Positions 1 through 4,260 of a DNA stretch of 4,260 bases are shown one piece after another. This stretch comes from a virus. Lineage: Duplodnaviria > Heunggongvirae > Uroviricota > Caudoviricetes. The position numbers were made by a program, and so were the translations under genes. The notes beneath the pieces are model-generated. The model was given only the letters and a program-made list of their open reading frames with translations, made no database searches and was not told the origin of the DNA. Position 1 is the first letter of the stretch; the number at the start of each line of letters is the position of its first letter. The stretch lies in the IMG/VR virus record IMGVR_UViG_2563366941_000004. One strand, given 5' to 3'.

Positions 1-111
1 GTCAAAAATTTCACCGTCAAAGCGTTTTTTGTCCCGTAACGCTAAAGTTACCGTAACTTTATTCTCAAAATTGCGGATCCCTTTCACAATCAGTTCATAG
101 TTTTGAGTCAT
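1..111 (-). CDS. Small phage lysis-cassette protein, possibly DUF1327/YdfR-like; N-terminal 37 codons only (continues beyond window start)
   Basis: Minus-strand ATG at 111..109 with GGGAGAG inside the holin 3' end, 7 nt upstream. Frame is open to the window edge (MTQNYELIVKGIRNFENKVTVTLALRDKKRFDGEIFD...). It sits directly downstream of the pinholin, as ydfR does after essQ in K-12 Qin prophage as I recall it. Family assignment is from memory, not a search. Confidence 0.45.
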   Translation of the reverse strand, partial: MTQNYELIVKGIRNFENKVTVTLALRDKKRFDGEIFD

Positions 112-115
112 TGAA

Positions 116-331
116 TTACTCTCCCCGTGCAGCCTTACGACGGTCCTCTCTGATTTTGAAATACAGGTTAGTCAGATATGTCAGCAGCCCAAACAGCAGA
201 CTCCCCAGCACGCCTATTGCCGCCCACTGAGACGGGGAAACCCTGTCCAGCAACTGCAGGAACCAGTAGCCCGATCCCACCGCTGACGTGGTGTATGACA
301 CACCTGTTGTGATTTTTTCCATCTGGTACAT
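116..331 (-). CDS. S: Class II pinholin, phage 21 S21-like / EssQ-like (71 aa, dual-start Met1/Met4)
   Basis: The ORF-track protein ends ...[51 protein letters not shown], which I recognise as very close to the S21 pinholin family. Likely start is ATG 331..329 (MYQMEK...) with GGAGA about 6 nt upstream; a second in-frame Met at 322..320 reproduces the S21 71/68 dual-start layout. Stop TAA at 118..116. The 97-aa version starting at 409 is an over-extension. Confidence 0.85.
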
Positions 332-366
332 ACCCCGTCTCCCGTTATCCGGAAGCTGACAACAAT

Positions 367-397
367 AAAAAAAGCCACCAGTTAAGTACTGATGGCT
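367..397 (-). terminator. Putative rho-independent terminator between nanS-p and the pinholin gene
   Basis: Minus-strand RNA would form GCCAUCAG / CUGGUGGC (8 bp including one G.U) with a 7-nt loop, followed by UUUUUUU (plus-strand A-run 367-373). Judged by eye, no folding energy computed. Confidence 0.5.
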
Positions 398-481
398 CTG
401 ATAACTCATGCAGGCATCTCAGACGACCCACTGACACTACCGGTGAGTTTAACGATACCTTCCATTTGGCTGGCTCACTTT

Positions 482-2335
482 TTATGATGATGCCGGTGCA
501 TTTATCTCCAGCACCAGACTTTCTATCTCAACGCCATACGCTGCATTTTTGGTAATATCCGTCAGCGTCAGCGCATTCAGCCCCAGTGTCAGACTGTCTT
601 TTATGACCTGGAATGCCGGGCCAGCCACTCCATTCAGTTTCGGAGTAACCGTGGCACTGCCGGCGGTGAACACCAGCTCCAGCGTCTGCCAGTCGTTACT
701 GTAATTCCCGAACTCGCCCAACTTTGTGTTTCCTGCTTTCTTGTGATGCATCAGATTCAGTTTGCCGTCTGTGGTCTGGGTGAAGAACGACATCAGGAAC
801 GGGTTACCAGTCCCGGTCATCGCCACGACGTCAGGTAACGCTACATCGGTATACAGATAAATTCCCAGACCGAACTGATTGTTGGTCAGTGCGCCTGACA
901 GTCGAAACTTACAGCTCAGTCTGCCACCCCGTGTCAGCAGGGAGACTGCGTCATCCACCGGGCGCGTCAGGGACCAGGCTTTATTGCTCTGCTTGGTGAT
1001 CTTAAATACACCATCTGACAACTGAATTCCGCCATTCTTAATGCTCCAGCCCTGCGCAGCAGCGTCTCCGGCTGTCGGCAACAGGGAGATTGTGCGTATG
1101 GATGCATCTTCAGACGGCCCCGATGGCGTGTCGCCGCCGGGCGAGAGTTTGATTTCCGGTGCCTTACCACTAATGAAGGCTAAGGTGCGACCGGCTACGT
1201 TCAGAATAGCAGTTGCCATACGATCGGGAATAATGCCACGACGCGCCCATGAGCTGAAATGCGTCGGGCGATTTGATGATACCCAGTTTTTGTTCGTTCG
1301 GGATGCCGAACCGTAATAACCAGACCCGACAATATCAGGATCTTCTGACGGGTTGTTTGTCGGTGTATTAACTCCGCTACCATCGGTCATAAAGGGAACA
1401 AAATAAATCTGCTGGGATTCTTTACCTTTATATGCACCATATACCACTTCATATTGCGTACCGTGTTCTTGTTTCCACGCGTATGTCGTGTCGCCACAAA
1501 TCCAGGGGACTGATGCCGGACTTCCACCGTGACACTGCGCTGCCAGCCCGGCAAGGTCAGCACGGAACTGCTGTACCATTGCAAGAAATGCTGCTGGCTG
1601 CTGGGCGTAACTGGCATTCGTCATATCGAATTCCCCCTGCATCCAGCATATCGCCAGCAAAACGTTTTTCGGGTTTTTCTGCAATGCTGCCTTCGTGCGG
1701 AAAAGCAGATCCTGATATAACGGCTTACCCACTCCCCAGCGAGCCGAATCCTGACTGGCTCCCGTGGACTCGCTGAATGTCCCCTCCGTGCCCTGGGTGA
1801 ATGCCGAACCACCACGACAGCATGGTACCAGCAGGATCCCCGCATTATTAGGGATATACGGAAGCAGTTTTTTGGCAATATGTAAGCCCTGTCCGACACA
1901 GCCGTACTGCCCTTTGCTCAGGTCAGCCCGGGGATGGTTAATCGTACTCATATCCTGAACATCATGCAGACAATGGTCAGCAGGAATGATGTCGTTAAAT
2001 ACGCATACTTCACCACCGGGAGTCACTGTGTTACGACGGGCCAGTTGCTTAATGCGCGGATGGGGCGCATCGTATGAATCCGGAAGCGGAAGCCCTTCAC
2101 CGTAAGCCATGGCATTGGATTGCCCGGCCAGTACGATGACGTAGTACCACTCCGGCTCAGTTGCACCACTGACGACCACATCACCTTCTGCTGCAATCGC
2201 CTGCATCAGGGTATAAGGGGTTATGGCCACCGGACTACCAAACGGCTGCCAGCCCTCCTTCAGTTTTTGTGTCAGTCGTTTCGCAAGGTCTGACGGCGAT
2301 GCCGCCCTGACCACGTCATAGTGTTTAAATGCCAT
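482..2335 (-). CDS. nanS-p: Prophage NanS-p family 9-O-acetyl-sialate esterase (N-terminal DUF1737-like extension + SASA/SGNH esterase core + ~230-aa C-terminal domain)
   Basis: 617-aa ORF, ATG 2335..2333 with GGGAGG SD upstream, stop TAA at 484..482. Contains VLAGQSNAMAYGEG (GQSN motif, putative catalytic Ser73) and collinear blocks I recall from E. coli NanS/YjhS (LPLPD..APHPRIKQLAR, VPCCRGGSAFT, CWMQGEFD, GDTT, FSSWARRGIIPDR). Position between tRNAs and holin matches the nanS-p locus of Stx and related prophages. Confidence 0.85.
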   Translation of the reverse strand: MAFKHYDVVRAASPSDLAKRLTQKLKEGWQPFGSPVAITPYTLMQAIAAEGDVVVSGATEPEWYYVIVLAGQSNAMAYGEGLPLPDSYDAPHPRIKQLARRNTVTPGGEVCVFNDIIPADHCLHDVQDMSTINHPRADLSKGQYGCVGQGLHIAKKLLPYIPNNAGILLVPCCRGGSAFTQGTEGTFSESTGASQDSARWGVGKPLYQDLLFRTKAALQKNPKNVLLAICWMQGEFDMTNASYAQQPAAFLAMVQQFRADLAGLAAQCHGGSPASVPWICGDTTYAWKQEHGTQYEVVYGAYKGKESQQIYFVPFMTDGSGVNTPTNNPSEDPDIVGSGYYGSASRTNKNWVSSNRPTHFSSWARRGIIPDRMATAILNVAGRTLAFISGKAPEIKLSPGGDTPSGPSEDASIRTISLLPTAGDAAAQGWSIKNGGIQLSDGVFKITKQSNKAWSLTRPVDDAVSLLTRGGRLSCKFRLSGALTNNQFGLGIYLYTDVALPDVVAMTGTGNPFLMSFFTQTTDGKLNLMHHKKAGNTKLGEFGNYSNDWQTLELVFTAGSATVTPKLNGVAGPAFQVIKDSLTLGLNALTLTDITKNAAYGVEIESLVLEINAPASS

Positions 2336-2528
2336 GAATCCTCCCGGGCGGGATAATGTTGTGAGTCAGATAAGGAGCAGGCTGAAGTCCGGAAGTTACA
2401 GGACAATGGCAGAAGGGAGACTACAGCCCGCAATTCGAAAAAGACCGCGCAGTTGCGCAGAGTGATTACTATGGGGTATTATTCGCCAGCTGAAATATTA
2501 CTTCACGTTTTATTGTTTATTCCTTGCC

Positions 2529-2557
2529 GCCCGCGTCTCCCAGCGCGGGCTTTTTTT
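2529..2557 (+). terminator. Putative rho-independent terminator on the plus strand, divergent from nanS-p
   Basis: GCCCGCGU (2529-2536) pairs with GCGCGGGC (2543-2550), an 8-bp GC-rich stem with a 6-nt loop, followed by TTTTTTT (2551-2557). On the minus strand the same hairpin is not followed by a U-run. Confidence 0.5.
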
Positions 2558-2561
2558 GTCC

Positions 2562-2588
2562 ATAAGAAAGCCCCTCCGGAGAGGGGCT
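2562..2588 (-). terminator. Putative rho-independent terminator at the minus-strand end of repeat copy A
   Basis: Perfect inverted repeat AGCCCCTC / GAGGGGCT (2569-2576 / 2581-2588) with a 4-nt loop; on the minus strand it is followed by UUUCUUAU. Confidence 0.5.
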
Positions 2589-2797
2589 AAAGCCGCGTAT
2601 CTGTATCATCATGCACATGGTGCCGGGTGCCTCCCGGTGAGTTCAGCCCGGTGCCACTAAACCCGCGTCATTCTCGTTTTGATAATCAGAGATTATACCG
2701 TCACCAGTCGCCCCTCCGCTCAGGGGGATTCACCATGCGAAATTTTTTTAACAAATGCCCAGTCTGACAGGCAACTGTCAACTTACTGAATTGTGAG
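2568..2797. repeat. Structured repeat unit, copy A (diverged direct repeat of 3055-3265)
   Basis: Shares perfectly conserved blocks with copy B: aagcccctccggagaggggct (2568-2588), catggtgccgggtgcctcccggtga (2616-2640), gcccctccgcNcagggggattcaccatgc (2710-2738, one mismatch), tttaacaaa (2747-2755), ctgaattgtgag (2786-2797). Sequence between blocks is diverged with indels. Confidence 0.8.
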
Positions 2798-2833
2798 CAA
2801 CATAGCATTTAACGGGGAACCTGTTTTCTGCAG

Positions 2834-2861
2834 TAAAAAGGCCCACCGGAGCGGATGGGCC
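2834..2861 (-). terminator. Putative rho-independent terminator just upstream (minus-strand sense) of repeat copy A
   Basis: GGCCCA (2840-2845) pairs with TGGGCC (2856-2861) around a 10-nt loop; on the minus strand it is followed by UUUUU (plus A-run 2835-2839). Confidence 0.45.
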
Positions 2862-3048
2862 TGGAAGGATAGCGGTCATGTGATGCCGGTTTCCCGGTAA
2901 CTCAGCACCGGTATCTGAGTCAACGTTTTCTCTACTGGGTCATTTCCGATACGCCCTGCCTGCTGACAGGCTTTCATCACATCTGAAAATATAGCACCCT
3001 GACTGATACTGTAGTACCTAAGGTTCCAGAAACTGTGATGTATCCGGC

Positions 3049-3075
3049 ACAGAAAAGCCCCTCCGGAGAGGGGCT
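3049..3075 (-). terminator. Putative rho-independent terminator at the minus-strand end of repeat copy B
   Basis: Same AGCCCCTC-CGGA-GAGGGGCT hairpin (3056-3075); on the minus strand it is followed by UUUUCUGUG. Confidence 0.5.
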
Positions 3076-3265
3076 GGAGAGTGGCGCTATGTGCCATTGC
3101 ATGGTGCCGGGTGCCTCCCGGTGAATTCAGTACCAGCACCTGAATCCGCGATTATCCCATATACCTACTCGCTGATTGCCCCTCCGCACAGGGGGATTCA
3201 CCATGCCAGTTTCTTTTAACAAACTCCCCGCAAACCAGACAACAGTCAACCGCCTGAATTGTGAG
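3055..3265. repeat. Structured repeat unit, copy B (diverged direct repeat of 2568-2797)
   Basis: Conserved blocks at 3055-3075, 3100-3124, 3178-3206, 3214-3222 and 3254-3265 match copy A in the same order and orientation. Confidence 0.8.
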
Positions 3266-3271
3266 ACATTT

Positions 3272-3295
3272 AAAAAAAAGCCCGCAAAAGCGAGC
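3272..3295 (-). terminator. Putative rho-independent terminator immediately downstream of the tRNA cluster
   Basis: Minus-strand RNA: GCUCGC-UUUU-GCGGGC (6-bp stem with one U.G) followed by eight U (plus A-run 3272-3279). Starts 16 nt after the 3' end of tRNA-Arg(UCU). Confidence 0.6.
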
Positions 3296-3310
3296 CAGGG
3301 AAAATAAGTG

Positions 3311-3387
3311 TGGCACGTTGTACTGGATTCGAACCAGTGACCGATTGCTTAGAAGGCAATTGCTCTGTCCGGCTGAGCTAACAACGC
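3311..3387 (-). tRNA. tRNA-Arg (anticodon UCU), 77 nt, CCA encoded
   Basis: Manual cloverleaf on the minus strand: acceptor GCGTTGT/ACAACGT (G1.U72), D-arm GCTC-AGCCGGACA-GAGC, anticodon arm ATTGC-CTTCTAA-GCAAT (UCU), T-arm ACTGG-TTCGAAT-CCAGT, discriminator G, CCA. Third position in a trio that resembles the ileZ-argN-argO cluster of phage 933W (recalled). Confidence 0.8.
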
Positions 3388-3400
3388 AGGATACAGATAA

Positions 3401-3477
3401 TGGACCGCCTTCGGGGACCCGAACTCCGCGCAACCAGCTTCGAAGGCTGGCGCTCTTTCCTGATGAGCTAATGGCGG
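3401..3477 (-). tRNA. tRNA-Arg (anticodon UCG as read), 77 nt, CCA encoded; non-canonical features, possibly degenerate
   Basis: Manual fold: D-arm GCTC-ATCAGGAAA-GAGC, anticodon arm CCAGC-CTTCGAA-GCTGG (perfect 5-bp stem, U33, anticodon UCG, A37), T-arm CGGAG-TTCGGGT-CCCCG. Deviations: C1-G72 start, A.A mismatch at 6:67, A.C mismatch at 52:62, G at position 58 where A is near-invariant. Confidence 0.6.
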
Positions 3478-3484
3478 TATGTGA

Positions 3485-3560
3485 TGGTGGCCCTTGCTGG
3501 ATTTGAACCAGCGACCTGGCGATTATGAGTCGCTCGCTCTCACCACTGAGCTAAAGGGCC
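3485..3560 (-). tRNA. tRNA-Ile2 (anticodon CAU, lysidine-type, AUA-decoding; ileX/ileZ-like), 76 nt, CCA encoded
   Basis: Minus strand GGCCCTTTAGCTCAGTGGTGAGAGCGAGCGACTCATAATCGCCAGGTCGCTGGTTCAAATCCAGCAAGGGCCACCA. Perfect 7-bp acceptor stem, anticodon loop CTCATAA, T-loop TTCAAAT. Very close to the E. coli ileX sequence as I recall it, so Ile2 rather than Met is favoured, but the anticodon alone cannot distinguish them. Confidence 0.8.
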
Positions 3561-3569
3561 GGGAGCAGA

Positions 3570-3598
3570 ATAATAATGGTGCGTAATTAATTCTGCAA
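3570..3598 (-). promoter_or_regulatory. Putative sigma70 promoter for the tRNA cluster
   Basis: Minus strand: TTGCAG (3598..3593), 17-nt spacer, TATTAT (3575..3570), then 9 nt to the tRNA-Ile2 5' end at 3560. Motif match by eye only. Confidence 0.4.
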
Positions 3599-3609
3599 TC
3601 TCATCCGTT

Positions 3610-3936
3610 TCAAACGATTAAATCCTGAACTTCCCTGACTGTCTGCTCAAAACGTCCGGTCTCCAGTTCAACGCCAATCGCACGACGCCCGAGCGCCAGT
3701 GCCGCTTTTACCGTTGAACCTGAGCCCATAAAAAAATCTGCAACCAGGTCTCCCGGACGACTGCTTGCGCTGATTATCTGCTGCAGCATTTCTGCCGGTT
3801 TTTCGCACGGATGTTTCCCGGGATAGAACTGCACCGGTTTATGCGTCCAGACATCGGTATACGGCACCTGCGCTGTCACGCCAAAATACCGCCGCAGTCG
3901 GCATTCACAACCACAAGCGTGTTTAACGTACTGCAC
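3610..3936 (-). pseudogene. 5'-truncated beta-class DNA (N6-adenine/N4-cytosine) methyltransferase, C-terminal ~108 codons only
   Basis: Translation carries the C-terminal signature ...KHPCEKPAEMLQQIISASSRPGDLVADFFMGSGSTVKAALALGRRAIGVELE (HP-x-x-KP and FxGSGST AdoMet motif I). No DPPY motif or N-terminal half. The frame is closed by an in-frame TGA at 3945..3943 two codons upstream of the only start, a GTG with no Shine-Dalgarno. Upstream 3946-4039 is AT-rich and not MTase-like. Confidence 0.65.
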
Positions 3937-4039
3937 AGCTTTTCAGACATAAAAAGGCCGCCTGATAGCAGCCTTTTCACATTAAAATTAAGTTTTTCTT
4001 TACTCTGTAGTATGGGAAATTAGCATTCCCTACTGGGTT

Positions 4040-4260
4040 GGTAATGACTCCAACTTATTGATAGTGTTTTATGTTCAGATAATGCCCGATGACTTTGTCA
4101 TGCAGCTCCACCGATTTTGAGAACGACAGCGACTTCCGTCCCAGCCGTGCCAGGTGCTGCCTCAGATTCAGGTTATGCCGCTCAATTCGCTGCGTATATC
4201 GCTTGCTGATTACGTGCAGCTTTCCCTTCAGGCGGGATTCATACAGCGGCCAGCCATCCG
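4040..4260 (-). mobile_element. IS1 insertion sequence, partial (right-end 221 bp; element continues beyond window end)
   Basis: 4040 onward reads GGTAATGACTCCAACTTATTGATAGTGTTTTATGTTCAGATAATGCCCGATGACTTTGTCATGCAGCTCC..., which is the reverse complement of the IS1 right end (terminal inverted repeat plus insB 3' end) as I recall it, continuing to the window edge. Confidence 0.9.
4055..4260 (-). CDS. insB: IS1 transposase InsB, C-terminal part (partial, 5' end outside window)
   Basis: Minus-strand frame ends ...[58 protein letters not shown] with stop TAA at 4057..4055, 16 nt inside the IS1 terminus, matching the InsB C-terminus. Confidence 0.8.

Follow-up and report, generated by a model that had tools for sequence, protein, structure and literature searches.

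What occupies the toxin site of a prophage whose late genes are ordered like those of a Shiga toxin (Stx) phage? The window that raises this question (the whole 4,260-nt stretch of Caudoviricetes DNA, IMG/VR record IMGVR_UViG_2563366941_000004) carries on its minus strand, in order, ileZ/argN/argO-type tRNA genes, 975 nt without a credible gene, a NanS-p esterase gene, and a phage-21-type holin gene. The preliminary description saw in it an Stx phage-like late region with the toxin site occupied by non-coding repeats. What the window shows is an ordinary late-gene region, from a toxin-free, lambda-like E. coli prophage of a common kind. It is very probably the segment directly 3' of the late promoter PR' in an stx-negative lambda-like prophage of the Sakai Sp4 type, cut upstream by IS1, with an sRNA gene cluster in the 975-nt gap and an empty stx site. 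This kind of locus is already known (Tree et al., 2014).

Identity with VR50, ML35, and other relatives stops at 4039. The terminal sequence (4040-4260), which we take to be that of IS1, is covered by a hit (H54) annotated as an IS1-like transposase, and it stands in place of upstream prophage sequence (Q, kinase, phosphatase) present in relatives. The antiterminator Q and PR' lie outside the window, IS1 beginning at 4040, and VR50 and other prophages with 99.9% identity have both. The VR50 prophage of E. coli has the order Q, kinase, phosphatase, methylase fragment, tRNAs, gap, esterase, holin, YdfR, lysozyme, and Rz. The methylase fragment of the window (3610-3936, minus strand) is a pseudogene comprising the C-terminal part of an N6/N4 DNA methyltransferase; its Pfam N6_N4_Mtase match (86 bits) covers only profile positions 134-219 of 221, and PGAP labels the VR50 copy "incomplete; missing N-terminus." Three tRNA genes found by ARAGORN follow on the minus strand. 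The tRNA(CAU) of ileZ type (tRNA-Ile2; PGAP name tRNA-Ile) at 3485-3560 is also found by Rfam and is identical to 933W ileZ at 76/76 positions. The argN-type tRNA-Arg(UCG) at 3401-3477 is somewhat degenerate, with 70/77 positions identical to 933W argN, an A-A mismatch in the acceptor stem, and an Rfam score of 43 bits vs. 55 for the 933W copy. The argO-type tRNA-Arg(UCU) at 3311-3387 (also Rfam) matches 933W argO at 75/77 positions. The terminator scan places an intrinsic terminator 3' of argO (3272-3296, minus strand). Its homologue in 933W is the "terminator upstream of the stx genes"; the T-run of the window copy ends at the stx2AB insertion point of Stx2 phages.

In blastn, the window aligns collinearly with phage 933W except for stx2AB. 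One block of similarity begins before the tRNA genes and stops at 3273; stx2AB has no counterpart, and the alignment picks up again with the repeat unit, nanS-p, and S. This bears out the Stx phage-like late synteny first proposed. The arrangement of ileZ-argN-argO, nanS-p, and a class II holin gene, all on the same strand and in that order, is that of Stx-converting late regions. The stxA and stxB genes that an Stx-converting phage has between the Q/tRNA region and nanS-p are absent, and the junction is contiguous. The order of tRNA trio, unit, and nanS-p is not peculiar to Stx relatives, since Sp4 has the same. In 933W, the 1.3-kb stx2AB cassette has the argO terminator (window 3273) on one side and the first repeat unit, which starts at window 3268, on the other. 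In the window these two are only ~4 nt apart (empty site ~3272-3269), and the alignments identify this junction between the argO terminator and unit A as the stx insertion point, empty here. Among the matches listed, those of Stx2a, Stx2c, and Stx2d phages share one break point, query position 128 (window 3273). An stx-negative relative with an empty moron site, one of the readings offered earlier, is correct, the site being a ~4-nt gap without stx sequence. That repeats occupy the toxin site is not, because the repeat unit is the usual neighbor 3' of stxB in Stx2 phages.

The gap could also be the scar of a Shiga toxin operon deleted from a former Stx phage, with the repeats as leftovers or a later rearrangement. 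The flanks are collinear with Stx phages, the break points are the edges of the stx2AB cassette, and repeated stx loss is one possibility considered for related loci (10.64898/2026.05.13.724894). Against this, no stx-derived coding or promoter remnant was found in the gap. The tblastn search for StxA/StxB remnants that the preliminary description had called for, run with Stx2A/B against 2336-3310, had a best E-value of 1.9, and the 933W cassette searched by blastn-short produced only chance words of 10-15 nt; the suggested footprint of toxin gene loss is therefore not borne out. The clean, toxin-free tRNA-to-unit junction recurs in 1008/5426 complete E. coli genomes at 95-99.5% identity. These genomes belong to many lineages; the E. 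coli type strain is one of them, and in O157 Sakai the junction lies in the non-Stx prophage Sp4. Compared with Stx phage genomes, as had also been proposed, the gap units correspond to sequence 3' of stxB. Stx phages have one or two units downstream of stxB: in L004, a unit at 4778-4983 (208 bits) is followed immediately by AsxR, and an Stx1c phage has two tandem copies 3' of stx1B. Toxin loss did not create the units, given that toxin-bearing phages have them 3' of stx, and a deletion scar is an improbable account of the gap. Judged from sequence comparison, the argO-nanS-p interval (975 nt) is an sRNA gene cluster that belongs to the module with or without the toxin, not filler that replaces it, and the "non-coding repeats" are predicted phage sRNA genes that adjoin the Shiga toxin insertion point and do not lie inside it.

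Where two structured units had been noticed, there are three on the minus strand and one convergent element on the plus strand. Unit A (3045-3265, minus strand; EcOnc27 type) and unit B (2558-2797, minus strand; Stx2a-phage type) belong to the STnc100 family, Rfam RF02076, known in EHEC as EcOnc27. They score 136.3 bits (E 4.8e-31) and 165.4 bits (E 1.6e-38), respectively, E-values far beyond chance for the repeats, both across model positions 1-206 and against a membership cut-off, the gathering score over the full model, of 47 bits. Unit A' (2833-3006, minus strand) is a diverged STnc100/PasD-like paralogue that reaches 30.1 bits (E 7e-4), below that cut-off. Its common architecture and compensatory changes make it a predicted relative of STnc100, not a curated member. 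An 88-nt direct repeat in the gap is 80% identical. Unit A is 98.3% identical to the lone unit of Sakai Sp4, and unit B is ~78% identical to the 933W stretch downstream of stx2B (blastn) and ~90% identical to Stx2a-phage matches spanning it. Unit A' is present in 671/5426 E. coli genomes; in the collections examined it occurs in stx-negative prophages only (5 phage records, no Stx phage).

Each unit has a common scaffold, with an 8-bp closing helix around three hairpins, a variable single-stranded linker, and an intrinsic terminator. In the shared fold, 96.6% of cells are paired and 12 pairs carry two-sided changes, vs. 37-52% and 1-4 with slid partners. By pair counts, the compensatory changes between units fall in the closing helix, which in unit A' is rewritten from GCAUGGUG/CACCAUGC to AUGUGAUG/CAUCACAU. 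The minimum-energy fold of unit A', computed independently, has the same architecture as unit A; that of unit B folded alone departs from the family fold. Units A and B have the putative promoter TTGnCT-17-TTAAAA, a poor consensus match that a consensus scan missed, and unit A' has its own extended -10, TGcTATATT. The 5' end of unit A is uncertain, lying at ~3265 (long form) or at 3206 (a PasD-like start at GCAUGG). The terminators lie at 3075-3056 (A), 2862-2839 (A'), and 2588-2569 (B); those of A and B share an identical 20-nt sequence and have interrupted U-tracts.

The Hfq-bound convergent sRNAs EcOnc02 (AsxR) and EcOnc27 are located 3' of stx2B, and the same organization is found at the "moron insertion site" of Sp3, 4, 9, 10, 11, 15, and 17 (PMC4104026). 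The STnc100 RNA lies 75 nt 3' of the stx2 operon (PMC12370729). In sequence, the northern probe used for EcOnc27 matches the 933W STnc100 unit in reverse complement; it detects RNAs of ~235/247 nt, the 247-nt form being destabilized without Hfq. The 5' ends of the units are uncertain in the light of these sizes, the Rfam model having 206 nt and PasD starting at GCAUGG. PasD was detected by northern blot and depends on Hfq for stability (PMC8550237); it is structurally related to STnc100 and lies directly upstream of the esterase gene (bioRxiv 10.64898/2026.05.13.724894). PasD1-PasD2 of EPEC E2348/69 share with units A and B the 5' GCAUGGUGAAUCC...GGAGGGGC motif, the -10 region, and the position upstream of nanS-p, whereas they score only 38-41 bits against the STnc100 model and differ in the 3' seed and terminator.

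The units might instead be cis elements of the late operon, such as stacked terminators, antitermination checkpoints, or conserved homology arms through which lambdoid phages exchange morons, and would then not encode trans-acting RNAs. They lie 3' of PR' and 5' of the lysis genes, the terminator scan finds ten terminator-like sites in 2200-3700 vs. 1.9 expected, copy number varies through recombination inside the units, and moron cassettes (stx1, stx2, other ORFs) are in every case their immediate neighbors. However, the homologues EcOnc27 and PasD accumulate as discrete Hfq-associated RNAs, homologues form chimeras with targets, and a multi-helix scaffold with compensatory changes exceeds what a terminator needs. 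Cis and trans roles can coexist, and an exclusively cis role is highly unlikely.

The fourth element of the predicted sRNA cluster is a convergent, antisense-oriented sRNA of the EcOnc08/21/42 or EPEC E2348C_1409-1408-IGR type (2365-2557, plus strand), recognized by sequence homology and a terminator at 2529-2557. Its 5' end is uncertain (~2365-2376, or an internal start near 2503); the scan finds a promoter-like site at 2329-2357 on the plus strand. Its hairpin has a z-score of -4.1, and its 3' end contains the seed CCUUGCC. The 54-column alignment of window 2504-2557 with the 3' end of the EPEC RIL-seq sRNA contains two mismatches and two gaps, and the EHEC EcOnc08/21/42 northern probe corresponds to the homologous stretch 2449-2490. 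The 3' part, probe region, and convergent position all agree with the identity of EcOnc08/21/42 and E2348C_1409.E2348C_1408.IGR. In RIL-seq, the EPEC homologue is joined to cfa, dppA, tir, and further partners in chimeras formed via a GGCAAGG target motif. The same context upstream of nanS-p is found in PP6 and Sp4. In 933W this slot is occupied by AsxR, with a covariance-model score of 88 bits at the equivalent place; in the window, neither AsxR (RF02703) nor AgvB (RF02702) has a match at E<=1. The scan also finds an extra terminator-like hairpin on the minus strand (2438-2460). It lies antisense to the convergent sRNA, and both 933W and Sp4 have kept it.

Small proteins are another conceivable product of the gap, from minus-strand ORFs of 87 and 93 aa or plus-strand ORFs of 42-46 aa. 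Such mechanical ORFs are present, PGAP and phage annotators have placed "hypothetical protein" features there, and 2627-2767 on the plus strand has a faint YmjE-like Pfam match (E 0.05). The earlier statement that no ORF of StxA or StxB size lies in 2336-3310 has to be amended accordingly: there is no Stx similarity, but the 87- and 93-aa ORFs in or over the gap are about the size of StxB. None of the gap ORFs reaches a Pfam family at threshold. The 93-aa ORF crosses two tRNA genes, both long ORFs overlap structured RNAs or tRNAs, and PGAP itself treats the feature it placed there as a partial pseudogene. RNA pairing is conserved, but the ORFs are kept neither from unit to unit nor in 933W, and a protein-coding gap has a next to negligible probability.

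Downstream of the sRNA cluster, nanS-p (482-2335, minus strand) encodes a predicted prophage sialate O-acetylesterase of 617 aa, named "SASA family carbohydrate esterase" by PGAP and homologous to 933W L0105. NanS-p proteins are defined by a SASA catalytic domain between an N-terminal DUF1737 and a C-terminal domain (PMC10462455). The ORF, which lies upstream of the lysis cassette, has this architecture in Pfam (DUF1737, 57 bits; SASA, 48 bits; DUF6645, 70 bits), so the early assignment as NanS-p stands. An intrinsic terminator (371-399, minus strand) separates it from the class II holin gene of phage-21 S type (116-331, minus strand), likewise recognized at the outset and matching Pfam Phage_holin_2_1, "Bacteriophage P21 holin S," at 110 bits. 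The true holin gene is probably this 71-codon frame, annotated in near-identical genomes (as a 216-nt gene by PGAP), the 97-codon ORF at 116-409 being over-extended. It has 93% nucleotide identity to 933W S. The window ends in the 5' part of a YdfR/DUF1327 gene (1-111, minus strand; Pfam DUF1327, 56.8 bits; a YdfR family protein in VR50). A pinholin opens small holes and works together with a signal-anchor-release (SAR) endolysin. The endolysin gene is outside the window; the Ala/Gly-rich N-terminal segment of the VR50 lysozyme, YGLSAAVLALIAAGAPAP, would be compatible with a SAR domain.

Among known systems, Sakai Sp4 (ileZ1-argN1-argO1, EcOnc08/21/42, ECs_1088 nanS-p) is a lambda-like, non-Stx prophage of O157:H7. 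It has the tRNA trio, terminator, and empty junction of the window, the same type of convergent sRNA, and a nanS-p of 617 aa. Its order is tRNAs, one unit, convergent sRNA, and nanS-p; the window has ~470 extra nt containing A' and B in comparison with this single STnc100 unit, and downstream of the units the two are only ~83% identical. 933W/Sp5 has the order Q, ileZ argN argO, stx2AB, EcOnc27/STnc100, AsxR, L0105 nanS-p, and S R Rz. The window shares with it an identical ileZ and the order and orientation of tRNAs, terminator, STnc100 unit, convergent-sRNA slot, nanS-p, and P21-type holin. Unlike 933W/Sp5, the window lacks stx2AB, has three units instead of one, and carries a convergent sRNA of the EcOnc08/21/42 type, not AsxR/AgvB; the prophage bearing it has lambda-type head genes vs. 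the short-tailed type of 933W. PP6 of E2348/69 has the layout of Sp4, with ISEc13 inserted in its unit. Escherichia phage PhiR5_2 (PV340546.1) also has this array of three units, scoring 139, 30, and 130 bits, with nanS-p and holin after it, but is only 78% identical and has no upstream tRNA genes. Unit copy number varies among prophages (1, 2, or 3), likely through unequal or inter-prophage homologous recombination within units, for example via the 20-nt terminator identity.

We propose that the late-transcript strand carries three tandem paralogues, A and B being STnc100 (EcOnc27) genes and A' a diverged relative, with the fourth, EcOnc08/21/42-type sRNA transcribed convergently in the slot that AsxR holds in Stx2 phages. 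In the lysogen, the three units would be transcribed from their own weak sigma-70 promoters, those of A and B apparently homologous to the promoter before the estimated PasD 5' end. The sRNAs would end at their own terminators and bind Hfq, and would base-pair, via the variable linker or seed, with mRNAs or sRNAs of the host and of islands. Once the prophage is induced, RNA polymerase modified by Q would pass the tRNA, sRNA, and nanS-p terminators to reach nanS-p and the holin/endolysin cassette. The single-stranded linker of unit A', GACCGCUAUCCUUCC, differs from those of the other units. Unit A' may be an as-yet-unnamed functional sRNA that forms a third branch of the STnc100/PasD superfamily, a tentative reading that falls somewhat short of probable. 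If it is true, the three-unit array at the moron site would be a small "seed-diversified" sRNA gene family with a single scaffold in common.

The repeats in the 975-nt gap between the argO-type tRNA and nanS-p (2336-3310) are resident sRNA genes of the late module, which lie beside stx in toxin phages and beside an empty junction in toxin-free prophages. Comparison by blastn with phage 933W gives homology of 90% from upstream of the tRNAs down to window 3273, the end of the terminator that is annotated 'upstream of the stx genes' in 933W. The next 1335 nt of 933W (L004 3410-4744), comprising stx2A, stx2B and short flanks, are without counterpart in the window. Unit A is again homologous, from window 3268 on (71%), as is the stretch from 2796 that covers unit B and runs on into nanS-p (78%). 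Homology on both sides of stx2AB bears out the synteny with the Stx-phage late region that a preliminary description had recognised. At the junction the window reads ...GCGGGCTTTTTTTT AAATGTC TCACAATTCAG..., while 933W reads ...GCGGGCCTTTTTT ATATCTG... to the left of stx2AB and ...TAATCTGTG TCACAATTCAG... to the right. In the junction search, the break fell at query 128, that is window 3273, in every Stx2a, Stx2c and Stx2d phage listed. Stx remnants were not found in the gap by tblastn with Stx2A/B at E<=100 (best E = 1.9), and the full 933W cassette, used in blastn-short, produced only chance words of 10-15 nt, in keeping with the earlier reading that stx is absent. From the junction alignments and the lack of a remnant it follows that the toxin site is an empty gap of about 4 nt; it is not, as first described, filled by non-coding repeats. 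The repeats start just downstream of it.

A survey of 5426 complete E. coli genomes plus phage records found the contiguous argO-terminator-unit junction in 1008 genomes, including the type strain ATCC 11775 and O157:H7 strains, and in 10 phage records. Because the junction is broad in distribution and clean, we favour a site that was never occupied or has long been empty over precise loss of the toxin genes. Similar short words flank 933W stx2AB, ATATCTG on the left (L004 3410-3416) and TAATCTGTG on the right (4737-4748), where the empty site has AAATGTC. These words could be due to chance or could be the trace of an insertion event.

The gap contains three tandem minus-strand units, each with its own intrinsic terminator. 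Unit B (2767-2558, terminator 2588-2569) and unit A (3235-3045, terminator 3075-3056) match the STnc100 family (RF02076, gathering score 47 bits) over its full length, with 165 bits (E 1.6e-38) and 136 bits (E 4.8e-31), respectively. Unit A' (3006-2833, terminator 2862-2839) is sub-threshold at 30 bits (E 7e-4). Where the preliminary description saw two structured units, there are three on this strand and one further element on the plus strand. The BLASTN check of the gap against 933W places units A and B in correspondence with sequence downstream of stx2B, where 933W has an STnc100 match directly after the toxin gene (L004 4778-4983, 208 bits), followed by AsxR (88 bits) on the opposite strand. 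A Stx2a phage has an STnc100 match of 160 bits, and phage phiSTEC1589-Stx1c has two tandem copies (L009 3398-3609 and 3671-3884) directly after stx1B. The latter phage is without tRNA genes between Q and stx1A. PhiR5_2 has three matches that are strong, weak and strong like those of the window (139, 30, and 130 bits). EPEC PasD2 and PasD1 match the family weakly (41 and 38 bits); PasD identity was rejected for every unit, as blastn shows only 26-42 nt shared at the 5' end.

Much of this arrangement has been described. Two convergent Hfq-bound sRNAs, EcOnc02 (AsxR) and EcOnc27 (the EHEC name of the STnc100-type RNA), lie 3' of stx2B, and an equivalent organisation was reported where morons insert in Sp3, 4, 9, 10, 11, 15, and 17 (Tree et al., PMC4104026). 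The northern probe used there for EcOnc27 has the reverse-complement sequence of the 933W unit. EcOnc27 RNA is about 235/247 nt long and its 247-nt form is destabilised without Hfq (PMC4104026). Another study locates STnc100 75 nt beyond the end of the stx2 operon (PMC12370729), and its qPCR primers match unit A exactly. Unit A' is the sole item that we did not find described; none of the results conflicts with the published picture of PR'-proximal morons and sRNAs.

Folding was done one sequence at a time, and the separate folds of units A and A' have an identical architecture, in which an 8-bp closing helix encloses three hairpins and is followed by a single-stranded linker and the terminator; unit A has an additional weak 4-bp hairpin that was excluded from the pair count. 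The minimum-energy fold of unit B alone departs from this architecture, whereas its Rfam alignment fits the family structure. In an alignment of eight units (A, A', and B of the window, one each from 933W and a Stx2a phage, and three from PhiR5_2), 96.6% of cells are paired and 12 of the 34 pairs have changes on both sides. Slid partners gave 37-52% of cells paired and both-side changes in only 1-4 pairs, and the observed pairing values were reached by none of 500 shuffles. The closing helix is rewritten in the A' type by four double changes, from GCAUGGUG/CACCAUGC to AUGUGAUG/CAUCACAU.

When the minus strand was scanned for consensus promoters, none was found for the units. PasD is estimated to start at the G of GCAUGGUG, with TTGACT-17-TTAAAA upstream. 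This upstream sequence aligns with the conserved TTTGTTAAAA that precedes units A and B, which have TTGtCT or TTGcCT as their -35. Unit promoters are proposed because of this homology with the PasD upstream region. Candidate 5' ends of A and B would lie near 3265 or 2797 for a long form and at 3206 or 2738 for a short form. Unit A' has TGcTATATT in place of the A/B-type sequence.

The plus-strand element ends in a strong terminator (2529-2550, then seven T; hairpin z-score -4.1). Positions 2504-2557 align with the 3' terminus of 'E2348C_1409.E2348C_1408.IGR', an EPEC RIL-seq sRNA; the 54 columns contain two mismatches and two gaps. The aligned part includes CCUUGCC, the complement of the GGCAAGG motif in the targets of the EPEC sRNA (cfa, dppA, tir, and others). 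This sRNA is stated to be homologous to EHEC EcOnc08/21/42, which is about 271 nt on northern blots and belongs to prophage Sp4; the EHEC probe matches a homologous stretch at window 2449-2490. From a promoter-like site at 2329-2357 the RNA would be about 190 nt, near the EPEC estimate of 182 nt. The element sits in the AsxR slot, yet is distinct from AsxR and AgvB. Identity with either was rejected, there being no Rfam match at E<=1 and a poor alignment to AsxR; a weak OmrA-B match (25 bits, E 0.11) was put down to the terminator. Within and antisense to this sRNA lies a minus-strand terminator-like hairpin at 2438-2460 (CTGCGCAACTGCGCGG followed by TCTTTTT), which is kept in 933W and Sp4 and is similar to the PasD terminator. 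It could terminate unit B read-through transcripts that overlap the convergent sRNA.

Pfam at E<=1 gave one sub-threshold YmjE-like match and nothing else among five gap ORFs. The match (14 bits, E 0.05, cutoff 27) is to a 46-aa ORF at 2627-2767 on the plus strand, antisense to unit B, and reflects either chance or a small-protein family overlapping STnc100-type loci. In annotated sequences, 'hypothetical protein' CDS or pseudogenes of one strand or the other cover the sRNA units (L003 9824-9949, equal to window 3091-3216 on the plus strand; L002 3239-3406; L009 3357-3790) and are probably spurious gene calls. The sRNA genes explain a gap that pipelines leave blank or fill with such calls, a point of little importance beyond annotation.

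The genes around the gap were confirmed as real features on the minus strand by ARAGORN, Rfam, and Pfam. ARAGORN and the Rfam tRNA model identify a CAU tRNA at 3485-3560 (76/76 identical to 933W ileZ), an argN-type tRNA-Arg(UCG) at 3401-3477 (70/77 versus 933W argN), and an argO-type tRNA-Arg(UCU) at 3311-3387 (75/77 versus 933W argO). With seven differences from the 933W copy, an A-A acceptor-stem mismatch, T-stem mismatches, and 43 bits against 55, the argN-type gene may be decaying. The 617-aa nanS-p ORF (482-2335) has the NanS-p architecture of DUF1737, SASA, and DUF6645; NanS-p is known from non-Stx prophages too (PMC10462455). The holin ORF (116-409) matches Pfam 'Bacteriophage P21 holin S' with 110 bits, but the gene most probably comprises just 71 codons (116-331). 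The spacer between nanS-p and holin (332-481) is only about 150 nt, and the one strong terminator here is at 371-399 on the minus strand. PasA and PasC were rejected for this spacer: the segment of about 430 nt that carries PasA in E2348/69 PP2, and L0106 in 933W, is missing from the window. The start of a YdfR/DUF1327 gene (1-111, minus strand, Pfam) and the C-terminal third of an N6/N4 DNA methylase (3610-3936, minus strand, profile positions 134-219 of 221) complete the prophage genes.

Outside the IS1 end, the remaining 4039 nt of the window match many E. coli chromosomes at 99.9% identity, among them those of ML35, VR50, and BEN2908. VR50 has the order Q, Ser/Thr kinase, PP2C phosphatase, methylase fragment, tRNA-Ile, Arg, Arg, and the 975-nt gap, continuing with SASA esterase, class II holin, YdfR, lysozyme, Rz, and lambda-type terminase, portal, and protease. 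This gene order indicates a lambda-like prophage with a late-regulatory module common to Stx phages. Identity to the relatives ends at 4039, and from 4040 to the window end (4260) there is an IS1 end, covered by a match annotated as IS1-like transposase. It joins the prophage upstream of the methylase fragment, at a distance of about 100 nt. Since relatives without IS1 have the kinase, phosphatase, and Q at this position, the late promoter and Q may be split from the late region in the source genome. IS1-free relatives have the identical methyltransferase truncation, which therefore predates the IS1 insertion.

The whole 975-nt arrangement (at least 80% covered) is found in 353/5426 genomes and in one phage record (PhiR5_2), and unit A' in 671/5426 genomes and five phage records, none of them Stx-converting. 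Sakai Sp4 shares ileZ1-argN1-argO1, a unit 98.3% identical to A, the convergent sRNA, and a 617-aa nanS-p, but it has a single unit and the window is about 470 nt longer (A tail, A', B body). The join falls within AGCCCCTCTCCGGAGGGGCT, a terminator sequence shared exactly by A and B. E2348/69 PP6 has a single STnc100 unit that is split by ISEc13 (L007 1601-3150); its tRNA cluster has Ile and one Arg only. Copy number therefore ranges from one to three, and it varies most simply via homologous recombination within units. The three-unit array of PhiR5_2 is only 78% identical, so the triple form is old.

In a toxin-free relative, these comparisons narrow the point of stx insertion to a few nucleotides, and toxin-free junctions of this kind are useful comparators for movement of the stx cassette. 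How many sRNA units are present, from one to three, does not depend on toxin carriage, and such multi-copy arrays may be of interest for research on prophage-encoded Hfq sRNAs.

Follow-up and report, generated by a model that had tools for sequence, protein, structure and literature searches.

Two STnc100 small RNA genes and a diverged third paralogue in the late region of a lambdoid prophage

Genes and repeat units between the tRNA cluster and the esterase gene

We analysed a stretch of viral DNA of 4,260 nucleotides (hereafter, the window) from the IMG/VR record IMGVR_UViG_2563366941_000004, which corresponds to the late region of a lambdoid prophage in reversed orientation. Along the minus strand, it carries an IS1 end and a truncated DNA methyltransferase gene, three tRNA genes (3560-3311), a region of small RNA (sRNA) genes, an esterase gene and a holin gene. 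The sRNA region consists of three units, which we call B, M and A in their minus-strand order, and this B-M-A cassette occupies the lambdoid 'moron' site, between the ileZ-argN-argO tRNAs and nanS-p. A first-pass annotation of this DNA had placed the units where Stx phages carry stxAB, and rightly so: in phage 933W, the single copy lies directly after stx2B. In the present DNA, stxAB is absent. The genes of the locus are the following:

3235..3045, minus strand: unit B, STnc100 sRNA gene (Rfam RF02076, 136.3 bits, E 4.8e-31, model positions 1-206)
3006..2833, minus strand: unit M, diverged paralogue (Rfam STnc100, 30.1 bits, E 7.3e-4, below the gathering score of 47)
2767..2558, minus strand: unit A, STnc100 sRNA gene (Rfam RF02076, 165.4 bits, E 1.6e-38, model positions 1-206)
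2489..2557, plus strand: convergent sRNA-like gene facing A (TTGCGC-18-TATTAT upstream; terminator 2529-2550 from the terminator scan; start coordinate inferred)
2335-482, minus strand: SASA/NanS-p esterase gene, 617 aa

Units A and B had initially been noticed as two diverged direct copies of one sequence, and they are indeed so. A repeat search retrieved three co-linear shared blocks of 88 nt (80% identity), 22 nt (100%) and 31 nt (97%), a global alignment gave 168 matches over 240/221 nt, and blastn detected ~70% identity on the minus strand (E 4e-25). Between these blocks the two copies diverge, with indels, as had been described, and the CCGGG/CCCGG hairpin also reported at that time is present in the units. 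The existence of two units stood, with limits slightly different from those originally drawn, which we replaced by the ends of the Rfam matches given above.

The Rfam search proposed as a check for the units identified their family. In a scan with all Rfam families, RF02076 (STnc100) matched A and B over its full length on the minus strand, with scores above its gathering score of 47 bits, and both units therefore belong to this curated sRNA family; M stayed below that score. A core model of our own (R1), built from 37 homologues, gave 118.2 bits for B and 107.5 bits for A. The units are thus copies of an already catalogued prophage sRNA family, called EcOnc27/sRNA103 in Shiga-toxin phages: Rfam STnc100 includes both EcOnc27 (Sakai Sp5) and sRNA103 (EDL933/933W), a 2025 paper reports that STnc100 and EcOnc27 (sRNA103) overlap downstream of stx2B, and published 'STnc_100' PCR primers for STEC match unit B exactly. 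The earlier proposal of paralogous minus-strand sRNA genes yielding short terminated transcripts of ~110-190 nt was borne out, as both units are full-length STnc100 genes whose homologues are experimentally detected Hfq-bound sRNAs. By contrast, the novelty implied by its failure to match the units with any named element does not hold, since the element is present in Rfam and in several papers. We have, in sum, rediscovered a known family, with a gene-level reading that was right and a promoter that was wrong. What may be new lies in the details, namely the conservation of B-M-A as a cassette, the M subfamily, which had no name, and the shuffling of modules.

The third unit was recognizable by several means. 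R1 matched M with 30.6 bits (E 2e-6 within the window, where the next match had an E of 0.17). Its unconstrained minimum free energy (MFE) fold displayed an 8-bp closing helix, a 5' hairpin, a central hairpin, a CCGG-GAAA-CCGG hairpin, a 15-nt single-stranded linker and a terminator (z -2.63), the closing helix having a different sequence (AUGUGAUG/CAUCACAU) from that of A and B. Moreover, a second M allele with 86% identity, found in 327 genomes, occupies the equivalent place in another prophage, with a bona fide STnc100 gene on either side. Judging from these predicted folds, M appears to keep the architecture of the family, with every helix and a terminator of its own, built from different sequences. 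It is best called a diverged paralogue or relative of STnc100, and we have not filed it as a member. Together with the sub-threshold Rfam match, the R1 score, the fold and the second allele indicate that the hairpin at 2834-2861, formerly taken for an upstream terminator of A, is the terminator of gene M.

The convergent gene at 2489..2557 showed, by eye, a ~90% match to the printed 3' part of the EPEC RIL-seq candidate E2348C_1409.E2348C_1408.IGR. By its position, it would be the equivalent of the anti-sRNA partner in published sRNA 'dyads' and, by the same analogy, may complete a dyad like those of Tree et al. 2014. We found no Rfam match to AsxR or AgvB in the window at E<=1, and no PasA-like sequence was seen by eye in the esterase-holin spacer (~70-150 nt; the site of PasA in E2348/69).

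Promoter-like elements, RNA fold and terminators

The three genes share the same order of parts: a promoter-like element, a conserved four-helix core, a variable single-stranded tail (~15-30 nt) and an intrinsic terminator. Their coordinates, all of them on the minus strand, are:

3296..3272, minus strand: terminator after the tRNA cluster (stem 3296-3279; terminator scan and 933W annotation)
3242..3213, minus strand: promoter-like element of B (-35-like TTGTCT 3242-3237, TG 3221-3220, -10 TAAAAG 3218-3213 or TTAAAA 3219-3214, predicted +1 G3206)
~3206 to ~3049, minus strand: predicted transcript B, ~158 nt
3075..3048, minus strand: B terminator (stem 3075-3056, then U-tract; terminator scan)
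2996-2988, minus strand: extended -10 of M, TGcTATATT (from the sequence)
~2982 to ~2834, minus strand: predicted transcript M, ~149 nt
2862-2839, minus strand: M terminator stem (terminator scan)
2774..2745, minus strand: promoter-like element of A (-35-like TTGCCT 2774-2769, TG 2753-2752, -10 TAAAAA 2750-2745, predicted +1 G2738)
~2738 to ~2562, minus strand: predicted transcript A, ~177 nt
2588..2561, minus strand: A terminator (stem 2588-2569, then U-tract; terminator scan)

The elements of A and B have a common layout, with TTGnCT, a spacer of 17-18 nt and (TG)nTAAAA ending 7 nt before the G of GCAUGG. That of A is supported by its alignment to PasD and to the 933W copy and by the conservation profile, and that of B can be aligned to the promoter region of PasD2. 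In a set of 54 distinct upstream sequences, a T-rich/A-rich element at -18..-8 and a TTG at ~-37..-35 (numbered relative to GCAUGG) are conserved, positions that correspond to the canonical geometry of promoters. The layout is also co-linear with the published 5' end of PasD2, which its authors placed at the G of GCAUGG from RNA-seq coverage and the size of a Northern band. By analogy, the RNA of each unit likely starts at or near this G, a predicted 5' end that is uncertain because the Rfam model begins ~30 nt upstream of GCAUGG. A generic promoter scan did not call the elements of A and B, which match the consensus weakly.

The first-pass annotation had proposed other hexamers, pairing TTGACA/TTGACT with TATAAT/GATAAT. 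All of them exist as written, with TTGACT at 3244-3249, TATAAT at 2692-2697 and GATAAT at 3151-3156, and with TTGACA at 2776-2781, one base away from where it had been placed. As a promoter, however, this pairing fails: the hexamers are ~78-88 nt apart, a separation of ~80 nt that does not make a sigma-70 promoter, and the scan called none there. The supposed -10 hexamers are located inside the RNA, in the variable insert between P2 and P4, and the conserved outer TTGACA/TTGACT lies 7 nt upstream of the -35 equivalent.

The core consists of a closing helix (GCAUGGUG/CACCAUGC) around three hairpins and includes, in A and B, the variable insert mentioned above. The MFE fold of B comprised P1, P2, P4, P5 and the terminator; in that of A, P4 and P5 were kept and the 5' segment paired with the terminator region, without P1/P2. 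The cmscan alignments, MFE folds and pair counts agreed with the STnc100 consensus fold (closing helix, 5' hairpin, covarying central hairpin, CCGGG/CCCGG hairpin and terminator hairpin), with 93-97% of pairs filled and covariation at 7-8 of the 8 pairs of P4 across two alignments. The homologues came from pattern scans, which provided ~130 enterobacterial and viral loci; the scan of genome contigs gave mostly chance matches outside Enterobacterales, and ~12 enterobacterial loci were usable. When 62 distinct homologues were aligned to the model, 96.8% of the cells were paired and double-sided changes affected 16 of the 26 pairs, versus 5-11 when the structure was shifted by 1-3 columns; in hairpin P4, every one of the 8 pairs covaried. 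When 37 diverse cores were aligned with MAFFT, independently of the model, changes on both sides were seen at 7 of the 8 pairs of this central hairpin. The closing helix and the P2 and P5 hairpins were nearly invariant in sequence, an apparent invariance biased by the search motifs, and GCAUGGUGAAUCC and CGGGAGGC were invariant in the homologue set partly because they served as such motifs.

The terminator scan confirmed the intrinsic-terminator-like hairpins noticed before (stems 2588-2569, 3075-3056, 2862-2839 and 3296-3279), all of them on the minus strand. The last one had been assigned to unit B (as 3272-3295) and has to be moved: it belongs after the tRNA cluster and is the counterpart of the terminator that the 933W annotation places upstream of the stx genes.

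Mode of action, alternative explanations and module shuffling

We consider it probable that the cassette comprises three tandem STnc100-family genes (B-M-A along the minus strand), each terminated independently, and that they encode Hfq-associated sRNAs expressed in the lysogen and acting in trans. This reading joins the family membership, architecture, covariation, promoter-like element, terminators and cassette recurrence found in the present analysis with the expression, Hfq binding, tail seed and trans action of published homologues. A sigma-70-type promoter, with a weak -35 and an extended -10, would place the RNA start on or close to the G of GCAUGG, the conserved core would serve as a shared scaffold, and the variable tail, the terminator hairpin and the U-tail would provide target recognition and Hfq binding. 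As the tails of B, M and A are different, they probably have different targets.

Terminators and single-stranded tails were present in the scan and in the MFE folds of B and M, and Hfq binding and targets have been reported for homologues. EcOnc27/sRNA103, encoded directly 3' of stx2B, was recovered by Hfq crosslinking (Hfq-CRAC) and is visible on Northern blots. When it was over-expressed, fimZ and espA transcripts rose; the support for its published targets is only indirect or in silico. In uninduced EDL933 culture, RNA-seq reads were obtained from each of the 11 listed STnc100 copies, of which STnc100_4 has also been verified by Northern. PasD1/2 are abundant and Northern-detected; their RIL-seq chimeras fall within the final ~50 nt, and UGUGAG, the predicted seed, is located in the tail. 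The five Pas sRNAs have been reported with Hfq-dependent stability; this dependence is not uniform, since in EPEC RNA-seq under the activating condition PasD showed no significant drop without Hfq (log2FC +0.55 and -0.18).

A first alternative is that the region works in cis as a transcription barrier, its stacked terminators insulating nanS-p and the lysis genes from the tRNA and sRNA promoters in the lysogen, and Q-modified polymerase reading through them after induction, so that the RNAs would be by-products or secondary. Counting the terminator after the tRNAs and a hairpin at 2460-2445, five intrinsic terminators would follow one another, and between 2300 and 3650 we detected 10 terminator-like sites, most of them on the minus strand, versus 1.3 expected from shuffles. 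The site lies between pR' and the lysis genes, and 933W has an annotated tRNA promoter, pT, and terminators at equivalent places. Nevertheless, a barrier leaves unexplained the covarying four-helix core, the promoter-like element before each unit, and the Hfq binding and RNA-RNA chimeras of the homologues. We hold this alternative to be unlikely; a barrier role and an sRNA role are in any case compatible and not mutually exclusive.

The extreme conservation of the core is unusual for a simple seed-plus-terminator sRNA and suggests an additional function. In a second alternative, the core would be the functional part itself, binding or titrating a protein, the ribosome or an RNA, and the transcripts would act as decoys, sponges or structured RNAs instead of by base pairing of the tail. 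The core is near-invariant, loop residues included, across diverse enterobacterial copies, its GGGAGG loop resembles a Shine-Dalgarno sequence, and GGGAGGC is kept in PasD despite the loss of the P5 hairpin. In addition, an alternative pairing of the 5' GCAUGGUGAAUCCC with CGGGAGGCACC..GC is possible, and RNAalifold proposes one between the two most conserved segments. However, M has a GAAA tetraloop in the place of GGGAGGC and a changed 5' segment and is still conserved in the cassette, the homologue set was gathered with those very motifs, which inflates the invariance, and the chimeras and seed of PasD map to the tail. It seems to us quite improbable that the core alone accounts for the function of these RNAs.

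Translation from the conserved AUG of GCAUGG (MVNPPVRRG...) is a far less credible explanation. This AUG is invariant, the transcript would be nearly leaderless, and some EDL933 copies have ribosome footprints, with RCV values up to 3.2; yet other EDL933 copies have RCV values of 0-0.1, the frame ends after 1 to >68 codons depending on the copy and is conserved only where it is encoded by the invariant helices, M reads AUG-UGA, and there is no Shine-Dalgarno sequence upstream. A small protein is, hence, very improbable. Finally, the suggestion in the first-pass annotation of duplicated late-promoter/terminator modules of the pR'-qut-tR' type (StxS-like), which would fit short terminated transcripts in a late region, can practically be discarded, as pR', qut and tR' of 933W are found directly after Q and upstream of the tRNAs, a related locus has Q >2 kb upstream of the units, and blastn of the 933W pR'-tR'-pT against the window matched only the tRNA-proximal 3557-3711, not the units.

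The cassette is not restricted to this prophage. Among complete E. coli genomes, 2870 out of 5426 matched part of an 871-nt region, and 353 held at least 80% of it in one place; VR50, ML35 and ATCC 11775 are examples of strains with this exact cassette. Most loci had a single STnc100 copy (78 loci), followed by those with two (9), three (9) and four (1); five of the two-copy loci have a gap of 353-354 nt between the copies, as in locus L191, where Rfam detects the M allele in between. Classification of the parts yielded 21 promoter, 19 variable-region and 22 tail types in 39 combinations, including four-gamete-type configurations, so that promoter, insert and tail modules appear to recombine between copies. 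As a broader and tentative view, for which we see some chance, STnc100 could be a modular sRNA platform whose parts are shuffled by recombination among lambdoid prophages and whose core has a function of its own (binding to a protein, the ribosome or RNA, or a switch between two pairings of the most conserved segments). B-M-A and its convergent partner would then form a fixed array in the toxin/moron slot, and M an unnamed subfamily with every helix sequence changed and the fold kept.

The practical value of these results resides in correct annotation: the region contains three genes of a widespread prophage sRNA family and not an unknown regulatory repeat. The family adjoins stx2 in Shiga-toxin phages, and variants there have recently been reported among HUS-predictive features. 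The three-gene cassette with different tails, the sub-threshold third paralogue and the module shuffling offer experimental handles. The current picture of prophage-encoded Hfq-binding sRNA 'dyads' is left unchanged.

Comparison with known prophage sRNAs

Other prophage RNAs were considered as possible identities and rejected. IpeX of DLP12 and phage PA-2 is a prophage-encoded RNA of the Q-to-lysis region; we found no STnc100 match at E<=0.1 in K-12 573500-578500 (DLP12 quuD-nmpC-essD). AgvB and AsxR (RF02702/RF02703) are RNAs of 51-60 nt with a conserved 3' region of ~42 nt, antisense to the late operon. Units A and B had no Rfam match to them, measure ~150-180 nt and have the sense orientation.

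PasD1/PasD2 of EPEC E2348/69, homologues of EcOnc13 (a name for which a literature search returned nothing), are distant relatives. They have in common with our units the 5' segment GCAUGGUGAAUCC, the closing helix, P4 and the layout of the promoter, as well as the position upstream of a sialate esterase or holin gene. In contrast, they reach only 41 and 38 bits on STnc100, are devoid of P5 and have a longer U/C-rich tail with the UGUGAG seed. In the alignments, A and B keep P5 and carry other tails; they are canonical STnc100, and we rejected their identification as PasD. A common origin of PasD and STnc100 has been proposed by Zhu, Shabalina and Storz (bioRxiv 2026).

A close relative was the 933W copy, located between stx2B and the esterase gene (nanS-p), which scored 207.7 bits on STnc100. 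This EcOnc27/sRNA103 gene resembles A and B in its fold, moron site, minus (late-operon sense) orientation and convergent partner sRNA, and its promoter region is almost the same as that of unit A. It differs in being a single copy, whereas three tandem genes are found here, without stxAB and with other tails, and with M below the family threshold. AsxR lies convergent, right after the 933W copy, at a distance of 282 bp (the AsxR-stx2B spacing in one account, that between the copy and AsxR in another), and the pair matches the published description of the EcOnc27/AsxR 'dyad'. The dyads AsxR/EcOnc27 and AgvB/EcOnc06 (Tree et al. 2014) have the same arrangement as our locus, with one or more sense sRNAs followed by a short convergent sRNA upstream of a conserved esterase or hypothetical ORF. 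Unlike in those dyads, the convergent partner here resembles the EPEC RIL-seq candidate instead of AsxR or AgvB, and the sense side is triplicated.

The third gene and tandem arrays of the family

Between the two reported copies, the minus-strand sRNA genes A and B, which are full members of the prophage family STnc100 (Rfam RF02076), lies a diverged paralogue:

2833-3006, minus strand: M, an STnc100-like gene with its own extended -10 and terminator

M scores below the Rfam gathering score, yet it keeps the fold. Its position as the middle gene of the three-gene cassette is conserved, and a second allele with 86% identity is known. This sRNA family is recurrently amplified in tandem, since arrays were found in other prophages, with up to four members (locus L074, 2320-3350, minus strand), two PasD-like genes in tandem in E. 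albertii (L039, 2181-2576, minus strand) and a further locus on the plus strand (L017, 623-1585).

Alternative pairing in the conserved core

In the alignment of homologues (A2), RNAalifold preferred a pairing of the 5' GCAUGGUGAAUCCC with CGGGAGGCACC..GC (columns 1-15 versus 115-128) over helices P1, P2 and P5 of the Rfam fold. These two segments are the most conserved of the alignment and, as all their positions are invariant, covariation gives no choice between the two structures. The predicted pairing could be a sign of alternative conformations in STnc100-family RNAs.

Flanking features and comparison with related prophages

Several other features surround the cassette:

~4020-4260: IS1A-type insertion-sequence end, ~97-98% identical to annotated IS1 copies
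3610-3936, minus strand: truncated DNA-methyltransferase remnant adjoining the IS1A-type end
3311-3560, minus strand: phage tRNA cluster ileZ-argN-argO
3296-3279, minus strand: terminator after the tRNA cluster
~2489-2557, plus strand: short sRNA-like gene convergent with A, terminator at 2529-2550
2445-2460, minus strand: terminator-like hairpin, CTGCGCAACTGCGCGG followed by TCTTTTT, immediately upstream of the leader of the esterase gene nanS-p
365-395, minus strand: terminator-like hairpin, AGCCATCAGTACTTAACTGGTGGC followed by TTTTTTT, in the spacer that separates the esterase stop from the annotated start of the holin

In strain VR50, a locus that matches 2440-3310 exactly has a PP2C phosphatase gene after the methyltransferase remnant, where the window has the IS1A-type end. 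ARAGORN called the first tRNA Met (CAT), whereas RefSeq and the annotation of Stx phage 933W give tRNA-Ile (AUA, lysidine-type). The terminator after the cluster is the counterpart of the 933W 'terminator upstream of stx', and the hairpin at 2445-2460 also has a conserved counterpart at the equivalent place in that phage (L005, 4820-4843). The long PasA-containing spacer of EPEC E2348/69 is absent between esterase and holin in the window.

The convergent gene matches neither AsxR nor AgvB in Rfam searches, which gave only a weak OmrA-B match (25 bits). By eye, it matches at ~90% the printed 3' part of an EPEC RIL-seq candidate (E2348C_1409.E2348C_1408.IGR), and its position is that of the AsxR/AgvB-type anti-sRNAs in Stx and other lambdoid prophages.

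Follow-up and report, generated by a model that had tools for sequence, protein, structure and literature searches.

Evidence that a conserved inverted repeat is the closing helix of STnc100-family small RNAs in a lambdoid prophage

Main finding

Analysis of a 4,260-nt stretch of prophage DNA (here called the window, at its full length) revealed a pair of 7-mers, CATGGTG and CACCATG, which recur as inverted repeats in two repeat units, A and B. These 7-mers are very probably the two strands of P1, the closing helix of a minus-strand prophage sRNA of the STnc100 family, each unit ending at its own terminator. P1 consists of six strongly conserved base pairs and one or two weaker outer pairs and encloses a multi-hairpin domain of about 100 to 125 nt. 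The P1 helix is already part of the curated, published family model, so that the family and its structure are known. Added here are explicit covariation support across about 20 genera, a strand test, and a third copy of the unit.

Results

The repeat units are members of the STnc100 family

An Rfam scan of the window identified units A and B as full-length minus-strand matches to STnc100 (RF02076, model positions 1 to 206), a gammaproteobacterial sRNA family first listed in Salmonella. Copy A (2558..2767, minus strand) scored 165.4 bits (E 1.6e-38) and comprises an upstream leader, the P1-closed domain, a linker, and a terminator. Copy B (3045..3235, minus strand) scored 136.3 bits (E 4.8e-31). 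The RF02076 gathering score is 47 bits, and the two units score 3 to 3.5 times as high. According to the Rfam structure line, GCAUGGUG (2738-2731 and 3206-3199) pairs with CACCAUG[U/C] (2622-2615 and 3106-3099), so that the 7-mers make up the long-range helix of the model (positions 30-37 paired with about 140-147), referred to as P1.

The 5' arm of P1 in copy A (2731..2738, minus strand; RNA GCAUGGUG) includes CACCATG at 2731-2737 and was located by Rfam, pattern search, alignment, and folding. The 3' arm (2615..2622, minus strand; RNA CACCAUGU) includes CATGGTG at 2616-2622 and forms a G:U outer pair. Directly 3' of the 5' arm lies the P2 hairpin (2708..2730, minus strand; AAUCCCCCUGAGCGGAGGGGC), and the P5 hairpin with its flank (2623..2640, minus strand; UCACCGGGAGGCACCCGG) abuts the 3' arm. 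The P5 18-mer of copy A, the most conserved block of the family, is identical in copy B at 3107-3124. Inverted-repeat search, pattern search, and folding placed the 5' arm of copy B at 3199..3206 (RNA GCAUGGUG) and its 3' arm at 3099..3106 (RNA CACCAUGC), both on the minus strand; the equivalent of the P2 hairpin is found at about 3177-3198. A minus-strand rho-independent terminator follows each unit (2588-2569, 2862-2839, and 3075-3056), which in copy A (2569..2588) reads AGCCCCUCUCCGGAGGGGCU and then a U-tract and in copy B occupies 3056..3075.

The conserved STnc100 hairpins P2 (AAUCCCCCU..GCGG.GGGGC) and P5 (CCGGGAGGCACCCGG) are present in units A and B and co-occur in hundreds of loci. 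Compared with RF02076, the two units have the whole model, P1, P2, P5, and the terminator in common with the family, and nothing essential differs; unit A carries a variable P3 insert that is 15 nt longer, besides the G:U outer pair. Units A and B are thus RF02076 members by every testable criterion.

Position and length of the arms

An exact-pattern search placed CATGGTG on the plus strand at 2616-2622 in copy A and at 3100-3106 in copy B; the reverse complement lies at 2731-2737 in the former and at 3199-3205 in the latter. This agrees with the first-pass annotation as regards the pair in copy A, whose arms are 108 nt apart, and the identity of both 7-mers in copies A and B. For copy B, the arm at 3100-3106 stands, but the second arm, given earlier as 3200-3206 with a gap of 93 nt, lies at 3199-3205, which leaves a gap of 92 nt. 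The description of the intervening sequence as diverged holds for the central P3, where a 15-nt indel is found, but not for the P2 and P4/P5 hairpins, which are near-identical between the units. The blocks adjoining the arms share 97 to 100% identity between units A and B. The complementary arms of unit B are 8 nt long (GCATGGTG/CACCATGC). In unit A, the arms form 8 bp, the outer G:U pairing being possible on minus-strand RNA only, and 9 bp in the MFE fold. On the two strands of the window, the 7-mer CATGGTG was expected 0.86 times and observed 4 times, a count reached by 1 of 200 shuffles; owing to the paralogy of units A and B, the counts lack independence, and significance must come from the comparison with other genomes.

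A diverged third copy carries compensated P1 pairs

A third, diverged member of the family, copy C (2833..3006, minus strand), has its own P1 and its own terminator (2862-2839, minus strand). Its Rfam score of 30.1 bits (E 7e-4) is below the RF02076 gathering score of 47 bits. The 5' arm AUGUGAUG (2982-2975) and the 3' arm CAUCACAU (2885-2878), both on the minus strand, were found as an inverted repeat and by in-register alignment with copies A and B. Compared with copy B, four of the eight P1 pairs are double-compensated (G:C->A:U, C:G->U:A, A:U->G:C, and G:C->A:U). The earlier statement that the window offers no covariation, made on the basis of copies A and B, is therefore superseded. Copy C keeps P1, P2, P4, P5, and the terminator, each with a different sequence; its P2 is GCCUG-UCAG-CAGGC and its P5 is CCGG-GAAA-CCGG. 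The domain fold of copy C has a z-score of -3.5. The P5 18-mer of copy C is present in 117 IMG/VR contigs, which indicates that this copy represents a widespread subfamily missed by the Rfam model.

P1 covaries across homologues

Homologues were gathered by exact match to the flanking hairpins P5 or P2, so that the arms were not selected upon. The P5 18-mer TCACCGGGAGGCACCCGG matched at least 120 loci in species-representative genomes, and the P2 pattern matched at least 120 viral contigs. Genera among the P5 matches listed include Kosakonia, Citrobacter, Enterobacter, Salmonella, Klebsiella, Raoultella, Pantoea, Erwinia, Rahnella, Trabulsiella, Leclercia, Cedecea, Escherichia (E. ruysiae), and Shigella, and a few of the matches listed are evident chance ones in unrelated phyla. 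An Rfam check of 16 of these loci gave 22 STnc100 matches at the gathering threshold in total, all from other genera, with at least one match in 13 of the 16. From about 20 enterobacterial genera and the viral contigs, 149 non-redundant representatives were aligned with MAFFT. The alignment windows were cut at a fixed distance from P5 and are thus independent of pairing. As a consequence of the exact-match collection, the invariance of P2 and P5 in this set is partly by construction; the sequences are also phylogenetically related. Column-shuffle and slide controls served as the nulls for covariation.

The 8-mer that follows P5 varies among the homologues (CACCAUGC, CACCACAC, CACCGCAA, CACUGCAA, CAUAGCAA, CAUCACCG, CACAGCAA, CGUUCCGG, and others), and the 8-mer in front of P2 varies in step with it. 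A perfect 8/8 partner was found in the instance's own arm for 125 of 223 unique instances, compared to about 29 of 223 when the arms were swapped between instances. Intermediate forms also occur: GCAUGGUG/CAUCAUGC contains one G:U pair, and GCAUGAUG/CAUCAUGC is the compensated A:U form. Among the 149 sequences, all eight P1 pairs have changed on both sides, with up to 4 to 6 different standard pair types per position and complementarity kept. In the same sequences, 91.8% of the P1 cells are paired (92 to 99% in the inner six pairs, 78% and 67% in the outer two).

For the four helices together, the covariation was 0.359, compared to 0.155 ± 0.005 for column shuffles, none of 500 of which reached the observed value, and to 0.077-0.097 for slid-partner controls, in which relatedness is kept. 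The proportion of paired cells in the four helices was 89% with the real partners and 43 to 49% with slid partners. RNAalifold, applied to the same 149-sequence alignment, predicted P1 (7 bp), P2, P4, and P5 de novo. Of the checks that had been proposed for the inverted repeat, the test for compensatory changes in homologues has come out positive, and the reading of the 7-mers as a long-range RNA helix is supported by the Rfam P1, the covariation in 149 homologues, and the RNAalifold prediction. P1 is an RNA helix under selection, for which the compensatory mutations give strong support.

The helix forms in minus-strand RNA

Analysis of P1 pairs 3 to 8 in minus-strand orientation revealed 33 G:U/U:G cells and 6 A:C/C:A cells. 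Because the same pairs would be mismatches on the opposite strand or in duplex DNA, the excess of G:U points to minus-strand RNA. The spacing between the arms ranges from 75 to 122 nt across the homologues.

These data bear on three other explanations of the repeat. The first-pass annotation had also considered half-sites of a dimeric DNA-binding protein; such a dimeric or looping protein might be, for example, a phage repressor or regulator acting at the unit ends. Exact inverted repeats that are identical in both units and lie in the regulatory part of a prophage would suit such a protein. A protein site, however, would conserve its sequence and not its pairing, whereas here the arms change with complementarity kept. 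Neither the conserved half-site sequence nor the fixed spacing expected of an operator was found, and the strand asymmetry of the wobble pairs has a meaning only for one-strand RNA. We regard the half-site explanation as highly improbable. Even less credit can be given to a helix in RNA transcribed from the plus strand, which would be antisense to the Rfam orientation. Inverted repeats with Watson-Crick complementarity can pair whichever strand is transcribed, and a plus-strand sRNA-like transcript ends nearby, at 2557. The 33:6 wobble asymmetry nevertheless favours the minus strand. So do the outer pair of unit A, which is G:U there but would read A:C on the plus strand, and the minus-strand terminators that follow every unit. 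The plus-strand transcript, moreover, misses the arms, since its terminator (2529-2550) precedes unit A. It is just as hard to believe that the match of the arms reflects a recent duplication of the unit together with chance and without selection on pairing. Units A and B are indeed paralogues whose arms adjoin nearly identical blocks, and 7-mer inverted repeats with arms less than 100 nt apart are not uncommon. The covariation in many genera and the slid-partner controls, which keep the relatedness of the sequences yet lose about half of the pairing (43 to 49% versus 89%), refute this explanation, and the covariation in the diverged copy C speaks against it as well.

Both arms lie within the transcripts of relatives

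Both arms of P1 are inside the mapped transcripts of the relatives EcOnc27 and PasD. EcOnc27, the STnc100 copy located just 3' of stx2B in O157 Sakai, was seen at about 235/247 nt on Northern blots and is destabilised without Hfq. It is convergent with the anti-sRNA AsxR, and its Hfq CRAC peak is confined to about 80 nt at the 3' linker, ahead of the terminator (PMC4104026). PasD2 of EPEC E2348/69 was assigned to 741157-741328 (172 nt) by RNA-seq coverage and Northern blots (PMC8550237). The first G of GCAUGGUG, i.e., nucleotide 1 of P1, lies at 741157.

A TANNNT hexamer ends 3 to 7 nt upstream of the 8-nt arm in 46 of the 62 homologues with enough upstream sequence. Its position indicates a likely transcription start at the base of P1, and such a start may explain the weaker conservation of the two outer pairs. 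A strict sigma-70 consensus scan upstream of the units in the window found no promoter; for this reason, the 5' ends of these units are inferred from the relatives. The upstream TTGACA/TTGACT boxes in the window have no good -10 element at 16 to 18 nt. The TATAAT element at 2697-2692 (minus strand) was considered as an alternative promoter or a conserved element and rejected, since it is present in only 2 of the 149 representatives; it is probably fortuitous. The first-pass annotation had made the helix dependent on a transcript that starts upstream of this TATAAT. This condition is moot because the element lies in the variable P3 of unit A, is found in so few representatives, and the transcripts of the relatives contain both arms.

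A further explanation would place P1 only in a precursor, with the functional sRNA being a processed 3' fragment (linker and terminator) that lacks the 5' arm and with P1 serving for processing or being irrelevant. The confinement of the EcOnc27 Hfq CRAC signal to the 3' linker, the two EcOnc27 Northern bands, and the cleavage of the related prophage sRNA PasA from a longer transcript are compatible with this, as are two bacterial loci (L094 and L109) in which the P1 domain forms a tRNA leader that RNase P would cut off. The stable species reported for EcOnc27 (about 235/247 nt) and PasD (172-173 nt), however, have full length, and the 5' end of PasD coincides with P1 nucleotide 1. In addition, P1 and the hairpins that it encloses are under strong purifying and compensatory selection, which argues for a functional domain. 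A role of P1 in the precursor alone therefore appears unlikely, though less so than the three explanations discussed above.

Architecture and folding of the units

Within the domain closed by P1, the hairpins follow in the order P2 (3 nt after the 5' arm), variable P3, P4, and P5, which abuts the 3' arm. A linker of 20 to 45 nt and the terminator are left out of this fold. Domain-only folds of copies A, B, and C gave one shared architecture, although cutting at the arms favours pairing of the ends. Whole-unit MFE folds contained P1 in unit A only, and copies B and C with their flanks chose other pairings. The z-scores of the whole transcripts were weak (-1.4 to -2.4). Whole-transcript thermodynamics is thus not decisive, and the case rests on comparative evidence.

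Genomic context of the units

The genes of the window all run on the minus strand. Read in that direction, a truncated gene for a DNA methyltransferase comes first and is followed by three tRNAs (3560-3311), the repeat units, and the genes for an esterase and a holin. The esterase (2335-482, minus strand) is a sialate O-acetylesterase of the nanS-p type with 617 aa. A stretch of E. coli ML35 is 99.9% identical to the window, and its annotated order is antiterminator Q, kinase/phosphatase, methyltransferase fragment, tRNA-Ile/Arg/Arg, a gap, the SASA esterase, holin, and lysozyme. This locus, downstream of Q/PR', is the moron site in the late region of a lambdoid prophage. Shiga-toxin phages carry stx at this moron site. 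The location shared by STnc100, EcOnc27, and PasD, downstream of Q and near nanS-p and holin, is also that of the units described here, with which the ORFs and tRNAs of the window agree.

None of the three sRNA units is annotated by RefSeq/PGAP at the ML35 locus. A partial pseudo "hypothetical protein" is drawn antisense over unit B (window 3091-3219 region; L352, 3605-3730), and a pseudo-ORF is likewise annotated over PasD2 in E2348/69. The phage tRNA cluster (3311-3560, minus strand) is of the ileZ-argN-argO type. Its tRNA with a CAT anticodon was called Met by ARAGORN, and the identical gene is annotated as tRNA-Ile in RefSeq. A minus-strand terminator (3296-3279) lies between the tRNAs and unit B.

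A plus-strand sRNA-like element (2469-2557) with a strong terminator (2529-2550) converges on the terminator of unit A. This convergent layout is a "dyad" as in AsxR/EcOnc27. The 3' part of the element (…CACGUUUUAUUGUUUAUUCCUUGCCGCCCGCGUCUCCCAGCGCGGGCUUUUUUU) closely resembles the EPEC RIL-seq candidate "E2348C_1409.E2348C_1408.IGR" (Fig. S5 of PMC8550237). Its identity with AgvB or AsxR was considered and dropped, since no RF02702/RF02703 match was found in 2380-2620 at E values up to 10. Between unit A and the start codon of the esterase gene, a minus-strand terminator-like hairpin is present (2445-2460; CUGCGCAACUGCGCGG and then UCUUUUU). In the late operon, this hairpin would need to be read through under Q antitermination.

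The esterase-holin spacer (330-482) contains a further minus-strand terminator-like hairpin (373-397; AGCCAUCAGUACUUAACUGGUGGCU and then a U-run). PasA and PasC are found in this spacer in EPEC E2348/69; a blastn comparison revealed no homology to them in the central part of the spacer of the window. The 97-aa ORF at 116-409 probably starts later, given that the annotated ML35 holin has 71 aa. At the other end of the window, the methyltransferase ORF (3610-3936, minus strand) is truncated, and the ML35 gene is also a fragment, there followed by kinase/phosphatase genes. The sequence from about 4020 onward (window about 3937-4260) looks like what we take to be an IS1 end.

Comparison with named relatives and with tRNA

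EcOnc27/sRNA103 of EHEC O157 (Sp5/933W) belongs to the same family and occupies the same moron site, downstream of Q/PR' and upstream of nanS-p. It forms the same convergent dyad with a short opposite-strand sRNA, and EcOnc27 itself is Hfq-bound. In contrast to EcOnc27, the units of the window lie in a prophage without stx, follow directly after tRNAs, and number three in tandem, as opposed to a single copy; by Rfam, the RNA on the plus strand that converges on unit A is neither AsxR nor AgvB.

PasD1 and PasD2 of EPEC E2348/69 share the P1 5' arm GCAUGGUG and a similar P2 and are located directly upstream of the esterase gene. [quoted passage not shown] PasD differs in that the canonical P5 hairpin is lost (GCGGGAGGCGCC, with the 3' arm CGCCAUGC), and its linker and seed (UGUGAG) are different; it scores 41 bits against RF02076. 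Unit A or C was also considered as PasD itself. This was rejected because blastn aligned only 62 nt to the window, at 76% identity, in the P1/P2 region and because the linker differs.

The domain bears some resemblance to a tRNA cloverleaf: the closing stem has about 7 bp, the first hairpin begins 3 nt later, and the last 5-bp hairpin abuts the 3' strand. The P5 loop of the units, however, has 5 nt and is not a 7-nt T-loop, an extra variable arm is present, and CCA/discriminator context is lacking. ARAGORN and the Rfam tRNA model made no call at the units and detected only the three tRNAs at 3311-3560. The units were therefore not classified as tRNA or tmRNA, an identity supported by no detector, and the tRNA resemblance is speculative.

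Discussion

Proposed role of P1

P1 would lock the 5' domain of the sRNA into one fold. It may also bury the 5' end of the primary transcript, which would protect the RNA from 5'-end-dependent decay, and it would keep the 3' linker single-stranded for Hfq binding and target pairing. In the relatives, the 3' linker holds the Hfq CRAC peak of EcOnc27 (PMC4104026) and the predicted seed UGUGAG of PasD (PMC8550237). PasD has been seen by RIL-seq, and STnc100_4 has been detected by Northern blotting in EDL933. Overexpressed sRNA103 raises the fimZ and espA transcripts, and an 11-nt match to stxB has been proposed in silico.

The domain as a possible mobile module

Several loci outside the window show the P1-closed domain in other arrangements. 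In two bacterial genomes (L094, 4620-4824; L109, 4790-4975), the domain ends 4 to 7 nt upstream of a phage tRNA(CAT) gene, and no terminator intervenes. The domain would there be a tRNA-operon leader that RNase P would release. Tandem arrays of 4 to 5 STnc100 domains, about 125 to 370 nt apart, are found at L046 (890-2020) and L078 (6340-7860). L046 is the Pantoea sp. App145 plasmid pAPP145_2, on which the domains stand in tandem about 130 nt apart. Between some neighbours in the arrays there is just a spacer of about 27 nt, in which TATAAT but no terminator is present. Some Rfam matches span the P1 domain only (model positions 30-148 or 15-156).

Across about 20 genera, P2 and P5 hardly change, in contrast to P1 and P4, which drift in a compensatory manner. 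Terminator-less arrays, fusion or adjacency to tRNA, and invariant P2 and P5 would together point to a conserved partner other than Hfq. On this basis, it is conceivable, although we consider it rather doubtful, that the P1-closed domain (P1, P2, P4, and P5; about 100 to 125 nt) is an autonomous, mobile structured-RNA module and not just the body of an Hfq-dependent sRNA. If so, the partner could be either a protein or, within a tRNA-like fold, a loop-loop tertiary contact, and the role of the module could be in the processing or expression of tRNA operons or in phage-host conflict.

Significance

The assignment of P1 as the closing helix of STnc100-family sRNAs is of value mainly for the correct annotation of three sRNA genes that RefSeq leaves out. 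In Shiga-toxin phages, STnc100/EcOnc27 copies adjoin stx2, and a link between sequence variants of this copy and clinical outcome has been described (PMC12711010). The structure helps in reading such variants: changes in P1 or P4 are probably neutral if they preserve pairing, whereas those in the linker, P2, or P5 are likelier to matter. The covariation data provide solid comparative support for the structure of the family, which reaches far beyond Salmonella and E. coli.

Follow-up and report, generated by a model that had tools for sequence, protein, structure and literature searches.

The argN-type tRNA-Arg(UCG) of a partly defective E. coli prophage is probably a destabilised allele

The middle tRNA gene in a stretch of Caudoviricetes DNA of 4,260 nucleotides (IMG/VR record IMGVR_UViG_2563366941_000004, hereafter the window) is argN, an already known and annotated gene that belongs to the ileZ-argN-argO trio carried by lambdoid and Stx prophages. 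Our analysis indicated that the copy in the window is probably a destabilised and poorly functional allele heading to a pseudogene in a prophage that is itself partly defective; that its function is reduced is what we infer. The only new element here is the diagnosis at the level of the allele, which separates the traits of the argN family from lesions that came later. In the course of events that we propose, the window allele would have gained three changes, A58G, G52A and U67A, after its split from a 933W-type sequence, of which A58G would break the T54-A58 tertiary pair, G52A creates an A.C mismatch in the T stem and U67A creates an A.A mismatch in the acceptor stem. The neighbouring ileZ and argO genes are intact at the same locus. 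The features of the window that bear on this finding are listed below.

3401..3477, minus strand: argN-type tRNA-Arg(UCG) of 77 nt with an encoded CCA, from ARAGORN, Rfam, the manual cloverleaf, the identity to 933W and the RefSeq annotation
Positions within this tRNA, minus strand: A6 at 3472, A67 at 3410, A52 at 3425, C62 at 3415, G58 at 3419 and the anticodon at 3443-3441
3485..3560, minus strand: ileZ-type tRNA with anticodon CAU, first of the trio (ARAGORN Met(cat); Rfam, 72.5 bits)
3311..3387, minus strand: argO-type tRNA-Arg(UCU), third of the trio, reading AGA/AGG (ARAGORN Arg(tct); Rfam, 67.7 bits)
3279..3296, minus strand: terminator-like GC hairpin with a T run, directly after argO (pattern scan)
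3610..3936, minus strand: truncated N6/N4 DNA methyltransferase ORF, directly upstream of the trio (Pfam PF01555)
2558..3235, minus strand: three tandem copies of STnc100-family prophage sRNAs, between the tRNAs and nanS-p (Rfam RF02076)
482..2335, minus strand: nanS-p type sialate O-acetylesterase, a late gene downstream of the tRNAs (Pfam DUF1737, SASA and DUF6645; RefSeq 'SASA family carbohydrate esterase')
116..409, minus strand: P21-type class II holin ORF, start of the lysis cassette (Pfam PF04971)

The 311-bp region of the trio matched 289 phage records, mostly of Stx2 or Stx2-converting phages, in which the three genes are annotated as ileZ, argN and argO, and the window argN was 90.9% identical over its 77 nt to the argN of phage 933W (AF125520). 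The name argN was reportedly given by Plunkett et al. in 1999 in the 933W genome and otherwise rests on GenBank annotations; a search by the gene names argN, argO and ileZ gave no match in the literature searched. The window argN lies in the late region, downstream of Q, and is flanked by a CAU tRNA, which RefSeq labels as a tRNA-Ile (lysidine type, reading AUA), and by a UCU tRNA-Arg; this trio arrangement was seen in 70 loci. The RefSeq order, all on one strand, is Q antiterminator, (Ser/Thr kinase and PP2C phosphatase), DNA methyltransferase, tRNA-Ile, tRNA-Arg, tRNA-Arg, sRNAs, SASA esterase (nanS-p), holin and lysozyme, and this neighbourhood is the start of a lambdoid prophage late operon. 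At the 933W locus the trio lies upstream of stx2, whereas at the window locus the STnc100 sRNAs and nanS-p stand in the place of stx2. The prophage that carries the trio appears to be defective. The PF01555 match of the methyltransferase ORF covers only positions 134-219 of the 221 in the profile, i.e., a C-terminal fragment, and the gene is annotated as a partial pseudogene in strain ML35 (RefSeq). The ML35 prophage, which adjoins ompW, is partly defective, as, besides the truncated methylase, its genes for the major capsid protein and the S49 protease have been truncated and fused (L141:11044-12521). The holin CDS is shorter in the RefSeq annotation (116-331) than in the ORF finder output (116-409).

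Some further observations concern the elements downstream of argN. The window argO carries a C71U change (window position 3316) that produces a G2.U71 wobble, which few other copies have; this position is C in 16 of 17 relatives of the lineage, and the score is 67.7 vs 70.1 bits. The hairpin 3' of argO is kept in most related loci, including those upstream of stx2A in 933W-type phages, and is a possible terminator that would be read through by Q-modified polymerase. Two of the three STnc100 copies scored 136.3 bits (3045-3235) and 165.4 bits (2558-2767), and the one between them (2833-3006) scored 30.1 bits, which is below the gathering score; a terminator-like hairpin is found at the end of each copy. 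STnc100 is related to the PasD sRNAs, and an association with esterase genes has been pointed out (preprint 10.64898/2026.05.13.724894).

The structure of the window argN was assigned by three routes. ARAGORN predicted a tRNA-Arg(tcg) at exactly 3401-3477 on the minus strand, and Rfam RF00005 matched 3404-3477 with 43.4 bits (E = 4.3e-07 within the window), above the gathering score of 29 bits, in an alignment that marks exactly two pairs as non-standard, the first in the acceptor stem and the second in the T stem. In addition, the cloverleaf was written by hand from the reverse complement. It starts with the acceptor stem CCGCCAT/AAGGCGG, which contains the A6.A67 mismatch and is followed by U8 and A9. 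The D-arm is GCTC-ATCAGGAAA-GAGC (in RNA form, GCUC-AUCAGGAAA-GAGC) and holds G18G19 and A20, the latter positioned after G18G19 in the D loop ATCAGGAAA; G26 comes next. The anticodon arm CCAGC-CUUCGAA-GCUGG has five Watson-Crick pairs, U33, the UCG triplet and A37, and is followed by the variable loop TTGCG (UUGCG) and by the T-arm CGGAG-TTCGGGT-CCCCG with the A52.C62 mismatch and G58. The molecule closes with C1-G72, U73 and then the encoded CCA. The four stems of 7, 4, 5 and 5 bp are therefore not all paired, as the acceptor and T stems are mismatched and the D and anticodon stems are perfect. The tertiary nucleotides U8, A14, G18G19, A21, U33, R37, G53-C61 and T54-T55-C56 are present, and only A58 is replaced, by G. 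Across the loci fetched here, tRNAs of other families amounted to 123 distinct sequences, of which 121 have A58, the two exceptions being mis-registered ARAGORN predictions.

These results bear out what a sequence-only reading of this DNA had described, in that the A6.A67 and A52.C62 mismatches, G58, C1-G72 and the features of the anticodon arm were all recovered by ARAGORN, Rfam and the manual cloverleaf. The assignment as Arg(UCG), decoding CGA and CGG, also stood, since the same anticodon was obtained by each of the three, and the ARAGORN run that the reading had proposed returned no different fold or anticodon. With all three concordant, an alternative fold or anticodon for this gene was rejected. 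Rfam 'Plastid-ycf2' matches antisense to the tRNAs were low-scoring, below the threshold of that family, and were disregarded. The identical 77 nt occur in 232 complete E. coli chromosomal records, where they are annotated as tRNA-Arg in RefSeq and have no indels; an assembly error is thus excluded. Strains ATCC 11775 and ML35 are among the carriers of this exact allele. A conserved syntenic homologue was present in 2009 of 5426 E. coli genomes.

Two alignments were used to tell family traits from later changes. The first comprised 20 middle-position sequences from E. coli genomes and phages, and the second 41 distinct alleles drawn from 133 viral contigs, for which the invariant 3' end of ileZ served as the anchor. 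C1-G72 was present in 40 of the 41 alleles (the exception, L022, is heavily decayed), and U73 was invariant in the 41 alleles and is also found in all Arg and Lys members. Furthermore, C1-G72 is kept in the Lys(UUU) version and in the relatives found in other genera, which have either U or A at position 73. Because they are kept across the family and across genera, C1-G72 and U73 are family traits and not defects. The remaining three deviations have a different distribution. The majority state in both alignments is A6-U67, G52-C62 and A58, 933W included, and U67, G52 and A58 are likewise found in the outgroups (the Lys(UUU) version and the cross-genus relatives), so that A67, A52 and G58 of the window arose in one sub-lineage. 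No compensating change was found for any of the three. Intermediates with G58 alone, with A52 alone (phage Nil3) and with A52 plus G58 (L003) were found, as were further-damaged descendants of the window allele carrying G10U, G50A or a CCA to UCA change. The closest phage to the window allele had 92.2% identity among 50,697 phage records, a collection biased to Stx2 phages, and the absence of the allele from sequenced phages is weak evidence.

The sequence-only reading had counted C1-G72 among the non-canonical positions and had allowed that the deviations might be typical of a functional family. The C1-G72 pair is indeed present, but as a trait shared with U73 throughout the family and kept across genera it is no defect, and it is the one deviation that is typical in this sense; A67, A52 and G58 are not, as the outgroups lack them. 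The alignment to 933W that had been suggested, at 90.9% identity, likewise showed that none of these three is in 933W. The 933W argN resembles that of the window in its place between ileZ and argO in the late region, its 77 nt, the UCG anticodon, C1-G72, U73, the encoded CCA and the D-arm with A20. It differs in having A6-U67, G52-C62, A58 and a G51.U63 wobble and scores 54.8 bits, in contrast to the A.A and A.C mismatches, G58 and 43.4 bits of the window allele. The anticodon was UCG in all sampled Arg-type bodies but one. The exception, viral contig L048, has an argN-type body with UCU by way of a single G36U change, and UCU is also found in L148 (Serratia proteamaculans); going by the L048 sequence, the anticodon of the argN scaffold can apparently switch. 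Covariation was seen as four pairs altered on both sides. These mostly divide the Arg clade from the Lys clade and therefore stand for few independent events, which support only a real tRNA lineage.

The cost of the three changes was apparent both in score and in predicted stability. The window allele and its close kin scored 42.9-45.5 Rfam tRNA bits, compared with 54.8 bits for 933W and 54.8-59.0 bits for intact alleles, which places the window allele 11-16 bits below intact argN alleles. When the cloverleaf was imposed, the energy was -20.0 kcal/mol for the window allele vs -28.3 to -31.3 kcal/mol for intact alleles, i.e., 8-11 kcal/mol weaker. The cloverleaf of the window allele lies 7 kcal/mol above its own minimum-energy fold, vs 1.5 kcal/mol in three of the four other argN alleles compared. 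The minimum-energy fold of the window argN is not a cloverleaf (z = -0.45), and the same is true of the intact ileZ and argO; since these intact genes fail as well, minimum-energy folding was dropped as a criterion and the imposed-cloverleaf energy was used. A side effect of G58 and A67 is that together they create a 5-bp hairpin at window 3410-3424 (minus strand; tRNA positions 54-67), in which U54-G58 pairs with C63-A67. This hairpin rivals the T arm in the predicted minimum-energy fold and may be a coincidence, and as an alternative in a minimum-energy prediction it carries little weight.

The middle position of the array is less constrained than the positions at its two sides. Nucleotide diversity over 52 distinct trio haplotypes was 0.006 for ileZ, 0.016 for argO and 0.069 for argN, compared with 0.13-0.21 for the spacers and 3' flank, and argN is constrained as a gene, but far less so than ileZ and argO. 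At 133 ileZ-anchored loci, an Arg(UCG) tRNA was callable at the middle position in 76, of which 39 were structurally clean, and the Lys(UUU) version was present in 20. In about 37 loci, roughly a quarter, the middle position was not recognisable as a tRNA, being scrambled, deleted or fused. Twenty-four of these have a scrambled centre, with the anticodon arm replaced by unrelated sequence (e.g., L024 and L031), four have lost the anticodon loop through a 12-nt deletion, as in Stx2c-type phages (L019, L032, L085 and L093), and three are fusions of the 5' half of argN to the 3' half of argO that yield a single UCU tRNA (L039, L066 and L112). The argO gene was clean in 82 of 106 copies. Extra structural lesions were found in 12 of 14 G58 alleles (10 types) vs 7 of 22 A58 alleles (Fisher p = 0.002, with alleles that share ancestry), and this excess of lesions in G58 alleles is only indicative. 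Within the lineage of the window (17 loci), five polymorphic sites were found in argN, three in argO and two in the first 51 nt of ileZ, counts too small for relaxed constraint to show within this lineage. The order of constraint in the trio is ileZ > argO >> argN, and this suggests that readers of AUA and of AGA/AGG are what prophage and host retain, while a reader of CGA/CGG is dispensable.

Codon usage was compared between the ML35 prophage (10,792 codons) and a 49-kb region of its host (14,228 codons), and the codons of the trio all proved enriched in the prophage. The prophage/host ratios were 1.7x for CGA (Fisher p = 0.004), 2.6x for CGG (p = 2e-11), 4.8x for AGA (p = 2e-13), 5.9x for AGG (p = 2e-13) and 2.0x for AUA (p = 7e-05). 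All three tRNAs of the trio thus match codons that are over-used in the prophage. Enrichment is strongest for AGA/AGG, the codons of argO, and weakest for CGA, which fits the order of conservation of the trio genes. The sequence-only reading had been puzzled that the anticodon points to CGA/CGG and not to the AGA/AGG codons associated with phage-borne tRNA-Arg; the puzzle is resolved since the neighbouring argO (UCU) covers AGA/AGG. The UCG anticodon would pair with CGA in Watson-Crick fashion and with CGG through wobble. The tRNA-Arg isoacceptors of the E. coli host are ACG/ICG, CCG, UCU and CCU, and E. coli is not known to have a UCG isoacceptor.

The identity elements of E. coli ArgRS are A20, C35 and G36/U36, with A/G73 as a minor element. 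A check of the window argN sequence found A20, C35 and G36 present and the minor element, a purine at position 73, missing, as the gene has U73. Like argN, the host tRNA-Arg species have the loop context C32 U33 N C G A37 A38 and a GGAxA-type D loop with A20, and the same charging enzyme is expected for both. Unlike them, argN has C1-G72, U73 and U15 in its body, is borne by a prophage and is weakly constrained. A consensus scan of the minus strand from 2400 to 4260 gave no sigma-70-like site that could serve as a promoter of argN itself, a weak negative, which makes transcription from the late promoter likely. In the pathway we envisage, argN genes would be co-transcribed with the late operon, and the tRNA would be cut out by host tRNA-processing enzymes with its CCA end already encoded. 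Charging by ArgRS would proceed via A20, C35 and G36, and the product would supply E. coli with a U34 isoacceptor for CGA and CGG.

The argN body has a wide distribution. A scan with the 5' 20-mer of argN (one genome per species) detected this tRNA body within prophages of many genera, among them Enterobacter, Citrobacter, Buttiauxella, Dryocola, Yokenella, Cedecea, Pluralibacter and Serratia, and also in Salmonella enterica subsp. arizonae and diarizonae and in Klebsiella oxytoca. A second scan, of viral contigs, yielded 92 more stretches with this body. The element is found in Met(CAU)-X-Thr(UGU)-Gly(UCC) arrays (L143-L284; e.g., L207:1571-1644, L145, L150 and L199), and in L207, the one locus checked, the array lies just upstream of holin and lysozyme genes. 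Among 41 distinct elements of 73-74 nt from 86 loci, the body is nearly invariant, including the 3' 45 nt that lie outside the search pattern, and three consecutive loop positions have an entropy of 1.0-1.8 bits. The loop types number 27, of which 18 have 6 nt (C-NNN-R-U) and nine have 5 nt (NNN-A-U or similar). The shortened-loop elements of the 18 loci searched gave no Rfam tRNA match at the gathering score, and their relatives in sequenced phages are unannotated or labelled 'tRNA-OTHER'. In addition, an 81-nt relic of the argN body with a disrupted anticodon arm (e.g., NZ_AP018784.2:3743720-3743800; L155, L161 and L195) overlaps the small annotated ORF yahM, a core-genome location, in 5169 of 5426 complete E. 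coli genomes; Shigella, E. albertii, E. ruysiae and E. whittamii have the relic as well.

The Lys(UUU) version, which occurs in Met(CAU)-Lys-Thr(UGU)-Gly(UCC) prophage arrays (e.g., PhiR47_1 and PPompW_132418), is about 80% identical to the window tRNA and has in common with argN the acceptor stem, D-arm, T-arm, U73, CCA and the place after the CAU tRNA. It differs in that the whole anticodon arm is exchanged with the pairing kept (C-G in argN vs U-A at 27:43, and G-C vs A-U at 30:40), and in that C33 replaces U33 in most copies, which also have A51.C63; pair 7:66 also co-varies between the two versions. Copies of this version were found in L010, L012, L013, L018, L020:417-493, L160 and L173, and in the L026 allele the loop is canonical, with U33, and the U4-A69 pair is compensated.

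Against this background, the choice that the sequence-only reading had left between a functional but divergent tRNA and a decaying copy comes out in favour of decay, on account of the uncompensated changes in one sub-lineage, the lower score and stability and the lesions on G58 backgrounds; the functional option is less favoured. A fully functional tRNA-Arg(UCG) that tolerates both mismatches and G58, possibly because the A.C wobble is protonated and the T loop is flexible, and that decodes CGA and CGG normally in late expression, is in our estimate unlikely. It accords with a score above the Rfam threshold (43.4 vs 29 bits), with detection by both finders and with the tRNA-Arg label of the copies in RefSeq, as well as with the perfect anticodon arm, the intact D-arm, G18G19, A20, U8, T54-C56, C35, G36 and CCA and the enrichment of CGA and CGG in the prophage. 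Both the Lys clade and relatives in several genera conserve A51.C63, and since the T stem tolerates this mismatch elsewhere in the family, A52.C62 alone may be harmless. However, the window allele has three independent sub-lineage changes, all at structurally important positions and none compensated, and every correctly registered tRNA examined from other families has A58. The deficits of 11-16 bits and 8-11 kcal/mol relative to intact alleles, the gathering of further lesions on G58 backgrounds and the absence of the allele from sequenced phages (in the Stx2-biased collection) point the same way. The identical sequence in 232 genomes without insertions or deletions would also speak for function, but the recent spread of a prophage can yield many identical copies and is no proof of selection. 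By contrast, a tRNA-like sequence that arose by chance, or an artefact of sequencing or assembly, is refuted by the same 232 records, by the Rfam E-value of 4.3e-07 and by the homologue conserved in synteny in 2009 of 5426 E. coli genomes; we assign it next to no credence, and only the low minimum-energy z-score of -0.45 could be cited for it.

It is also conceivable, though we hold it to be very improbable, that the window argN has been retained as a tRNA-shaped RNA for some purpose that is not decoding, either as a processing signal that punctuates the late transcript or as a decoy or replacement against a tRNA-cleaving nuclease of the host or of a rival prophage. This idea draws on the body, which is nearly invariant over many genera of enterobacteria with variation restricted to the anticodon triplet, often in a loop of 5-6 nt, and on the sister arrays, which carry Met(CAU), Thr(UGU) and Gly(UCC), anticodons that are listed as OLD targets. 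The P2 OLD nuclease reportedly cleaves the tRNAs fMet(CAU), Thr(UGU) and Gly(UCC), and OLD defence was inhibited by Thr(UGU) tRNAs of phages (bioRxiv 10.64898/2026.07.10.737580). Phage tRNAs with altered anticodon loops are reported to evade anticodon nucleases (eLife 2023;12:e85183), and T5 tRNA-Lys is proposed, in the case of PARIS, as a phage tRNA that replaces a nuclease-cut host tRNA or evades the cut (Nature 2024;634:424). By analogy, then, the Met(CAU)-X-Thr(UGU)-Gly(UCC) arrays may be anti-nuclease sets. The anti-nuclease phage tRNAs of these three reports share with the sister arrays a variable make-up of the anticodon loop but not with argN, whose loop is canonical, so that the link is by analogy only. 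For the window gene itself, the Arg(UCG) loop of 7 nt with U33 and A37 is that of a decoder, and the damage lies in the body and not in the anticodon arm, the opposite of what conservation of shape predicts. Moreover, no defence nuclease specific for tRNA-Arg was linked to the argN loci here, and the middle position is often deleted with no replacement seen. Decay of a once intact argN is the reading that we prefer.

For the window itself the finding matters little, since it concerns a named and routinely annotated prophage tRNA in a worn copy. Pipelines label the window allele as tRNA-Arg without flagging a defect, and therefore counts of prophage rare-codon tRNAs in E. coli may be too high. 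The wider scaffold family is a more interesting lead than the window argN. One reading of it, which we put forward as doubtful, is that argN is one anticodon version of a modular prophage tRNA scaffold whose triplet is variable. The acceptor, D and T arms, with C1-G72, U or A at position 73 and the encoded CCA, recur throughout Enterobacteriaceae at one and the same place in late-region tRNA arrays, and only three loop nucleotides vary; the versions comprise Arg UCG and Arg UCU, a Lys UUU form that has C33, and some 27 shortened-loop types. If the triplet is under diversifying selection, as in an arms race with OLD, PARIS or PrrC-like nucleases, the shortened-loop forms could be uncleavable decoys or replacements, and if the scaffold reading is true, the damaged window allele would be a retired version that is no longer needed in its host. 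The combination of a constant body with a hypervariable triplet offers a natural experiment on what phage tRNAs are for, codon supply or defence against nucleases.

Follow-up and report, generated by a model that had tools for sequence, protein, structure and literature searches.

In lambdoid (Stx-type) phages, the tRNA module ileZ-argN-argO very probably has a functional sigma-70 promoter of its own, a reading to which we give a probability of about 80%. We analysed a 4,260-nt stretch of DNA, referred to here as the window, that covers the start of the late region of an E. coli lambdoid prophage, with the genes of interest all on the minus strand. On that strand the promoter consists of a -35 hexamer, TTGCAG (3598..3593), recognized from its sequence and conservation, a 17-nt spacer, a -10 hexamer, TATTAT (3575..3570), and nine nucleotides of discriminator and short leader (tctgctccc, 3569..3561) before the 5' end of tRNA-Ile2 at 3560, exactly where a preliminary description of this DNA had placed it. 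The promoter is already known, as it has been noted before for Stx2a phages; what is new here is its conservation footprint, the boundary of the module at -38 and the occurrence of the promoter together with ileZ in 3,052 of 5,426 complete E. coli genomes. That it is active in the present strain we infer from its conservation and from a mapped transcription start in a homologous phage.

The first gene of the operon is tRNA-Ile2 (anticodon CAU, ileZ type; 3560..3485; 72.5 bits against the Rfam tRNA family), followed after 7 nt by tRNA-Arg (UCG) (3477..3401) and after a further 13 nt by tRNA-Arg (UCU) (3387..3311). All three were found by ARAGORN and Rfam and carry RefSeq labels in relatives, among which tRNA complements vary. 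ARAGORN calls the CAU tRNA a tRNA-Met; the identical gene is a tRNA-Ile in RefSeq, and it is 89-92% identical to both host tRNA-Ile(CAU) genes. An intrinsic terminator at 3296..3272, with a 7-bp G+C-rich stem (3296..3279) and a run of eight U residues, ends the operon; it was identified by the terminator scanner and by folding (-11.4 kcal/mol, z -3.4).

Scored against the consensus, the promoter is weak, with three of six matches in the -35 hexamer and five of six in the -10 hexamer, and our promoter scanner did not list it because its threshold is four of six in each. The window contains 48 placements with at least 8 of 12 matches. Such figures lend some weight to the alternative that the hexamers arose by chance, that the tRNAs are only processed from the Q-dependent late transcript, within whose operon they lie downstream of the late promoter pR', and that the block from -38 to -1 travels with the tRNA for another reason, for example as a processing leader. 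The bases that match are the TTG of the -35 hexamer and T1, A2, T3, A5 and T6 of the -10 hexamer, at a spacing of 17 nt. In sigma-70 promoters, the most important positions are the TTG of the -35, T1, A2 and T6 of the -10 and an optimal spacing of 17 nt, and TTGCAG-17-TATTAT combines sigma-70-type hexamers with a spacing inside the 16-18-nt range. A single copy of the core TTG-N20-TATNAT is present in the window, where 0.12 would be expected (22 of 200 shuffled sequences had one or more), and it directly precedes the first gene of the tRNA cluster.

To examine conservation, we compared 134 copies of the tRNA-Ile2 gene and its upstream DNA drawn from complete genomes, phage records and IMG/VR contigs. 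These copies comprised 36 distinct 60-nt upstream sequences, and in their unfiltered alignment TTG and TAT[T/C]AT were invariant across all 36. Column entropies were computed for the 41 in-register sequences among 46 distinct 80-nt upstream stretches, a subset chosen for the hexamers, so that hexamer entropy is biased low. In this subset 13 of the 17 spacer positions and all nine discriminator positions varied, and mean column entropy, with that bias in the first figure, was 0.21 bits in the hexamers, 0.58 in the spacer, 0.69 in the discriminator and 1.30 in the DNA ahead of -38. When every possible 6+17+6 placement over these 80 nt was compared, again within the hexamer-selected subset, the TTGCAG/TATTAT register had the lowest entropy. 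The register TTG-N20-TATNAT-N9-GGCCC was kept in 126 of 136 fetched loci, and variants with single-base indels still had a 16-17-nt spacer, with TTGATT as the -35 hexamer. This conservation is the footprint that a functional promoter would be predicted to leave, in sequences that are related rather than independent. The whole block from -38 to -1 is better conserved than the DNA upstream of it, and the conservation of the hexamers is therefore partly a matter of shared ancestry.

Similarity among the loci ends abruptly at about -38, just upstream of the -35 hexamer, in at least eight upstream contexts. Some of these are diverged 3' ends of a methyltransferase gene, and one is a tR'-like terminator with a T-run that leads straight into the -35; an AraC-like ORF contributes its 3' end to another, and three more are intergenic and unrelated in sequence. 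Because similarity stops there, the segment exchanged between phages starts at the -35 hexamer. In one locus (L016, ~2510-2641) the T-run of the post-Q terminator abuts the tRNA -35, so that pR', tR' and the tRNA promoter lie within ~130 nt; in another (L019, ~10900-11158) the module follows the 3' end of the AraC-like ORF and has TTGATT-17-TATTAT with 10 nt to the tRNA. We also considered a host origin of the promoter and found it unsupported, as the host genes ileX and ileY match over the tRNA body only and their upstream regions are dissimilar.

Experimental evidence is available for a homologous Stx2a phage. In dRNA-seq of strain Sakai, a primary (TEX-enriched) start was detected upstream of the tRNAs, between tR' and stx2AB, in a mostly lysogenic culture, in a study that analyses neither the sequence nor the conservation of the tRNA promoter (Sy, Lan & Tree 2020, PMC7547250). 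We found that the 160-nt interval after tR' in VT2-Sakai (the Stx2a prophage Sp5) contains TTGCAG-17-TATTAT-9-tRNA-Ile2, in a locus 90% identical to window positions 3711..3273. Two weaker promoter candidates, TTGAGC-17-CAGAAT and TTCAGA-18-GATGAT, lie in the same interval; of the three, TTGCAG/TATTAT alone is common to families without other upstream conservation. A search of the literature on ileZ, argN and argO found nothing relevant. The window shares with VT2-Sakai and phage 933W the same promoter and tRNA-Ile2 layout, the three tRNAs, the terminator and a methyltransferase 3' remnant upstream. It differs from them in that STnc100-type sRNAs and an esterase follow the module where the Stx2a phages have stx2AB, in a longer methyltransferase remnant (288 nt compared with ~110 nt) and in an IS1 element 480 nt upstream of the tRNAs; in its closest relatives, unlike in the Stx2a phages, a kinase-phosphatase pair occupies the gap between Q and the module.

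These data argue against hexamers that are there by chance. Conservation of the entire 38-nt block, beyond the hexamers, would suit a travelling leader, but variation within the block spares exactly TTG and TAT-AT, the 16-17-nt spacing survives indels, and RNase P needs no conserved 38-nt leader. The tRNAs are followed by a dedicated terminator, and the primary 5' end in the homologous phage was found in lysogenic culture. We consider chance hexamers very unlikely, and favour a genuine promoter for the tRNA module.

A different objection is that the site might be the phage late promoter pR', at which Q loads, and not a separate tRNA promoter. The site does lie in the late region and point in the late direction, and it has a terminator ~270 nt downstream, which resembles the 258 nt that separate pR' from tR' in Stx phages (PMC7547250). 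However, pR' has been mapped elsewhere. In Sakai it starts at 1,266,203 (PMC7547250), and in EDL933 the available part of the Cappable-seq report gives plus-strand pR' starts at 1354183 and 1354192 for each of its eight conditions (PMC10469882), 420 nt upstream of ileZ; the tables in that part of the report, from which the authors excluded tRNA-associated starts, have no entry near 1,354,57x-1,354,60x. Moreover, relatives have a separate promoter-terminator pair right after Q (L001, 7343-7416; L016; VT2-Sakai, with tR' at ~3949-3978), and the Q gene ahead of the tRNA site may belong to any of four families and lie 0.1-5 kb away, which does not suit a Q-specific loading site. We therefore regard identity with pR' as so improbable as to be nearly negligible. 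The site was also rejected as pR' on position, since it does not have the arrangement of lying directly after Q and then being followed by tR'.

Compared with a lambda-type pR' system, the tRNA promoter is on the same strand and in the same operon, and Q-modified polymerase from pR' would be expected to pass over it. It differs in that pR' lies directly after Q and has its own mapped starts, whereas the tRNA site is independent of Q type and lies 0.1-5 kb downstream. The same part of the EDL933 data contains two other groups of starts near this region: 1354356 and 1354359, seen in some conditions and matching the 5' end of the short form of StxS at +173, and a constitutive antisense start at 1354121 within the 3' end of Q (PMC10469882).

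Bounded by a promoter of their own and by the hairpin terminator at 3296..3279, the three tRNAs constitute an autonomous transcription unit, or 'moron', that sits within the late operon and follows Q, pR' and tR'. Morons are reportedly extra genes with their own promoter and terminator between conserved genes of lambdoid phages, as described by Hendrix, Juhala and colleagues. Here Q and the lysis genes flank the module, which is found behind four Q families and 0.1-5.2 kb from Q, and the same terminator motif is present ~260 nt past the start of ileZ in 65 of 127 loci, as well as in VT2-Sakai, where it stands ahead of stx2A. Like morons, the unit has a flanking promoter and terminator, resides in a foreign operon, occurs in varied contexts with sharp boundaries and has a homologue that is transcribed in lysogenic culture; unlike them, its cargo is a tRNA operon instead of a protein-coding gene, and the unit in the window is known from its sequence.

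We propose that host RNA polymerase would initiate a few nucleotides ahead of where mature tRNA-Ile2 begins and transcribe the three tRNAs as a single precursor of ~290 nt ending at the 3296..3279 terminator, from which RNase P and 3'-processing enzymes would release the tRNAs. A constitutive promoter of host type would give the lysogen tRNAs for rare codons (AUA, AGA/AGG and CGN) without induction, so that a Q-independent supply is possible. The terminator of the tRNA unit would shield the downstream sRNA, esterase and lysis genes from transcription that starts at the tRNA promoter, and terminators in such phages would keep the toxin, esterase and lysis genes insulated as long as Q is inactive. 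Once the lytic cycle is under way, polymerase that starts at pR' and is modified by Q would pass through the module and all later terminators. The tRNA promoter leaves the understanding of late-gene control unchanged. For annotation, thousands of E. coli prophages could be given a promoter feature over the 38 nt ahead of ileZ.

The transcription start is predicted to fall within 3569..3561, which would give a leader of ~1-4 nt ahead of mature tRNA-Ile2. The distance from the -10 hexamer to the mature 5' end is a constant 9 nt in the module (10 nt in one variant). In host ileX a TATAAT lies 10 nt ahead of the mature 5' end, a resemblance indicating that such tight geometry is normal for tRNA-Ile2 genes. 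As in the host promoters rrnB P1 and tyrT, a C/G-rich stretch (consensus CCTGCGCCC, with eight of nine positions G or C) follows the -10. The discriminator of the window, TCTGCTCCC, is less G+C-rich than this family consensus, at six of nine, and the module differs from ileX and ileY in having no upstream sequence similarity to them. Stringently controlled host tRNA and rRNA promoters such as rrnB P1 and tyrT have G+C-rich discriminators, and by analogy the G+C-rich discriminator suggests that the tRNA promoter may be under growth-rate (stringent) control. A more speculative idea, which we think quite doubtful, is that tRNA-Ile2 is made as an almost leaderless precursor that needs little or no cleavage by RNase P, so that the 38-nt promoter and the tRNA would constitute a minimal mobile expression cassette. 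If this is true, more than half of the sequenced E. coli genomes would have acquired such a cassette, its edge sharply defined at -38.

The DNA upstream of the module bears on a further proposal, made in the preliminary description, that this could be a lysis-defective, cryptic prophage. On that proposal Q and pR' would have been lost through IS1 and decay of the methyltransferase gene, the tRNA promoter would be the only remaining drive for the late genes, and the terminators downstream would block it. The upstream neighbours are as that description had them. A 3' remnant of a DNA methyltransferase gene (3936..3610; Pfam N6_N4_Mtase) ends with a stop codon 11 nt ahead of the -35 hexamer, and beyond it, from 4040, is the right end of an IS1 element (4260..4040), recognized from matches to IS1-family transposase genes, with an inverted repeat that begins at 4040 and an element that continues past the end of the window. 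The methyltransferase gene is indeed dead: the ORF at 3610-3936 covers only the C-terminal third of N6_N4_Mtase (profile positions 134-219 of 221), the remnant aligns over 3897..3610 with the C-terminal ~95 codons of the intact enzyme (349 aa) in a related locus (L003), and the N-terminal DPPY motif is absent. The remnant is an annotated pseudogene in relatives and is ancestral to the whole clade; that clade includes the 209 complete genomes in which 80% or more of the window is matched, in many cases with 99.9% identity up to 4039. A shorter remnant is present in VT2-Sakai and 933W, both of which are inducible.

There is no Q gene in the window, as had been stated, but this is uninformative because the window covers only 700 nt upstream of the tRNAs, 221 nt of which are IS1. 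The expectation that Q and the late promoter precede this region was borne out in a survey limited to loci for which 3 kb or more of upstream DNA was available: 71 of these 88 had a Q gene of one of four types 0.1-5.2 kb upstream, on the same strand. In the architecture of the window itself, represented by its closest relatives (L001), the end of Q is 2.1 kb from ileZ, so that the absence of Q from the window carries no weight. The order in these nearest relatives is RusA, Q, a short promoter-terminator pair, a Ser/Thr kinase, a PP2C phosphatase, a hairpin, the methylase remnant and the tRNAs; in a sister architecture it is Q, a 65-aa ORF, an intact methylase and the tRNAs. The kinase and phosphatase, a eukaryote-type Ser/Thr kinase and PP2C pair at 7489-8993 of L001, lie between Q/tR' and the tRNA module and replace the 5' two-thirds of the methyltransferase gene. 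A similar pair is found elsewhere in the L003 prophage, on the opposite strand.

The IS1 copy has its transposase oriented with the late genes and is 92.8% identical to IS1X2 of L003. Relatives that lack it align with the window up to 4039, and it sits 7 nt beyond the position of the PP2C stop codon in relatives. Its junction was unmatched in every collection searched: a 201-nt junction query found no place covered to at least 80% in 5,426 complete E. coli genomes, exact junction strings were absent from GTDB species representatives, IMG/VR and JGI metagenomes, and among the ten contexts retrieved with the exact esterase protein sequence, none had IS1 at the site seen in the window. IS1 can cause adjacent deletions, and if one occurred here, Q and pR' could be gone. 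Some relatives show decay of this kind: in L002 Q is split by IS3, with an IS1 and another IS3 also present, and L131 has no Q call in the usual position. The stretch around Q looks like an insertion hot spot, with independent IS1 and IS3 insertions in L002 and L003.

The unmatched junction, its position 480 nt upstream of the tRNAs and the six minus-strand terminator-like hairpins that separate the end of IS1 from the holin, five of which follow the tRNA promoter, are the points that speak for a cryptic prophage. Against it, Q or an IS-split remnant of Q was found upstream in every inspected relative that lacks the present IS1. If the insertion is simple, Q-modified polymerase should cross the 768-bp element, a behaviour we infer from the properties of lambda Q. 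Inducible VT2-Sakai and 933W have the same methyltransferase remnant, tRNA promoter and post-tRNA terminator, and in the window both the SASA/NanS-p-type esterase (2335..482) and the class II holin (331..116) are intact. The position of Q in relatives, the ancestral remnant, terminators of a kind found in functional phages and intact esterase and holin genes give no indication of a cryptic prophage, and we consider that proposal unlikely. Of the preliminary interpretation, then, the tRNA promoter and the dead methyltransferase gene stand, and the lysis-defective, cryptic state finds no support in the window. The layout is the normal one of Stx-type lambdoid phages, in which many terminators are no sign of decay.

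The three terminators that the preliminary description listed are real (3296..3279, 2862..2839 and 399..371). We found three further terminator-like hairpins on the minus strand, at 3075..3056, at 2588..2569 and, the strong one, at 3941-3987. This last hairpin (3987..3941) lies inside the 100-nt spacer between IS1 and the methyltransferase remnant and in relatives follows the PP2C phosphatase gene (L001). It folds with -21.7 kcal/mol (z -5.8), with a core stem at 3973..3956 and a U run at 3955..3951, and the A-tract before it and U-tract after it make it terminator-like in both directions; the terminator scanner probably overlooked it because A/U pairs extend the stem. Judging from its fold, it would stop un-antiterminated transcription leaving IS1. 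If ordinary read-through from IS1 is halted in this way, the tRNA promoter is the likely source of the tRNAs in a lysogen.

The remaining terminators are the 3' ends of embedded units, the tRNA unit and STnc100/Pas-type sRNA units, that functional Stx phages carry. Rfam identified three members of the STnc100 family, two good and one degenerate, at 3235..3045, 3006..2833 and 2767..2558. The copies score 136 bits, 30 bits (the degenerate one) and 165 bits and have their own terminators at 3075..3056, 2862..2839 and 2588..2569. In a preprint from 2026, STnc100 is connected with the PasD sRNAs of prophages, and Pas copies are said not to be tandem duplicates; the tandem copies in this single prophage contrast with that statement. 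The terminator at 399..371, identified by the scanner and by folding (-17 kcal/mol), lies in the gap of ~150 nt that separates the esterase stop from the holin start (371-481, minus strand). The sRNA genes pasA and pasC have been placed between the sialic acid esterase and the holin (Zhu/Shabalina/Storz preprint).

On the plus strand, a candidate small transcript at 2453-2557 would run antisense to the late operon, between the start of the esterase gene and an STnc100 copy. It has a putative promoter, TTGCGC-18-TATTAT, at 2453-2482 and a strong terminator at 2529-2550 followed by seven T residues, and it matches the OmrA-B family of Rfam weakly (25 bits, E 0.11).
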